Part shown: positions 1 to 55,433 of the stretch, piece after piece
How positions within the stretch are numbered: position 1 is the first letter of the stretch
How the letters are laid out: each line of letters begins with the position of its first letter
From: a virus
Taxonomy: Duplodnaviria > Caudoviricetes
Direction: 5' to 3' (one strand)
IMG/VR virus record: IMGVR_UViG_3300044707_000152
Span: 1 to 55,433 of that record
DNA: 55,433 nt
Notes under the pieces: model-generated
What the model was told of the DNA's origin: nothing
The model's input: the letters and a program-made list of their open reading frames with translations, nothing else
Databases searched by the model: none
Made by a program: the position numbers and the translations under genes

Positions 1-362
1 TTATCCCTGATCCTCAAGTTGGCCGTGCGCTTTACTTCCAAGCCAAGCGCAACAATGGCTACTGGGATGCTAACACTGATTTCGACGAACGCCTTACCCG
101 TCTGAAGCTCGGCATCAATCGTATCATCGGCGACTACGCCTTTGGTTACGACATCAACGCCGCTCGTTTCAACGCTGACACTGCCTTCAATGCAACGCTT
201 CCAGCTTTCAATGAAGCTGATCCTGCGACATGGGCACGTCTCGTTCGCGTTCCTCGTTACATCAAGGTTGTCCAAGAAAACGGCTGCTCCTATGTTCCTA
301 ACCGCGCTTACCGCAATGCCGACTTCGGTATCTCGGTTGCTATGGTTAACAAAGCAATGTGC
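1..362. repeat. Terminal near-duplicate (left copy) of 55072-55433
   Basis: Manual alignment: colinear, no gaps, about 18 substitutions, with identical stretches at both ends. Confidence 0.95.
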
Positions 363-674
363 AAATGGACAATGCCATCCTCGACTGGATACGGCCAAGC
401 CCAACAGATGACCCAGAACTACGCTGGTGATTGGGAATGGAAGAACCCAGATTGGGAGTGCAACCGCTGGCGCAAATCGGGCTTCTATCAAGCTCAGTTC
501 CGTCTCGCCGCACAGGTCAAAGACCCAACCATCATGCACTCGTTCCTGCATCGCCTGCCTAAGAGCAAGAACCTCTACGGTTCCTGCTGCCCAGTTCAGA
601 GCTACATCGTTCCTGAAAACAATCAGGACTGCTATAGCTGCGCTGGTGTGGGTGACATCGTTGTGCCTTCCTAA
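1..674 (+). CDS. Major capsid protein, C-terminal part (continues the ORF starting at 54333; about 470 aa when joined)
   Basis: Open frame from base 3 (IPDPQVGRALYF...) to TAA at 672-674. The first 362 nt duplicate the window end. Position after portal and scaffold; strongly biased codon usage typical of a highly expressed gene. Confidence 0.8.
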   Translation, partial: IPDPQVGRALYFQAKRNNGYWDANTDFDERLTRLKLGINRIIGDYAFGYDINAARFNADTAFNATLPAFNEADPATWARLVRVPRYIKVVQENGCSYVPNRAYRNADFGISVAMVNKAMCKWTMPSSTGYGQAQQMTQNYAGDWEWKNPDWECNRWRKSGFYQAQFRLAAQVKDPTIMHSFLHRLPKSKNLYGSCCPVQSYIVPENNQDCYSCAGVGDIVVPS

Positions 675-682
675 GTTAAATA

Positions 683-710
683 GGGGAGGGGCTTATTCAA
701 GCCTCTCCCC
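683..710 (+). terminator. GC-rich hairpin after the capsid gene (no U-tract; weak terminator or mRNA stabiliser)
   Basis: GGGGAGGGGCTT-attc-AAGCCTCTCCCC. Confidence 0.55.
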
Positions 711-734
711 ACAACCTTAAATAAAATACAAAAT

Positions 735-1352
735 ATGTCTAATTCACGACCACTCGCTTATGATCGCGTCAACTTGTTTGGCCCGATTGCCGTTAACCTC
801 CTCGCTGCTGGAGACGCTGACCTCCTCGTTCTTAACGACGAAGACACTAAGTTTTTTCCAACAAACATTGTTCTTGAGAACGCTTACGTTCGTGGAACTA
901 CTGCAACTGATCCAGTAATCGTTATTGATAATGGAACCAATGGACAAGATATTATTCCATCAACTACTATTACTGATGCTGATGATAATCAAAGGTTTTC
1001 AAACCTTTTAATTCCAGTAGGTAATTCAGTTCCTGTTATTACTGGTTCAGCAAAACTTCGTTTGCGTAAAACGACTGTTGGACTCGGACAAGCTACTGCA
1101 ACTCGCGCTCGCACTGCTGGCGTTGCTACAATCGTTACTGGTGCTGCTCATGGTTTTTCCACGGGTGACACGATCACGATTGCAAACATGACTGACACTA
1201 CGTTCAATGATGTGCAGGCTGAAGTTACTGTCGTTAACTCGACCACCTTCACCTATGCAAACGCTGGCGTAAATGTCGCTTCCGGTGCTGATACTGCTGG
1301 ACGTGTTGGCGCACTCTACGTGAATGCCTACGTTGTTGGTATCTACTACTAA
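735..1352 (+). CDS. Virion structural protein (possible head decoration protein)
   Basis: 205 aa, directly after the capsid gene; beta-rich C-terminal domain with HGFSTGDTITI...TFTY motif common in virion proteins. Confidence 0.55.
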   Translation: MSNSRPLAYDRVNLFGPIAVNLLAAGDADLLVLNDEDTKFFPTNIVLENAYVRGTTATDPVIVIDNGTNGQDIIPSTTITDADDNQRFSNLLIPVGNSVPVITGSAKLRLRKTTVGLGQATATRARTAGVATIVTGAAHGFSTGDTITIANMTDTTFNDVQAEVTVVNSTTFTYANAGVNVASGADTAGRVGALYVNAYVVGIYY

Positions 1353-1363
1353 ACCTAAACCTT

Positions 1364-1392
1364 GGGTGGGGGAGTTATATTCTCCCTCACCC
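1364..1392 (+). terminator. Stem-loop after 735-1352
   Basis: GGGTGGGGGAG...CTCCCTCACCC followed by a T-rich stretch. Confidence 0.5.
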
Positions 1393-1410
1393 TTACCCCT
1401 TTTCTAAATT

Positions 1411-1674
1411 ATGGCTTGTTTCACATCTCTTCCTTACCGCGATAAAACCTATCCATTTCTTCAAACTATTTTTGCTGCTACTGAACTTACTCCCATTTCT
1501 TTTGGTTGCTATGATGCAGCAAGTGATGCCTCCAAGCTCTATCAGTTTTACCTTGGCTTCGCAACCATTGGCGGCCTCACCCCAGTTACTGAAAATTGCT
1601 TTGTGCAAAAAACTGAAGACCAGCAATACTTCCTCACTAACGAAGCTCTTGCTACTGCTCTTAACCCAGCGTAA
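1411..1674 (+). CDS. Hypothetical virion protein with internal C-[FY] repeats
   Basis: 87 aa; three units starting CFTSL / CYDAA / CFVQK that resemble the N-terminal repeats of the next gene. Confidence 0.6.
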   Translation: MACFTSLPYRDKTYPFLQTIFAATELTPISFGCYDAASDASKLYQFYLGFATIGGLTPVTENCFVQKTEDQQYFLTNEALATALNPA

Positions 1675-1696
1675 TTATCGTTAACGATAAAATATT

Positions 1697-3784
1697 ATGC
1701 CGACTGATTCACAGTTCTTAGATGGAACAAGCGATATTCAACGCCTTGCTATTTTGCGAGCAGCAGAAGCGCAAGGGACATATATTAGTCCACTGACTGA
1801 CACTTGTTTCAAAGATGCAACTGAAGATGTCCAGAGGCTTGAAATCCTTCGTGCTATTGAAGGCATATCGGGCGGTGGATCAGGAACTGTTACAAGCATA
1901 ACTGGTGGAACTGGACTTACTGGTGGAACAATTACCACTTCTGGAACACTTGCTGTTAGCTATGGCACTACTGCTGGAACAGCTTGCGAAGGTAATGATT
2001 CTCGGCTTTCGGATTCTCGCACTCCAACTGGTTCTGCTGGTGGTGATTTGGCTGGAACATACCCCAATCCTACTGTAGATGGATTGCAAGGAACTCCGGT
2101 AAGCAACGCAACACCAGTCAATGGACAAGTTTTGCAATACAATGGAACAAGTTGGGTTCCGGGGACTATTCCTTCTGGCGGGTCTGGTGGTGGTGGTGTA
2201 ATTTATTATTTGAATTTCAACACAGCAGCAGACGCTCCTGTAACAAATATTCCTCAAACTCCAAACGCATCGAAAGAACTTGGAATTGTTGGAGAAACAA
2301 CAGCGACAAGTTATCTTTCTCCAATTCTCTCTACTGCGACTTACGACTTTCTCGCATCGTTTGTTACTGATCTCAATGTTCCATCTGCTACAGCAATCCC
2401 TGCTGGCATTTGGGATTTTAATATTTTTATAGAATCAACGACTACAAACTCTGCAAACCAAATTCGTTTCAAAGTTGAAGTTTTGAAATATGATGGAGTA
2501 AACGCCCCAACGCTCCTTGCGACTTCTAACGACGTTTACATCTACGATCCATCTGAAATTAACCAACAGGTTGCATCAGTAGTCATGCCACAAACTACGA
2601 TTCTTGCAACTGATCGAATCCTTGTTTATTTGTATGGACGAGCGAATCAAAACAACAATCGTCTTACATTCCATTTTGGCGGGAACTATCCATCACATAC
2701 TCACACAACAATGCCATCCGTCACAGGAACTGGCGTTGTTAAAGTAGTCAATGGCGTATTCCAATCACCAGCATCCACGATTGTAAATGCTGACGTGTCT
2801 GCAACCGCAGCTATTGAAGTAAGCAAACTTTCTCAAGCAAGTAATCGAATCCTTGGCAGAACAACTGCTGGAACTGGATCGGTTCAAGAGTTGAGTGTTG
2901 CAGGCAATCTTACGCTTGCATCTGGAACACTAACTTCACTTTCTCCTCAAATTGATATTTATACTGCATCAGGAACTTGGACAAAACCAGTAGGCGCAAG
3001 GGAAGTTGTAGTTCAATGTGTGGCTGGTGGTGGTGGTGGTGGTTATGGTGGCAAGCAGACTGCTGGAACTGCAGTTTTTGGCGGTGCTGGTGGTGGTTCT
3101 GGTGGTTATTCTCATGCTTCAATTAACGCATCAGAACTTACAGATGCAAGTTATACAATAACTGTAGGTAGTGGAGGAACTGGAGGAGTTGGAACTACTT
3201 TAACAAACGCTACTCTCGGAACGCTTACATCATTTGCTGGTATCACTCAAGGAACACTCGTCAGAGCTTCTGCGGGTGGGACTGTTGCTGGCAATGGAGG
3301 CACAGTCGCACCAACATCAGGTGGTGCTGGTGCGCCAGCAGGAAATGGTGGAGGAGCGGCAAACATAACTGGAACTGGAGGGTCAGGTAGCGGAACAAAC
3401 TTTGCTCCATCAAGTGGAGGTGCTGGTGGTGGCATAACTGCGGCGGCAGTTGTTGGATCGTTGACAGGTGTATTCAATGGAGGAACGAGCGGAACTAATC
3501 ATTTTGTTGGTTTGATAAGCAACGGAGGCGTTGCAAGCGCAACAGCAAATGGAGGTTCTGCAACCCAAACTACTCCAAGAACACTATCTACATTGATGAT
3601 TAATGGCTCTGGTGGTGGCGGCGGCGGTGCTTGTTCATTCGCTACTGGCTCTGGTGGAAATGGAGCTAATGGAACTGGATATGGTTCTGGTGGCGGTGGT
3701 GGAGGATCGACTATTGGTTCCGGCGACCGAAGCAACGGAGGCAATGGCGCACCCGGAGCATTAATGATTACAACATATTTTTAA
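1697..3784 (+). CDS. Glycine-rich tail/head fibre protein
   Basis: 695 aa; GTVTSITGGTGLTGGTIT and AGGDLAGTYPNPTV fibre motifs; C-terminal Gly-rich domain (YTASGTWTKP...GGGGGG). Confidence 0.75.
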   Translation: MPTDSQFLDGTSDIQRLAILRAAEAQGTYISPLTDTCFKDATEDVQRLEILRAIEGISGGGSGTVTSITGGTGLTGGTITTSGTLAVSYGTTAGTACEGNDSRLSDSRTPTGSAGGDLAGTYPNPTVDGLQGTPVSNATPVNGQVLQYNGTSWVPGTIPSGGSGGGGVIYYLNFNTAADAPVTNIPQTPNASKELGIVGETTATSYLSPILSTATYDFLASFVTDLNVPSATAIPAGIWDFNIFIESTTTNSANQIRFKVEVLKYDGVNAPTLLATSNDVYIYDPSEINQQVASVVMPQTTILATDRILVYLYGRANQNNNRLTFHFGGNYPSHTHTTMPSVTGTGVVKVVNGVFQSPASTIVNADVSATAAIEVSKLSQASNRILGRTTAGTGSVQELSVAGNLTLASGTLTSLSPQIDIYTASGTWTKPVGAREVVVQCVAGGGGGGYGGKQTAGTAVFGGAGGGSGGYSHASINASELTDASYTITVGSGGTGGVGTTLTNATLGTLTSFAGITQGTLVRASAGGTVAGNGGTVAPTSGGAGAPAGNGGGAANITGTGGSGSGTNFAPSSGGAGGGITAAAVVGSLTGVFNGGTSGTNHFVGLISNGGVASATANGGSATQTTPRTLSTLMINGSGGGGGGACSFATGSGGNGANGTGYGSGGGGGGSTIGSGDRSNGGNGAPGALMITTYF

Positions 3785-3786
3785 TT

Positions 3787-4002
3787 ATGGAAATCGACGA
3801 TTGGGCAATAATCAATACGGCAGGCGGATGGCTTGAAATGGTTGTCCGTTGGGATGGGAATACCGAAACATGGCCAATTCCAGAAGGAACATACGCAGTT
3901 CGCCGTTCAGAAATAAATTTAGATTCCCTTCCATTGAGTCCAGAAATTTTAAACGATCCAGTCGAGATTTTCGTTGACATCGAAGAAGCTGGATCATATT
4001 AA
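3787..4002 (+). CDS. Small fibre-associated protein
   Basis: 71 aa directly after the Gly-rich fibre (WAIIN...VVRWDG...W). Confidence 0.55.
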   Translation: MEIDDWAIINTAGGWLEMVVRWDGNTETWPIPEGTYAVRRSEINLDSLPLSPEILNDPVEIFVDIEEAGSY

Positions 4003-4074
4003 CACTTTCATTGTTGAAAAACTCAACAAGAAAAACAAAAACACAAAAACTAAACTAAACAACATAAACTAATT

Positions 4075-5652
4075 ATGCCAAACAACGACATCAACCGCAC
4101 ACGCTTCAGTAATCGTCATCGTCTTCTCGGTGATCCAGCAGGAGCAGGCGCACCGCAATCCGCTCTCACAGCAGAGTTGGCCCACAACGAAAACGACAAC
4201 ATCCTCTACATCGGAACTGGCAATGACGGAGCAGGTAATGCTACCGCAATCGTCCCAATCGCTGGTGAAGGTCACTTCTCGACCCGTAGCTATGCTGAGT
4301 CCCTGAGTGGTGGAGTTCAATCCGCCCTCGACGCAGAGGTTACTGCACGTCAAACTGCGGTGAGCGAACTTTCCAGCCGAGTTGACGCTATTGTGTCCAA
4401 CACGGATGCAGCGGCCCTTGACTCCCTCTCGGAAATCGTTACCGCTTTCCAAGGCGCAGATAGCGACCTCAATGGTGCTATCACCGCTCTCGGCACATCG
4501 GCCACATCGGCCATTGGTGCAGAGCAAACCCGTGCTGAAGCCGCAGAAGCTGCCCTCGCTTCGGATATTTCCGACGAAGAAGCCGCTCGTATCGCCGCTG
4601 ATAACATCCTGACTGGCGATGTCAGCAATCTCGTTAGCCGCGCCAACACCAACGACACTCGTAGCACCGCTATTGAGACTGCCGCTGGTATTGTCGAAGG
4701 CCGTGTGAGTGAAGCTGAAACAGACATTATCGCAATTGAAAACGCTGCTACGACCTTGACTGGCCGTGTTAGCACTTTGGAGAGCGATCTCGCTTCCGAG
4801 GTTTCCGCACTTGAATCCGCTATTAGCTCCGAGCAAACCCGCGCCGAAGCTGCTGAGTCCGGTCTTGCTGACGACATCGCCAGCGAAACCTCCGCTCGTG
4901 AAGCTGCTATCTCTGCGGAACAAACCGCACGTGCTGCTGCCGTTTCTGCCGAAGCAACTGCTCGCGCTGCTGCGATCTCTGCTGAGACCACTGCCCGTGA
5001 ATCCGCTATCTCGGCTGTTAATAGCCGTGTTGACAGCGTTCTCTCGAACATCGACCCTGCTGCCCTTGACAGCTTGACCGAAGTTGTTGCCGCCTTTCAA
5101 TCGGCTGATAGCTCCCTCACGGACGCAATCACCAACCTGACTGCTGGTTCTGCTGCCGCTGTTGCTGCTGAAGAGACCCGCGCTCTTGCCGCTGAAGCCG
5201 CTCTGCAAACTGCAATCGACAACGAGGTTTCTGCTCGTCAGACCGCTATCAGCGATCTCGCTTCGGAAATTGCCAGTGATATTGCAGACGAAGTTACTGC
5301 ACGCACAAGCGACGTTCAGAGCGTCCGCGATGTTACCGACAACCATGAGACCCGCCTTTCGTCGGCTGAAGGCACGATTGCTGGTCTTGGCACAATGTCA
5401 ACCCAGAACTCCAACAACGTAAACATCACTGGTGGTTCTATCAGCGGTGTTAACCTCCAAGCCTCCAGCATGGAAATCAGCGGTGCAGGTTCGACTGCAC
5501 TCTTCGTTGGTGCTGCTGGTTCGGTTGGTATCGGAACTGAAACTCCTTCCACTGCGCTCGACGTTGTTGGATCGGTCACTGTTTCGCAAGACCTCATCGG
5601 TTCTGGAACAAGCGTTCTCCGTGGATTCGTCCTCGCTGGCGGCACGTTCTAA
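4075..5652 (+). CDS. Ala/Glu-rich coiled-coil fibre protein
   Basis: 525 aa; N-terminal ELAHNENDNILYIG anchor motif, repeated E..AR.AA heptads, duplicated AALDSL.E[IV]V.AFQ.ADS segment, C-terminal VGIGTETP. Confidence 0.75.
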   Translation: MPNNDINRTRFSNRHRLLGDPAGAGAPQSALTAELAHNENDNILYIGTGNDGAGNATAIVPIAGEGHFSTRSYAESLSGGVQSALDAEVTARQTAVSELSSRVDAIVSNTDAAALDSLSEIVTAFQGADSDLNGAITALGTSATSAIGAEQTRAEAAEAALASDISDEEAARIAADNILTGDVSNLVSRANTNDTRSTAIETAAGIVEGRVSEAETDIIAIENAATTLTGRVSTLESDLASEVSALESAISSEQTRAEAAESGLADDIASETSAREAAISAEQTARAAAVSAEATARAAAISAETTARESAISAVNSRVDSVLSNIDPAALDSLTEVVAAFQSADSSLTDAITNLTAGSAAAVAAEETRALAAEAALQTAIDNEVSARQTAISDLASEIASDIADEVTARTSDVQSVRDVTDNHETRLSSAEGTIAGLGTMSTQNSNNVNITGGSISGVNLQASSMEISGAGSTALFVGAAGSVGIGTETPSTALDVVGSVTVSQDLIGSGTSVLRGFVLAGGTF

Positions 5653-5673
5653 TCTGAACTAAAAACAAATAAC

Positions 5674-5711
5674 ACCCTGCCGTTACAATGACGTAGCGGC
5701 AGGGTTATTTT
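5674..5711 (+). terminator. Rho-independent terminator
   Basis: ACCCTGCCGTTAC / GTAGCGGCAGGGT stem followed by TATTTT. Confidence 0.7.
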
Positions 5712-5732
5712 GGCAATTTATTTTTTAATATT

Positions 5733-6404
5733 ATGGCACTTACAGACAACCTACAGGCTTTTTATAAACTCTCCGACACTTCTGATTCGTCCGGCAATAA
5801 TCGCACCCTCACCAACAATGGTAATGTTTCTTTTGCTTCAGGCAAGATTGGAAATGCTGCTGTGTTTGATGGAGAAAACTTTTTTAATTTTTCTGTAAAT
5901 AACACTATCAAAACCGTTTCTTGCTGGTTTAAAACGGAATCTCAAAACAGTTATAATGTTTTGCTTGAATTTTTTAATGCTCAACTTCAATTCATCGGGA
6001 GCGGTCAACTAAGAGTAAATGGTCAAGATGGAGAAGAGGTATTTGGTGATAATGTAAATGACGGAAATTGGAAACACGCGGTTTTTGTTTTGGATGAAAA
6101 CGTAAATAGTGCATATTTAAATGGCACGAAATACTTGCTGTCCACAAGTTACACTGAATTAAATTCCGGAGAAGTTGCAGTAGGAGCTACTCTGGGAGGA
6201 GTTTGGGACAAATGGATTGGTCAAATCGACGCAGTTGGTATCTGGAACAGAGCATTGAGCGACGCAGAAGTTGCTGAACTCTATAACAACGGAACTGGAC
6301 TTGAGATTGACAACGGAGGCAATGGCGGTGGTGGTGGAAATCCAACGCTTGTCAAAATGCAAGCTCCAGTTAAATTCTTCGGAAAAGTTAAATTTGGAGT
6401 ATAA
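5733..6404 (+). CDS. LamG / concanavalin-A-like lectin domain virion protein
   Basis: GKIGNAAVFDG, TVSCWFK, DGNWKHAV and GQIDAVGIWNRALSDAEVAELYN motifs. Confidence 0.85.
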   Translation: MALTDNLQAFYKLSDTSDSSGNNRTLTNNGNVSFASGKIGNAAVFDGENFFNFSVNNTIKTVSCWFKTESQNSYNVLLEFFNAQLQFIGSGQLRVNGQDGEEVFGDNVNDGNWKHAVFVLDENVNSAYLNGTKYLLSTSYTELNSGEVAVGATLGGVWDKWIGQIDAVGIWNRALSDAEVAELYNNGTGLEIDNGGNGGGGGNPTLVKMQAPVKFFGKVKFGV

Positions 6405-6410
6405 AATCAA

Positions 6411-6656
6411 ATGCCGTCCGAAACCGAAATCCCAACACGCATCCTCCCATTGCAGAGTTTAATCCCCGGTGCTAAACCATCAACTGCTCAATGGATCGAA
6501 CGCGAAATTGCGATCAACGTGACGGACGGCAAGATTTACGTTCGGGTTGACGAGGCTCCAATCCTCGTCGCCGAGCGTATGCCTACACCACCAAGCAACA
6601 CTGGAACATTTGCACTTAAAGTTGTGAATGGAGTTTACACTTGGGTTGAAGAATGA
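6411..6656 (+). CDS. Small fibre-anchor-domain protein
   Basis: EIAINVTDGKIY motif like the N-terminal anchor of phage fibre/tropism proteins. Confidence 0.55.
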   Translation: MPSETEIPTRILPLQSLIPGAKPSTAQWIEREIAINVTDGKIYVRVDEAPILVAERMPTPPSNTGTFALKVVNGVYTWVEE

Positions 6657-7021
6657 AAATCCTTGTTTCCATATTTGTTATTTTATTGACAAGCTGCACA
6701 TCTACTCCCCCAGTAGATCAACCGCAATTCGTCGGTAAATACAAAAATGCTTGTTTGCCAGAAGCAATTGCGATGACGCAAGCATTGAAACAAAGTGGAA
6801 TTCAAGCAAAAGTTCTCATTGTAAACACTCCGAAATTTAGCCATGCGTTGTCATGCTACCTTTATCCAACAAACCAAAACAAACTTTGGGTTTGGGATTC
6901 ATATTGGAAAAGCATGAACCTTCGCGCATGGTGGAATGATTCGGATTCGGTTGCAAAAGAATGGCTGAAATGGTGCAGTGCAGAAACCAAACTTACGAGT
7001 TCTCACTTTATAGAAAACTAA
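6653..7021 (+). CDS. Lipoprotein with a transglutaminase/papain-like Cys-His-Asp triad
   Basis: Signal peptide with LTSC lipobox; NAC...HAL...WVWD. Confidence 0.55.
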   Translation: MKILVSIFVILLTSCTSTPPVDQPQFVGKYKNACLPEAIAMTQALKQSGIQAKVLIVNTPKFSHALSCYLYPTNQNKLWVWDSYWKSMNLRAWWNDSDSVAKEWLKWCSAETKLTSSHFIEN

Positions 7022-7025
7022 TCTT

Positions 7026-7247
7026 ATGATGGAGCAAGACGACATTCAACGAACACTCGGAATACTTTCCGGTAAACTTGATCTTGTGTTAGAAAATCAA
7101 AAAGACTTTGGCAGCAAATTTGCTGACTTTGAAAAACGACTACGCTCCTTAGAATCTCATCGCGGCTACGCATTCGGAATTATTGCAGCAGCGGCATTTA
7201 TTTGGACAGTGTTTTTTGAGTTCGTCAAAAACAAAATTGGAAATTGA
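7026..7247 (+). CDS. Coiled-coil plus C-terminal TM protein (XhlA/holin-like)
   Basis: 73 aa; FEKRLRSLE then a hydrophobic helix; lies in the lysis cluster. Confidence 0.55.
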   Translation: MMEQDDIQRTLGILSGKLDLVLENQKDFGSKFADFEKRLRSLESHRGYAFGIIAAAAFIWTVFFEFVKNKIGN

Positions 7248-7249
7248 AA

Positions 7250-7408
7250 ATGAAACCTAACCAACTTGCGCTTGTGCTGATTTTGATTTCACTTGTATTT
7301 CTTGCAATGGCATTTTTGAGTGGATGCACAACACTTGGCGTTTCATTAGAGACAGACTACGGGAGGCTGACATACGAACTGCCCGAACCAAAAGGAACAA
7401 AGAAATGA
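7250..7408 (+). CDS. Small lipoprotein (possible spanin component); not in the ORF track
   Basis: MKPNQLALVLILISLVFLAMAFLSGC... 52 aa with LSGC lipobox; ATGA overlap with the next gene. Confidence 0.65.
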   Translation: MKPNQLALVLILISLVFLAMAFLSGCTTLGVSLETDYGRLTYELPEPKGTKK

Positions 7409-7578
7409 AAAAAACAATTAACGCATTGCTCGCAAAGTTAAGCGAGAATTCTACATGGCGCGGTTTGATTCTGATTGCTACGGCAGCAGGGGTTAAACTT
7501 GAGCCAGAACTCCAAGAGGCTATTCTTGTTGCAGGACTCGGCCTTGTTGGGTTAATCAATATTATCCGTAAAGGCTAA
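7405..7578 (+). CDS. Holin-like membrane protein
   Basis: Likely start ATG 7405; ENSTWRGL motif, two hydrophobic segments, basic C-terminus; directly precedes the endolysin. Confidence 0.65.
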   Translation: MKKTINALLAKLSENSTWRGLILIATAAGVKLEPELQEAILVAGLGLVGLINIIRKG

Positions 7579-7580
7579 TC

Positions 7581-8120
7581 ATGGTTCCTAACTCCAGACC
7601 GCAACAAGCGAAAGAGAAGACCCTTGCCATGGTAATCAAGGCAGGGATTGAAGATCGCGTTGCTCTGGTAGGAATAAGAGGATACTACTCTGAAACATTT
7701 GCGCCATCTGGAAACCAAAGGGGAATTTATGATGACGCGATTATTCTTCTATCACCTTCAGTCCATGCTACATTCAATGCAAATACTGATCCATCTGTAT
7801 ATCGAAAAGGTATCGCGGTTCTTAAAACGGGCGTTCACCGCTTTCGTAAAGGCAATCATGGTATCAGCAAGCCCGGAGGTGGCTATCCAGCGTTGCGACC
7901 TGCTAACTCCAAAGAGGAGTTGCCTGTTACGCGAGACATTACTGGAGACGATATGGGCATCGCTATCAACATCCATAAGGGTAGTTACAAATCAACTTCC
8001 TCGGAAGGATGTCAAACAATCTACCCTTCACAGTGGGACGGATTCATCAACCTCGTCTATTCAGAAATGAATAGATACAACCAAAAAACGATTCCATATC
8101 TATTAGTGGAAAACACTTGA
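7581..8120 (+). CDS. Endolysin, L,D-transpeptidase (YkuD)-like
   Basis: INIHKG...SSEGCQT catalytic His/Cys motif; follows the holin-like gene. Confidence 0.7.
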   Translation: MVPNSRPQQAKEKTLAMVIKAGIEDRVALVGIRGYYSETFAPSGNQRGIYDDAIILLSPSVHATFNANTDPSVYRKGIAVLKTGVHRFRKGNHGISKPGGGYPALRPANSKEELPVTRDITGDDMGIAINIHKGSYKSTSSEGCQTIYPSQWDGFINLVYSEMNRYNQKTIPYLLVENT

Positions 8121-8152
8121 CTTAACCTAAACTATCGTTAACGATAAAAACT

Positions 8153-8458
8153 ATGAGTTGCGGAAATTCCAGAAGTTCTAAATGCAATCCATGCGGCCCA
8201 AGTGAGGCGGCATTGAATGAGATTGTAAATCGTGCAGCTTACTATGCTCGTATCGCAGTTGAGGCCGCTGGAGGCACAACGGGCGGCAAGGCTCCAACTG
8301 GTGGAAATACCTTCGGAGTATTCTACGAGAATGACCAAGTAATGGTAACTGACTACACCATCACAACCGACCGCAACGCCATGTCAGCAGGGCCAATCAC
8401 AGTAAACCCCGGAGTAACTTTAACAGTGCCAGCAGGCAGCACCTATACAATCGTATGA
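8153..8458 (+). CDS. Tail-associated adaptor protein
   Basis: FYENDQ...NAMSAGPITV...VTLTVPAGSTYTIV, a motif common in fibre-cluster genes; Cys-rich N-terminus. Confidence 0.65.
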   Translation: MSCGNSRSSKCNPCGPSEAALNEIVNRAAYYARIAVEAAGGTTGGKAPTGGNTFGVFYENDQVMVTDYTITTDRNAMSAGPITVNPGVTLTVPAGSTYTIV

Positions 8459-10296
8459 GTCTCATCAAAGCAAACGCAGTCCAAGTAGGACAATCACCGA
8501 CAGCAACGCAGAACTTTACTCTGGCAGTGCCATCGTCACCAGACGGCACGATTAAGCTGGCACGGGGCAATGCTGGCGCAACTACGCAGGATGTGTTGAA
8601 TGTAGATGCAAATGGAAATATCAATGGTCTTGTTAAATCTACTAACAGCACTACGCCTCGATCACTATCCAATCGCTTCACAGATATAGTCAATGTGTTG
8701 GATTATGGGGCCGATCCTACTGGTGTAACTGACTCATTTCCAGCTTTTGTTGCGGCATTAAATTCTACTGGAACAACAATTCTTGTTCCAAATGGAACAT
8801 ATACAATATCAAGCAATGCACTTGGATCAGTTTCAAAATGGTGGGTTTTTTCACAAAATGCCACACTAATAACAAATGAAGTTCCAGCACCGGGATTTAA
8901 ACCAACTGGTCAATTTTATGGAAAGGTAATTCCTGCTCGTCCATACGGGCCTTTTTGCATTGCAAATCCATCTTCAGTATCAACAATTGCTGGAGAAGCA
9001 ACTGGATTACGAGTTTCAAATAATCAATTTCCAGAATTAACTCCAGCAGCAAATGATAGAGTTCTTGCAAGTTTTACAGTAAATAATGAAAATTTACCAA
9101 TCGGATCATCATCTGTTTGGGGATTAAATATAGTATCTAACCAAATAGCAGGTCAACCAGAATGCAGAATAATTGGTGCTGAAATTGAAATTGCAAGAAA
9201 TAAAGGAGATAACTCTGATGCAAGTTCAAATCCATATCAAGGATTTGTTTCAACAGGAGTTCAAATTACAGGCAAGGATAGTGGCGCAACAGGAGGAAAA
9301 ACAACTTGTGCAATATCCACATGGGCAAATGACACAACTGGTCAAAAATGGTTTCAAAATGGAATAGCTATTTCCAGAACTACAAAATGGGGTTTATTAT
9401 TTAAACAAAATCCCGATGACTGGAATAGCATTATAGATACTGGAACTTTTTTGGGTGGAAAAACAACAGATGGGAGTTGCATAAGAGTAGAAGGAAATGC
9501 AACAAGCATAATTAGTTCCAGTGGCTCTCATAACCATGTAATTGATTTATCTCAATCACCATCTCCGGGATTTGGTGTTTTTTGCAAAATGCCAACTTAT
9601 GGAAATGTAGTATCATTATTTGCAAATTATGCTGACTACAATAATCACATTTCAGTATCCTCTGGAAATACATCAGCAGCTCAATCTGGAATTATATTTG
9701 AGGATAGGCAAACTTCAAAATGGCACGTTCAAAAATTAAGCGATAATAGATTCAATATTTATGGAGTTTTAAATAATGTATCTCCAGTTTTAATAACTGA
9801 AGGTGGAGAGATGCAAATTGGCGGCAATCTTGTTCCTCAAGTTGATAATAGTGTTAGTTGCGGCAAGTCTGGCAACAGGTGGTCTGCTATATGGGCAGCA
9901 AATGGAACAATTCAAACTTCTGACGAAAGAGAAAAAACAGAAATCAAAGATTCTGAACTTGGATTAGATTTTATTACTTCTCTTCGACCTGTATCATATA
10001 AATTCAAAGTTGGAGAAAATATAGTAGTAGAGAAAGATGAAAATGGTATTCCAACAAAAACAGAATCAAGAATTGGAATTAGAAAGCACTTTGGATTGAT
10101 TGCTCAAGAAGTTAAGACTGCACTACCAAAAGGAGTTGATTTTGGTGGCTGGATTCTTACTGATAAAAATGATCCAGATTCAGAGCAAGGATTGCGTTAC
10201 GAAGAATTTATAGCTCCTCTTATCAAAGCAGTGCAAGAACTTTCTCAAGAAAACGCATTGCTAAAACAAAGAATTGAAGCATTAGAATCCAAATAA
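8455..10296 (+). CDS. Tailspike/fibre with C-terminal intramolecular chaperone (peptidase S74)
   Basis: VNVLDYGADPTG beta-helix start; TSDEREK...LRPVSY...GLIAQEV...LIKAVQEL S74 motifs. Confidence 0.85.
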   Translation: MSLIKANAVQVGQSPTATQNFTLAVPSSPDGTIKLARGNAGATTQDVLNVDANGNINGLVKSTNSTTPRSLSNRFTDIVNVLDYGADPTGVTDSFPAFVAALNSTGTTILVPNGTYTISSNALGSVSKWWVFSQNATLITNEVPAPGFKPTGQFYGKVIPARPYGPFCIANPSSVSTIAGEATGLRVSNNQFPELTPAANDRVLASFTVNNENLPIGSSSVWGLNIVSNQIAGQPECRIIGAEIEIARNKGDNSDASSNPYQGFVSTGVQITGKDSGATGGKTTCAISTWANDTTGQKWFQNGIAISRTTKWGLLFKQNPDDWNSIIDTGTFLGGKTTDGSCIRVEGNATSIISSSGSHNHVIDLSQSPSPGFGVFCKMPTYGNVVSLFANYADYNNHISVSSGNTSAAQSGIIFEDRQTSKWHVQKLSDNRFNIYGVLNNVSPVLITEGGEMQIGGNLVPQVDNSVSCGKSGNRWSAIWAANGTIQTSDEREKTEIKDSELGLDFITSLRPVSYKFKVGENIVVEKDENGIPTKTESRIGIRKHFGLIAQEVKTALPKGVDFGGWILTDKNDPDSEQGLRYEEFIAPLIKAVQELSQENALLKQRIEALESK

Positions 10297-10298
10297 CT

Positions 10299-11948
10299 AT
10301 GAGCGCAAACATTAAAGCATCCACAGACGGAACACAGGCAATTATCGGCGTAGGTGGCGTTGACCAAATGACTGTGAGCAATACTGGCGTAGTGACGGCA
10401 AACAGCTTTGTAGGGCTAAATAGCTCCAGCGTGACGGCAACTGGATCGACTACGGCAAGGACATTGGCAAATAGGTTCGCTGATATAGTCAATGTGAAAG
10501 ACTTTGGCGCGGTTGGTGATGGCGTTGCAGATGATACTACTGCACTTCAAGCTGCTATTAATACTATTGGGGTAAATGGTGGGTCAATTTTTATTCCAAA
10601 AGGAATATTTTTAATAAACTCAACATTAAATATAAACAATAAATCTATAACAATTTCTGGAGAGGCTACTCATCTAACTGAAATTAGATTTGGATCAAGT
10701 GTTGTTAATGGATTTGTATGGTATGGAGGAACACCAAGCACAAATCTATCTAAAAAAATTGAAATTAAAAAATTAACAATTAGCACAAATAATCGTTCTG
10801 GTGCTGGAACTGCTCTTACTATTTCAACAGATGGATTAGGTTTTCCCGGCCCAACAGCTCTTATTTCAGAAATTAGAATAAGGTTTGAAAATAATGGCTC
10901 AGATTATTATGGATTTTACGAACCAATAGGTTATTGGACTACTGGAATATTGTTTGATAAAGTAGGAGAAGTTATTGTAGAAAAATCACTTATTGTAGGT
11001 AGAAATTCTCCGGGTGAATTTGGAATATTTGAACTTGATTCTGGAATTAAAATTACTGGAACAGCAGATGCTCCGGTTGTGTATTCGATAACAGATACAT
11101 CAATTGGTTCTTGCGATAAAGGGGTTTATGTTGTAGATACATCTGCTGAAGGATTGTATTTTACCGGATGCACGATTGGTGGTGCAAACTACGGAATATA
11201 CTGGGATACTCCACAAGATGAACTTCAAATTGCATGGTCAAATGGTCATATTTCATCCAGAAAAGCTGCATTCAACTTAAAATCATTGAGTGCATTTACA
11301 ATTTCAAATTCATTTTTTGAATCTGGATTTACCCCCGGTGGGCGTAAAGATAGTTGGTCTTGTTTGCTGACAGATACAGTGTCAGCTCTTCAATTGTCAA
11401 CATTTAATGGAAATGCTGTTTTTGGTTTTGGAACATCAACAAATAATTGGAGTCCATTTAATACAATTACATCAACGGGAGTTGAAATTACAGGTGGGGG
11501 ATTAGTAAATATTGTTGGAAATACATTTTACTCATTGTCATATGGAATTAAAATAGACGGATTAACAGTTGGTAAAAGTTCTGCTACTTCAAATTTATTT
11601 CATCAAGTTACAAATGAATATGATGATGGTAAAATTGGACAAAATTTTGGATACAAAAATATTTCAAGAACAAATGGTTATCTTGATTTACCAAATACAA
11701 CAAGAACAGTATTTGGAAGCGAAGTATTAACATTTGATGCTCTTGGTCAATGTATTAAAATATTGGACAGACCATTTAATGGGCAAATTAGTTCTGTTGT
11801 ATGCACATACCATGAACCACAACCATTAGGAGAAAGTATTTATATTGCAATAAACAACACAACAACAACGCAAATATGGTTTCAAATGACTCCAGCACCC
11901 GGTTCTACTGTAACAAGAAGAATTGGTTATTATGCAATAGGTCAATAA
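10299..11948 (+). CDS. Tailspike, pectate-lyase-like beta-helix
   Basis: VNVKDFGAVGDGVADDTTALQAAIN...IFIPKG. Confidence 0.85.
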   Translation: MSANIKASTDGTQAIIGVGGVDQMTVSNTGVVTANSFVGLNSSSVTATGSTTARTLANRFADIVNVKDFGAVGDGVADDTTALQAAINTIGVNGGSIFIPKGIFLINSTLNINNKSITISGEATHLTEIRFGSSVVNGFVWYGGTPSTNLSKKIEIKKLTISTNNRSGAGTALTISTDGLGFPGPTALISEIRIRFENNGSDYYGFYEPIGYWTTGILFDKVGEVIVEKSLIVGRNSPGEFGIFELDSGIKITGTADAPVVYSITDTSIGSCDKGVYVVDTSAEGLYFTGCTIGGANYGIYWDTPQDELQIAWSNGHISSRKAAFNLKSLSAFTISNSFFESGFTPGGRKDSWSCLLTDTVSALQLSTFNGNAVFGFGTSTNNWSPFNTITSTGVEITGGGLVNIVGNTFYSLSYGIKIDGLTVGKSSATSNLFHQVTNEYDDGKIGQNFGYKNISRTNGYLDLPNTTRTVFGSEVLTFDALGQCIKILDRPFNGQISSVVCTYHEPQPLGESIYIAINNTTTTQIWFQMTPAPGSTVTRRIGYYAIGQ

Positions 11949-11968
11949 ATTAAAACAAACAATAAAAT

Positions 11969-12223
11969 ATGGCACTTAAATTAACAAAAACAACTGAAAC
12001 TGGATTCACCTCAAATGACGCATATCATAGAGTTGAAAATACTGCAATATACTCCAAAAATAAAATGGCATTTGTTGTAAAAATTTACAATGATACAAAT
12101 AAAGAATCCTTTGATGCAAAAACATTTACTTGCGAATATGACCTTAACGGAGAAAACCCAATCAAGCAAGCATATCTTCATCTCAAAACATTGCCAGAAT
12201 TTGATGGCGCAGTAGATTGCTAA
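11969..12223 (+). CDS. Tail-fibre-associated small protein
   Basis: C-terminal QAYLHLKTLPEFDGAVDC motif, typical of small genes following tailspikes. Confidence 0.65.
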   Translation: MALKLTKTTETGFTSNDAYHRVENTAIYSKNKMAFVVKIYNDTNKESFDAKTFTCEYDLNGENPIKQAYLHLKTLPEFDGAVDC

Positions 12224-12227
12224 TCCT

Positions 12228-12938
12228 ATGAGCTACTGCACACCTTGCCCACCTTGCGATTCCGAGTTTCCATTACTCTGTGAACCACTCGAAACAACTG
12301 CCAATGGCAAACGATTGGTAGTAGAAGACTCCGCTGCTTGTCAGAAAACGATTCAGTCTCCAGTTGCCCAGCAAGTATTGAAGACTGATGGTGCTGGAAA
12401 TCTGACTTGGACAAACGGGGCTAACAGCACTGTTCTTGGAAAAGACTCTACAGGACTGCTTGAGTTTGCTACGCTCAATAGTGTTCTTCAAGCCGGGCCT
12501 ATTGATCTTGGTAGCCAACCATTGACTACAACTGGAGCAGTAAGCGCAGGTTCTATTACTTCTACTGGAGATGTTGGTATTGGAACAACTACACCTACAG
12601 AAAAACTTGACGTAAATGGACGCATTATAACGAAAGCGTTGTTAGTTAATGCCACAACAGGAGAAGGATACATAGAAGTTGGCGGCCCAACAGGAGCCTT
12701 TATTGATTTAAAATCCCCATATTCCGATGATATTGATCTTCGTCTTGGAACAAATGGAACTGGTGGATATATTTCAACAAGTGGAAATGGTGTGATATTT
12801 TTATTTCCCGGTGGAAGTGGATGTGTTCAAATTGGAAATATTCGAACATACGCAGACAATGCAGCAGCAGTTACTGGCGGTCTTGCTGTAAATAGCGTTT
12901 ACAAAACTGTAACTGGTGAGCTTCGTATTGTTGTATAA
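12228..12938 (+). CDS. Short tail fibre-like protein
   Basis: CTPCPPC N-terminus, VGIGTTTPTEKLDVNG repeat, YADNAAA...VYKT..GELRIV C-terminus. Confidence 0.65.
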   Translation: MSYCTPCPPCDSEFPLLCEPLETTANGKRLVVEDSAACQKTIQSPVAQQVLKTDGAGNLTWTNGANSTVLGKDSTGLLEFATLNSVLQAGPIDLGSQPLTTTGAVSAGSITSTGDVGIGTTTPTEKLDVNGRIITKALLVNATTGEGYIEVGGPTGAFIDLKSPYSDDIDLRLGTNGTGGYISTSGNGVIFLFPGGSGCVQIGNIRTYADNAAAVTGGLAVNSVYKTVTGELRIVV

Positions 12939-14932
12939 TGCCAGCAGAAGGATCAGTCTTTGATGGATTCACAAGTATCATCGCGCAAGACGCAGATACT
13001 CATCCATCGTATTTACCAGAGTCTGTAGTATCAGAATCAGTAAATAGGACATTCCGAGGTGGTATCAACAGGACAAGGCCAAGTATTCGGAACATTCCGA
13101 TTATCGCGGGAGACGGAGAAGCCGAGACTATCGTTAACGATATTCTTGGTGGTAGCTTCCAAGGTGCGTATCCATATCGGGCGACTAACTTCAGAACGAG
13201 CGATGGTATTCTGTTATCTGTATCTGGGATTATCTACTTCCTCAAGATCGTAAACAATCGCGCATTTGCCTACAAGATTATCGAAGGCAACGATCCGGGT
13301 ATGATGCACACATTCTTCGTGCAAGCCGAAGATCGGGCGTATATCCAAAACGGCTACCAAAATGCCATAGCATGGGATGGAGTATTGGGAACGCTGACTG
13401 CAAGTGAAATCCAGAACGGAGACTACTGCGAGATTGTGTCAGTTGGGACTACAAACTTCATGCTGATCGGCGCACCATCCAATACAGTTGGAGTTAAGTT
13501 CACAGCAACTGGTGCTGGAGTTGGGACTGGCACAGTTAAACTTCCTGCTTATCGTTTGAATCCCTACCTCGCCAAGATGCCAATTGGGACTGTAATGGAA
13601 TACGCTTTCGGAAGAGTCTTTGTTTCTGATAGGTTCAATCAAATATACGCTTCAGATATTATCTATGGCGGTGGGTTTACTGACACCAAGAATACGGAGA
13701 ACTTCACAGAGATAGGATACTGGGCAGAAGGTGGGGCTTTCTCGACTCCAGCCATGATGGGAAACATCACAGGGATGAAGGTCATGCCAGAGCTAGGCTA
13801 CAACCTTCGCGGCCAAGGTCAGCTTGTAGTGCTTACTGGAAACGGAGCATTCTCAATGGATGTCTCTCTACCAAGGTCACAATGGAACACATCAAACATC
13901 CAGCGTATCTCACTCCTTGGGCGCGGATGCACCAGCCCTAATCTTGCATTGGTAAACTCCGAACTTTGGTTCAGATCACACGATGGTTGGGCGTTCTATT
14001 CCAATACTCAATCCGAGTTCAATAGATACTTCTCCCTTCGTAAACTATCAAGGGATGTGAACAAGTGGGTATCAAATGATACCCCGTGGATGAAGCAATT
14101 CGCTTCGACTATCTTTTTCGACAACTACCTAATCAATACTGTCTCGCCACAGACATACCGCGCAGAAGGCGTAGAGGGACTGAACAGGTTTCATAGGGGC
14201 ATGGTTGTTCTCGACCTCGACCAATCCTCAACTCCAGCACCGGACGCACAACTATCATTCCGCTGGAATGGAGTATGGACGGGAATCAGGCCAACCCAAC
14301 TTCTAACTGCACTGATCCAAGGCGAAAAGCGGGGATTCGGATTCTCATTCGACAAAGACAACAAGAACCGACTCTACGAGTTCACCACAGCACAAGGCGA
14401 TGACTACGGGCCGAATGGAACTAGACAGATTGAATCCTTCTTCACAACTGGAAGGTATGACTTCAACCGAAGCGGGGCTACAAACAAGTTCCTCCGTAAA
14501 AAGATTACTGGTGGAGAAATGTGGATGAGTGAGATTAAAGGTGAAGTAGATAGCTACGTCGATTTCCGCGCCGACTCTAACCCTTGCTGGTCACAACTCA
14601 AAGTGCCTACGACATTCGGGTGCGATCCATGCTCACCAGTAGTAACTGAATGCTTCCCACAGCGAGGCGGTAATCGCTACAAACGCTACAAGTTTAACAC
14701 GCCAGACCCAAGTGAGTGCAATGACTTGGCAGGCATCCCATCAGTAGAGGGAAGTGAATTCCAGATCAAAGTCAACCTAACCGGAGCAGCTACAGTTGAC
14801 CGAGTAAGATTGATGGCAAACATTAAGAACAACGACGACTCTCCGGTTGGCGACTGCCCAGAAGAAAACCAAGAGTGTGAACCATTTTTGTGTTGCCAAG
14901 AAAAATATTGGAACTACAATATCGTGAATTAA
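12938..14932 (+). CDS. Tail tubular/nozzle protein (podovirus stabilisation-protein-like)
   Basis: 664 aa beta-propeller-like (FGRVFV...IYASD, GCTSP); size and position. Confidence 0.65.
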   Translation: MPAEGSVFDGFTSIIAQDADTHPSYLPESVVSESVNRTFRGGINRTRPSIRNIPIIAGDGEAETIVNDILGGSFQGAYPYRATNFRTSDGILLSVSGIIYFLKIVNNRAFAYKIIEGNDPGMMHTFFVQAEDRAYIQNGYQNAIAWDGVLGTLTASEIQNGDYCEIVSVGTTNFMLIGAPSNTVGVKFTATGAGVGTGTVKLPAYRLNPYLAKMPIGTVMEYAFGRVFVSDRFNQIYASDIIYGGGFTDTKNTENFTEIGYWAEGGAFSTPAMMGNITGMKVMPELGYNLRGQGQLVVLTGNGAFSMDVSLPRSQWNTSNIQRISLLGRGCTSPNLALVNSELWFRSHDGWAFYSNTQSEFNRYFSLRKLSRDVNKWVSNDTPWMKQFASTIFFDNYLINTVSPQTYRAEGVEGLNRFHRGMVVLDLDQSSTPAPDAQLSFRWNGVWTGIRPTQLLTALIQGEKRGFGFSFDKDNKNRLYEFTTAQGDDYGPNGTRQIESFFTTGRYDFNRSGATNKFLRKKITGGEMWMSEIKGEVDSYVDFRADSNPCWSQLKVPTTFGCDPCSPVVTECFPQRGGNRYKRYKFNTPDPSECNDLAGIPSVEGSEFQIKVNLTGAATVDRVRLMANIKNNDDSPVGDCPEENQECEPFLCCQEKYWNYNIVN

Positions 14933-14936
14933 TATA

Positions 14937-15458
14937 ATGGACAATCAATCTTCGTCTCCAGCACTTACGTTTCCAAATGTTCCAGATGACTTCTGTCCAA
15001 CTGGTAACTGGCAAAATGTATTTCAACAATTCATTGATGAGGTTCTTACTAACGGAACTATCAATGTGCCGGGATTGGGCGATGTAACTCCAGCGCAAGT
15101 TGCTCAAATCAACGAAGACCTTGCTGACCAACAGAGTCAGATTAGCGCACTTGATACGCGAGTCGATACATTGGAAACAACTGTTGCTACAATTCCTACT
15201 GTCAAAGTTCGTTACGGAACGCAAACAGGAATTGCGGCTGGAGACACAACATCTATTGGAATTACATTTAGTTCCGCTCTCCCGTCTGCTGTTTATGGGA
15301 TTTCGTTGACTCCTATCTATGGTTCTGGAACTCCAGCATCAACTCCTCTTTACACAATTATTTCCCAAAACGCATCAGGATTTACAATTCGCGTTGATAA
15401 CAACATCGCAGAAATTACGAGCTTGAACTGGATGGCAGTTCATTCTTCGCAACCATAA
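14937..15458 (+). CDS. Tail protein with short coiled coil and H-type-lectin-like C-terminus
   Basis: ISALDTRVDTLE coiled coil; ITFSSA...GFTI...LNWMAV. Confidence 0.55.
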   Translation: MDNQSSSPALTFPNVPDDFCPTGNWQNVFQQFIDEVLTNGTINVPGLGDVTPAQVAQINEDLADQQSQISALDTRVDTLETTVATIPTVKVRYGTQTGIAAGDTTSIGITFSSALPSAVYGISLTPIYGSGTPASTPLYTIISQNASGFTIRVDNNIAEITSLNWMAVHSSQP

Positions 15459-15481
15459 GCCATCACAAAGAAAATAAACAT

Positions 15482-15646
15482 ATGACACCACTAAAAGGAA
15501 CAGACCCACGCTTAGTTTCAGGCGGCTCACCAACTCGCGGCATGATCCGTGAAGGTATGGGCAATATGAACCCGCCTAACACTGGCAAGAATCCATACTC
15601 CAGCGCACCGCTTCCTAAATCTGGAAAGCCCGTTGGCGGAAAATAA
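15482..15646 (+). CDS. Small Gly/Pro-rich basic protein (54 aa); not in the ORF track
   Basis: MTPLKGTDPRLVSGGSPTRG...GKPVGGK; A-rich leader; fills the gap between genes. Confidence 0.6.
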   Translation: MTPLKGTDPRLVSGGSPTRGMIREGMGNMNPPNTGKNPYSSAPLPKSGKPVGGK

Positions 15647-15667
15647 TTATCGGAAACGATAATCCCT

Positions 15668-16630
15668 ATGGCTGATACCCTCGAAGAGATGGTAGAGCTT
15701 GTGAAGGGTTTCTGCGGAGACTCTGGAACTTGCTCGTATGAGCGCGGAGTCAAGGCTGTTAATCAAGCTCGTAGATTGTTGTGGAATAAAAGAGGCTGGA
15801 CAAGCATAGAAGAGTATGTCCAGATTTGCTGCGTGAACGATTGCTTCACGCTTCCAGCCCGTTATGAGCAAATCAAACTTGCTTGGATTGGAGATGACTC
15901 AGCCAGTCTCGGGGATGAGTGGTTTAATGCGACCAACGCTTTTGCTCTTCAAGCAGGGAACTCATGCCATAGAGGAATCGTAGAAGTAGGAGGACTCCAT
16001 GTTCTCTTCCGAGATTATACTACTCATCCATACCAAATCGGGGTAATGGCCGAGGAAGCTGAAGACATCGGAGTGGAGTTGATGTTTGAAGCACAAGACC
16101 AGTATGACACCTACCACAAGGTTAAGGTAACTACTGCAAATCCTCCAACGCTGGCAAAGTCTGATCTCCTTGTGAAAGGGATTCGGTCAGTAACCAAGCC
16201 AATTACTAAAGGTAGGATTCGCGTGTATGCCTACGATACAGCATTGGAAGCAAAGACGCTGATAGCAATCTATCAACCCAACGATGCTCATCCTACATTC
16301 CGTAGGTTCAAAGCACCAAGGACTTGCGAGTGTATCACGCTTTACGCATCGAAGAAATACTTTGATTTGACCGACCCGAAAGAGTTGGTTGAGTTTATTC
16401 CAGATGCAATGATCTATGCTGTGCTTGCATTGAACTCGCGTGAGAATCGCAAGGCGCAAGAGTTCTTGAGTAACCTGTCGCTTGCTGTGCAGGAGCAAGA
16501 GAAGGAGATGGAAGGCTTAGAAATTCCAACTTGCGCTCCATTGCGGATAGCAAACTATAGTCGGGCAGACAACCTAATCGGTGCTGATATATTGTCACCA
16601 ACGCCAAACGATTATTTCCTCTACCGATGA
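15668..16630 (+). CDS. Tail tubular protein A / head-tail adaptor-like
   Basis: 320 aa; AVNQARRLL...CFTLPARYEQI; position in the tail module. Confidence 0.55.
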   Translation: MADTLEEMVELVKGFCGDSGTCSYERGVKAVNQARRLLWNKRGWTSIEEYVQICCVNDCFTLPARYEQIKLAWIGDDSASLGDEWFNATNAFALQAGNSCHRGIVEVGGLHVLFRDYTTHPYQIGVMAEEAEDIGVELMFEAQDQYDTYHKVKVTTANPPTLAKSDLLVKGIRSVTKPITKGRIRVYAYDTALEAKTLIAIYQPNDAHPTFRRFKAPRTCECITLYASKKYFDLTDPKELVEFIPDAMIYAVLALNSRENRKAQEFLSNLSLAVQEQEKEMEGLEIPTCAPLRIANYSRADNLIGADILSPTPNDYFLYR

Positions 16631-17085
16631 CGCTGACAATTCCAGACAAGATTGAAGCAAAGAGCGTAATTGGATATGGTGATCCAAACTACGAACTAAA
16701 CTTGATGGACTTGGAGATTCTAAAACTACCTCCACGGGAATGTCCGCTGGTGCATAGGTTCACGCCGGGTATGTATATTCGGGAAATCTATATGCCGAAG
16801 GATACGATTCTGACAAGTTTGCTTCACCTAACTACGCATCCATTCTTCGTGATGAAAGGTGATGTGACTGTCTGGTATCATGGCATCCCTGCCCACCGCT
16901 ACAAAACAGGCTACAGCGGCATCACAGAAGCAGGAACAAGGCGATTGCTGGCTACTCACAAAGACACAATCTGGACTACCTGCCATGTCACAGACTTAAC
17001 TGATCCAGACGAAATTATTGACAGCATCACTTCAAGAGACTTTAATCGCCAAGGAAGACCCAAGGGTGCAGAAGTGGCGGCATAA
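16627..17085 (+). CDS. Cupin-fold protein (C-terminus possibly frameshifted)
   Basis: HRFTPGMYIREIYMP...H...H...GD...GTRR...DTIWTTCH, a phage cupin typically found before internal virion genes. Confidence 0.7.
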   Translation: MTLTIPDKIEAKSVIGYGDPNYELNLMDLEILKLPPRECPLVHRFTPGMYIREIYMPKDTILTSLLHLTTHPFFVMKGDVTVWYHGIPAHRYKTGYSGITEAGTRRLLATHKDTIWTTCHVTDLTDPDEIIDSITSRDFNRQGRPKGAEVAA

Positions 17086-17103
17086 CCGAACCGACTTAAT
17101 CAA

Positions 17104-18177
17104 ATGAGATCTTTTGAACATTTAGAAAACTTGTTTCGCAATAAACATCCAATGATGTTTCACTCCAGCGGATTCGCTATTGCTGCTGGTGTGGTTGCTG
17201 TAGGTGCGGCGGCGGGTTCTGCGGCTATCTCAATGTCGGCAGCAGATCGAGCCAAGAAAGCTCAGGGTGCAGCTTCAAAACAATTTCAAAAACAACAAAG
17301 GAAAGCTACCAAAGGTTTTCTTAAAGGACAAGAACAAGTCCAAGGGATGATTAGTGAAGTCAAAGCTCCAGAGTATAACCTTGGAGCAATGCTTGGTGAT
17401 GCTGGTCAAATTTCAAATTACTATCGTCAACAACTTGAGCAATTCCAGCCCGGAGCAGCACAGCAACGCCAACAAGCGCAAACTCAAATCGGGCAAGCAA
17501 TGGATGTTATTTCACAATATCTTAAAGGAGATATTCCCCAAGATGTCAAAGACCAAATCACGCGCAATGTTGCTGAGAGTGCAGGCGCAGGATTCAACCC
17601 AGCAACAGCAGGACGCGCTGGAGGATTCCAAGCAGCACAAGGGCAGATGGCGCGTAACCTTGGGCTAACTTCACTTGATATTCAAAGACAAGGTTTGGCA
17701 GCAATGCCAGCAGTTCAAAACACAGCAATGAACTGGCAGCAATTGGCAAGGGCATTCACAGCAGAACCACTCGATGTAGGAAGACTGCAACTTGGATTCC
17801 AAGGTGCGGCAGCAGAAGTCGGATTGCAAAAAGCTAAGATGACATCTGATATGTTCACCAACATCTACAATGCTCAGTCTGGTCTTGCCTCACAAATCTA
17901 CGGAGCGAATAAAGAAAACATCGCCGCAAGCTACGCTGCACAGCAAGCAGTCGGCCAAGGTGTCTCTGACATCGGTAAGGCTACTTCTGGCGCGTTGTCT
18001 GGATATAGCAATGTTCTTGCTGGATTCTCTTATGGTGGACAATCGGGAAATCCATACGGAACAGGACTTGGATCAACACCGCTTTACAATACACCGCGAA
18101 CAACAAGCGGAACTTATTTAGGCGGCAGTCCAGCTACAGGTTCAATGAGCGACAGGCCAGTTGCACTTCCAACATAA
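17104..18177 (+). CDS. Internal virion / DNA-ejection protein
   Basis: Ala/Gln/Gly-rich with hydrophobic N-terminal AIAAGVVAVGAAAG; pilot-protein-like. Confidence 0.6.
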   Translation: MRSFEHLENLFRNKHPMMFHSSGFAIAAGVVAVGAAAGSAAISMSAADRAKKAQGAASKQFQKQQRKATKGFLKGQEQVQGMISEVKAPEYNLGAMLGDAGQISNYYRQQLEQFQPGAAQQRQQAQTQIGQAMDVISQYLKGDIPQDVKDQITRNVAESAGAGFNPATAGRAGGFQAAQGQMARNLGLTSLDIQRQGLAAMPAVQNTAMNWQQLARAFTAEPLDVGRLQLGFQGAAAEVGLQKAKMTSDMFTNIYNAQSGLASQIYGANKENIAASYAAQQAVGQGVSDIGKATSGALSGYSNVLAGFSYGGQSGNPYGTGLGSTPLYNTPRTTSGTYLGGSPATGSMSDRPVALPT

Positions 18178-18189
18178 CATTTTATTACT

Positions 18190-19806
18190 ATGTCTATCGC
18201 AGAACTCATAATGACAGGAACTCAGCAAGCATCCAAATCAACGGATTGGGTGGCAGATTCTTTGGCTAAAATTGGAGACAATGTAAGCAAGGTTCTTCGT
18301 GAACGAGAACAGAATAGGCAAGCCCAAGAGATGTTACCATTCTTGCAACAAAGTATGCAGGACTCAATGAGACTTGCAGGAGAAGGTAAGTCAGGTGAGG
18401 CGTATGCGAAGTTGATGCCGTTCTTGGCTGACCCAGCAGTAATGAATAATCCAAATTTGAGGCAAGCTATACCTGCATTTGAAAGTGGGATAAAGATTGC
18501 GGGAGATGAGTTCTATAAGAAAGAACAACTTCGCATTCGTGAAGATATGTATAACGCGAGGTATGGTGGTGGCGAAACGGAGGTTGTCTATGATACCCCA
18601 ACCGCCGAGCAGATGGCTGATCCAAACTATCGTCCATCTGCTCGCGTTGTTCCAAAAACAACACCAACCAGAAGCGGTGGTGGTGGCGCAGGAATGGGCG
18701 GGGGGTCTGCGCGTGAAGGAGCTATTGCCATAGACCAATCAACTCCGCTTCCCGGTATGGAGGCAAGATTTACGGATACCATTCCTGAAGTGGATACTAA
18801 CGGAGAGCAAAGAGGATTTGGATTTGGTTGGAGCTATCAAGAAGGATACCGCCCGACTGCTGATAGGCGCAAATCATTTGAGAAGGAATACAACGACTTC
18901 CTCAATGCTCCAGTTGAAGAGCAGGAGAAAATAAAGGAGCAGGTTCAAGTTACTCAAGAAGATGTGCCAGAAGGCAAGCAAGTGATCCCATTCCGAATGG
19001 CATTGAATCCAAACATTGTTGGGATTGTTGGCCCCGAAAGTTCTGTCGAAGTAGAAAAGATTGTCCAAGTATTCAAGGATGGAAGCCAAGAAGATCGCAG
19101 AGAGCTAATCAAAAAAAATCCGCTCGCCGCAACGATCAATGACCTAGAGAAAGCAGACAATACTATTTCAAGCAATAACACATTGCTGAACATCCATAAA
19201 CAGGTTGATGGAAATTATTCTAGGATCACAACAGAAAGGGTATTCCAAACTGATGATCCAAAGACTGATACATTCAAAATTTTTATTGATGGAAATGAAG
19301 CTCCTAATGTGCAGACGGACGCTAATGGAGCAGAAGCTATTGGGATAATGAAAGCCAAGGAAGTCGCCGCATTGACAGGCAAATATGATTTTGTCAGAGG
19401 AAAACCCACCGCTCCCGCGCCAACTCAAGGTGGAACAAAGAAACTTTCTTTAGAAGAGATAGCTGGCGGAGGGAGCGCATCTGCTGCCGCCAAACCGCAA
19501 CCGGAAAAATTATCCGCTGATAATCCATTTGCTCAAGCTGTATCTGAAAAACAAACTCAAGCATCTGCTGCCACAAAACAATCTATTGAAACTCAAAAGA
19601 CAAAAATCCAAGATTCAATTTCAGAACTTGAAAATAAACTTAAAATCTTAACTGCCGTTGGTCAGCGGAATCCAGAGATTCTTCCAAATTATCTTCGTAG
19701 AAAAATGAGTGCATATATGAATGCAACGCCATCTCGTAATGCTAAAGATTTTGAAGATACTAAAAAGGAAATTGAAAAACTAAGGTCAAAATTAAAATCT
19801 TTGTAA
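18190..19806 (+). CDS. Internal virion protein
   Basis: 538 aa; lies between the pilot-like and giant proteins. Confidence 0.5.
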   Translation: MSIAELIMTGTQQASKSTDWVADSLAKIGDNVSKVLREREQNRQAQEMLPFLQQSMQDSMRLAGEGKSGEAYAKLMPFLADPAVMNNPNLRQAIPAFESGIKIAGDEFYKKEQLRIREDMYNARYGGGETEVVYDTPTAEQMADPNYRPSARVVPKTTPTRSGGGGAGMGGGSAREGAIAIDQSTPLPGMEARFTDTIPEVDTNGEQRGFGFGWSYQEGYRPTADRRKSFEKEYNDFLNAPVEEQEKIKEQVQVTQEDVPEGKQVIPFRMALNPNIVGIVGPESSVEVEKIVQVFKDGSQEDRRELIKKNPLAATINDLEKADNTISSNNTLLNIHKQVDGNYSRITTERVFQTDDPKTDTFKIFIDGNEAPNVQTDANGAEAIGIMKAKEVAALTGKYDFVRGKPTAPAPTQGGTKKLSLEEIAGGGSASAAAKPQPEKLSADNPFAQAVSEKQTQASAATKQSIETQKTKIQDSISELENKLKILTAVGQRNPEILPNYLRRKMSAYMNATPSRNAKDFEDTKKEIEKLRSKLKSL

Positions 19807-19851
19807 TAAAAGATTCTTGAATTTTTAAAACTGAATTGATAGGTTTTTTCA

Positions 19852-22800
19852 ATGAATTTCACTCCCGAAAAGTTAAAAACCGCGAGGGATAGCGGATACA
19901 CCGACGATGAGATTTGGAACTTTCTTGGTAAGGACGATCAACGATTTAATTTAGCCAAGGAGAATGGGCATTCTTTAGACGATACAATAACTTACTTTTC
20001 AAAGGTAAGTCCTCCAGAACCAGAACGCCGCGAAGGTGGGGGTGTAGTCGGTGGTGCAGCAGACATAGGAATCCAGTTTATGAAGGGGTTGGGAACTGGA
20101 ACCCGAATGATTTCTGATGTCTTCGGCGCAAACAATCCAGTATCTAAATCTATAGCAGGCTACGAAGATTATTTTGATAACCTCTTGTCTGCTGAATCGA
20201 AGCAAGACTCACAAGAGATTTCCCGTATTCTCAAAGACGCTGAAGGTAAGGGTATCTTGCCACAGATCATGGCTGGTTTGGAAGCGTTCACAGTTGCTCC
20301 AGCAGAAATGACTGCAACCACAATGGGCATAATGCTACCTAACTTGGCTGGAGGCGTGTATGCTAAAGCCGCGCAATTGACCAAAGCTGGTGTTATTGGA
20401 CTACAGATGGGCATAGGTGCAGCACAAGGGGCAGGATCAGTTAAAGGCCAAATCTACACAGCAGTCCAAGAGGAACTTCGTCAGCAAGGTTTGCCAGAAG
20501 ATAAGATTGACGACATAGCAACCGAGGCTCAAGCGTATAACGGAAAGAATTTGGATCAGATTCTTATCGGCGCAGGACTTGGAGCCGCCGCATCCTCGAC
20601 TGGTGCTGAAAAGATAATGACTCGTTTGATTACGGGGGCAGGCAAAGAAGCGAGTGAAGATATAATTAAATCTGTAATCAAAGGAGGATTCTCTGAAGCT
20701 CCTATTGAAGCATTGCAAGGCGGACAAGAAAAGATTGCCGAGAATGTTGCGCTTCAAAGAATCGGTGTAGATGTCCCAACTATGCAGGGTGTAATTCCAG
20801 CGGCGACAATGGAAGCTACTGCTGGTCTTTTAATTGGTGGTGGATTCGGAGGTGTTGAAGCACTTACTTCTACAGAACAAAAAGAAGAGAAGAAGATTGA
20901 TAAACAATCCAATCAAGTAGCCAACGAACTTTTGGCAGAAAACACACCAGCAACGCAATCTGTAGTAAAAGAATTAGCTCGCCGCGAGAATGCTGTTGCT
21001 AACCTGCAAGAAGCCTACGATGCCTTGGAACCTACTTCACAAGAAGCGCAGAAGTTGAAGTTGGAATTGAGTGAAGCGCAGAGAAACTTGAGTGCATTCA
21101 AGGAAGTAGCTAACAAAGCAGGATTATCGGAACCGATAACAGAAGCCGAGCGTCAGCAAGCCGAGTTAGCCAAGGCGATAGTAGAAGAACCTACCCCAAC
21201 TGTTAAGGAATCCTTACCAGTTCAACCTGCACAAGCTGCACCCGCACCCGCACCAGTAGAACAAGTAGTCACGCCACCAGTAGAGGTTGCACCCACCATC
21301 GCAGAGGCCGCGCCGGTTGAGCCAATCACTCCCGCACCAGTCACCGAGCAGCCTATTGAAGCAAAACCACAGAGATATGTTTTGCAGCAAATTGTAGCCA
21401 CATCAGGAGAATGGAGAACAATACAAATACTTCCCAATAAAGAAGCCGCTGATGCGGAGCAAGCGAAGCTACCAGAAGGTGCTACTGGATGGAGAATAAT
21501 TCCAGAAACACCAGTCACCGAGCAAGCCGCACCAGAAGAAATAACAATAGAAGAAGCCACCGACTTGGGATATACGCAACGCGACCCAAAGGATGTAAGG
21601 GTATTCAAAGCTTCAAAGATAACAAACGAATCACTCACAAATCATTTAGAAAAACAAGGATTCCGAGAAGGGGATATAATTGAAACACCGACTGGAAACG
21701 CGGAATTGTATGTATCCGATTCTGGGTTTGCATATTCTTGGAAACCAAAAAAAGGTAGAGGCAGAGATGGCGTAATCAAAGACCCAATTGAAGGAGTAAG
21801 GATTGAGCCAGTAACATTGCGTGACCCAAATGCGCCAGCAATGAGCGCAAAGGTTTCAAAAACTCAACCGCCAAAAGGTTATGTTAAAGAAGGTGGTAAA
21901 TATATTTTCAAAGCGGGGGTAACTGAACAACCAGTTGGAGCAGCTACACCAGTTGCCGAGGCCGTGCAAGCGACCGCTCCCGCTCCCTCTGCTGCACCAT
22001 CTGCCACCCCCGCAGTATCGGAAACGATAACGGAGCTAGTCCAGCGTGATGTCACGAAGCCAGAGCAGATGACACCGGAGGAGTTTGCTCAATTTGAGGA
22101 AGACTATGACAAACAAGCAAAGGTGCAAAGCGCAAAAAAAGCTAAGGCTCAGATTCCTTCTGAAAGCGGACTTGCAAAGATAGCAGAAGACAATGATATA
22201 TTGCGTATTGAAGGTCAATCCGAGTGGTATTCTTTTCAAGTTTCAGGTAAACGCATAAAGAAGTATACAGTAACCGAGAACGGGGCAAGAGGCACGGGAT
22301 TCTATTCTGCCCCTAAAGGCGGAAGTAACCTGACCTTATCTCAACTCAAACAGTGGCTATTGGATCGCGTGAGCCAAAACGCTCAGATGGGAACCTACAC
22401 TCCATTTGATTCAGAAACCGCTCAAGGAGACGCGATTTATCAGGCCTTTGAGGCGCGACGACCCATTTCTTCTGAGGCGTATGAATCTCTTGAATCTTAT
22501 CAAAAACCCGATCTACCAGAAGGATACGTCAAGCAAGGCGAGTTGTATGTTTACCAACCCGCAGTATCGGAAACGATAACGAAACCAAAACTCGGAGAAA
22601 AAGGCGGCGTTCTAATCCCCACCAAAGAAGACTTCATCCAAGCAGGACAGAACATCTACGAGGCTGGCATGGAGTTTGGTGCTTGGGCTAAACAGATGAT
22701 CCAGAGATTCGGTGATGCGGTCAGAGAGTTTCTTGGGGAAGTATGGCAAGCAGTGAGTGGTGCGCCAGCGAAGTTGAATGAACTGATGGGGTATCTTCCG

Positions 22801-25800
22801 AAGAAGGGTGAGGCTGGAGCGGTCAATGTAGGCAAAGGTAAGATAGGCGAGAAAGCTAAAGCCGCAGAAAAGCCAGCAGAGGAAGCTAAAGTAGAAGAGA
22901 AGCCAGCGGTGGAACCCGACAAAGAACAGATCAAGGGTGAAAAGATTGGCCCACCAAAGAAAACTCCAGAAGGCATTATCGCTAAGACCCAAGAACTATT
23001 ACGCAAGCAGTTTGATCCATCGAAAGTATCAAAAAACAATACTACTGAGGCATTCCGTGCATTGGGAAGATTGACTGGTAGGGGTGGAACTGATTTTGCT
23101 AAAGAACTGAATGATGTTGGAAGGGTAGTAGATGAGTCTGGCGCGGCGAGTGAGATTAGTATGGGTGCAGCGTTGTTCATTAACGACTTGTTTGAGTATT
23201 CTATTAGACTCGCGGCAGAAGGAAATAAGAAACTTCTTGGTATGATGTTGACTAACATCAACAAACTACCGACTGCTGCAATCGGCGTAAGTGATGCCGC
23301 CAGAGATTTACGCGCAAGGCTTGAGTTAACTCAACGATTCCTAATAATGGGACAAGCCGAGCAGGATGCCTACACTAACTATGTAGCAGAGTTTATCTAT
23401 GGGCCTAACCCAACTAAAGATCAGATTCAATCTATCAAGGATGCTTATGCAGCGGTAGAGAAGACCCCGCAAGTAACCGAGCAAGAGTTGACTGATGAGC
23501 TTGAATCGGTTGGTGGCAGAACTGGAACCGACTTGGTAGGTAAAATCAACGAAGAGTTTACTAAAGCTACTGAGAAGGGTAAGGAAAAACGCAAGACTGA
23601 GGAAGCGGAACTGGATGAGGAATACAGTAAGGTTCAAAAGCAAGCAGACGCTGAGATCGAAAAGCTCGCCAAGATTCAGTCTGACACACCTTCATTTGAT
23701 CCAGCAGCAGCAAGACAGACTGCAAATGATGTCCGTGCTATCGTAGCTGCTGACTTAAAACAACGCCCAGACATGGGACGCAAATCTCCTTGGAAGTCCA
23801 TGTTGGTTGCCAAACTCCAAGAAGCAGGAGTTGAGCTAACGGCAGCAGAGACACTGGCAGATATTGTTTGGAGACAGCATGAGATCAACAACCTTTCAAG
23901 GGAACTATCCTCCATCAATAAAGCTATTGAGAAAGGGCCAATCTCGGAGATCGTCAAAGCAATTAAAGACACTCCGCTGGAAGAACAACAGAAACCAAAT
24001 TGGAGATATGAGGTCATGCGTGACTACCTCCGTAGGGCAGGATTGAATGTTGCCCAGTCTGAAAGAATTGCGAAGTTAATGGACATCTCGCTCCAAAAAC
24101 GCTTCACGATGGCACAGGAGCAGGCATTCACAGATGCTATTAGTAAGTCTGCACCTTGGAAATCTGGAGATACCAGAAGCCGCAGAGCATTCCAGAAAGT
24201 ATTGCAAGCCCTCCGCGCTGGTGCATTAGACCCTGCAAGGAATGTGTTGAGCGACATGGCGGCACTTAATGGATGGACTGGGTTTACTCCAGAACAATAC
24301 AAAGTCCTCCTCAAGAATGACGCTATCCTCTCTGATCCAGAAGCAGGTGAACTTAAAAAGGCAGAAGCCTACAAAGCAATCCAAGATGTAATTTCTAAAG
24401 CCAAACTACCAATCCGCGCAAGGGATGTCATCGGGCAATACTACGATGCACAAGCACTGAGTGGTATTCCTACTTTAACTGTGAACTCATTCTCACCAAT
24501 CGCATTTGCTATGCGGAATGCTATTGTTGAGATTGGATCGGGAACTCTTAAGGGTAATCCAAAGGCTATCACCAACGCGGCGACTGCTTTTGTGGATTCA
24601 ATCAAATCATGGGCGAACACAGTTGCTTTCTCTTTCAAGAACAATGTCACAGTTTACTCCAATGTGGATTACATCGTGAACGATGATAATCTTCTTAGGC
24701 TTTATCGTCGCGGAGTAGATCAGTTCAAGGGTGGCAAGACACCAAGAGAACGGGCAGACGGAGTAAAGAACATGATGATTGGTATGATGGATTATGTTCG
24801 TCGCATCTTGAATGCTCTCGACTATGGCGCGATTGCCTCACTTCAAAACCAGAACATTAGCAAGTATTCGATGGCAGTAATGAAGCGACAGAAGATGTCC
24901 ACCAAAGAAGCCAACGATATGTTTGCGGTGATGATGAAGGCTAAGAATGATTTCTACCTCCAGCAAATCGCTATCGGAACCGATAAAAACAAAGCAAGCA
25001 TTCTCGCTGATGAGTTCTACATTTCCTCATGGAACGATGCTCTGACTAAAGCAGGCGTAGAGAAAAGTGATATTAAGCAAGCAATGGATGCCGCAATCAA
25101 TGATGCGCTATCCTCTGTTGGTAGAAACAGGCAGTCACTTGATTCTTTGAAAGATGAGTCAACCAAGTTGAAAGACGCTGGTGTATCTTCGATGCCTGCC
25201 TTGTGGTTGTTGGAGTCGATGGCAAGCGCGGCCAATCAAACTGAAAACCAGATTCTGAAATTGTTCAGCCGAATCATCTATGGGTATGCAATCGTTCCTG
25301 CTCGCGTGATTCGTGAGACAGCTTGGTTTTCGCCATACGGATTCGTGCGTTTTGGATATGATTGGTTAGCAAAGAAGATGGGCAAGACATCACCTTACGC
25401 TCAGTCACTCGGAACCGATGTCCAGTATAGCCAGAGGCTAAACGAGGCTATCGCTGGAACTGTAGCATTGATTGCTCTTGCATCCCTCCGCGCTGGATCA
25501 ACTGACGAACCAGAAGAAGATGAGTTCAAGATAGTATTTACTGGTAATGGCCCAAAGAGAAGCGATGACCCTCAGTTCTATGACTCTTGGTATAAAGCAG
25601 GCAACAAGCCAAACACCATGAGTATTTATTTCGGGAAGTCCAAGTTTGACTTGAACATGATGAGAGGATTTGAAGCGTTCACTTGGCCTGCTATGATGCT
25701 TGGTGCGCTCGATGATTTGGAGATTCGCAAAAAGCAAAAACGCGATACTAACACCGCTTCTCAAATTGAAGATGCAAGCATTGTGGCGGGATTTGTATTT

Positions 25801-26427
25801 GATGCTGCGCTTCGTCGAGGCCCATATGCCTTCACTACAAAGTCACTCTTCGGAACATATGGAGACATCGGTGTAGAGGGCATCGCCAAGGGTCTTACCT
25901 TCCCCGCTAAGACTCTGATTCCAGTATTGGGAACAAGCCTTGCAAGTAACCTGTCGAACTTCATCAACGATCCTGTTGATAGGCGCACATTAGATGGTGC
26001 GGTATGGTCAAACATCCCATTCATCGGGCCTGCCGTAGCACCGAAATCTTTGAATGCTTTTGGTGAACCTGCGCTTTCAACTGACTTCGCAAGCAAAATG
26101 TTTAAGCTCGGAGTTCCGATTGTCTATGACATCCCGACTGACAGAGAATCAATCATGCTCCATGAGTTAGTCTTGAGTAAGGGTGGTGGGCCAAGCATTC
26201 CGACCCGGAATCAGCTTGCACAAAGGCTCGACAGAGACCCGACCAACAAAGAATACGAGATGTTCGTGAAGGAATATGGCGCGGTTCTCACGACATCCAT
26301 GAAGAAGAATTACGAGAAACTTTCTGCGATGAAACCGGAGGCTTACACCAAGGTTGTTGAGCGAATCGGTAATCGTGCAAGGGACATCGCGGAGAACAAG
26401 GTTAGGGTTGCTGCGAAAAAACCTTGA
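19852..26427 (+). CDS. Giant internal virion/ejection protein (2191 aa)
   Basis: ARDSGYTDDEI N-terminal motif, Gly/Ala-rich hydrophobic segments, P/E/A-rich linker, long helical C-terminal part; last gene of the virion operon. Confidence 0.65.
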   Translation: MNFTPEKLKTARDSGYTDDEIWNFLGKDDQRFNLAKENGHSLDDTITYFSKVSPPEPERREGGGVVGGAADIGIQFMKGLGTGTRMISDVFGANNPVSKSIAGYEDYFDNLLSAESKQDSQEISRILKDAEGKGILPQIMAGLEAFTVAPAEMTATTMGIMLPNLAGGVYAKAAQLTKAGVIGLQMGIGAAQGAGSVKGQIYTAVQEELRQQGLPEDKIDDIATEAQAYNGKNLDQILIGAGLGAAASSTGAEKIMTRLITGAGKEASEDIIKSVIKGGFSEAPIEALQGGQEKIAENVALQRIGVDVPTMQGVIPAATMEATAGLLIGGGFGGVEALTSTEQKEEKKIDKQSNQVANELLAENTPATQSVVKELARRENAVANLQEAYDALEPTSQEAQKLKLELSEAQRNLSAFKEVANKAGLSEPITEAERQQAELAKAIVEEPTPTVKESLPVQPAQAAPAPAPVEQVVTPPVEVAPTIAEAAPVEPITPAPVTEQPIEAKPQRYVLQQIVATSGEWRTIQILPNKEAADAEQAKLPEGATGWRIIPETPVTEQAAPEEITIEEATDLGYTQRDPKDVRVFKASKITNESLTNHLEKQGFREGDIIETPTGNAELYVSDSGFAYSWKPKKGRGRDGVIKDPIEGVRIEPVTLRDPNAPAMSAKVSKTQPPKGYVKEGGKYIFKAGVTEQPVGAATPVAEAVQATAPAPSAAPSATPAVSETITELVQRDVTKPEQMTPEEFAQFEEDYDKQAKVQSAKKAKAQIPSESGLAKIAEDNDILRIEGQSEWYSFQVSGKRIKKYTVTENGARGTGFYSAPKGGSNLTLSQLKQWLLDRVSQNAQMGTYTPFDSETAQGDAIYQAFEARRPISSEAYESLESYQKPDLPEGYVKQGELYVYQPAVSETITKPKLGEKGGVLIPTKEDFIQAGQNIYEAGMEFGAWAKQMIQRFGDAVREFLGEVWQAVSGAPAKLNELMGYLPKKGEAGAVNVGKGKIGEKAKAAEKPAEEAKVEEKPAVEPDKEQIKGEKIGPPKKTPEGIIAKTQELLRKQFDPSKVSKNNTTEAFRALGRLTGRGGTDFAKELNDVGRVVDESGAASEISMGAALFINDLFEYSIRLAAEGNKKLLGMMLTNINKLPTAAIGVSDAARDLRARLELTQRFLIMGQAEQDAYTNYVAEFIYGPNPTKDQIQSIKDAYAAVEKTPQVTEQELTDELESVGGRTGTDLVGKINEEFTKATEKGKEKRKTEEAELDEEYSKVQKQADAEIEKLAKIQSDTPSFDPAAARQTANDVRAIVAADLKQRPDMGRKSPWKSMLVAKLQEAGVELTAAETLADIVWRQHEINNLSRELSSINKAIEKGPISEIVKAIKDTPLEEQQKPNWRYEVMRDYLRRAGLNVAQSERIAKLMDISLQKRFTMAQEQAFTDAISKSAPWKSGDTRSRRAFQKVLQALRAGALDPARNVLSDMAALNGWTGFTPEQYKVLLKNDAILSDPEAGELKKAEAYKAIQDVISKAKLPIRARDVIGQYYDAQALSGIPTLTVNSFSPIAFAMRNAIVEIGSGTLKGNPKAITNAATAFVDSIKSWANTVAFSFKNNVTVYSNVDYIVNDDNLLRLYRRGVDQFKGGKTPRERADGVKNMMIGMMDYVRRILNALDYGAIASLQNQNISKYSMAVMKRQKMSTKEANDMFAVMMKAKNDFYLQQIAIGTDKNKASILADEFYISSWNDALTKAGVEKSDIKQAMDAAINDALSSVGRNRQSLDSLKDESTKLKDAGVSSMPALWLLESMASAANQTENQILKLFSRIIYGYAIVPARVIRETAWFSPYGFVRFGYDWLAKKMGKTSPYAQSLGTDVQYSQRLNEAIAGTVALIALASLRAGSTDEPEEDEFKIVFTGNGPKRSDDPQFYDSWYKAGNKPNTMSIYFGKSKFDLNMMRGFEAFTWPAMMLGALDDLEIRKKQKRDTNTASQIEDASIVAGFVFDAALRRGPYAFTTKSLFGTYGDIGVEGIAKGLTFPAKTLIPVLGTSLASNLSNFINDPVDRRTLDGAVWSNIPFIGPAVAPKSLNAFGEPALSTDFASKMFKLGVPIVYDIPTDRESIMLHELVLSKGGGPSIPTRNQLAQRLDRDPTNKEYEMFVKEYGAVLTTSMKKNYEKLSAMKPEAYTKVVERIGNRARDIAENKVRVAAKKP

Positions 26428-26451
26428 CACCCGCAGAAGCTGATGTAGATT
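26424..26451 (+). promoter_or_regulatory. Sigma70-like promoter
   Basis: TTGACA-N16-TAGATT. Confidence 0.55.
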
Positions 26452-26497
26452 GGTTGCGCAGCATTTGGGATGTTGTATTCATGTTATTCATCAGGTT

Positions 26498-26533
26498 GAC
26501 GCACCTCGGAGAAATTCGGGGTGCGTTTTCTGT
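26498..26533 (+). terminator. Rho-independent terminator
   Basis: GACGCACCTCGGA-GAAA-TTCGGGGTGCGTT then TTCTGT. Confidence 0.7.
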
Positions 26534-26578
26534 TATAGGAACCGATAAAAATATTTTCTAAAAAGTATTAAAAAAATG

Positions 26579-26606
26579 TTGACACGATAATCGTAGTCTG
26601 TAGATT
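26579..26606 (+). promoter_or_regulatory. Sigma70-like promoter of the recombination/modification operon
   Basis: TTGACA-N16-TAGATT preceded by an A/T-rich UP-like tract. Confidence 0.6.
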
Positions 26607-26645
26607 TGCCTTGCGAACGGCACAACCTCCGTCCATAAAAACCTA

Positions 26646-26858
26646 ATGAAAGACACACCAACAGTAAAAAAAGAAGTAACAGAAAAACCCGTAGTGAACT
26701 CCGAACTCCAAAAAGAAATCTATCTCCGCTTGGTATCGGCAGCAGCATCAGATGGCAAATTTGAATTGGGTAAATTGCCCAATGCACAGGCAGTAGTCAA
26801 GCAGGGCGACCACCTCAAGGGTGTGGCTGAACTCCTCGCTAATTGTTTCGAGAAATGA
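26646..26858 (+). CDS. Hypothetical protein
   Basis: 70 aa; first gene after the promoter. Confidence 0.65.
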   Translation: MKDTPTVKKEVTEKPVVNSELQKEIYLRLVSAAASDGKFELGKLPNAQAVVKQGDHLKGVAELLANCFEK

Positions 26859-26998
26859 GAGACGAAGACGATTACGATCTTTCTTCGGAAATCGAAGAGG
26901 CGCGTCACGAAGCATACATCCATAAATGTGCTATGCGCGACATGGATCAAGGCATCCGACCTACCTATTGGGACGAACCAAATGACGATCACGAATAG
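26855..26998 (+). CDS. Small acidic hypothetical protein (47 aa); not in the ORF track
   Basis: MRDEDDYDLSSEIEEARHE...; ATGA overlap with the upstream gene. Confidence 0.55.
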   Translation: MRDEDDYDLSSEIEEARHEAYIHKCAMRDMDQGIRPTYWDEPNDDHE

Positions 26999-27851
26999 AC
27001 ACGATTTGCCAGCCCCAATGTATCGGGCGTTGGCGCACGATGGTTATATGGCGGGTCAAAGAAAAGCTGACATCTCAGTGACTACTTTGATCGGCCCACC
27101 GAAGATCAACCAACTCAAGAAACGCTATTCTGAGCAGATCGTAGAAGACGCATCCGATAGGGTGTGGGCATTGCTTGGTCAGTCAGTGCATAAAGTTCTT
27201 GAGCTGGCAGGCGGCGAAGACGAGATGACTGAGAAGCGTCTATACAAAGAGATTAGTGGTTGGACGCTGACTGGTCAGACTGACTTGTATGAGACTGGTA
27301 ACAAAGTAATCTCTGACTTCAAAGTAACATCGGTCTTCAGTTTCCTCCTCGGCGGCAAGTCTGAGTGGGAAGCACAGATCAACCTCAATGCTATGCTCTG
27401 GAGAGAGTATGGATACGAAGTCAAGAAAGGTCAGATCGTCGCCATCCTTCGGGACTGGCAGGCAAGCAAGGCTGAGTTTGACAAGGAGTATCCTCAATGT
27501 GCAGTCCACATTGTTGACATACCTCTTTGGGATAACGAAGAGTGTTTGGCCTACGCAGCGGAGAGGATTAAACTCCACCAAGCGGCGGCAGCAATGCCAG
27601 ACGATACCATCCCTGCCTGTGATCCAAAGGAACGGTGGGCTAAATCAGATACCTTTGCCATCAAGAAGGACGGGAACAAACGAGCAGCAAAAGTGTGCGA
27701 GACATTGGAGGAAGCTGAAAGACTGCTACCTACCTATGGCGCGAAACACTCAATCGAAACAAGAGCAGGTGGGAATATCCGCTGCGAGCGTTACTGCTCT
27801 GTAGCACCCTTCTGCCACTACTACAAAACAACCTATAATACAAATGAGTAA
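26982..27851 (+). CDS. PD-(D/E)XK, Cas4-like exonuclease
   Basis: Likely start MTITNRH at 26982; ISVTTLI, GQSVHKVLE, LTGQTD, ISDFKVTS, EAQIN, C-terminal RCERYCSVAPFC. Confidence 0.8.
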   Translation: MTITNRHDLPAPMYRALAHDGYMAGQRKADISVTTLIGPPKINQLKKRYSEQIVEDASDRVWALLGQSVHKVLELAGGEDEMTEKRLYKEISGWTLTGQTDLYETGNKVISDFKVTSVFSFLLGGKSEWEAQINLNAMLWREYGYEVKKGQIVAILRDWQASKAEFDKEYPQCAVHIVDIPLWDNEECLAYAAERIKLHQAAAAMPDDTIPACDPKERWAKSDTFAIKKDGNKRAAKVCETLEEAERLLPTYGAKHSIETRAGGNIRCERYCSVAPFCHYYKTTYNTNE

Positions 27852-28659
27852 CCAATTAGACGGCATTGAGCCAAACGACATCATCAAAAAAGTAACGGGA
27901 AAAATCACCAAACTATACAAAGCAAGAAATGTAAATACAAAGTATGGCGAAAAGAACTTCCAAGATGGAGAAATTGAAATCGACGGAAACGCTTACAAAA
28001 TAACTTTTTGTAATAATGAGCAAAAAGATTCAGTAAAAAATAGAACTGTAACCTTGTCTTCAACTCGCGGTAAACAAGGGTTGAATGGAGTTACATTTGC
28101 CGAAGAAAAATACGAGAACAAAGAAGGTAAACAAGTTTGCAATCAAGTCATCAAGGTTTCAGCCTCAGCTAAGGTGGAATACGATGGCGTAAGCGAAGAA
28201 CCTGCCCGTGTTACATCAACACCCAAAGTTATCGTAACCGATAATCCAGAGAAGGCACTTGATGAGATCGTTGAGATGCACCAATACATCGACTCCTTGG
28301 TTCGCATGGCATACCTTGGAAAGATTACAGACGAAGAGACTCTTCGGGCATATGTCTCGTCGGTCTTCATCGAAGCTAACAGGAAGGGCATTTACTATTC
28401 GACCAAAGTAGAAGCACCTAAGAAGGAAGAACCCAAGGCCGAAGAACTTGATCCTGCTGACTGGGCATCGGTCATCGTCCCAAGCGGATCACAGAAGGGT
28501 AAGAAGCTGGCAGAGATCGGCAAGCCTGCCCTCACTAAACTCTACGAATACTACTTGGAGAAAGGATTCACAACCCCCTTCGCTAAGTGCGTAGAGAAAG
28601 CAGCAGAAGACCTAAACCTCGACGCTCCAGCAGAAGATAGCGACGACATTCCATATTGA
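27844..28659 (+). CDS. Single-stranded DNA-binding/recombination protein
   Basis: OB-fold-like N-terminus; acidic tail EDSDDIPY; follows the exonuclease. Confidence 0.6.
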   Translation: MSNQLDGIEPNDIIKKVTGKITKLYKARNVNTKYGEKNFQDGEIEIDGNAYKITFCNNEQKDSVKNRTVTLSSTRGKQGLNGVTFAEEKYENKEGKQVCNQVIKVSASAKVEYDGVSEEPARVTSTPKVIVTDNPEKALDEIVEMHQYIDSLVRMAYLGKITDEETLRAYVSSVFIEANRKGIYYSTKVEAPKKEEPKAEELDPADWASVIVPSGSQKGKKLAEIGKPALTKLYEYYLEKGFTTPFAKCVEKAAEDLNLDAPAEDSDDIPY

Positions 28660-28701
28660 TTCTGTTCTCCCCAGAACACCTAACCTAAACCTAAACACAA
28701 C

Positions 28702-29685
28702 ATGAAAAAGAAAGAATTAGAATTGTTCAGCCCAACTCAAGAGGGCGTTATTGTCCCTCTGTCAACCTACCTCCGTCACATGGGGGAGTTCGTTAAAACC
28801 GAATGGCCGGGGATCAACATCACCGAAGCTCACATCAAGAAGGCATGGAGCAAACTCCAGAAGAACGAATACCTTGGCGACGATGCTCCAGATGAAATGT
28901 TGGAGATGTATGAGAAGATGTCCGCTGACTTAGACATGGCCGAGGAGATGGAAGAGGAACGCCTCGCCTTGCCAGCAGTAGAAGCAGAAGAAGTTGAGGT
29001 TGAAGTAACCGAAGATGAGCCAGTAAACGCATCCCTCGCCCTTGTGGAGAGTGTGAAGGATGGTTTGGAACTATCCTCATTCACTCAGAAGTTCGACATC
29101 GGATCGGGGATGACTCAGTGCGTTCCTAAAGGTAAGGTAGAGATGAAAGATTGGGTGGCAGCGTTTGCTTTCGGTCTTACTTTGGAATCGGGCGCACAAT
29201 GGATCATTGGTGATTCAGTAGTGGCTCTGGAGAATGCAGGGCATGAAGATGTAGTCAATCAGCTTTGCTCTAACTTCAAGAAGTCCTATCCAACTGTCTC
29301 TGGCTACGCTAGGGCTTGCCGCGCCTTCCCTGTTGGTCAGCGTGATCCTATGCTTCCGTTCACAGTCTACCGTGAGATTGGCAACGCTAACTTCGGAGAT
29401 GAGAAGACCAACAAGAAGAAGCAGGATGAGCTTCTTGAGGCCGCAAAGACCGAAAAGCTATCCTCTACTGAGGTTAGGAACCGAGTCCGACATGAGCAGG
29501 GTAAAGACGATAGGCCAACCCACCACCGCTACCTTGTCCTCAATGTCACCAACTTCGGCAACTCGGAGGTTGTCCGAGCCATGCCAGAAGAAGTTCAAGA
29601 ACACCAACTGCTGATCGACCTTGGCGACAAGTCATGGTTCGACCCCGCCGAAGGTGACTGGATCAAATTCTTAAAGGAGCAATAA
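28702..29685 (+). CDS. Putative DNA-binding protein (LmbU-like segment)
   Basis: QWIIGD...YARACRAFP...R.PMLPFTVYREI...KLSSTEVR resembles LmbU-type HTH regulators. Confidence 0.45.
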   Translation: MKKKELELFSPTQEGVIVPLSTYLRHMGEFVKTEWPGINITEAHIKKAWSKLQKNEYLGDDAPDEMLEMYEKMSADLDMAEEMEEERLALPAVEAEEVEVEVTEDEPVNASLALVESVKDGLELSSFTQKFDIGSGMTQCVPKGKVEMKDWVAAFAFGLTLESGAQWIIGDSVVALENAGHEDVVNQLCSNFKKSYPTVSGYARACRAFPVGQRDPMLPFTVYREIGNANFGDEKTNKKKQDELLEAAKTEKLSSTEVRNRVRHEQGKDDRPTHHRYLVLNVTNFGNSEVVRAMPEEVQEHQLLIDLGDKSWFDPAEGDWIKFLKEQ

Positions 29686-29686
29686 C

Positions 29687-29830
29687 ATGAGCAAGAAAGA
29701 TTACGAAGATGATCCAGAGCAATACTGGAAAGACAAAGAAGATCGTGAGTTAAGCGATTCAAAAGAAAAACTAAACCGCTGGGAACGGGAGAACCCGAAC
29801 TGGCCCTACGGATTCAAACCAAAAGACTAA
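29687..29830 (+). CDS. Small hypothetical protein (47 aa); not in the ORF track
   Basis: MSKKDYEDDPEQYWKDKEDRE...; fills the gap exactly. Confidence 0.55.
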   Translation: MSKKDYEDDPEQYWKDKEDRELSDSKEKLNRWERENPNWPYGFKPKD

Positions 29831-29833
29831 TTT

Positions 29834-30112
29834 ATGTCAGAACCAACACAACAAAACGAAACCTCGAAAGCCGTGCTTGAAGCATTCACCTTCATTAAGA
29901 GCGGAGACGAGACACTAAACGAACGAGTCCACGCAATGGCTAGTCTGTTGCATACAGCAGCGATGATGGTCATCAAATCAGAATCCCGCAAGGGTGAGGG
30001 GTTTGAATGTATCAAGTATCTGGAACTGGCATTCATGTATTATCAGAACGCCCAGTTCCGCAAGCGATTCGATACTGAAGAGAAGGAAGAGACTTCTCGG
30101 ATCATCAGTTAA
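29834..30112 (+). CDS. Hypothetical protein
   Basis: 92 aa ORF within the operon. Confidence 0.6.
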   Translation: MSEPTQQNETSKAVLEAFTFIKSGDETLNERVHAMASLLHTAAMMVIKSESRKGEGFECIKYLELAFMYYQNAQFRKRFDTEEKEETSRIIS

Positions 30113-30114
30113 CA

Positions 30115-30705
30115 ATGATAGTAATGCTCGATACATCGGGCAGTCTTGAAACGGCTGCAAGTGAGCTTGATTGTGAAGTCGAACAACTTTTAACACCTCT
30201 CACTTGCCGCCGAATTCAAGCCCCCGGCAAACACTTTGCGGTAGATAACGGAGCATTTTCACAATTGGAAATCAAAGGATTCTTGTCTTTACTTAAAAGA
30301 CTTGAACCAGAAAAGCACCTTTGTAGGTGGGTAGCAGTTCCAGATATTGTTGGATCAGCGAGAAGAACGCTTGAAGTATGGAGTAGATGGAAGGATCGAA
30401 TCAACTACCCATTGGCATTTGTATGTCAAGATGGGCAAGAAAACTTTGATCTACCTTGGGATGAATGCTCTGCAATATTCATCGGAGGAACAACTGAATG
30501 GAAAATGTCCAATCATGTTGTTCACCTTATCAAAACAGCAAAGGCTTTAGAGAAATGGATTCATGTTGGCAGGGTCAACACGCCCGGACGATTTGAATAC
30601 TTTGAAGAACTTGGAGTCGATAGCCTTGATGGAACTGGACTAGGTAGATACACCCACATGAGGAAAGCAATATACGAAGAAAGAAACCAACCTAAACTAT
30701 TATGA
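30115..30705 (+). CDS. dpdA: DNA 7-deazaguanine transglycosylase (DpdA / TGT-like)
   Basis: DNGAF, PDIVG, IFIGG, HVGRVN, DSLDGT match the TGT/DpdA TIM-barrel motif order; adjacent to queF-L and queD. Confidence 0.7.
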   Translation: MIVMLDTSGSLETAASELDCEVEQLLTPLTCRRIQAPGKHFAVDNGAFSQLEIKGFLSLLKRLEPEKHLCRWVAVPDIVGSARRTLEVWSRWKDRINYPLAFVCQDGQENFDLPWDECSAIFIGGTTEWKMSNHVVHLIKTAKALEKWIHVGRVNTPGRFEYFEELGVDSLDGTGLGRYTHMRKAIYEERNQPKLL

Positions 30706-30944
30706 ATATCTACGAGACAACACATAGAGCCGCTTGCCCGAACGGAAAATTGATAGACACATACGATATAAAGATAACGAGTCACAACACGATAATCGTG
30801 GAGGACTTAATTGAACTCTTGAAAGATGCGCCAAAACAAATCTATCAAGAAGACTTGGCTGATCACCTCCGCGCCAAACTTGGAGCGAAGGTAGAAGTAA
30901 TCGGATTGCACTACGGAATCAAAATAACCTGCATCAGAGAATGA
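30702..30944 (+). CDS. QueF-like (QueF-L) T-fold protein, candidate preQ0 amidinotransferase
   Basis: ACP...D.Y.I.I...VE...YQE...H pattern of QueF-like proteins; lies between dpdA and queD. Confidence 0.6.
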   Translation: MNIYETTHRAACPNGKLIDTYDIKITSHNTIIVEDLIELLKDAPKQIYQEDLADHLRAKLGAKVEVIGLHYGIKITCIRE

Positions 30945-31288
30945 AAACTACAGCATTCAAAGACTTCACATTTAGCGCGGCCCATTACCTTAAAATACCA
31001 GATCACCCATGTTCAGTCATGCACGGGCATAACTACAGAGTAAGAATAGAATGTTCTGGTCAAGTAAACACCTTGGGAATGGTAGTGGATTTTGATGAGA
31101 TAAAACGAAGGGTTGATCCAATCATTAAAAAATTGGATCACAAAGTTATCAACGATGTAATATTTGGAGGAGCAACATCAGAGTATATCGCGGCATGGAT
31201 ATTCAAACAGGCTAATGACCAACTTGGAAATGTGGTGCGAGTCACACTATTTGAAACTGATACTTGTGGAGCGATAGTAGAGAAGTAA
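30941..31288 (+). CDS. queD: 6-carboxy-5,6,7,8-tetrahydropterin synthase
   Basis: FSAAH, C..MHGHNY, GMVVDF, LDH, TSE, ET motifs. Confidence 0.93.
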   Translation: MKTTAFKDFTFSAAHYLKIPDHPCSVMHGHNYRVRIECSGQVNTLGMVVDFDEIKRRVDPIIKKLDHKVINDVIFGGATSEYIAAWIFKQANDQLGNVVRVTLFETDTCGAIVEK

Positions 31289-31311
31289 GTATCGTAACCG
31301 ATAAAAATGAT

Positions 31312-31339
31312 TTGACATTGGTCTTCTGTCCGCTAGGTT
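31312..31339 (+). promoter_or_regulatory. Sigma70-like promoter facing a non-coding region
   Basis: TTGACA-N16-TAGGTT, 8 nt after a palindrome copy. Confidence 0.55.
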
Positions 31340-31398
31340 GCTCGTATCCAATACGAGTTCTAGCCGGACTTTGGAGATCAATTTTCAGTCAATAAAAT

Positions 31399-31442
31399 GG
31401 GTCTGTTGTATTCCGGCTAGATGCAACAGGCCCAATTTTTTT
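31399..31442 (+). terminator. Terminator/attenuator hairpin
   Basis: GGGTCTGTTGTAT-TCCGGCTAG-ATGCAACAGGCCC then AATTTTTTT. Confidence 0.65.
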
Positions 31443-31807
31443 GCCACCATTGGATCGTGTAGCCAGCGGGGATGCGTGAAGGACGCACCGAGAGTAGTCT
31501 GCTAAATACTGGTGAAGGAGTGGAGTTGGAATGGCTGCTAAGACTGTTATCCTGCCAACTTAATGTGCCAGCAATGGCGACTTGCAATTAGTCAACGATA
31601 TTAGACTAGTCTAGGTAAAGGAGAACCGCTGGACGTGGATTGCGAAGCGAAGGTGATACACCCATACAGAAACGTGTATGATTCATTCGGCAAGTTTTCC
31701 CAAATTTTTGGGAGACTTGTCGCTCTGGTTCTGCCCCGCCAGAAACGCAGGAGATTCATTCTCCGAGTAGAATATATTCTGAATAGTTTCAGATTGGTTT
31801 AGATAAC

Positions 31808-31845
31808 AAAAAAACCAGAAAGGAATTTCTTCCAATCTGGTTTTT
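31808..31845. terminator. Bidirectional terminator between convergent transcripts
   Basis: AAAAACCAGA...TCTGGTTTTT. Confidence 0.65.
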
Positions 31846-31865
31846 AAGTTTAAGTGAAACTGGTT

Positions 31866-33494
31866 TTAAATCAGATTCTCTTCTTCATCTTTTGGAGCTA
31901 GTGAGATAGTCCCATCTATCTCGCCATCTGCCAGCAAATCCATGTTCTTCAACTTGCCGTCTAGTTTTTCACAGATGGATTCCTCAATCCCTACACCAGC
32001 GGCGTAGATGATATACTGAATCGACTTCGACTTGCCGCCTGCCCGATGCACTCGACCCAATACTTGCTTCAGGTCGAAAACGCTAGGGCTAGGCATTATT
32101 AGCGCGACTCTCGGATGGTTGCCGTTGAGGTCTTGAAGGTTTAATCCTTCCCTGCAAGCTTGTATGATACCCACGATAACCCGTGAGTCATCGCGCTGGA
32201 AGCTGTCGATGTTACCTCTACGCTCTAGTTCATCCTGACCGCCGTGGATAGAGCAACTAGTTTTAAGCTCATCCAGAATAAACTTGCGAGTTTCGCTGTA
32301 GTTGACCGCTACGAATACCGAGTTGCCTTCTTCGATCATATCTCTGACCATAGCGCAAACCGCCGGGGCTTTGTGGAGTTCAATTCTTTGACGAGCGCGG
32401 GTCTGCTCTGCCAAAACATTAGCGGAGAAGTTTTCTAAGCCCCGCAACTCTTCGATACGATTACAAAGATCGTCATACTCACCAGCAATCTTTCGAGCGT
32501 TATCCATATCGAATGCTCTTGCCTTAATCATAGTCTCAGGGAACGCATCACCCAAGTCTGAGTGACGGAGCCGATTGCCTTTCTCTGGATAGATACGAGA
32601 ATGCAACTTCTTCAAGACCGAATGCCCTCCTGTGAACTGCATTCCGAAGCGGGTTTTCCTGCATCCGTTCTGTGATAGGAAACGGAAGTAATCCTTGCCG
32701 CCTTGATGAAGACCTAAAAACTGACCGATTGCCCATAGCTTGGTAGGATCATCCGCAATAGTAGCAGACAGAGCAATGGCAGGAATGTTCTGGACTACTG
32801 AATCCCGAACGAGATAGGCATTCTGTGTAGCTTCACCCTTGCCGCGATGAACCTCATCGAATACGAGTAGAACATCTTCGGGCAACATGAAACGGAATGT
32901 TTTCTTATGCTCATCCGTCCATCGGCCTAACTGACTCTTACCAGTTTTCGCCCATTCCCACCCACAAATCTCAAATACCTCAACGCCCATCATCTTCGCG
33001 GCACGATGCCAGTCCGTTGTAATAGGTTTGGGGCAGACTACCGCGATGCGTTTACCAAGCTCTCTAGCGATACCCAAGGCGCAGAATGTTTTTCCTACGC
33101 CCGTGGAGTGTCCGAGAAGGACGCGATTGTATTTGTTCATCGAAGCAACGCCCATCTGAACTGAGGTTTGCTGATACTCAAAGAGTCCTTCGGGATGAAG
33201 TAGAGGGATCAGATTAAGTTCTGGTTCCACTTCTGTCTGAGTATCGGTTACGATAATTGACTTAAATTTAAGCTGATCATCTGACCAGTGCGTCAACTGC
33301 CACTCTTCGCGGAATTTACCTAACTGAATGCCAGCGTCACCCATTTGCTTCTTGAATAGCTCTTTATCTTCACCATATACTTTCCAGAATTGTGGAGTAA
33401 TGGGAGCTTTCTTGAGGAGTCGAACGCCTCGCTTTGTATTGAGTTGAATGGGATGCGACCACTCAACCGTTGCCATAAGGTCGTGGATGTTCAT
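31866..33494 (-). CDS. Superfamily 2 (SNF2-like) helicase
   Basis: STGVGKT (motif I), DEVH (II), LSAT (III), EGLNL (V), QVLGRVHR (VI). Confidence 0.9.
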   Translation of the reverse strand: MNIHDLMATVEWSHPIQLNTKRGVRLLKKAPITPQFWKVYGEDKELFKKQMGDAGIQLGKFREEWQLTHWSDDQLKFKSIIVTDTQTEVEPELNLIPLLHPEGLFEYQQTSVQMGVASMNKYNRVLLGHSTGVGKTFCALGIARELGKRIAVVCPKPITTDWHRAAKMMGVEVFEICGWEWAKTGKSQLGRWTDEHKKTFRFMLPEDVLLVFDEVHRGKGEATQNAYLVRDSVVQNIPAIALSATIADDPTKLWAIGQFLGLHQGGKDYFRFLSQNGCRKTRFGMQFTGGHSVLKKLHSRIYPEKGNRLRHSDLGDAFPETMIKARAFDMDNARKIAGEYDDLCNRIEELRGLENFSANVLAEQTRARQRIELHKAPAVCAMVRDMIEEGNSVFVAVNYSETRKFILDELKTSCSIHGGQDELERRGNIDSFQRDDSRVIVGIIQACREGLNLQDLNGNHPRVALIMPSPSVFDLKQVLGRVHRAGGKSKSIQYIIYAAGVGIEESICEKLDGKLKNMDLLADGEIDGTISLAPKDEEENLI

Positions 33495-33679
33495 CGTGTC
33501 TTCCTCGCGTTATCTAAGGCACGGCGGCACTGCATCATAAGAAGCGTGTCACCTTCTCCATAAGCATCAATAACGGCTTCCAGTGCGTCCATCATTTCCC
33601 GCTTCACCGACTCGCCAGAAAGCGGGGAGTCTTTGTAACGGAACAAGGGCTTCTGTTTGTGCATGGTGAATGTTCTCAT
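33491..33679 (-). CDS. Hypothetical protein
   Basis: 62 aa; ATGA-coupled to the helicase. Confidence 0.6.
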   Translation of the reverse strand: MRTFTMHKQKPLFRYKDSPLSGESVKREMMDALEAVIDAYGEGDTLLMMQCRRALDNARKTR

Positions 33680-33828
33680 TTCTTATATGGGATGGACTTG
33701 ACGTTTTTGTTAGGGTAGACAGTAGACCGGAATTTAGGCATTTCGGTTTGCTTCTCTGCTTTCTGCCATAGGCGGATATAGGCTTCTGGTGGAAGGCAAG
33801 TTGACTCTGTTTTTTCTGTATAACTCAT
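33676..33828 (-). CDS. Small hypothetical protein (50 aa); not in the ORF track
   Basis: MSYTEKTESTCLPPEAYIRLWQ...; A/C-rich leader; ATGA overlap downstream. Confidence 0.55.
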   Translation of the reverse strand: MSYTEKTESTCLPPEAYIRLWQKAEKQTEMPKFRSTVYPNKNVKSIPYKK

Positions 33829-33917
33829 GTTATGTTATTGGTTTAGGTTTGGTTTATTGTGTTGTGTTGTGGAGGGAAAACTATTGACAAGCGGAAAGGC
33901 GTAGAATAGAAAAGGGT

Positions 33918-34496
33918 ATGAAGCAAGAATATAATATCGAATCACTCGGAACTCGTGGAGTGAAGCGAGGCAATAGGAAATGGGATACAGCTAAAATTGA
34001 GGCGTTATACATGGCAGGCGCGGAGTTGGGTGACATTCTCAAGACTCCAGAGTTTGAGAAGATGAGTAAAAACTATCTCAAAAATTTGATGGTTCAAGGG
34101 AAGTGGATCGCAAAACGAATCAAATTGCGTGAAGAGGTAGCGAACACGCTTGCGCCAAAGATGGAAGATGTGATGCGTAGGGAGACAGAGAATCACTACA
34201 ACTTCATGCTGCAGCAAATTTCTGAGGAACGGAAACAAATTGAGATACGGAACAAATCGGGGAACATTAAAGACCAGTCGGCACGTCTGGACGTTCTCGC
34301 GCAATACGAGAAAATGGCTACGAGAGCCTTGGGGTTGGATGAAAACAACCTTCACGATAGAAAGGGTTTAAATATCAATGCCATGATAAGCCTCCATGTG
34401 GAGGGGCCGAAGAAAGCGGAGGACATTACTATTGTTCCAATGGAATGTTCCAACCCTGTGGAGGGGGAGTTTGAACCAGTGGAAAGGCAACAATAG
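33918..34496 (+). CDS. HTH protein, terminase-small-subunit-like
   Basis: KWDTAKIEALYMAG...KW N-terminal HTH, helical core, RALGLD motif; TTGACA upstream at 33884. Confidence 0.5.
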   Translation: MKQEYNIESLGTRGVKRGNRKWDTAKIEALYMAGAELGDILKTPEFEKMSKNYLKNLMVQGKWIAKRIKLREEVANTLAPKMEDVMRRETENHYNFMLQQISEERKQIEIRNKSGNIKDQSARLDVLAQYEKMATRALGLDENNLHDRKGLNINAMISLHVEGPKKAEDITIVPMECSNPVEGEFEPVERQQ

Positions 34497-34574
34497 GTTA
34501 GCGGAAATCGTGTCATAAAAAAGTATTTACAAAAGGCAGAATAGGATTGGACTATTTCTGCCCTCTGTGGAGGG

Positions 34575-34829
34575 TTAATCTCCCTTTGATAAAATAACCC
34601 TTTGATCGTTACAATATCGCAAAGCCCCTTCGCGTGTGGACTGCGTAGCGATAATCCGGCAATCTGAATCAATCACCCAGAATTTAGCCTTCAAAATGAG
34701 AAGGGAATCCATACCTCCGACAACTTCTCGCTTTAGCATTTCAATGTTTTCTTTGTGTTTGAAATACAACTCATTAGCTAAGTTTCCGGCAATAGTATTT
34801 CCAGATTCAGAAAAAATAATCTCGTTCAT
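34575..34829 (-). CDS. Hypothetical protein
   Basis: Likely start MNEIIF at 34829 (ATGA overlap). Confidence 0.55.
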   Translation of the reverse strand: MNEIIFSESGNTIAGNLANELYFKHKENIEMLKREVVGGMDSLLILKAKFWVIDSDCRIIATQSTREGALRYCNDQRVILSKGD

Positions 34830-35101
34830 GCTTCCCCCTTTGCTTTGCAAATTGCGTCGGATGCGTCGGAAATAAAAGCCCATATCGGCTCGTTTCCGTC
34901 TGGCGCGTAGTGTTCAGCGTCTTTAACGGCGCGTTTCATTAGCCCTTCCAATGCGGAGAGCAAATCGGGAGCGGCTGAGATGAGGCGAGCGTTGGCAATG
35001 TTTCCGCTGTGGAGAGCGCAAATCTCAGTTTTGCCATATTTGATTATGCCCCATGTTGGATCGTGTTTCCAAGGGCCGGGAGTGTGGAGTGTATTATTCA
35101 T
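34826..35101 (-). CDS. Conserved phage protein (HTPGPW...ANARLI.AAP.L family)
   Basis: HTPGPW and ANARLISAAPDLL motifs. Confidence 0.75.
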   Translation of the reverse strand: MNNTLHTPGPWKHDPTWGIIKYGKTEICALHSGNIANARLISAAPDLLSALEGLMKRAVKDAEHYAPDGNEPIWAFISDASDAICKAKGEA

Positions 35102-35294
35102 GTTTGTGTTGTGTTGTGTTGTGTTGTGGAGGGGAAATCAGTGTGGAGGGATTATCGGAAACGATCACGCCTCATAGAATGCGCGAAAGAAAATAGGAAT
35201 GGCATAGTAGCGGAGAGAGAATAAAAACGAGAATGCGGGGCGAATAGAGCAAAGCGGGAGAGGTTCGGACTCTTCCCGCATACTGTGGAGGGGA

Positions 35295-35531
35295 TTAAAA
35301 CAAAATGAAGGAATAATTCACTTCACTTTCAACGGGATTGATTTTCTCCCATGTTTTCTTGCCACAAGTAAGAGTTTTCGCCTTTTCGTTGAAAACTACA
35401 GTGTGTAGAGAAATAAATCCCCCATTGGAAGCGGGGACTGTTTCGCATTTTTTAACGAATCCCCGCCGATTGCCAGCGCGGACGGGCGTATTGGGGGAAA
35501 GTATATCGTCTGAACCAATTTTTCTGTTCAT
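35295..35531 (-). CDS. Hypothetical protein
   Basis: 78 aa; followed by a hairpin at about 35254-35279. Confidence 0.55.
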   Translation of the reverse strand: MNRKIGSDDILSPNTPVRAGNRRGFVKKCETVPASNGGFISLHTVVFNEKAKTLTCGKKTWEKINPVESEVNYSFILF

Positions 35532-35810
35532 AGAAGGATGAAGATTAAAGCCGCGCCAATTGTGGAGAGTGTGAGCAAAAAACCAAAAAAGCGATTTTTT
35601 GCGCGATTATATTGGAGAGATGAGGAGAGTTTATTCATTGGAAAGATTCTGCTAAGGTTTCAGGGTCAAAGCCACGGCGGGCGCATTCATTGGCGAATGC
35701 CTCCCACGCTGCGGAGGTGTTTTCTGAGATATATTTGAAATAAAGTGAACGGATTTTTGACATAAGAAGAGAGAGAAAAGCGGGATGGATAGAACATCCC
35801 GCATTGGTTT

Positions 35811-36086
35811 TTACTTAGTGAAGGTCAGCCCGGCGATGAAGGCGGAGAGACGCTCATAAGCATCCCTCGCGGTGATATGGCCATTCCAGATCGCGCTCCA
35901 TGTTCCTCCTTCCTCGCTCATCTTTCCAACACCGTATCCGCCGTATGCTTGGGTTAGGATGAAAACACCTTGATTGACGGAACGCGTCCCATCTTCGTGT
36001 AAGGTGTAAGGTGTAGAAGGAAGGCCCAAGATTGAATTGATAGTATCAATGCGGGCTTGTAATAGTTTTTTAGTAATGCGATTCAT
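35811..36086 (-). CDS. Hypothetical early protein
   Basis: 91 aa with AYGGY motif; followed by hairpin GCGGGATG...CATCCCGC. Confidence 0.65.
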   Translation of the reverse strand: MNRITKKLLQARIDTINSILGLPSTPYTLHEDGTRSVNQGVFILTQAYGGYGVGKMSEEGGTWSAIWNGHITARDAYERLSAFIAGLTFTK

Positions 36087-36124
36087 TTTATTATATAGGG
36101 TGTAGGTTTATGTTATGGGGGAAA

Positions 36125-36280
36125 TTATCGGGAAGCTATTTGATCCAAGGCATCGGCAATGATATTAGCAGACCACGCATCAGGGAGCATGGTTTCTACT
36201 TTATCAATGACAGATTGATTCTTTCCATGCTTGTCAATGTATCGGATGACAGCTTGCAATAGTTCGTCGTATGTTCTCAT
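36125..36280 (-). CDS. Small hypothetical protein (51 aa); not in the ORF track
   Basis: MRTYDELLQAVIRYIDKHG...; A-rich leader. Confidence 0.5.
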   Translation of the reverse strand: MRTYDELLQAVIRYIDKHGKNQSVIDKVETMLPDAWSANIIADALDQIASR

Positions 36281-36379
36281 TTTTTCTTTCGTTCTAATTG
36301 TTGGATTTTTAGTTTCAGCGCATGGATTTTTTTCGCATCCGTCATGGATGCAAGTTTGATCTTCAGTGCGTATATTTGT

Positions 36380-36601
36380 TTATTCACAGGATTCAATGTC
36401 GGCATTCACGCAAGCTTCACAATAGCCGCCTTCATTCAATAAACGCACGGGATACTTTACTCGGCATTCCGTGCATTTGATTTCAAATCCACTGATGCGA
36501 CGGTCAACGCACATGGCAGCGATTCCGATTGGTAGGATGTCATCATCGCATTTCAAGAAACGCTGACCATCAATTTTTGATTTCATTGGTATAATTGTCA
36601 T
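36380..36601 (-). CDS. Small Zn-finger-like protein
   Basis: CTEC...CEAC. Confidence 0.55.
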   Translation of the reverse strand: MTIIPMKSKIDGQRFLKCDDDILPIGIAAMCVDRRISGFEIKCTECRVKYPVRLLNEGGYCEACVNADIESCE

Positions 36602-37534
36602 ATAGGGTTTTTTCTAATTGTAGCGGCATGATAGCCACCGGATTTTTCTGCATTGATTCGACACTGACATTTGCCAGTGCGAAAATTATTTTTTAGCCAA
36701 AGAGCGAATTGTGAAATTACCCGCAGACCCTGATTTCATCGGCATCAGCGAGCAGCACGAGAGAGAGAATACAACACAGAGAGAATATGTCAATAGATTT
36801 TTTTTGATTATTTTTAGAATAGGAAAACACGATGATCATTTCAATCATATATCGTCATATAGTTATATAGCTATAGAGCGATACTTGCCATCGAATATCG
36901 ATATATCGCTATACAGCGATGTTTGCTAGGCAAGCCACTTCCCGAGCATTTTTTGGTAGGCATTTTCTGCACCCTGATAAAATCCCCGCACCTCAAATCC
37001 CCTTTTCCGGCCATCGCTCGGAAATGCGATTGCACCCCAATTTCACCCAATACCGATATTCAGCCTCGCCAATAAAAACACGATAGCGGCCATCCTCGCG
37101 CAATAGTTATTGCAAGCCGCTTGCATTACGTCATCCCGCTAATGAGACTGGTAGCTTCTGATAATATCAGTAGGAAATAGCGGCGACCTTTCTAGTCTCA
37201 ATAAGCCCGCAATCATTGGCGATCATGTTCACCCTGTATCATTGGCAAGGCTACGCTGTGACATAGGCAACGCATTACTCGTTAGCATAGCACAGCGCAC
37301 AGTATAGCCATGGCACAGGCCTAAGGAATCTCTTTTTATATAGGACGACGACCCCCGCACCCCTCTACCCCATGCACCCCAGCGCGCCAGCTCCCAATGC
37401 GGAAACCCCTCTCCCCATAAAAACTGCCTTTTTGTATGTCAATATAGTCTATTGACAAGTCTTATATGATGCTCATGTGCAATTGTATTTTTGATGCTGA
37501 AATACAAATCTGAATTCTTGAATTGTATTTATTA

Positions 37535-38080
37535 CTACTCGCAGGAGTAGATAGTCTCTTGGAGTTTGAGTTTTGGGAGGGTAGTGGGTAGGGTGTAGCT
37601 TTTGTCTATGAAGGCTACTTTGTTTGTGGGTTGGATGGTTAGTCTTCCGTTATTGAGTTCTATGAAGATGAATTCTTTGTCTTGTTCTGGGCTATCTGAC
37701 CAGCCATCGTTTAGGTGGGCGGTTGAGAATAGGTAGGTTCCCTTGAGTATATTTGGGCCGACCTTCGTTGTTACTGGCATTCCTCTTAGGATTGGGTTCT
37801 GGAGGATGGTGAAGTTGTATGAGTAGCAGTCCCAGAGTTGGGATTCTTCTATGCGCCAGTTTTCGAGTGCTTTTTCTTTGAATCTGACTGCGTTTGGTGG
37901 GATGTTTCTGTAGAGTGCGCCGCCTTCTCTTAGTATTACATTTATTCCCCATGCTCTGCTTGGGATAGAGGTTAGTCCTACCCACATAGCTTCTACTGGC
38001 CCGATTGGTTTTTCGTGGGTATATTCGCTATCTATCCAGATGTAGCGGTGGGTTGGTAGTGCGCCGATTTTTGTATTCAT
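37535..38080 (-). CDS. Conserved phage hypothetical protein
   Basis: 181 aa; GALYRNIP, QLWDCYSY, GTYLFS, QPTNK. Confidence 0.7.
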   Translation of the reverse strand: MNTKIGALPTHRYIWIDSEYTHEKPIGPVEAMWVGLTSIPSRAWGINVILREGGALYRNIPPNAVRFKEKALENWRIEESQLWDCYSYNFTILQNPILRGMPVTTKVGPNILKGTYLFSTAHLNDGWSDSPEQDKEFIFIELNNGRLTIQPTNKVAFIDKSYTLPTTLPKLKLQETIYSCE

Positions 38081-38325
38081 TAGCTATTGTAAGAAGCGCA
38101 TATTACGCCTTGCTGTATTGAGGGGTTTGCTTGGCCGATTAGTTTGCATTTCACATTTGCAGGGGCGCACCAGTATGCTTTCTCTTCCCACCATTCAATT
38201 AGTTCGCTTTTACCAAGCGGGTCGATTCTTCTTGCTGTATCTTCGTCTGGAGCGCATACAACGGCTGAATCGTAGGTGTCCCATTCTACCTTATCATCTG
38301 GGTGAGATATTAAATATAAGTTCAT
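38080..38325 (-). CDS. Hypothetical protein
   Basis: MNLYLIS...WDTYDSAVVCA, a common small phage family. Confidence 0.7.
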   Translation of the reverse strand: MNLYLISHPDDKVEWDTYDSAVVCAPDEDTARRIDPLGKSELIEWWEEKAYWCAPANVKCKLIGQANPSIQQGVICASYNS

Positions 38326-38344
38326 TTTGTATTCATGTTATCGG

Positions 38345-38602
38345 TTACGATTTTTCTGGTCTATATTTTTCTTTTGTATCGGCGAATAGAAGGGTTAGCA
38401 CGGCTTCATTTGTGGTGTCCATCCATTCCCATAGGGTTAGATTTGAATTTTGCGACCATTTCCACATGAAGGCTATGAGTTCTTTTTTGTATGTTTCTTT
38501 TTCTGAGTAGTAGGACTCAAGTGCTTTTGCTTGTTTTTTTAAAATCGCCGTTTGTTTTTTCTTTGGCAATTTCAGGTATTCTTTTCTTGTGATTTTTTTC
38601 AT
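38345..38602 (-). CDS. Hypothetical protein bracketed by palindrome copies
   Basis: 85 aa, AT-rich; stop codon lies inside the 38339 copy and start is 2 nt from the 38605 copy. Confidence 0.6.
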   Translation of the reverse strand: MKKITRKEYLKLPKKKQTAILKKQAKALESYYSEKETYKKELIAFMWKWSQNSNLTLWEWMDTTNEAVLTLLFADTKEKYRPEKS

Positions 38603-38719
38603 ATTATCGTTAACGATAGTGAGAGTCCCAGTTTTATGTGATTACTGGGATGGTTCCATGATTCACCAGAGGTAGACCCACCAAGGTTTATCCCCCGCCA
38701 CAATACCACGTTATTGCTC

Positions 38720-38866
38720 TCAAAGTTTTTGGTTATTTGCTGCTGCCCATCCTTGTCGGAAGGTTACACAGATTAGTTCTTGGGAAAATAGCCAAACGTT
38801 GAAGTCCTCGTATTTTTCTGTTAGGTAGGGGTAGTAGTTTAAGAATGCTTGGTGACAGTCTTTCAT
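38720..38866 (-). CDS. Hypothetical protein
   Basis: Likely start MKDCHQAF within the tracked ORF 38720-38914. Confidence 0.45.
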   Translation of the reverse strand: MKDCHQAFLNYYPYLTEKYEDFNVWLFSQELICVTFRQGWAAANNQKL

Positions 38867-38942
38867 TTTCTGGTTGTTGTTTCTACTATGAAGCAGGCTA
38901 CTACTATCGTCCATGCTAAGATCATTGCCATTACTTGGTCAT

Positions 38943-39146
38943 TCATAGTAGTTCTATTTTATCTGCCCATAGCCACATTGAGTCGTCTTCCCAGTAGTGT
39001 TCATTTGGTTCTACGCGGCTCGTTCCCTTTGCATCTGGGTATTTTTCTTTGATGTATTTCAGCATGGCTTTATGAGTTTTAAATGCAGCTTCTGGTAGGT
39101 CATTGCTGCATCCTTGTAGTCCGCTTGAGAGTATGTAGATTTTCAT
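38943..39146 (-). CDS. Hypothetical protein
   Basis: 67 aa; ATGA-coupled. Confidence 0.55.
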   Translation of the reverse strand: MKIYILSSGLQGCSNDLPEAAFKTHKAMLKYIKEKYPDAKGTSRVEPNEHYWEDDSMWLWADKIELL

Positions 39147-39532
39147 AATTGGATTACTGTGACTCCCATTTTTTCTGCTATCTCTAAGGCTATTGGATCG
39201 GATTTGTAGATTTCTTTGTAGAGGACTCTCTTTATCTTATAGGCGGCTATGGTCTTTAGGCAGTCTCTACATGGGAGGAGGGTGGATACCAGTGTCTTTC
39301 CTTCGCCGGGGCTTGTATATCTCAAGGCATTCTGCTCTGCGTGGATTACGAACTTTGATCTCTCTTCTCTTGATGACCAATCTTCTTCTACACCTTGAGG
39401 GAATCCGTTATACCCTACTGAGGCTATGGAGTTATCTTCTCGGAGGATCACCGCGCCGACCTTATGCCACGGGTCTTTACTCTTCTTAGCCACTACCTCG
39501 GCTATACTCATTGCGTATTCGTCCCAGTTCAT
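39143..39532 (-). CDS. dCMP deaminase
   Basis: SKDP..KVGA, GYNG, HAEQNA and PCRDC Zn motifs. Confidence 0.92.
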   Translation of the reverse strand: MNWDEYAMSIAEVVAKKSKDPWHKVGAVILREDNSIASVGYNGFPQGVEEDWSSREERSKFVIHAEQNALRYTSPGEGKTLVSTLLPCRDCLKTIAAYKIKRVLYKEIYKSDPIALEIAEKMGVTVIQL

Positions 39533-39735
39533 CTTAATTTTCTCAATACTTCTTTTGCGTAGTCTTCCATATGTCTCGCGGACAATCCAGAGTGTGCTAT
39601 GTATACAAGTGCAGCTATTGCTTCTTCTCGTTCACGCTCCAATTGACGTGCGTGTCTCCATATAATCGGATGAGATAATCTTGCCGCGCTTCCAAGCTGA
39701 TCTTCAATATGGTCTGTTTCTGGTGTATCGCTCAT
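39529..39735 (-). CDS. SDTPETD...ARxLERE family protein
   Basis: Likely start MSDTPETD; paralog of 42561-42815. Confidence 0.65.
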   Translation of the reverse strand: MSDTPETDHIEDQLGSAARLSHPIIWRHARQLEREREEAIAALVYIAHSGLSARHMEDYAKEVLRKLR

Positions 39736-40859
39736 GGATAGTATCTGTTCATTGCTTCGATGTCGTTTCCTTTGGCATACCACCCGTCTCCAGTGTAGAC
39801 ATCCATGACATCTGAGAAATATTTCTCATACATGGGTGCTACCCGCTCCAAAGTGAAGTTTTTTCCGAATCGGTGGCAGTCGTATGGGCAAATTCGGTCG
39901 ATGTTCTTAATCGCATCTACGTAGTCTCCCATCGTGCGGCAGCGGAATCCTGTTACACCATGTAGGTTATTCTCTGTGAAGCTACCCCAGTCAGAGGTGA
40001 TTGTTGGAGTCCCAGATAGTAGGTTCTCTACTTGGACACCCCCGAATGGTTCTACATACTGACTTGGTAGAAAGGACGCTTTGGCTTTCGACATGAGCTT
40101 CTTTCTGGTAGGAACATCGGCGTATCCTACATAGTGAACATGGTCTGGTAGCTTGTAACCTTCTTCTTTTTGGCCTGCGATTACCAGTTTAACCCCCGCT
40201 CGGTAGGTAGCTTCAATGGCAATATCTACACCTTTTCCGCTATACACCCTACCAAGATAGAGGAAGTAATCTTCTTTCTGGTCACAGAAGTCGAAGTCTT
40301 CTTTATCGAAGTAGTTTGGGATTACCACGGCATAGTTATCTTGTTGGCAATTTCCTACTGCCTGCATTCCGCAGAACGCATGGTAGATTGCGTAGGATTC
40401 AAATACCTTCCACCGCGCCCAATGTCCACCTGCATATCCAATACCCGGCTCAACTGTGATTAAGTCTGGATGCGCGTCACAAATAGGACGAACACCACTA
40501 CCCCAGAATGGGAGAATGAAGTCATTTTTCTTCTTACGCTGCCCAATTGCCTTAATCGCATTTCGGTAGAAAGTTTGGTAGGCATGGTCATTCGTATTAA
40601 ACTTGAAGAATGTCTTTCTCCAGTCATGTGATCCATAGCTCTTATTGAAGTCATCGTTGGTTAGGACAGGGACGTGTTCTGTGCAGATTAGGTCTGAATC
40701 TTCGTGTCCGTAGTGGATTACTTCATGGCCGCGCTGGGTCATCATCTTCCCGAACTTCACTACCTTTTGGGTGTAAGCGCAGGCGTTGAATTCTTTGGAA
40801 CTAACTGTATGAGGCAAGCCGAGGATATGGAATCTAAATTTATCGTTTACGATACTCAT
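39732..40859 (-). CDS. Glycosyltransferase, GT-B fold (GT4-like)
   Basis: YLGRV...KG and EPFGGVQVENLLSGTPTI signature. Confidence 0.88.
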   Translation of the reverse strand: MSIVNDKFRFHILGLPHTVSSKEFNACAYTQKVVKFGKMMTQRGHEVIHYGHEDSDLICTEHVPVLTNDDFNKSYGSHDWRKTFFKFNTNDHAYQTFYRNAIKAIGQRKKKNDFILPFWGSGVRPICDAHPDLITVEPGIGYAGGHWARWKVFESYAIYHAFCGMQAVGNCQQDNYAVVIPNYFDKEDFDFCDQKEDYFLYLGRVYSGKGVDIAIEATYRAGVKLVIAGQKEEGYKLPDHVHYVGYADVPTRKKLMSKAKASFLPSQYVEPFGGVQVENLLSGTPTITSDWGSFTENNLHGVTGFRCRTMGDYVDAIKNIDRICPYDCHRFGKNFTLERVAPMYEKYFSDVMDVYTGDGWYAKGNDIEAMNRYYP

Positions 40860-41059
40860 GGTTTTTTGAACTGAATTTCATCTAACATATCTGATGGGTC
40901 TTGATAGCCATTTGCCATAGCTTCAATCCAACTCGCTGGGTTGATGGTTGCGGTGTGCGCCCATCCTTCACTTGTTAATTTTTCTCCGTGCGCTTCATCT
41001 ACTGTTAAACATCTTACCTTACCTTCTTTGGCATAGATAAAAAGGAATTGTGGTATCAT
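40856..41059 (-). CDS. Hypothetical protein
   Basis: Likely start MIPQ (ATGA overlap). Confidence 0.55.
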   Translation of the reverse strand: MIPQFLFIYAKEGKVRCLTVDEAHGEKLTSEGWAHTATINPASWIEAMANGYQDPSDMLDEIQFKKP

Positions 41060-41310
41060 AAGTTGATTAGCATCTTCTTTGCCCATTCGGGCGTATCTTC
41101 ATCTACTTTCACTGTCCACTCTCCAGTAACTGCTTTGGTCATGGATAGGGCTTTAACTACTTTCTTGAAGGTAACTTTCTTTGAATCAGTAATTACTTCT
41201 TTGGTTGAGAACCTTTCTCCGCAGGCACAAAGCCTCCTCCTTACTACTGTGCCATCTTTTTTTCTGCTATTGATGACTTCAGTAGGTGATTTACATTTAG
41301 GACACGTCAT
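41056..41310 (-). CDS. NrdR-like Zn-ribbon protein (no ATP-cone)
   Basis: CPKC...V.NSR...RRR.C.CGERFST.E. Confidence 0.75.
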   Translation of the reverse strand: MTCPKCKSPTEVINSRKKDGTVVRRRLCACGERFSTKEVITDSKKVTFKKVVKALSMTKAVTGEWTVKVDEDTPEWAKKMLINL

Positions 41311-41471
41311 TTCTTTTCTTGTCCAGTAAGCGTGTATCGCTTCATTCCGCGCTTTTTAAAGAAGTCTTCGCAGGCTTTAGCAATCTGCTTGGAGTTGAGT
41401 GGATACTTCCACCCTACTCTGGCATCATCTTGGTCAACATTTCCCTCTGTATCTTTGCCGTTGATCTTCAT
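41307..41471 (-). CDS. Hypothetical protein
   Basis: Likely start MKINGK (ATGA overlap). Confidence 0.5.
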   Translation of the reverse strand: MKINGKDTEGNVDQDDARVGWKYPLNSKQIAKACEDFFKKRGMKRYTLTGQEKK

Positions 41472-41710
41472 TTCATTGACTTGCTTCCCTTGCACTTCCA
41501 CTTCTTGCGCGAAAGATTGTTTGGGGAGTTAGGATCGGATTTCCAATCGCCTTTGATCTTAGCTGAACGGGCGCAATACGCATCACCTTTGGCCGTGCCG
41601 GGGCGAATACGATCACCGCCATCTTTAGCCTTGCCAGCTTGACCATACTTCACAGTCTTAGTCCTGCCAGTCTTTGGGTTCTTTACTACTTTAGTGAATC
41701 TCTTTTCCAT
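41468..41710 (-). CDS. Small basic phage protein
   Basis: KTVKYGQAG...AYCARS...DPNSPN..SRKKWKC. Confidence 0.7.
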   Translation of the reverse strand: MEKRFTKVVKNPKTGRTKTVKYGQAGKAKDGGDRIRPGTAKGDAYCARSAKIKGDWKSDPNSPNNLSRKKWKCKGSKSMK

Positions 41711-41856
41711 TACTTTTTCTTTGCAGTTTTAGCTGATTGTTTAAATGCTTTAGCAGTAGGTGCGCCTTTGCTTCCAACCTTGCGCATCTTCTCACCACTA
41801 CCAGCGGCGATGCGTTTCCTCTTTTCGTTAATATTTTTGTAAAGTCCAGTTTTCAT
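41710..41856 (-). CDS. Small basic protein (48 aa); not in the ORF track
   Basis: MKTGLYKNINEKRKRIAAGSGEKMRKVGSKGAPTAKAFKQSAKTAKKK. Confidence 0.7.
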   Translation of the reverse strand: MKTGLYKNINEKRKRIAAGSGEKMRKVGSKGAPTAKAFKQSAKTAKKK

Positions 41857-42047
41857 AATTCTTCGTTTGGTTTGTGATAAAATCCTCTCATATTTTTACC
41901 TTCACTGATATAAATATATCCCAATAAAAGTTCATCTATCCATCCTTTTATTTCTTCGTTTACACAATGTTTGTGAATTTTAAACTTCGCTCCGTCTTGC
42001 TCGAAAGGTTCGTTTCCTAATTCTTTTTTGCAAACTACACAGTTCAT
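41853..42047 (-). CDS. Hypothetical protein (CxxC...HxxC)
   Basis: 64 aa, AT-rich; ATGA-coupled on both sides. Confidence 0.55.
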   Translation of the reverse strand: MNCVVCKKELGNEPFEQDGAKFKIHKHCVNEEIKGWIDELLLGYIYISEGKNMRGFYHKPNEEL

Positions 42048-42229
42048 TTTTTCTTTTTCATTCCTGCTTGGCTCATGGCGATAGCCACGGCCTGTTTGCG
42101 GCTCTTAGCCATAGGTGCTTTCTTCGGGCCTTTAGGGTCAATACCAGCTTTCAGTTTGCCAGCCTTGTATTCACGCATTGTTTTTGCCACTTTCGCGGCC
42201 TTACCTGCTTTTGTTGTTGGTTTTTTCAT
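42044..42229 (-). CDS. Small basic phage protein
   Basis: KV.KTMREYKAGKL...KSRKQAVAIAMSQAG. Confidence 0.7.
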   Translation of the reverse strand: MKKPTTKAGKAAKVAKTMREYKAGKLKAGIDPKGPKKAPMAKSRKQAVAIAMSQAGMKKKK

Positions 42230-42573
42230 AATGATTCCATTCCATCTCTGAGAAGTTTAAAAAATGTATCTGATGACATGGTTACTTTCCAAGGTTTATT
42301 ATTTTTCTTTGAAGCTACTGCCCACGCAATGCCTTTAGCGTCCCGCTCGGCTTGTTCGCAAGCCTTATCTAAATTCAAATTCTGAACACACTTAACTTCA
42401 AAGTGCAGTTTGCCTTTCAGTTCTTCACAGATTACATCTGGCGAGTCTTGTCCTCCTGCGAATTGCTGTCCTCGTTTAGCAGTGTAGCCTTCGGCGCGAA
42501 GCTGGTCACGCCACTGCCGCTCACCTCTTGCTCCTTTAGCTCTGGAGTTTATCATAGTTTTTAAAGTTCCCAA
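42226..42573 (-). CDS. Holliday junction resolvase (Hjc-like PD-(D/E)XK)
   Basis: SRAKGARGER, PD, HFEVK motifs; true start may be 42555. Confidence 0.8.
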   Translation of the reverse strand: MGTLKTMINSRAKGARGERQWRDQLRAEGYTAKRGQQFAGGQDSPDVICEELKGKLHFEVKCVQNLNLDKACEQAERDAKGIAWAVASKKNNKPWKVTMSSDTFFKLLRDGMESL

Positions 42574-42815
42574 CTTATTGGAAGCAAATCAAGTTTGTCT
42601 CGGTAGCGATCAACTTGCTCACGCGCCTCATCACGCTCTTTGCAAAGTTTATTAACCTCAAGCATATTTTCTACTGCAAGCGTATCATATTTCTCCCGCG
42701 CCTCGTTGCGCTCGCGTTCAAGTTTTCGTGCAAAATCTGATGACACAACTTTGTATAGTATGCCTTCGCTTGAATCACTCCAAGTATTTTTATCCGTTTC
42801 TGGCGTGTCACTCAT
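42561..42815 (-). CDS. SDTPETD...ARxLERE family protein
   Basis: MSDTPETD...FARKLERERNEARE. Confidence 0.65.
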   Translation of the reverse strand: MSDTPETDKNTWSDSSEGILYKVVSSDFARKLERERNEAREKYDTLAVENMLEVNKLCKERDEAREQVDRYRDKLDLLPISWEL

Positions 42816-43006
42816 GGGAGCATTGAATCAATATCTTGTATCTGTGTCAATACTTTTGTTTCAGAAAAGTATTGGTTCATTATTTTAGTTCCTTCGTTGT
42901 GGTAGTTCTCTGCTATGCAATATCTTTCCTTGTCTTGAGCTTCCCAGATTGCGTTTGCCGCCTCCAGATACTTCAACGCTTTTCCGTATGCTTGGTCAGT
43001 TGTCAT
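42812..43006 (-). CDS. Hypothetical protein
   Basis: 64 aa; coupled to dnaB. Confidence 0.55.
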   Translation of the reverse strand: MTTDQAYGKALKYLEAANAIWEAQDKERYCIAENYHNEGTKIMNQYFSETKVLTQIQDIDSMLP

Positions 43007-44238
43007 TAGTATACCTCTTCAAGTTTTGAGATGTCACCACGCATGATGATTTCCGTTGTGTAGTTCCTTTGGCCTCGGCGGTTCTTCTTGATTGTCAGCC
43101 TACTCTTCTCTTTGATGTGTTCGATATACACTACTTGGTCAGAGTGCATTCCAATTGCCCGTGATTCGCGCAATCTTCCATCGTCGTTAAGCTGGGAAGC
43201 TGTGAGCATAATCGAGTTATTCTTGAGTGCCGCCAGTTTTAAACGCCTTGCAATCTCTGAAATCTGGCTTTCCCTACCCTCTTCACCATCAGATGAGATG
43301 ATTTGTAGGTAATCTACGACGATTACATCTGCCCGTTTTTCTCCAACGTATCGGTTGATTTGGGCCTCAATCTCGTCAATTTCGGCTACTCCATCCACGA
43401 TTTCGATGGGTAACTGGTGTAATTTCAACAATGCGGCGTTAATTTTGAGGAGTTCGTGCTGGTTTGCGTTCTTGTAATCCTCTGGTTCACGCACTGGATA
43501 CCCTGCCAAGTTACAAGCCATGCGAGTTAGGATGTCCTTCGCTTTCATTTCGAGGCTGAAGAACAGAACTGACTTTCCATCTTGCAGGTTAGCGAGTGCC
43601 GCTTGGACGAGGTAGATAGATTTTCCTCCACCTGTCTCTGAAGCCACTGTCATCATCTCTCCTTTGTGCATTCCGCCCTTCAGCGCACGATCTACTTTGA
43701 GTAGTCCAGTAGGAAAGAATTCCTTTACAGCTTTACCTTCCATCTCATCAATAATTTCGATGATGAGGTCTTTGACTGGTTTTACTTTTGTTGTCCTATC
43801 CTCGGCCAAGTTCATTATCGTTTCCGATAATCCCTTCAAATCGGCCTTGCCTGCGCGGAGGTTTACTTCTTCCTTCTCCATAAGAGTAAGAACATCGCGG
43901 TAGGCTTTAGTGCGGTGCAGGTGCTTCCGGTAGTCATCTGCCATGTCTTGGCAAACCTTACCAGAAGTTACTTTCATTGTGGTTAGGATTTCGTGAATCG
44001 CATCTTCACCACCCGCTGCTTCAAGCTGTCCAGTTGCTTCAAGCTCTGCAATGGCAGAGAACGGGCAGCAAACCCCTGTCCGCTGGTGAACCCCTTGGAG
44101 TGCATTAAAAACGATTCTGTGGGCTGGTATGGCGAAGTAATCGCTATCCCATGTTTGTTGGGAAAGGATGTTTCTATCGATTGCGATGAGCGACAACACT
44201 GCCGCTTCGCTCTTTCGTGCTATTGGGACTTTTTTCAT
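43006..44238 (-). CDS. dnaB: Replicative DNA helicase, DnaB family
   Basis: SEAAVL N-terminus, TGGGKS Walker A, FSLEM, VVDYLQ, SQLN, LRES, KNRRG. Confidence 0.9.
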   Translation of the reverse strand: MKKVPIARKSEAAVLSLIAIDRNILSQQTWDSDYFAIPAHRIVFNALQGVHQRTGVCCPFSAIAELEATGQLEAAGGEDAIHEILTTMKVTSGKVCQDMADDYRKHLHRTKAYRDVLTLMEKEEVNLRAGKADLKGLSETIMNLAEDRTTKVKPVKDLIIEIIDEMEGKAVKEFFPTGLLKVDRALKGGMHKGEMMTVASETGGGKSIYLVQAALANLQDGKSVLFFSLEMKAKDILTRMACNLAGYPVREPEDYKNANQHELLKINAALLKLHQLPIEIVDGVAEIDEIEAQINRYVGEKRADVIVVDYLQIISSDGEEGRESQISEIARRLKLAALKNNSIMLTASQLNDDGRLRESRAIGMHSDQVVYIEHIKEKSRLTIKKNRRGQRNYTTEIIMRGDISKLEEVY

Positions 44239-44244
44239 GTTAGG

Positions 44245-45171
44245 TTAAAAGTTAGAAAATCGTTCTGGTTTGGTAGTTGTTTTTGGTTTTATCCATTCAG
44301 CCTTGAAGCTCTGCCATCCACGGGTGACGCATTCGGTCAGTGCCTCCTCAATGTGCATCGCTGCCTTCTCTGCTTCTTTGGCGATAGACGCGAGGGCGGT
44401 TGCTGATAGCGGGGCGCGTTTGGCTTTACGGAGGGCGATGAAGTCATCCCAGACTTGCTCGCCTACTCCAGCAGGTTTTTCAATTTGGGTAGCTGACGAT
44501 TTTTTATTTCGTGGGGGGGCCGCGCAATGGGGGGCCGTTTCTTTGCCATCGGCGGTGGTTAGCTTAGTTTTAACTAAGCCCGAAGCGTTAGCTTCACTTG
44601 GGTTAGTCGAGAATAGATTTGGTTGATTCAATTCAACCGAGGAATGTGAGGCCACTGCCGAACTTTCCTCTTCCCCTTGAAAAGGGGTTAGGGGTTTTGT
44701 ATTCTCTGTTAGTTTCTCTGTATATTGTTTAATATGACGCGCGCGCACGGAACGAGAAGAATCTTCCACATGGTCAGGAAGAATCTTCCAGATGGATGTG
44801 GAAGAATCTTCCAGATGGTCTGCTCTTTCGGAGGTCAAAATTGTGAGTGCAGATTGGCTGATTGTGTAATACTTCATTGCCTTTCCAGCCTGCAAATCGA
44901 ACTGCTTTGACTTAACCAAACCCATACTTTCAAGCGTCCGAAATACCTCACCGATTGTCCTTGTTGACCAAAACGGAAACGAGAATTCGCGCCATTGCTC
45001 AAGGGTGTTGAATATCCAACGCTCGTCATCCACAACTTTTCCAGATCGTTTTTGACCGCACCAGAACTTCAGAGTTTGAAGCACGATTGCTTCTGGTAGC
45101 CCGATTAGTTTTGCCAAGGTTGGCTGAAAGACGATGGGCGTTTCGTCAATCAATAGATTTGATTTACTCAT
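44245..45171 (-). CDS. Replication initiator (lambda O-like)
   Basis: N-terminal winged helix (LAKLIGLPEAIVLQ...WIFNT..W), internal iterons, C-terminal WDDFIALRKAK...RGWQSFKAEW; lies upstream of dnaB. Confidence 0.8.
   Translation of the reverse strand: MSKSNLLIDETPIVFQPTLAKLIGLPEAIVLQTLKFWCGQKRSGKVVDDERWIFNTLEQWREFSFPFWSTRTIGEVFRTLESMGLVKSKQFDLQAGKAMKYYTISQSALTILTSERADHLEDSSTSIWKILPDHVEDSSRSVRARHIKQYTEKLTENTKPLTPFQGEEESSAVASHSSVELNQPNLFSTNPSEANASGLVKTKLTTADGKETAPHCAAPPRNKKSSATQIEKPAGVGEQVWDDFIALRKAKRAPLSATALASIAKEAEKAAMHIEEALTECVTRGWQSFKAEWIKPKTTTKPERFSNF
44695..44820. other. Probable replication origin (iterons plus AT-rich segment) inside the initiator gene
   Basis: GAAGAATCTTCCA[CG]ATGG at 44756, 44778 and 44801; AT-rich stretch at about 44695-44735. 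Confidence 0.75.
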
Positions 45172-45320
45172 TTAAAAAAAGGCGACCCCTTGTAGTGGCG
45201 AAGAAGTGCGGCAACAGACGCATGAAGGTGGATTACCACCACAAGGGATCATTTAGTTTTATTTGGTTAACTTAAACTTCTTCAATCCGGCCTTCACCCC
45301 GGATGTGCAATTTCTCGCAC
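45172..45320 (-). ncRNA. Structured leader of the initiator gene with C4-antisense-like architecture
   Basis: Two 5' hairpins plus a long-stem element whose unpaired parts are complementary to upstream sites; U-run before the ATG. Confidence 0.45.
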
Positions 45321-45326
45321 AAGACA

Positions 45327-45355
45327 AAACTACTATAGGTTGTGTTCGATGTCAA
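45327..45355 (-). promoter_or_regulatory. Promoter for the replication operon
   Basis: TTGACA-N17-TAGTTT on the minus strand, 10 nt from the 45366 palindrome. Confidence 0.5.
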
Positions 45356-45380
45356 GCATCTTTTTTATCGGTTACGATAA

Positions 45381-46175
45381 TTATCCATCATAGCACCCGC
45401 ATGGAATTTTGTGTGGATCATTCTCGTCAAGCCATTCAAAAAGTTTTAATTGATCGTCGTCAGCTTCAACAATATCGCTCCACGGAACGCCGAAAGATAA
45501 TCCTTTTACTCGGCCCTTCACAACCATGTTTGTTTCCATTGCGATTGCTCTCGCAAAATATTCTGGATATTCTTTTCGCAGGCGAAGAATTTCACTATTC
45601 TTCATTGCGGGGCAGAAGAAGCATGATGACTTTCCGGGTAATGGCAATCCATGTCGTTTGATTGTATCAACGCATTCACTGCGAGTCCACATCCATTCGA
45701 TAAGCGGATACCAGTTATTGGCTTTTTGAGTTTTAGAAAGCTGGGTATATTCTATACTAATCGCACGATGTCCCTCTCCAGCATCATATCCTATTGCACG
45801 AATTATTTCTGAATGATTATTATCTTTCATCCATTTCTTTATCATTTTATTCTGAGGATCAACCTTATGTTTCAATGAGCAAGCCTTAAATCCATAAGCC
45901 AGTGAAGGAAGTATTTTCTTGCGGTGGCACTCATCATACAAGTTCTCTCGTTCTCCTTTGTATGTAGCGTAAACTTTTTCAATCTCAAGACCCCACCATT
46001 CTTGAGTTTTCTTGCTCATCAAATCAATGTGAGCGTAAGTATTCGGAAGTTCACCGCCAGTATCTGCGAATACAATTAGGTCTGGTTTGATTCCTCTATC
46101 AATAAATCCGCAAAGCATGGCGACTGAGTTTGTTCCGCCTCCGTAAGCAACAACTAATGGTTTATCTATTTTCAT
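45381..46175 (-). CDS. PAPS-reductase-family (PP-loop) enzyme with a Cys cluster
   Basis: AYGGGTNS, FADTGGE, CSLKHK, YPL, KSSCFFCP, C-terminal CGC. Confidence 0.8.
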   Translation of the reverse strand: MKIDKPLVVAYGGGTNSVAMLCGFIDRGIKPDLIVFADTGGELPNTYAHIDLMSKKTQEWWGLEIEKVYATYKGERENLYDECHRKKILPSLAYGFKACSLKHKVDPQNKMIKKWMKDNNHSEIIRAIGYDAGEGHRAISIEYTQLSKTQKANNWYPLIEWMWTRSECVDTIKRHGLPLPGKSSCFFCPAMKNSEILRLRKEYPEYFARAIAMETNMVVKGRVKGLSFGVPWSDIVEADDDQLKLFEWLDENDPHKIPCGCYDG

Positions 46176-46186
46176 AATTTTATCGG

Positions 46187-46570
46187 TTACGATAACCAGT
46201 CCATTTCAACCTTCTCAACTTCACCTTTCGACCACTCATACATTTTGTCGTTGAGTAAGTCCCAGATTTGACTGGCATCTTCTTCTGTCTCGCACTGGAA
46301 GGTGGAGCGGCGTTCACCGATACCTTCTTTAGTAATGACAATATCTGACTTAATAACAGTATTACTATTTACACCTGTCGCGGCCATGATTGCGGTGTTG
46401 TTTATTCTGAGTGCCATGACAAGAATACCTTCATCACTTTCGTAGGTAGCCATGAACGGAGTCTCCAGCGCGGCGGCTAAAGATAGGTTTGTAACCATGA
46501 CAGTTTGCTTTACTCCAGCGAGTAATTTTTCTGCGTTGTCTTTGATGTTGTTAGTGTTATCCATAAGCAA
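46187..46570 (-). CDS. Hypothetical protein
   Basis: 127 aa; stop codon lies inside the 46181 palindrome. Confidence 0.65.
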   Translation of the reverse strand: MLMDNTNNIKDNAEKLLAGVKQTVMVTNLSLAAALETPFMATYESDEGILVMALRINNTAIMAATGVNSNTVIKSDIVITKEGIGERRSTFQCETEEDASQIWDLLNDKMYEWSKGEVEKVEMDWLS

Positions 46571-46587
46571 TCATAGTAACAAAAAAG

Positions 46588-46603
46588 TATTGACTTGTCA
46601 ATA
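46588..46603. promoter_or_regulatory. Adjacent divergent -35 elements / inverted repeat between divergent genes
   Basis: TATTGAC-TT-GTCAATA gives TTGACT on + and TTGACA on -. Confidence 0.55.
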
Positions 46604-46620
46604 GTCTTGGTTTATTTTTT

Positions 46621-46959
46621 ATGCAAATGAAACATCCATTAGAAACTGCTTATGAATCCTGCATGAGTGCCTACGAGCAATCACGCACGATCCGTTCTCT
46701 TGGACGAAAGACTTTCGCCAGCCAGCTTCGTGAAACAAGGAGATTGCTGAAATTGACTGTCCGTGAACTTGGAGACAAGATCGGCGTGACAGGATCACTG
46801 GTCAACCAGATTGAAGTAAACTCCAAGAGTATCCTAAAGAAAGAACAAGTCGAAAAAGTAATCGCCCTATGCTACAAAGAAAAACGCCCCTACAGGCAAA
46901 AACAGGATTCAAAAAGCGAGGGGGAAAGCTCAGAGCAGTCTCCGACTCCCGAAGAGTAA
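46621..46959 (+). CDS. XRE/Cro-family HTH regulator
   Basis: LRETRRLLKLTVRELGDKIGVTGSLVNQIE. Confidence 0.8.
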   Translation: MQMKHPLETAYESCMSAYEQSRTIRSLGRKTFASQLRETRRLLKLTVRELGDKIGVTGSLVNQIEVNSKSILKKEQVEKVIALCYKEKRPYRQKQDSKSEGESSEQSPTPEE

Positions 46960-47186
46960 AGAATGCTGATTACGAAAAAGTCAAAGCAGAATACTTTGAA
47001 GAGAAAAACTACAAGTGCGAGATATGCAATGGGCAAGGCACAGACCTTCACCACAAAAAAGGGAGGGGCAAGTTCCTATGCGACAAGTCCTCATTCATGG
47101 TTCTTTGCCGCGCCTGCCACAATCGATGCCACCACGAAGTAGGTTGGGCAAGAGAAAATGGATACATAATTTATGACTACAAATAA
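46869..47186 (+). CDS. HNH endonuclease-like protein
   Basis: CEIC...DLHHKKGRG...LCRACHNRCH. Confidence 0.8.
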   Translation: MLQRKTPLQAKTGFKKRGGKLRAVSDSRRVKNADYEKVKAEYFEEKNYKCEICNGQGTDLHHKKGRGKFLCDKSSFMVLCRACHNRCHHEVGWARENGYIIYDYK

Positions 47187-47400
47187 TACATTTGAATCCC
47201 GCATCATCTGCGAGGGAACTGAAGTAAGCAATACACCGGAGAAGATTCTGTTTCGTCAGAAGTTCAATCAATGTTGGGTGAAGAAAAGTGACATCCGACT
47301 GAACGAAACTCTTGGAAATCTTGACGGAGAGAAAATGATTCGTATTGTAGTTCCAGAAGAAGTAGCGAATACTTTAGAACTTGAAGGAATTCTCGATTGA
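47173..47400 (+). CDS. Hypothetical protein
   Basis: 75 aa; T.EK.ILF...WV.KS motif. Confidence 0.6.
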   Translation: MTTNNTFESRIICEGTEVSNTPEKILFRQKFNQCWVKKSDIRLNETLGNLDGEKMIRIVVPEEVANTLELEGILD

Positions 47401-47413
47401 TCTTTGGAATAAT

Positions 47414-47685
47414 TTGTCACGTTCTTTTGCCAGACGAACGTATTCATTCAATTCGGATTGGGCATTCCCGACGAGATAGTAGATGTAGAAAAGCGCACAA
47501 TGGCAACATGGATGGCCAAGGGACATCAATTGTGCGGCGTGACAATAACTTTACTGGGAAGCATGGAGTCATGCAGCTAACTACGAGCTTTGAAGTAGTC
47601 TTGTGTAAAGTGGCAAAAAGAGCCAAACGGCAATACATGGGGCCGTCACTAAAACCATGACCAAGAGTAACGCCTTGGCCCAGTA
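47414..47685. ncRNA. Candidate two-domain structured RNA between convergent genes
   Basis: Two closed multi-branch domains with at least 8 short helices. Confidence 0.35.
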
Positions 47686-49536
47686 TTACCAATCTCCGTT
47701 ATCGTCTGATCCGTAGTCATCATCTGGAGTGGTATCAATTGATACTTCATCCCGCGCCCAAAATCGGTTAGTTGGAACTGGTTTATCGTTTCCGATAAAA
47801 ACAAGTCCATTACGCCGCGCCATTTCGAGTGCGTAGATTAAGCTATCACTCAAATCAGGCGAGTATCCTGTTCTGCCTTTAAGCTCATCTTTAGTCTCAA
47901 TGGCAATCTTCTTGGACTTAATGGTGTATCGTCGCAAACAAAGTTCCCGCGCCAAATCCGAAGCAGGATCAATCCCAAAGATAACGCGACTCTTGAAGGC
48001 ATGATAGGCTGAGTAGTAGTATTCAGAAACAAGTCTATCGTAAACATCCTTACATGGGCGTTTATCAACCTCTGCCGCGATTCGTTCAGTAGGTTTACCC
48101 ATAGATGAGATAAGAGCGATTGCCGCGCCAGAAGAGTCAAAGCGTAGCCACTCACGAATGATAGCCTGTCCAACTCTACCGCCATCACCAGAAACGTCCA
48201 TACCAAACTTAGAAGGTTGAACGCCAGCCGCACGACATAACTGAACAACTTCAGTAGCAAGTTGAATCTCAAACTCGGCAGCAGCATTAGCGGATAACTG
48301 GATTACCTTCTGACTCTCAAGCCACATCACACGATTGCGAGTGCCGCGCACGAACCCAAGTTTGGCGATAGTAAGAACGCACCTATCTCCACCGATTGTA
48401 AATGCGGTGTCGAATCCAGCTACCTTGGTAAATCCTTCGGAATCCCATAGTGGTTCTTCGTTGGTATCAGCATTACGGATCAAGTCAGCGGTAAGTATGG
48501 TCTGAGCAAATCCAGTCTTCGGCCACCAACCGATAGCGTTACGCACATAGTCAATTGCATTTTCGTCTCCATAACACAATTTGAGCATCATCTCCTGCTT
48601 CTTACGATCCATGAGAAATGGAAACGGAGAGGGTTCATTAGCAGGCGCGGCGAAGTTTGGGCTACGCATACCATTGTAGAACAAGCAAACTCCAGTCTCA
48701 GTCTCCCACTTATCCATGTCTGGGTTTACTGAATCAAAGTTAGAACAACCTTTCGGCATAGCCCAACGAGTGTGAGGATTATCACCAGCAGATGGGTTTC
48801 CGATACCGATAAAGGTAACATCATCGTTTGCACCCAAGTTGACTTTTGAGGTGATCGCGCCCATTTCCATTTCTGGCAACTCATCAAGTGCAAGACGGAT
48901 TCGATCATTCTTACGACCACGGGTGGTATCAACTGCTTTTTGACCTTCATTACCAGATGGAAAGGCGAGGGCTTTGATAGCATTATCGTATTCCTTTTCC
49001 TCATCGTTTGTTGCTCCACCCCAAACAATCATATGACGATAGTCGATTAGTTTACCTATCTGAACGCGAGCGCATTTATAGAGCTTGGAGATGATACCCC
49101 AGATACGATCTTCAGATGCGCCGAGAGTAGTAGTAGCTACCCATGACGAAGTGCAGTGCGGGGCAGCGCACCAATCAAGGTAAATCCAAAGACCAACCGG
49201 AAAACTTTTTCCCATTGAAGCGGCTCCAGCTAAACAAATATCAACATTGCTGCAAAGTTCATCTAAAGTTCTAATTAACTGAGTGTTGGTGTATCCTCGG
49301 TTGTAAATAGAAACTTCAGTCGGCCATTGAAGTTTAACTGCATTAAGAAAATGTTCAGATGGAGAAAGTAGTTTAAAATCTGAAATATTTATATTTTGTC
49401 TAATACAATAAGTTCTACCATATTGTCCTCGGCTTATAGCGTAGCAGTATAACTCAATACCAAGGTCATCCATGTTTTCTGGGAATTGAATTCCGTAACG
49501 ACGAATACCTTTGCTTGAAGAAAAAACTCTTGACAT
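47686..49536 (-). CDS. terL: Terminase large subunit
   Basis: GAASMGKS Walker A, LALDE Walker B, GIGNP coupling motif, AGFD and SPDLSD nuclease motifs; start 49536 or 49560. Confidence 0.88.
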   Translation of the reverse strand: MSRVFSSSKGIRRYGIQFPENMDDLGIELYCYAISRGQYGRTYCIRQNINISDFKLLSPSEHFLNAVKLQWPTEVSIYNRGYTNTQLIRTLDELCSNVDICLAGAASMGKSFPVGLWIYLDWCAAPHCTSSWVATTTLGASEDRIWGIISKLYKCARVQIGKLIDYRHMIVWGGATNDEEKEYDNAIKALAFPSGNEGQKAVDTTRGRKNDRIRLALDELPEMEMGAITSKVNLGANDDVTFIGIGNPSAGDNPHTRWAMPKGCSNFDSVNPDMDKWETETGVCLFYNGMRSPNFAAPANEPSPFPFLMDRKKQEMMLKLCYGDENAIDYVRNAIGWWPKTGFAQTILTADLIRNADTNEEPLWDSEGFTKVAGFDTAFTIGGDRCVLTIAKLGFVRGTRNRVMWLESQKVIQLSANAAAEFEIQLATEVVQLCRAAGVQPSKFGMDVSGDGGRVGQAIIREWLRFDSSGAAIALISSMGKPTERIAAEVDKRPCKDVYDRLVSEYYYSAYHAFKSRVIFGIDPASDLARELCLRRYTIKSKKIAIETKDELKGRTGYSPDLSDSLIYALEMARRNGLVFIGNDKPVPTNRFWARDEVSIDTTPDDDYGSDDNGDW

Positions 49537-49572
49537 ATCAATAGGAAAATATATTTTCATTTCAAAAGCAAG

Positions 49573-49950
49573 ATGAAACTAAAAAACAAAAACCTCGCAC
49601 CAATCGGCGGCTGGTTCTTTAAATATGAGATCAAGCGCGATAAACTCACATTTCCTGCAATTGTTCATGGTAGCACATGGAATTCCTTGATAAAGAATAT
49701 CGAGAAAGACTATCGCGCAAACAACATCGAACTTCCTGCTAACATCGAAGCGATGGTCGAAGATCAAATCTGCCAGCGTCAACCAAGTGATCGTTGCTGG
49801 TATGTTGATGGTCTTGGAGACAAGATCGCTAAAGCCATCCATACAGTCGCAGCGGTAACTGACAAAGTTTTGAAAACTAAACTTGAGCAGAAAGCTAAAA
49901 TATGTCCTTCCTGCAATAAACGTAGGGTTGCGCTTAACTCATTATCGTAA
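49573..49950 (+). CDS. Hypothetical protein with CxxCxxR...LN C-terminus
   Basis: GLGDKIAKAI...CPSCNKRRVALN; stop codon lies inside the 49943 palindrome. Confidence 0.7.
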   Translation: MKLKNKNLAPIGGWFFKYEIKRDKLTFPAIVHGSTWNSLIKNIEKDYRANNIELPANIEAMVEDQICQRQPSDRCWYVDGLGDKIAKAIHTVAAVTDKVLKTKLEQKAKICPSCNKRRVALNSLS

Positions 49951-49962
49951 ACGATAAAATAT

Positions 49963-52452
49963 ATGTCTTTAAGTATCGGCAATGATAATTTCAGTTTGGC
50001 TGCACTTGACCAAGATGGTAATCCGCCAGCCACAAGGATCAGCAACGCTTCGCATTGCTGGAATATAGCTAATAATTTAAGGCTGGCAAATATCGGAAGG
50101 GAGTCGAAGCGTATCCGTATCTATAAGGCGTATAAGATGTTCCCGCCTACAGGTTACAGCAAACTTGCAGAAAAGCGTTTGCCTTGGCAATCGGATGTAA
50201 ACTACGGACAACTTGGATTTATCGTAGATAACCAGAAGTCCAGTTACTACGATGTTATTACAGAACGGCAGGCTTGCTGCACGATCAAAAGTAAATTTGG
50301 CAATGAAAAAGAACGCCTCGTTAACTCAGAGAACATCGGAATCGCATTTGACCAAGCAATCCGCGAATGGCCCGGATACCTCTACAATACAGAGCAAGAC
50401 CTTGAAGAAATGTTGTTGTATGGAAAAGGAATCGGAATGTGGGACTCCCCTATGGGATGGATGCCAGAACACGTTTACCTCTCCGACCTCCTCTTTCCAG
50501 ACGACATTAGGATCGACTTTTGCAACCTTGAGGAGTTTGTCCGCCGTGTCCGTCTGACACCATACGAACTCTACAAGAAGATCGAGAATCGTGCGGCGGC
50601 AGAAGCAATGGGATGGAATGTAGACGCAGCAATTGACGCTATCCGTTTCCATCGTGCATTCAGCAACAATCGCAAGACCCGCGAAGACTTCTTCCGCACT
50701 ATCAGCGAAGCAGGATTTAACTGGTCACTTTCCGTAAATCAGAAGATCGACCTCTACGAAGTTTACTGGAGGGAGTTCGACGGAAAGATCAGCAAGGCGA
50801 TTATCCTTCAAGACTATCAACCCATCTCGGACTACATCAACTCCAATATCAAGGGAGCAGGCAAGATCAGTGAAGATGATGTCAGAAGCCAACATGGATT
50901 TATGATGCTGAAGATTGGACTCTTCAATTCATGGGATGAGATCATGTATATGCTGACCGACTCGGTTGGCAGCGGACTCTTCCAAGACATCAAAAGCCAA
51001 GCAGAGTCGGCATTCGTCGCCTGTCGTCAGTATGACTTCACCATGAACTCGCTGGTCGATGCCGTGCGCCTTAATTCCATGTTGATGATCGAAGGTCAAG
51101 GGCCGGATGCAACGAAGATGTTGAAGCAAATGGAATGGTTGCCAATCAGCGTAATGCCAGATGGCGCAAAATTCATCCAGAACCGCTTCCAGCTTCCAGT
51201 AGCAGAAAGCATGAGTTTCATGCAGTTCTTCATGGGAGATATGTATAGGGGCATGGGTCAGTATCGCATCAACGCACCTACCGCTGGAGGTAAGCAGCGC
51301 ACGAAAGGTGAAGCGGAACTTGATGCCGCTGAGTCTGCAAAATTATCTGGAACTCAGATTCGCCGATTCAACGAGTGCCAAACTTTATATTTCAAACAAC
51401 TCTACAAACGCTTCGTAAACGCTAAGTCCAGCGATGATGGATACGAATATGTTAAGAAGTTTTATGAGATTCTTGAAGAACTTGGAACTCCGAAAGAAGC
51501 CGCCGCTTGGAAGAACATCACAAGCATCCGTTCTAACCTAATCAACGGGGCTGGCAGTCCGTCATTCAAGCTCATCACAGCAGAGAAGCTATTGAGCATT
51601 ACAGCAATTACTCCAGCCAATGAAGGGCAAGAGAACGCAGTTAAAGATGCAATCGCGGCACTCTCTGGCAGGGACAACGTAGCTCGCTATCGCAATACCA
51701 AGCCAACTAAGATTACTGATACCGCTCGCGTAATCGGGTTTGAAAATGCTGGCATGACGGATGCCTTTGTTAACCCGCAAAACTTCCCTGTGCTGCCAAC
51801 TGATCCACATATCGAACACGCAGTTGGTCACTTGCAGGACATGATGATGCAATTGCAGATGAACCTGCAATCTGTGCAGCAAGGTCAACCAGAGCTTGCA
51901 GAGCTTTCCAAGGCAGTCCGCTCAGTCAAATTCAAAGGTGGTCACATCATGGCGCACGTTGAATATATCAGTAAGGATGAATCCAAGCAGGACTTCTTGA
52001 AGCAATTCATGCAGGGAATGAATGAAGCACAAGCAATGGCCGACGAACTTCAACAAGTTTACGTCCAGATGGCTGAAGCCGAAGCTCAGAAATCTGGTCA
52101 GCCAAACTCCGAGGAAGACATCAAACTTCAATACCTCGCTGCTAAATCTGGTATCGAAATTGACACCAAGAAGAAACTTGCTGACATCTCAATTGGCAAG
52201 GCTTCTATCAGTCACGCTCAACGCACTGAACAGCGTAAAGAACAAGGCATCACTCAACTCGCACTTCAGAAGGCTAAAGCTCGCGCTGAGATTCAGAAGG
52301 AGAAAGCAAAGCAAGCAGCAATGCAGGGCGAAGCTCCAGAGATGGAAGAAGAGGAGCCAGAGGAAATGGAAACCGAAGAGGTTGAGACTCCAGAAGTAAC
52401 TGAAGAAGTTGAAGTCGAAGAAACTCCAATGCAGACACCAACACAAACATGA
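49963..52452 (+). CDS. Portal protein
   Basis: 829 aa; position before scaffold and capsid; LYEVYWRE motif; Q/E-rich helical C-terminus as in P22-type portals. Confidence 0.7.
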   Translation: MSLSIGNDNFSLAALDQDGNPPATRISNASHCWNIANNLRLANIGRESKRIRIYKAYKMFPPTGYSKLAEKRLPWQSDVNYGQLGFIVDNQKSSYYDVITERQACCTIKSKFGNEKERLVNSENIGIAFDQAIREWPGYLYNTEQDLEEMLLYGKGIGMWDSPMGWMPEHVYLSDLLFPDDIRIDFCNLEEFVRRVRLTPYELYKKIENRAAAEAMGWNVDAAIDAIRFHRAFSNNRKTREDFFRTISEAGFNWSLSVNQKIDLYEVYWREFDGKISKAIILQDYQPISDYINSNIKGAGKISEDDVRSQHGFMMLKIGLFNSWDEIMYMLTDSVGSGLFQDIKSQAESAFVACRQYDFTMNSLVDAVRLNSMLMIEGQGPDATKMLKQMEWLPISVMPDGAKFIQNRFQLPVAESMSFMQFFMGDMYRGMGQYRINAPTAGGKQRTKGEAELDAAESAKLSGTQIRRFNECQTLYFKQLYKRFVNAKSSDDGYEYVKKFYEILEELGTPKEAAAWKNITSIRSNLINGAGSPSFKLITAEKLLSITAITPANEGQENAVKDAIAALSGRDNVARYRNTKPTKITDTARVIGFENAGMTDAFVNPQNFPVLPTDPHIEHAVGHLQDMMMQLQMNLQSVQQGQPELAELSKAVRSVKFKGGHIMAHVEYISKDESKQDFLKQFMQGMNEAQAMADELQQVYVQMAEAEAQKSGQPNSEEDIKLQYLAAKSGIEIDTKKKLADISIGKASISHAQRTEQRKEQGITQLALQKAKARAEIQKEKAKQAAMQGEAPEMEEEEPEEMETEEVETPEVTEEVEVEETPMQTPTQT

Positions 52453-52694
52453 CAACAGAAAAAGTAAAATCCCTATGCGCGGCGATAACATCACACGAAG
52501 ACTGGAACAAACTACAGGCGTATTTACTACTTAACGTAAATCCCCCAGAAGGAGTAACCACGCTTATCCATGCAATCAAAACTATTGAAGCTATTGGAAC
52601 AGAAGAGCAGGGAGCATTCAAAAAAACAAAAGCTTCTGCAAAGCATAAAGAGCCTGCGGATAACACGATTGATCCAGACCTCGACGAAATCTAA
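52449..52694 (+). CDS. Hypothetical head-module protein
   Basis: 81 aa between portal and scaffold. Confidence 0.6.
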   Translation: MTTEKVKSLCAAITSHEDWNKLQAYLLLNVNPPEGVTTLIHAIKTIEAIGTEEQGAFKKTKASAKHKEPADNTIDPDLDEI

Positions 52695-52697
52695 TTT

Positions 52698-53981
52698 ATG
52701 GCAGACACAAACGACACAGCAGACGTAATCGCGGAACTGAAATCCAAACCTCAAGTTCCGATTAAAGGTAACACATCTGACTTCCTCAAGAAGTTCAGCA
52801 AACAACAATCCGACGAGGGTAAGCCAAGTGCTACCAATGTTGGTGATCCTAAACTTGGAATAGCTAAATACAATGAAGAAGAACCACCAGAAGAAGTGGC
52901 GGGAGTTACCGAAGCTGAAATCACATCTGACCGAACAGGAAAAAAGAAAGGTTTTGTCGAGCGACAAATCGAAGAAAACCGCAAACTCAAAGAAGAACTT
53001 GAGAAATACAAGAAAGATGAAATCCCCAAGTTTGAAACCAAAATCCAAGAACTTGAGCGAATGGTCTCCGAGTCAACATCGACTAAAGAAGCCAATCATT
53101 ACCAAGAACAACTCAACAAAGCCAACCAAGAAAAGTTGGAAGTTGAGCAACAACTATCAGAGCAAATCAAAGAACTTCGGGGTAAACTGGACTTCCACGA
53201 CATCACAAGTAATCCAGATTTCAAAAAAACTTACCTCGATCCTATCAAAAGCACCTACGATACTGCGCGACAATTGCTATCGAATGATCCAACTCTTCTT
53301 TCGACATTCTCCCGTGCTGTTAATGCAAATGCCTCCATCTTCAATTCGGCCTCCGAAGAAGATCGCAGGGCAGCAGAAGCCGACCGCGACCAAGCGTTTG
53401 AAGAAATCACAAACTCGCTCTCGCAGTTCAAACAATATCAATTCGCGGAGCAGGTTAACAGCTTCATCAAAGCAACTCAAGGACATCACGCTGCTCTTGT
53501 CAACTTTGAAGAAACCAAGCAGAATATCCTTCAAACCGCTAAACAAAAAGAACAAGAAGGCAGGAACAAGTATCTGAACCAGTGGCGTGAAGGCTACAAG
53601 AATACTCAGCAGGAGATTGATCGGGCTACGGAAATCCCGGACACGATTGCTGACTACATGAAGGAGAAGGGAATCAAGTATGACATCTCCCGCGACGAGG
53701 CTATTGCTCTGGCGGCTACCCAGCAGACCAATGAGCAGGCATCAGTTGAAGACATGAACCGACTGATCCATCAAGGCCGTGCCTATCAGAAGATTCAAGC
53801 ACAACTGAAAGCATACCAAGAAATGGTAAAAGAGAAAGACGATTACATCGCGCAACTGAAAGGTTCGTCGCGCATCTCGTCATCATCAAGTGCATCGGAT
53901 TCCCAGAAACCAAGAATGAGCATCACGGAAGGACTGGCTGCTAAACTTGCGAAGTTCTCACCGCAAGGTCGAACAGCATAA
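52698..53981 (+). CDS. Scaffolding protein
   Basis: 427 aa charged coiled coil, immediately upstream of the capsid gene. Confidence 0.65.
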   Translation: MADTNDTADVIAELKSKPQVPIKGNTSDFLKKFSKQQSDEGKPSATNVGDPKLGIAKYNEEEPPEEVAGVTEAEITSDRTGKKKGFVERQIEENRKLKEELEKYKKDEIPKFETKIQELERMVSESTSTKEANHYQEQLNKANQEKLEVEQQLSEQIKELRGKLDFHDITSNPDFKKTYLDPIKSTYDTARQLLSNDPTLLSTFSRAVNANASIFNSASEEDRRAAEADRDQAFEEITNSLSQFKQYQFAEQVNSFIKATQGHHAALVNFEETKQNILQTAKQKEQEGRNKYLNQWREGYKNTQQEIDRATEIPDTIADYMKEKGIKYDISRDEAIALAATQQTNEQASVEDMNRLIHQGRAYQKIQAQLKAYQEMVKEKDDYIAQLKGSSRISSSSSASDSQKPRMSITEGLAAKLAKFSPQGRTA

Positions 53982-54010
53982 GCCTTACATTCTAAAGTCT
54001 GGTCATAGAC

Positions 54011-54053
54011 GGGGGAGGTAGTTTGTCGCTGTTCTACCTCCCCCAATTTTTTT
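54011..54053 (+). terminator. Rho-independent terminator
   Basis: GGGGGAGGTAG...CTACCTCCCCC then AATTTTTTT. Confidence 0.8.
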
Positions 54054-54094
54054 GTAAAAAAACTCTTGACATAGTAAATAGATGATTGCAATGT

Positions 54095-54290
54095 CCGATC
54101 AAAGAGAAATCCGAAATTATCGTTTACGATAAAATTAGGGATTCAGTCGCACTCTGACTGGCGAGTATCAGCACTCGCATCAAAAGCTGTTTCCGGACTG
54201 GTCTTGCAAAAGACACCGAGGGTTGAACTCCGGCTCGAAAACAACAAGCATTCGCTTGGGGCTTTCGAGCCTTTTGCGTTTGCGAACCAA
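54095..54290 (+). ncRNA. Structured 5' leader of the capsid gene
   Basis: Series of hairpins with GCAA and TTCG tetraloops, downstream of TTGACA at 54066. Confidence 0.45.
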
Positions 54291-54332
54291 ACTAAAACTA
54301 AACCAAAATCAAACTCAAACAAACTAAATATT

Positions 54333-55433
54333 ATGGCATCAGATCAGCTATATTTCAACAGTTGTGCCGAGATTGACAGTTTCTTCCGCGAGGGCCGCGA
54401 ATATTTCAACGACCTCTACGTCAAGAAGCTCGTCACCAACTCTGCATATTTCACCCGTTTCGAGGAGCAAGCATGGCCTCTTAACCACACAACCGAACAG
54501 AAAGCATTCCGCTTTGGCCGTGGATTCCACGATCCTTGCGCTCCTTTCCGCACGATCACCGACACCTACTGCGAGACTGATTCTTGCGACAGCAAACCCG
54601 AAGTCATTCAGCGTCCCGGCACTGAGAGCTACACTTTTGAGCTTCTCCGTAAAGAGATGACCACTGACTGGATTTGCGTTGAGAGCCTTCTCTATCGCCT
54701 CTTCCCCGCTGAAGAGATTCTTCAGTTCGAGGAGTCGAATGCCCGTATCACCAAGAACGTCCACGAAGAGTTTCTTCGCAGCAACTACATCGGTGGTTCT
54801 GGACACAAATGGATGGGTGTTACCACTGATGACGGAACATACTGCGGACTGGTCGATGACCAATCTTGGTTCGTTCCAGAACACACTCTCAACAACGAAG
54901 CTGGCTACGACCTCTGCGCTCTTCGCGTTAAGATGGCTCCTGCCGACCTCAATAAGATCGCTTATCTCTCGCTTGATATGCTCGACGATGCACTCGTTGA
55001 CCTCCAAGACGAAGATGACGCTTTCCGTCTTGATCTCCAAGACGCGACTGGTCAGCCTTTGCTCGACATCGTTATCCCTGATCCTCAAGTTGGCCGTGCG
55101 CTTTACTTCCAAGCCAAGCGCAACAACGGTTACTGGGATGCTAACACGGACTTCGATGAACGCCTTACCCGTTTGAAACTCGGCATCAATCGTATCATCG
55201 GCGACTACGCCTTCGGTTACGACATCAACGCCGCTCGCTTCAACGCTGACACTGCCTTCAACGCATCGCTTGCAGCTTTCAACGAAGCTGACCCTGCGAC
55301 ATGGGCGCGTCTCGTTCGCGTTCCTCGTTACATCAAGATCGTCCAAGAAAACGGATGCTCCTATGTTCCTAACCGCGCTTACCGCAATGCCGACTTCGGT
55401 ATCTCGGTTGCTATGGTTAACAAAGCAATGTGC
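54333..55433 (+). CDS. Major capsid protein, N-terminal part (runs off the window end into 363-674)
   Basis: ATG at 54333 (MASDQLYFNSCAEIDSFFRE...), open to the end; missed by the ORF track because it has no stop in the window. Confidence 0.8.
   Translation, partial: MASDQLYFNSCAEIDSFFREGREYFNDLYVKKLVTNSAYFTRFEEQAWPLNHTTEQKAFRFGRGFHDPCAPFRTITDTYCETDSCDSKPEVIQRPGTESYTFELLRKEMTTDWICVESLLYRLFPAEEILQFEESNARITKNVHEEFLRSNYIGGSGHKWMGVTTDDGTYCGLVDDQSWFVPEHTLNNEAGYDLCALRVKMAPADLNKIAYLSLDMLDDALVDLQDEDDAFRLDLQDATGQPLLDIVIPDPQVGRALYFQAKRNNGYWDANTDFDERLTRLKLGINRIIGDYAFGYDINAARFNADTAFNASLAAFNEADPATWARLVRVPRYIKIVQENGCSYVPNRAYRNADFGISVAMVNKAMC
55072..55433. repeat. Terminal near-duplicate (right copy) of 1-362
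   Basis: Colinear with the window start; about 18 substitutions. Confidence 0.95.

Follow-up and report, generated by a model that had tools for sequence, protein, structure and literature searches.

A candidate structured RNA cassette carried by some members of one uncultured phage lineage between queD and a convergent helicase gene

Layout of the locus

The window, by which we mean the whole 55,433-nucleotide stretch of phage DNA under analysis, holds an ORF-free cassette of 577 bp (31289–31865) between queD and a convergent helicase gene, at the exact point where the late (+) and replication (−) operons converge. Read from left to right, a promoter-like site and a leader are followed by a pseudoknotted core of about 180 nt; a series of hairpins, more loosely arranged, comes next, and then a two-way terminator. 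G-U pairs fixed on the plus strand in the core, leader, and T1 hairpin point to that strand as the RNA strand. The features are as follows.

31290–31303, no strand assigned: palindromic motif TATCG-N4-CGATA, heading the cassette
31312–31339, plus: promoter-like site as read from the sequence, TTGACA (31312–17), 16-nt spacer, TAGGTT (31334–39)
31341–31357, no strand assigned: perfect palindrome CTCGTAT-CCA-ATACGAG, spanning the predicted start
31346–31352, plus: 5' segment AUCCAAU, complementary to AUUGGAU (31449–55)
31360–31368, plus: S1a, CUAGCCGGA, leader segment whose partner is the T1 apical loop
31399–31442, plus: T1, terminator-like hairpin, stem 31399–31411/31421–33, loop S1b 31412–20, followed by AA and seven T in a row
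31449–31455, plus: AUUGGAU, last stretch in common with the alternative cargo type (homology with relatives L007 and L028 stops at 31455)
31463–31643, plus: core domain, roughly 180 nt, with a long-range pseudoknot
31463–69 with 31488–90 and 31509–12, plus: core helix H1
31473–87, plus: core hairpin 1, TGCGT-GAAGG-ACGCA
31491–31500, plus: core mini-hairpin
31519–23 with 31626–30, plus: H2, AGTGG/CCGCT, the pseudoknot, within the H7 loop
31524–29 with 31555–60, plus: H3, AGTTGG/CCAACT
31566–79, plus: H4, with a GNRA or UUCG loop
31584–88 with 31639–43, plus: H5, GCAAT/ATTGC
31589–93 with 31604–08, plus: H6, TAGTC/GACTA
31609–12 with 31631–34, plus: H7, GTCT/GGAC
31644–31800, plus: 3' domain, a conserved linker AAGCGAAGGUGA and then hairpins
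31663–80, plus: variable hairpin of the 3' domain, CATACA/TGTATG
31688–31722, plus: long hairpin of the 3' domain
31729–44, 31750–64, 31769–80, and 31779–92, plus: further 3'-domain hairpins seen in the window sequence
31808–31845, no strand assigned: T2, two-way terminator-like hairpin as read from the sequence, A run, CCAGA..GGAA-UUUC-UUCC..UCUGG, T run

The motif TATCG-N4-CGATA is part of the phage backbone and lies outside the insert: it is also found at the empty sites of three relatives (L024, L010, and L016), and the window holds 19 sites with exact arms and, at up to three mismatches, 42 strand matches against 2.7 +/- 1.7 expected. Together with TTGACA it recurs as a 90%-identical copy at 45349–45379 (−), upstream of the replication-initiator leader. 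Among 27 homologs the promoter-like hexamers are kept (the second as TAGATT in most) and the spacer varies; a simple promoter scan left the TTGACA-N16-TAGGTT site unflagged. Transcription is predicted to start near 31346, within the palindrome at 31341–31357, three of whose seven pairs are double-changed (UA in 15 rows versus CG in 11) with 95.8% of cells paired, a pattern that fits an RNA hairpin and a symmetric protein site alike. The palindrome may accordingly be either an operator-like DNA site or, if the start lies further upstream, a 5' hairpin. Two side candidates were dropped: a Bacteroidota host is without support because a strict Bacteroidetes-type promoter pattern gave no matches against 1.1 expected, and the label 'dpdA-like' for a 196-aa ORF was a guess, Pfam returning nothing and PHROGs a family of unknown function.

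Covariation in the leader, core, and 3' domain

Judged by covariation, a fold has been kept through compensatory changes in both the pairing of leader and T1 loop and the pseudoknotted core. In the core, covariation counted over the collected homologs exceeds both the shuffle and the slid controls: 15 of 42 pairs are double-changed in alignment A1 (26 sequences, 16 distinct), where 98.7% of cells are paired, whereas shuffles average 6.7 +/- 1.3, none of 500 attaining 15, and the slid controls give 0–2. The slid control favours the revised fold, because that fold was derived from the same sequences that were used for counting, and some of the co-variation reflects jointly inherited blocks, since the variants are mosaic. 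H2 has the form of an H-type pseudoknot, with 100% of cells paired and two of five pairs double-changed, these changes occurring only in two related sequences (L012 and L055) that also provide the support for part of H5, H6, and H7. H4 varies most visibly, its stem reading GCCA/UGGC, GUCC/GGAC, GCCC/GGGC, or ACCA/UGGU around a GCAA, GUAA, or UUCG loop, and the swap between GNRA and UUCG loops goes along with stem changes. A covariance model (R1) run over the window, empty-site genomes, and alternative cargos recovered known copies and no remote ones. Thermodynamic folding of 31441–31805 gave −115.5 kcal/mol on the plus strand (z −2.34; none of 100 shuffles as good) and z −1.70 on the minus strand; RNAalifold of 31455–31640 gave −41.2 versus −35.4 kcal/mol for the plus and minus strands, respectively.

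An earlier note, made from the letters of the sequence, had proposed a multi-branch fold for this region, and every motif it named is in place: CCAGCGG (31463–69), CCGCTGG (31626–32), TAGTCT (31495–500), AGACTA (31603–08), TGCGT-GAAGG-ACGCA (31473–87), TACT-GGTGAAGG-AGTG (31507–22), AGTTGG/CCAACT, GCCA-GCAA-TGGC (31567–78), CATACA/TGTATG (31663–68/31675–80), and the long hairpin at 31688–31722. The fold itself survives in part: its other hairpins hold, but the closing helix, the inner helix, and the GGTGAAGG hairpin are displaced by covarying alternative pairings. Over 26 homologs (16 distinct rows), the closing helix CCAGCGG/CCGCTGG is paired in 89.3% of cells, the inner helix TAGTCT/AGACTA in 80.2%, and the TACT/AGTG hairpin in 87.5%; covariation backs CCAG (31463–66) with CTGG (31509–12), AGTGG with CCGCT (H2), GCAAT with ATTGC (H5), TAGTC with GACTA (31589–93/31604–08), and GTCT with GGAC (H7) instead.

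In the leader, the helix S1, formed by a 9–10-nt segment with the T1 loop, has six of ten pairs double-changed and 96.9% of cells paired across 28 distinct rows that include both cargo types, and it has the form of a second H-type pseudoknot. Its predicted duplex energy is −19.1 kcal/mol, and it is the minimum-free-energy pairing of nascent RNA up to 31421. T1, at −20.1 kcal/mol, is by sequence an intrinsic terminator (15 pairs, a loop of 7, then ATTTTTTT, as given by a terminator scan) and the sole terminator-like site that the scan flagged in 30800–32200; two to three of its stem pairs covary. AUCCAAU and AUUGGAU may form a closing helix of the leader domain, a possibility that is weakly supported: 98.5% of cells are paired with no double-changed pairs in the tool's alignment, one homolog (L030) replaces A-U by G-C at 31350/31451 in our own alignment, and the duplex energy is −5.8 kcal/mol.

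The 3' domain is looser. Its covariation in alignment A3 (three pairs; 70 of 500 shuffles as high) does not rise above controls; the long hairpin, in our own alignment, shows three covarying pairs and no unpaired cells, and the L019 group carries an extra A-U pair formed by both arms. Roughly 31760–31792 is missing in seven distinct L019-group rows of A3 (L131 belongs to this type too), and L055 lacks most of the domain. T2 is common to the cassette and the helicase gene end, is paired in 98.9% of cells, and recurs at the end of the alternative cargo (L007, L028) and of the HNH inserts in L011 and L029; the terminator scan missed it because its stem has an internal loop.

Optional occurrence, coding capacity, and RNA libraries

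The cassette is present in some genomes of one uncultured phage lineage and absent from others. It was recovered in 27 distinct copies from related uncultured phages, whose independent diversity is limited because all lie in one lineage at one site. Among 27 relatives in which both flanks are available, the site is empty in 11, holds this RNA in nine, an alternative cargo in two, and protein genes in five, four of which encode HNH endonucleases (L011, L029, L023, and L027). Empty sites hold just a two-way terminator, and the cassette was found nowhere in five empty-site relatives (four of them at least 90% complete), a positive control detecting it in five of five. The same promoter, leader, and T1 precede an unrelated ORF-free cargo in L007, L028, L130, and L138; the two cargos, of about 350 and 430 nt, have a single 8-mer as their only common word. 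Identity among relatives is 79–91% for the cassette versus 69–83% for blocks from the cassette through the helicase gene.

A comparison of five genomes with and four without the cassette, confounded by kinship, yielded as partner genes only spurious frames and tail-fibre alleles. In a cultured-phage collection there was no DNA match to the cassette or to the 8 kb around it, no protein match to the 829-aa ORF, and one weak tail-fibre match to the 525-aa ORF. Other matches were set aside: a pattern scan hit unrelated DNA by chance (12 of 20 viral and 27 of 46 metagenome matches), and of four genome-collection matches three were chance, and the fourth, a phage-like contig that had been binned with an archaeal MAG, is uninformative on the host.

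The description of the region as ORF-free stands in the sense that small ORFs (26–56 aa) exist and none is conserved. A 55-aa GTG ORF at 31635 meets a stop after three codons in 19 of 25 homologs and has lost its start in two of 25, no common ORF of at least 30 aa was found among the nine representative variants listed, and the homologs differ by indels of 1, 2, 6, 14, and about 38 nt. A riboswitch or other cis-regulatory 5' leader finds no conserved ORF downstream, the next gene converging on the other strand. Searches with 4227 Rfam models gave no match at gathering score in the whole window; at E up to 10, 31200–31950 gave 11 matches, all below gathering score and mostly on the T2 hairpin. 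The CsrB, CsrC, and Rsm models matched at neither setting, no Rfam model of GOLLD or ROOL matched, and ARAGORN reported no tRNA and no tmRNA in the whole window. In five relatives with other inserts, Rfam returned only a sub-threshold twister-P1 match, in L007 and far from the site.

RNA-library contigs from four libraries and four studies lie on 31335–31805, although such contigs give no strand, ends, or level and may include DNA carry-over. Two of them bridge T1 (31365–31624 and 31335–31556), the latter beginning upstream of the predicted start near 31346. A sequence index placed part of the stretch in 18 RNA runs, all 21 rows that hold it coming from 14 studies; parts of a 3.5-kb region left uncovered by the contigs (e.g., the helicase gene in X1 and X2) were not counted as evidence.

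Interpretation and comparison with known systems

The earlier note's reading of the region as an unassigned phage ncRNA is upheld: covariation is strong, no ORF is conserved, Rfam offers no match, and the region has its own promoter-like site, terminators, and RNA-library contigs. That the cassette is a genuine structured RNA gene is very probable. Our overall reading, to which we assign a rough probability of 0.55, is that it is an optional, self-contained plus-strand ncRNA cassette in which a gated leader precedes a trans-acting cargo that binds protein or serves as a decoy. Transcription from TTGACA-N16-TAGGTT would have 31360–68 pair with 31412–20 as soon as the latter is made; this pairing would hinder closure of the T1 stem, so that polymerase reads on into the cargo, and masking of 31360–68 by anything would restore termination. 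The leader would therefore be a switchable gate common to two unrelated RNA cargos, and that it does act as a gate is plausible at slightly less than even odds. The cargo RNA, ending at T2, would rely on its folded shape to act in trans, the likeliest mode being as a decoy or cofactor bound to a protein of the host or the phage; its role would be an accessory one in host takeover or counter-defence, exerted neither by base-pairing nor by coding; protein binding or decoy action is, on its own, put forward tentatively. More speculatively, the site may be a modular 'RNA moron' platform, in which one promoter and a pseudoknot-gated terminator leader serve interchangeable large structured RNAs at a recombination hotspot shared with homing endonucleases, the cargos being shape-based decoys or cofactors swapped in an arms race with the host; we regard this as rather improbable, and, if true, it would be the RNA counterpart of protein anti-defence gene islands.

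Several other readings account for part of the evidence. The element could act purely in cis, as a gate or insulator between converging operons or through regulated antisense read-through into the helicase gene, leaving the cargo without a role. Its location exactly where the operons converge, T1 and the two-way T2, the terminator-only empty sites, and a leader with features of a regulated terminator all fit; nevertheless, a gate needs no 180-nt pseudoknotted core kept by compensatory change, and a plain terminator suffices in 11 of 27 relatives, which makes this account unlikely. Such a core, with its invariant unpaired nucleotides, its setting in a phage accessory region, and the sub-threshold twister-like match elsewhere in L007, would also suit a catalytic RNA, whether a self-cleaving ribozyme or one of another type, or an RNA that, like ROOL and GOLLD, assembles into larger multimeric particles. 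The absence of any Rfam ribozyme or large-RNA match even at E up to 10, the lack of a visible cleavage-site signature, and a size far below that of GOLLD render this quite doubtful. By analogy with ColE1 RNA II, a replication primer transcript, the RNA might form an R-loop or primer at an auxiliary origin: a promoter and a long, structured, untranslated transcript adjoin the replication module, the promoter motif recurs ahead of the initiator gene, and the 3' part is A+T-rich (GC 0.40–0.42). Yet 11 of 27 relatives do without the cassette, inspection of the sequence and alignments by eye showed neither iterons nor repeats, and the selection observed acts on RNA pseudoknots and not on a region of RNA-DNA hybrid, so that such a role is very unlikely.

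The two mechanisms suggested in the earlier note fare no better, and each retains only a slim chance. A Csr/Rsm-type sponge would soak up a CsrA-family protein with GGA-bearing loops, and the note's count of about a dozen GGA triplets is borne out by 11 in 365 nt, but the enrichment is mild (7.2 +/- 1.9 in shuffles, 19 of 500 of which reach 11). Two unpaired AAGGA motifs (31515–19 and 31618–22) are invariant or nearly so; against this, the GG of the hairpin 1 loop is lost in six of 26 homologs, what was taken for the second loop belongs in part to a helix, the CsrB, CsrC, and Rsm models find no match, and the core is compact and pseudoknotted in place of repeated GGA hairpins. The usual GGA/Shine-Dalgarno logic of CsrA targets is likewise not evident, because a Shine-Dalgarno-like tetramer stands at only two of 34 phage gene starts. 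The second suggestion was that the region and the replication-initiator leader share an antisense element, for which the RNA would be a further target or decoy. The identical 8-mer GGTGAAGG does occur at 31511–18 and 45291–98 (−), and the motif with TTGACA lies upstream of both loci; as a link the 8-mer is weak, since it occurs five times in the window and its 7-mer GTGAAGG 20 times against 7.3 +/- 2.8 expected, and its GGTG part pairs with 31463–66, both changing together in five of 26 homologs. Complementarity between the RNA and the remainder of the phage genome stays at chance level, the best match being 15 nt with one mismatch (E 5.2). That the region is a decayed protein gene, or the remnant of a homing-endonuclease insertion, might be suspected from the HNH endonuclease genes at the same site in four relatives, but no frame is conserved, base pairs change in compensation and tetraloops are swapped, and conservation is higher in the cassette than in the genes next to it; the probability of this reading is close to negligible.

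We see significance in the locus on several counts. Most known phage accessory functions are proteins, and, to our knowledge, optional structured phage RNAs of several hundred nucleotides are few, almost none having a known role. Although the RNA family is confined to one uncultured freshwater lineage, the locus offers a clean case, with a well-supported fold including two pseudoknots, natural variants in the form of complete genomes that are collinear apart from the presence or absence of the insert, another, unrelated RNA cargo behind the same leader, and a leader-terminator loop pairing that is directly testable in vitro. If a decoy or cofactor role is borne out, the means by which phages take over hosts or counter their defences would come to include a class of RNA; failing that, the locus would still bring an RNA family and a kind of terminator gate that are both new.

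GOLLD and ROOL are non-coding, heavily structured RNAs of phage and prophage accessory regions, maintained by covariation, found in environmental sequence, and of unknown function. The cassette RNA is likewise non-coding, heavily structured, covarying, and located in a phage accessory region in environmental sequence; unlike them, it is much smaller (about 500 nt in total, of which the core takes up some 180), has no adjoining tRNA gene in its 55-kb genome, and matches none of their Rfam models. Large 'ornate' orphan RNAs of this kind are the subject of a recent preprint (bioRxiv 10.1101/2024.12.08.627333). A screen of the same data source, IMG/VR, likewise based on covariation in phage intergenic regions, catalogued 10,006 candidate structured RNAs (Fremin et al., 2023; PMC10690425); its main text names no helicase-adjacent motif and uses the word 'helicase' 0 times, the catalogue itself being in supplementary tables. 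RNA anti-CRISPRs (Racr) are phage-encoded decoy RNAs (PMC10651486; bioRxiv 10.64898/2026.06.03.729762). Like the cassette, they form non-coding RNA genes of their own within accessory regions of phages, and they mimic an RNA bound by a host protein; unlike these short CRISPR-repeat mimics as there described, the cassette has no evident repeat-like unit or known mimic, and a decoy role for it is an inferred one.

The leader has its closest parallels in the P4 CI RNA and the P1/P7 c4 RNA, in which a hairpin loop of the leader can pair with a second stretch of that transcript, adjacent to a terminator, and this pairing governs read-through. The cassette leader similarly has a loop complementary to a same-transcript segment beside a terminator; it differs from these immunity RNAs in lacking an Rfam C4 match and a trans target in the phage genome, and in that its pairing lies within a single leader upstream of a non-coding cargo. 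Lastly, phage morons are accessory genes that sit among conserved ones and bring a promoter and a terminator of their own. The cassette resembles them in its own promoter-like site and terminators, in its presence or absence among close relatives, and in its use of a hotspot also used by homing endonuclease genes; it departs from them in carrying an RNA payload instead of a protein, and in the two unrelated RNA payloads that stand behind one leader.

Genome setting and occupancy of the site

The stretch is most likely an optional cassette encoding a structured RNA of a new family. In the complete viral record (55,433 bp), genes up to 31288 lie on the + strand and the helicase gene and replication module on the - strand, so that the gap holding the finding is the convergence point of two operons:

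30115-31288, block of a 196-aa ORF (phrog_15826, unknown function), an 80-aa ORF (phrog_37496) and queD
30941-31288, +, queD (Pfam PTPS, 2.1e-31; PHROG QueD-like)
31289-31865, gap with the finding, 577 bp, between queD and the helicase gene
31866-33494, -, SF2 helicase gene, convergent on the gap

With the helicase protein as query, 28 IMG/VR loci were retrieved. The block 30115-31288, inserted exactly between the stop of a 92-aa gene and the palindromic motif TATCG-N4-CGATA, is missing from all 28, and window position ~30112 is joined directly to ~31286 in every retrieved locus aligning on both sides, a junction also seen in one contig of the public run X6. As no examined relative has the block, the position next to queD is incidental and peculiar to this genome.

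Further viral, metagenome and genome-collection contigs came from pattern scans, many matches of which are chance; 27 distinct cassette copies were obtained, to which L097, L131 and the truncated L137 add further ones, and every copy has the same flanks, the 92-aa gene on one side and the helicase gene on the other. The 51,842-bp contig L097, from a genome collection, is a near-complete relative including the cassette that is filed in a MAG labelled Candidatus Woesearchaeota, a placement that is probably a binning artefact and gives no host assignment.

The site is a hotspot: among 27 helicase loci with both flanks, it is empty in 11 (59-114 nt, holding only a G+C-rich two-way terminator hairpin), carries the window-type cassette in nine, an alternative ORF-free cargo of ~430 nt in two (L007 and L028) and protein genes in five. 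The products of four of these five inserts, 206-308 aa long, show an HNH-type motif recognised by eye. A search of five relatives whose site is empty (completeness at least 90% in four) found the cassette nowhere, and the identical search returned one copy each in 5/5 carriers; the RNA is thus an accessory element. Cassette identity among relatives is 79-91%, versus 69-83% for blocks including the helicase gene.

The HNH-motif endonuclease genes (L011:5630-6560, L029, L023, L027) occupy the site between the two flanking genes as free-standing genes, and a conserved structured 5' leader (GGCGTGAAACCC...GGTAAAGGTTTCACC) is common to the inserts of L011, L029 and L027. The alternative cargo lies behind the same promoter and leader:

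L007:5694-6122, ORF-free cargo
L028:5684-6110, ORF-free cargo
L130 and L138, two further examples

The ends of the L007 and L028 inserts are the cassette's first 167 nt and last ~60 nt. This cargo is rich in GNRA-type loops, differs between L007 and L028 by at least one compensatory pair (GGTTGG/CCTAACC versus GGTCGG/CCTGACC) and shows no similarity to the window cargo except one 8-mer; Rfam, searched with L007, gave nothing for it at E up to 0.1. Elsewhere in L007, ~3.2 kb upstream of the helicase gene, 735-816 (+) gives a sub-threshold type-P1 twister ribozyme match (31.8 bits, E 0.0043, gathering score 67.2).

Fold and coding potential

The motifs listed in the earlier note, which had proposed an unassigned multi-branch RNA, were all found in place. 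The + strand of 31441-31805 folds at -115.5 kcal/mol (z -2.34; 0/100 shuffles equally good), and the - strand gives z -1.70. Rfam returned no match at gathering score over the whole window, which fits an unassigned RNA; at E up to 10 there were sub-threshold matches only, mostly on the terminal hairpin. The window holds no tRNA or tmRNA gene, and the one site returned by a terminator scan is a hairpin at 31398-31434 with a T run behind it.

The core fold was derived from stacked column pairs with compensatory changes and from inspection of divergent variants, and it differs from the one first drawn:

H1, CCAG 31463-66 with CTGG 31509-12, also GCGA/TCGC and TCGA/TCGA, extended by CGG/CCG
31473-87, core hairpin
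31491-31500, mini-hairpin of 3-4 bp, extra C-G pair in 11/26 rows
H2, AGTGG 31519-23 with CCGCT 31626-30, GATGG/CCATC in the two related homologs L012 and L055
H3, 31524-29 with 31555-60, three sequence versions
H4, 31566-79, four stem versions, loops GCAA, GUAA or UUCG
H5, GCAAT 31584-88 with AUUGC 31639-43, CCGAUC/GAUCGG in L012 and L055, A-U to G-C in L030
H6, 31589-93 with 31604-08
H7, 31609-12 with 31631-34, U-A in nine distinct rows and C-G in seven

H2 makes the core a pseudoknot: its 3' strand falls within the H7 loop, and it crosses H5. Pairing reaches 98.7% of cells on the computed alignment of 26 sequences (16 distinct), and several unpaired core nucleotides are invariant. Covariation, proposed earlier as a check, bears the core out: two-sided changes affect 15 of 42 pairs, where shuffles give 6.7 +/- 1.3 (0/500 reach 15) and slid controls 0-2. 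These counts come from the same sequences as the fold and are inflated by linked blocks, the variants being mosaics; the family is a single lineage. Most evidence for the long-range helices comes from L012 and L055. The earlier fold pairs at 92.4% overall; its three local hairpins stand, and its closing helix (89.3% of cells), TAGTCT/AGACTA (80.2%) and TACT/AGTG (87.5%) are weaker.

The 3' domain is looser and partly dispensable. The hairpins proposed there are present, with covariation on the computed alignment not above controls; the long one at 31688-31722 stays paired in our own alignment and, in one group, is longer by one base pair on both arms. Seven distinct rows of the 3'-domain alignment (the L019 group, lacking ~31760-31792) have lost the distal part, L131 is of the same type, and little of it is left in L055.

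A decayed protein gene, named beforehand as the case against an RNA, is very unlikely, there being no conserved ORF and compensatory pair changes being present. The 55-aa GTG ORF at 31635 meets a stop after three codons in 19/25 homologs and loses its start codon in 2/25; the remaining short ORFs shift frame or disappear (nine representative variants listed), and copies often differ by indels whose length is not a multiple of three.

Leader, strand and expression

Upstream of the core lies a leader common to both cargo types, in this order:

TTGACA-N16-TAGGTT, promoter-like site (TAGATT in most relatives; hexamers kept, spacer varies)
perfect palindrome, spanning the predicted start
31360-68, segment complementary to the entire T1 apical loop 31412-20
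T1, terminator-like hairpin and T run
AUUGGAU, complementary to the predicted 5' end

The helix between segment and loop changes on both sides in 6/10 pairs, with 96.9% of cells paired and at least five sequence versions. Its duplex (-19.1 kcal/mol) is of near-equal stability to T1 (-20.1) and is the pairing of lowest energy in the nascent RNA as long as the T1 3' arm has not been made. From this covariation, stability and nascent-RNA preference we infer a transcription gate: by default, the segment would occupy the T1 loop, hindering closure of T1 so that transcription goes on, and masking of the segment would let T1 terminate. RNA-library contigs spanning T1 (31365-31624, 31335-31556) are consistent with read-through, short of proof.

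The + strand is favoured by fixed G-U pairs and RNAalifold energies, and the promoter-like site and terminators likewise lie on it. A public-run index lists 21 rows with part of the stretch (largest shares 0.33, 0.20 and 0.18) from 14 studies, 18 of the rows on record as RNA; contigs of four RNA libraries from four studies cover 31335-31805 piecewise, indicating presence only, not strand, ends or level, with DNA carry-over possible.

The upstream motif TATCG-N4-CGATA plus TTGACA is common to the cassette and to the leader in front of the replication initiator gene (O-like/DnaD-like):

45171-45380, -, initiator leader

Its further elements are a mini-ORF of 8 codons, two hairpins and, ending in a T run 3 nt before the ATG, a long terminator-like hairpin; the loop GGTGAAGG is complementary to CCTTCA within that long hairpin. 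Together these elements give the leader the look of a regulated attenuator.

The palindromic motif is spread over the whole genome, with 19 sites in the window; TATCG-N4-CGATA(A), with up to 3 mismatches, gives 42 strand matches versus 2.7 expected (examples: 1676-1689, 8133-8146, 15648-15661, 46181-46194 on the - strand, 49943-49956). At several genes its end is 2-8 nt upstream of the start codon, the usual Shine-Dalgarno position; other copies fall inside a 2191-aa gene. It may serve as a binding site for a regulator or as an RNA hairpin linked to translation. Shine-Dalgarno-like tetramers at -4 to -18 occur in only 2/34 gene starts of the window, the upstream 20 nt are 69% A+T (55% genome) and ACCTAAAC-like words recur, which suggests that host or phage initiates translation without SD pairing.

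Mode of action and comparison with described RNAs

Two mechanisms suggested by the earlier note find no footing. The sharing of GGTGAAGG with the initiator leader is real, and as a mechanistic link it is unsupported: it occurs five times in the genome (GTGAAGG 20 times versus 7.3 expected), its first half forms one strand of a covarying helix, and 5/26 homologs have a different sequence there. A second target or decoy of an antisense element finds no support in the cassette's complementarity to the rest of the genome, which is not above chance, and a Csr/Rsm-type sponge fits neither the number and conservation of the motifs nor the architecture.

The compact pseudoknotted core, invariant unpaired nucleotides, lack of a conserved ORF or antisense target, and moron-like genetics with higher identity than the helicase blocks lead us to regard the RNA as most plausibly acting in trans through its shape, by protein binding as decoy or cofactor; no co-occurring partner gene was found among the genomes compared. 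Less likely alternatives to this trans-acting reading are a gate or insulator that works only in cis, a ribozyme or an RNA that forms multimers, and a transcript related to replication.

Full-text literature searches returned no description of this RNA. In PMC10690425, candidate structured RNAs from IMG/VR are catalogued, 10,006 in all, and the supplementary tables may already list the region as an unnamed candidate.

Follow-up and report, generated by a model that had tools for sequence, protein, structure and literature searches.

The window analysed here is a complete virus record of 55,433 bp, and all positions given below refer to this whole stretch of DNA. Its minus strand carries a replication module in which a gene for a replication initiator, O-like or DnaD-like and 308 aa long (44245-45171; phrog_678 at 7.5e-29, phrog_6493 at 2e-22), is followed by a gene for a DnaB-type replicative helicase (43006-44238; Pfam DnaB_C at 2.3e-30, phrog_19 at 5.9e-58). 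The initiator gene is preceded by a leader of about 150 nt (45172-45320), whose own upstream neighbour is a PAPS-reductase-like ORF on the same strand (45381-46175). Further upstream, an HTH protein is encoded on the plus strand (46621-46959). This is the only HTH gene found in our scans, in which 75 ORFs were compared with PHROGs and 63 with Pfam. Other genes recognised in the window are tail, nuclease, helicase, QueD-like, dCMP deaminase, ferredoxin and glycosyltransferase genes. Among the ORFs of the window scanned with PHROGs and Pfam, we detected neither an integrase nor a partition gene, so that classical prophage immunity is not evident, and ARAGORN found no tRNA or tRNA-like gene in the window. 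Divergent promoter-like sites are present at 46573-46618, between the HTH gene and the minus-strand operon leading to the PAPS-reductase-like gene and the leader. This arrangement looks like a switch region, though no integrase was found.

The leader is read on the minus strand and its elements are given here in that direction. A putative promoter, with a -35 box TTGACA (45355-45350) separated by a 17-nt spacer from a -10 box TAGTTT (45332-45327), is predicted to start transcription at about 45320, which is the first base of hairpin H1 (45320-45305; 6 bp, GAAA loop). Hairpin H2 (45304-45285; 6 bp, 8-nt loop) abuts H1 and carries in its loop the segment a1 (45297-45291). The single-stranded segment b1 (45284-45276) begins 7 nt after a1 and pairs with b' further downstream. 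An A/U-rich linker of 25 nt (45275-45251), with a conserved UAAAUUAAC-like core, leads to the 3' domain (45250-45184), where an outer stem P of 15 bp (45250-45236 with 45198-45184) encloses successively a' (45228-45222), the central hairpin C (45221-45208) and b' (45207-45199). Along the RNA, read 5' to 3', a' precedes b' just as a1 precedes b1. Stem P is directly followed by a GCC tail (45183-45181), then by a run of seven U (45180-45174), two A and the ATG of the initiator (45171-45169). An earlier note, made from this DNA by reading alone, had described the hairpins, the stem, the two pairings, the U7 run and the ATG on the minus strand, and every one of them is in place. With the exception of the U run, they are also kept in relatives.

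The promoter was not called by a simple promoter scan because its -10 box matches at just 3 of 6 positions. Its -35 box is nevertheless invariant and TAGTAGTTT nearly invariant across 23 aligned copies, and the two copies with divergent promoter sequences (L002 and L009) yet retain TTGAC-17/18-TAnnnT. The linker likewise ends with an invariant A and U directly before stem P (columns A70 and T71 of alignment A2, described below).

Relatives were collected by several routes. A search with the initiator protein yielded 80 viral loci, in 26 of which the leader was found by blastn, and a pattern scan combining the -10 box with the H1 loop provided at least 119 further stretches. Among the 199 loci searched with nhmmer, 83 full-length leader copies were recovered; they reduce to 61 distinct sequences, which together with the window make 62 copies (61 distinct rows). 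Two alignments were used: A1, with 23 rows after four exact duplicates were dropped, and A2, with 62 rows, from which duplicates and the copy of locus L202 were left out. The covariance model R1, built here from the leader family, finds a single copy in the window (138.8 bits) and a single copy in L202 (119.7 bits). L202 is a 51.8-kb contig of a MAG labelled Woesearchaeota and harbours a full leader copy. It was the one contig obtained in a scan of genome contigs for the leader, and probably represents a phage genome that was binned into the MAG. The leader has no DNA match among GenBank phages, and tblastn with the initiator returned only distant relatives, below 46% identity.

The minimum free energy (MFE) fold of 45165-45335 reaches -52.2 kcal/mol, compared with -40.35 +/- 3.84 for shuffled sequences (z -3.09), and 1 of 200 shuffles folds as well or better. 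It contains H1, H2, P and C, with P lengthened to 16 bp. In ensembles restricted to nested structures, the four segments engaged in the long-range pairings are mostly exposed (unpaired probability 0.98 for a1, 0.74 for b1, 0.89 for a' and 0.83 for b'), and the stems have unpaired probabilities of at most 0.03, except C with 0.23.

Comparison of the 62 copies of A2 supports each of these helices. Overall, 95.0% of the pairing cells are paired versus 82.8 +/- 0.4% in shuffles, and sliding the partners by 1-3 columns lowers this to 39-51%. Both sides change in 23 of 37 pairs. None of 500 shuffles matches the observed percentage paired or the covariation score; the count of pairs changing on both sides is reached by 20 of the 500. 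Double-sided changes affect 2 of 6 pairs in H1 (99.7% of cells paired), 2 of 6 in H2 (87.5%, the unpaired cells reflecting an alignment shift in divergent clades), 12 of 15 in P (93.8%), 2 of 3 in C (97.3%) and 5 of 7 in the a1:a' pseudoknot (98.6%). RNAalifold recovers H1, P and C independently. Since MAFFT places b1 out of register, b1:b' was tested without alignment. The longest helix between a copy's own partners averages 7.7 bp and -8.1 kcal/mol over the 62 copies, compared with 5.9 bp and -4.6 kcal/mol for permuted partners, and the observed values were reached in 0 of 2000 permutations. Similarly, 0 of 2000 partner permutations attain the observed complementarity of a1:a'. The b1:b' pairing occurs as 28 helix types and a1:a' as 8, with one internal mismatch in the a helix of six copies. 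Covariation of both pairings in relatives, which the earlier note had put forward as a check, is thus borne out.

The G-U pairs, 258 of 2245 cells (11.5%) when summed from the per-pair table of A2, give the orientation of the molecule. Read from the opposite strand, they would become A-C mismatches; the RNA is therefore in the sense of the initiator gene, and the structure is that of RNA, neither of DNA nor of a counter-transcript. Neighbouring helices are separated by 0-1 nt, so that all of them can coexist in one compact crossed (pseudoknotted) fold. An alternative local hairpin, between the 5' arm and an adjacent CCAC segment, was rejected, being impossible in divergent clades. At its 5' end, this replication module carries a conserved fold of RNA in which two long-range pairings cross.

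The junction with the initiator gene is strongly constrained. The GCC after stem P and the U before it are invariant in all 62 copies, in each of which 11-15 nt separate the end of the stem from the AUG. Such a fixed spacing suggests that translation initiation, or processing at the GCC, is affected. The U7 run before the ATG, to which the earlier note had drawn attention, is present in the window and is not a constant of the family: a run of at least four U occurs in 52 of the 62 copies and is absent from 10, and the 3-nt GCC spacer always stands between it and stem P. With 10 copies lacking it, intrinsic termination would hardly be an output common to the whole family. The 3' stem of the leader was not called in the terminator scan, whose loop limit is 3-8 nt. 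In the window, an ORF of 26 codons (45172-45252, minus strand) opens with an AUG at the stem base and closes with a TAA abutting the rep ATG. The ATG of this small ORF is missing in 13 of 62 copies; among the other 49, all three frames relative to rep occur, and a nearby stop is lacking in 14. A coupled leader peptide is thus unlikely. A sigma-70-type scan detected no opposite-strand promoter within the leader. The one RNA run with a matching contig (151 nt, covering only 45310-45365) is uninformative on transcripts.

The sites of long-range pairing are those that vary most. In clade 1, the largest with 38 copies, nucleotide diversity is high for b' (0.37), a' (0.33) and a1 (0.23). It is lower for the linker core (0.12), the 5' arm of P (0.076) and the H1 loop (0.013), and hairpin C and the GCC tail are both at 0.00. 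In 59 close pairs of copies, i.e. pairs with at most 6 differing positions outside the a/b sites, differences per column are 3.0 times denser within these sites than outside. The two specificities are combined in different ways: one b type can be found with different a types, as illustrated by the b type of the window, which accompanies another a type in L202, and many b types occur with one and the same initiator N-terminus. Such variability, highest in the leader at its pairing sites, suggests an allele-specific action in trans. A frozen scaffold with turnover of its recognition segments is the pattern expected of specificity determinants, which is not proof of selection; this hypervariability could also come from weaker constraints on sequence identity instead of selection.

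The replication module that follows the leader is mosaic. Among 15 downstream proteins scanned in relatives, 5 are O-like initiators, 1 is an HNH endonuclease and 9 have a weak match or none, these nine being mostly fragments or small ORFs of about 88 aa. The gene after the leader varies between loci (L019, L023, L026, L029, L030, L032 and others), with several unrelated initiator N-termini, and in some loci the conserved C-terminal domain of the initiator comes after a small ORF (about 88 aa) or a gene for an HNH endonuclease.

A palindrome, TTATCG-N4-CGATAA, is dispersed in the window, with 20 sites at no more than 1 mismatch where 0.09 would be expected (e.g. 1675-1690, 15647-15662, 45365-45380, 46180-46195 and 49942-49957). 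Several copies stand 5-10 nt ahead of start codons and others inside ORFs. The copy at 45365-45380 is located just upstream of the -35 box of the leader, a position kept in most relatives. This palindrome may be a site for a phage regulator or a nuclease, or form an RNA hairpin, and we do not count it as part of the riboregulator.

As to the host, the glycosyltransferase gene (39732-40859, minus strand) is up to 72% identical to its counterparts in Synechococcus phages (myophages; 51 of 52 matching phage records). A cyanobacterial host is hinted at by this match and by the presence of ferredoxin, QueD-like and dCMP deaminase genes, and is plausible also in view of the scarcity of Shine-Dalgarno-like motifs, which precede just 7 of 77 crude ORFs. 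A/T-rich stretches are found ahead of start codons. The motif TAnnTTTG is characteristic of Bacteroidota-type promoters. It is not enriched in the window (52 matches versus 40.9 +/- 6.0 expected), and a promoter of this type was not retained.

From the position of the leader, from analogy with known systems and from the hypervariability of its pairing sites, we infer a role in the control of replication or immunity. The model that we favour, with a confidence that we would call even, is a riboregulator of the IsrK-C4/CI kind, whose released 3' domain would exert allele-specific negative control on the replication module. By analogy, the conserved promoter would start the transcript at hairpin 1. 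The 5' domain, comprising H1, H2 with a1 presented in its loop and the single-stranded b1, would be the 'target', and the 3' domain, a stem of 15-16 bp enclosing a', a small hairpin and b', would be the 'antisense'. The latter would probably be released as a stable RNA of about 70-80 nt, as are P1 C4 and P4 CI. Its 5' end would be produced by an RNase P cut at the junction of the invariant U and the stem, and its 3' end would lie at the GCC or the U run. The combination of a U before a stem and a GCC/ACC-type tail is linked to RNase P recognition; if the host is a cyanobacterium, its RNase P may not rely on a CCA-like tail. Once released, the RNA would bind a1/b1 on later leader transcripts or on those of a co-infecting relative with the same alleles, with the effect that less read-through or translation would reach the initiator-helicase operon. 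The outcome could be timing control, exclusion or immunity acting via the replication module. The negative sign of the regulation is our guess.

This model supposes that the target is the leader itself. A second copy of the a and b targets, equivalent to a2/b2 of P1 or seqC of P4, was found neither in the window nor in the 1.5-kb flanks of 22 relatives. Consequently, only uncleaved leaders can be targets, and these already contain their partner in cis. Within dnaB, a purine-rich stretch resembling the target (about 43865-43878) has no covarying counterpart in relatives and was discarded as a chance occurrence.

A more specific picture, which we advance tentatively as a possibility well short of an even chance, is an allele-specific RNA lock-and-key, in which an RNA derived from the leader, recognising its target by two hypervariable segments, would bind the leader of co-infecting genomes with the same alleles and gate their replication module, in apparently non-temperate cyanophage-like viruses.

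Other explanations have to be weighed against the favoured riboregulator. The most serious of them, although we hold it to be rather unlikely, is a purely cis-acting leader, in which a double pseudoknot within one transcript would fix termination, mRNA stability or translation of the initiator with no RNA acting in trans. Both partners are indeed always on the same transcript of 150 nt and no separate target was found; the junctions of 0-1 nt suit one compact fold, the constancy of the stem-AUG spacing (11-15 nt, 62/62) suggests a local effect on initiation or processing, and no lysogeny genes were found in the scans. However, pairing sites that are the most variable part of the leader, within scaffold helices and loops that are nearly frozen, are unexpected for a purely structural helix, and the invariant U and GCC flanks match those of the processed trans-acting RNAs of P1 and P4. 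The roles of the two domains could also be exchanged. In an IsrK-like scheme, a released 5' domain would bind a'/b' on the read-through leader-rep mRNA and activate translation of the initiator. The 5' domain has the layout of IsrK and seqA, the P stem is 11-15 nt from the AUG, and there is a precedent, since the short IsrK activates in trans the translation of its own read-through transcript (available sections of PMC4825925). Against this, the leader has no terminator after the 5' domain, unlike P4 and the isrK model, so that release of this domain would depend on cleavage, and nothing in the sequence signals that the pairing opens the start region; we consider this scheme improbable.

In IncB, IncI-alpha and IncL/M plasmids, rep is controlled with the help of an antisense RNA from the opposite strand, a leader peptide and a pseudoknot formed at the ribosome site of rep. 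Transposed here as in IncB or IncI-alpha, a leader peptide would be coupled to rep via a pseudoknot and opposed by a counter-transcript, an idea encouraged by the 26-codon ORF of the window, whose TAA abuts the rep ATG. It becomes very improbable in view of the family, where this ATG is lost from 13 of 62 copies and the frames vary in the other 49, 14 of which lack a nearby stop. Moreover, the sequence evolves as paired RNA and not as codons, a counter-transcript folded into the same shape is excluded by the G-U pairs, and the sigma-70-type scan reveals no opposite-strand promoter in the leader. Even less credible, to the point that we hardly entertain it, is an explanation that does without RNA, by chance hairpins plus a terminator or by a DNA feature such as origin repeats or a protein-binding site. 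The region adjoins a replication gene and a dispersed palindrome lies beside the leader, as such a feature might. This explanation is already contradicted by covariation: compensatory changes in 23 of 37 pairs, G-U in 11.5% of cells, 95% pairing that falls to 39-51% with slid partners, and 0 of 2000 permutations.

If the lock-and-key reading is true, the leader would provide RNA-based self/non-self discrimination, or exclusion, between competing phages. Its crossed double pairing would be a topology without counterpart in C4/CI, and its carriers, viruses with an auxiliary gene nearest to those of Synechococcus phages and in which no lysogeny genes were seen, would place such RNAs beyond the temperate phages of Proteobacteria from which they are known. 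At least 28 natural b1:b' specificities and 8 types of a1:a' helix on one frozen scaffold constitute a ready series of compensatory mutations for probing how specificity arises in two-site RNA recognition. The family is absent from Rfam 15, and its support is sufficient for adding it. It could also help to settle the role of the long-unexplained upstream a1/b1 sites of P1.

RNA-only immunity or control of the IsrK-C4/CI type is known from P1, P7, P4, N15 and some prophages of Proteobacteria. The earlier note had likened the leader to P1 C4 and P4 CI and suggested an Infernal search against the C4 and c4-a1b1 models. This search speaks against direct membership. The Rfam models C4, c4-a1b1 and isrK have no match at E<=10 in 3 kb of the window or in 196 nt of it taken alone, nor at E<=1 in 20 diverse relatives; C4 has no match at its gathering score in the whole window, and the Rfam search of the window gave sub-threshold chance matches only. 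By contrast, the controls were recovered with 44-75 bits, P1 by C4 (RF01695, 68.8 bits) and c4-a1b1 (RF03163, 51.0 bits), and P4 by C4 (74.9 bits), isrK (RF01394, 60.8 bits) and c4-a1b1 (44.1 bits). In the reverse direction, R1 has no match in P1. Searched with filters off against the whole P4 genome, its best match is the seqA/IsrK region, with a weak score (16.1 bits, rough E 0.038).

The likeness is found in the layout. The c4-a1b1 consensus has that of our leader: its two hairpins abut, the second presents a1 in a loop of 8 nt, and b1 follows immediately. In the P1 record, the promoter P1c4 is followed by a1 (7 nt), a gap of 7 nt, b1 (8 nt), c4 (77 nt), a2, b2 and icd, and a1/b1 are annotated there as no more than 'putative' target sites. 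The promoter, the 7-nt a1, the 7-nt gap and b1 are spaced as in the leader, and the distance from the -10 box to hairpin 1 is 6 nt in P1, P4 and the window alike. C4 and CI also share with the leader a long terminal stem enclosing two exposed antisense segments. The flanks of this stem are U and ACC in P1, U and GCCA in P4, and U and GCC in the leader family. The a1 loop of P4, CGUGAGAA, can be compared with GGUGAGAG in relatives of the leader, and is two letters apart from the commonest loop of the family.

The order of the antisense segments separates the leader from these RNAs. In P1 and P4, b' lies in a hairpin loop and comes before a', at the 3' junction, the whole being preceded by a hairpin. 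In the leader the order is opposite, with a' at the 5' junction, one small hairpin, and b' at the 3' junction. Because a' precedes b', the helices of the leader cross, whereas the pairings of P1 and P4 are colinear. The resemblance pointed out in the earlier note is thus partly borne out, and is closer than that reading could tell, in the 5' layout, the long stem exposing two antisense segments and the flanks; the absence of an Rfam match, the reversed order and the lack of a2/b2 or seqC go against it.

Each known system shares part of its logic with the leader. P1 differs by its functional a2/b2, placed downstream over the icd ribosome site, and by what it controls, an antirepressor. For its C4, cleavage by RNase P at the stem's 5' end is reported (PMC5320573 and PMC11143913, citing Hartmann 1995, from the sections accessible), and the c4 specificity segments differ between heteroimmune relatives (PMC5320573, same sections). 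P4, as portrayed in the available parts of PMC4825925 and PMC3632133, is close to the leader in having a promoter, two abutting hairpins, a single-stranded second site and a long-stem RNA at the head of a replication-gene operon. According to the same parts, its CI RNA pairs with seqA and seqC, which causes premature termination and blocks the P4 replication genes. Unlike the leader, P4 separates seqA from CI by a terminator and possesses, beyond CI, a third site, seqC; the leader, unlike P4, has the initiator AUG 11-15 nt after the stem and no seqC. The IsrK of Gifsy-1 is also a leader RNA of a1b1 shape, of which the short and read-through forms interact (PMC4825925, parts available). It departs from our leader by its own terminator, by activating translation of orf45/anrP and by having no long-stem two-site partner directly before a regulated start codon. 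With the leaders of IncB, IncI-alpha and IncL/M plasmids, the common point is a long-range pairing in the rep leader that involves a hairpin loop, whereas the other features of these plasmids, namely opposite-strand antisense RNA, leader peptide and rep-site pseudoknot, are unsupported in the leader.

In the accessible parts of the literature on C4, c4-a1b1, CI RNA, IsrK and cyanophages, the leader is not described, and the supplement of PMC2864571 may say more on a1/b1; nor do the portions available of a 2025 review of phage sRNAs (PMC12197685) describe it. The leader is not a detectable member of the C4, c4-a1b1 or isrK families. In architecture it resembles the RNA immunity switches of P1 and P4 and looks like a remodelled relative of them, in which the two-site design principle would have been rebuilt with a different topology and fused directly to the start codon of a replication initiator.
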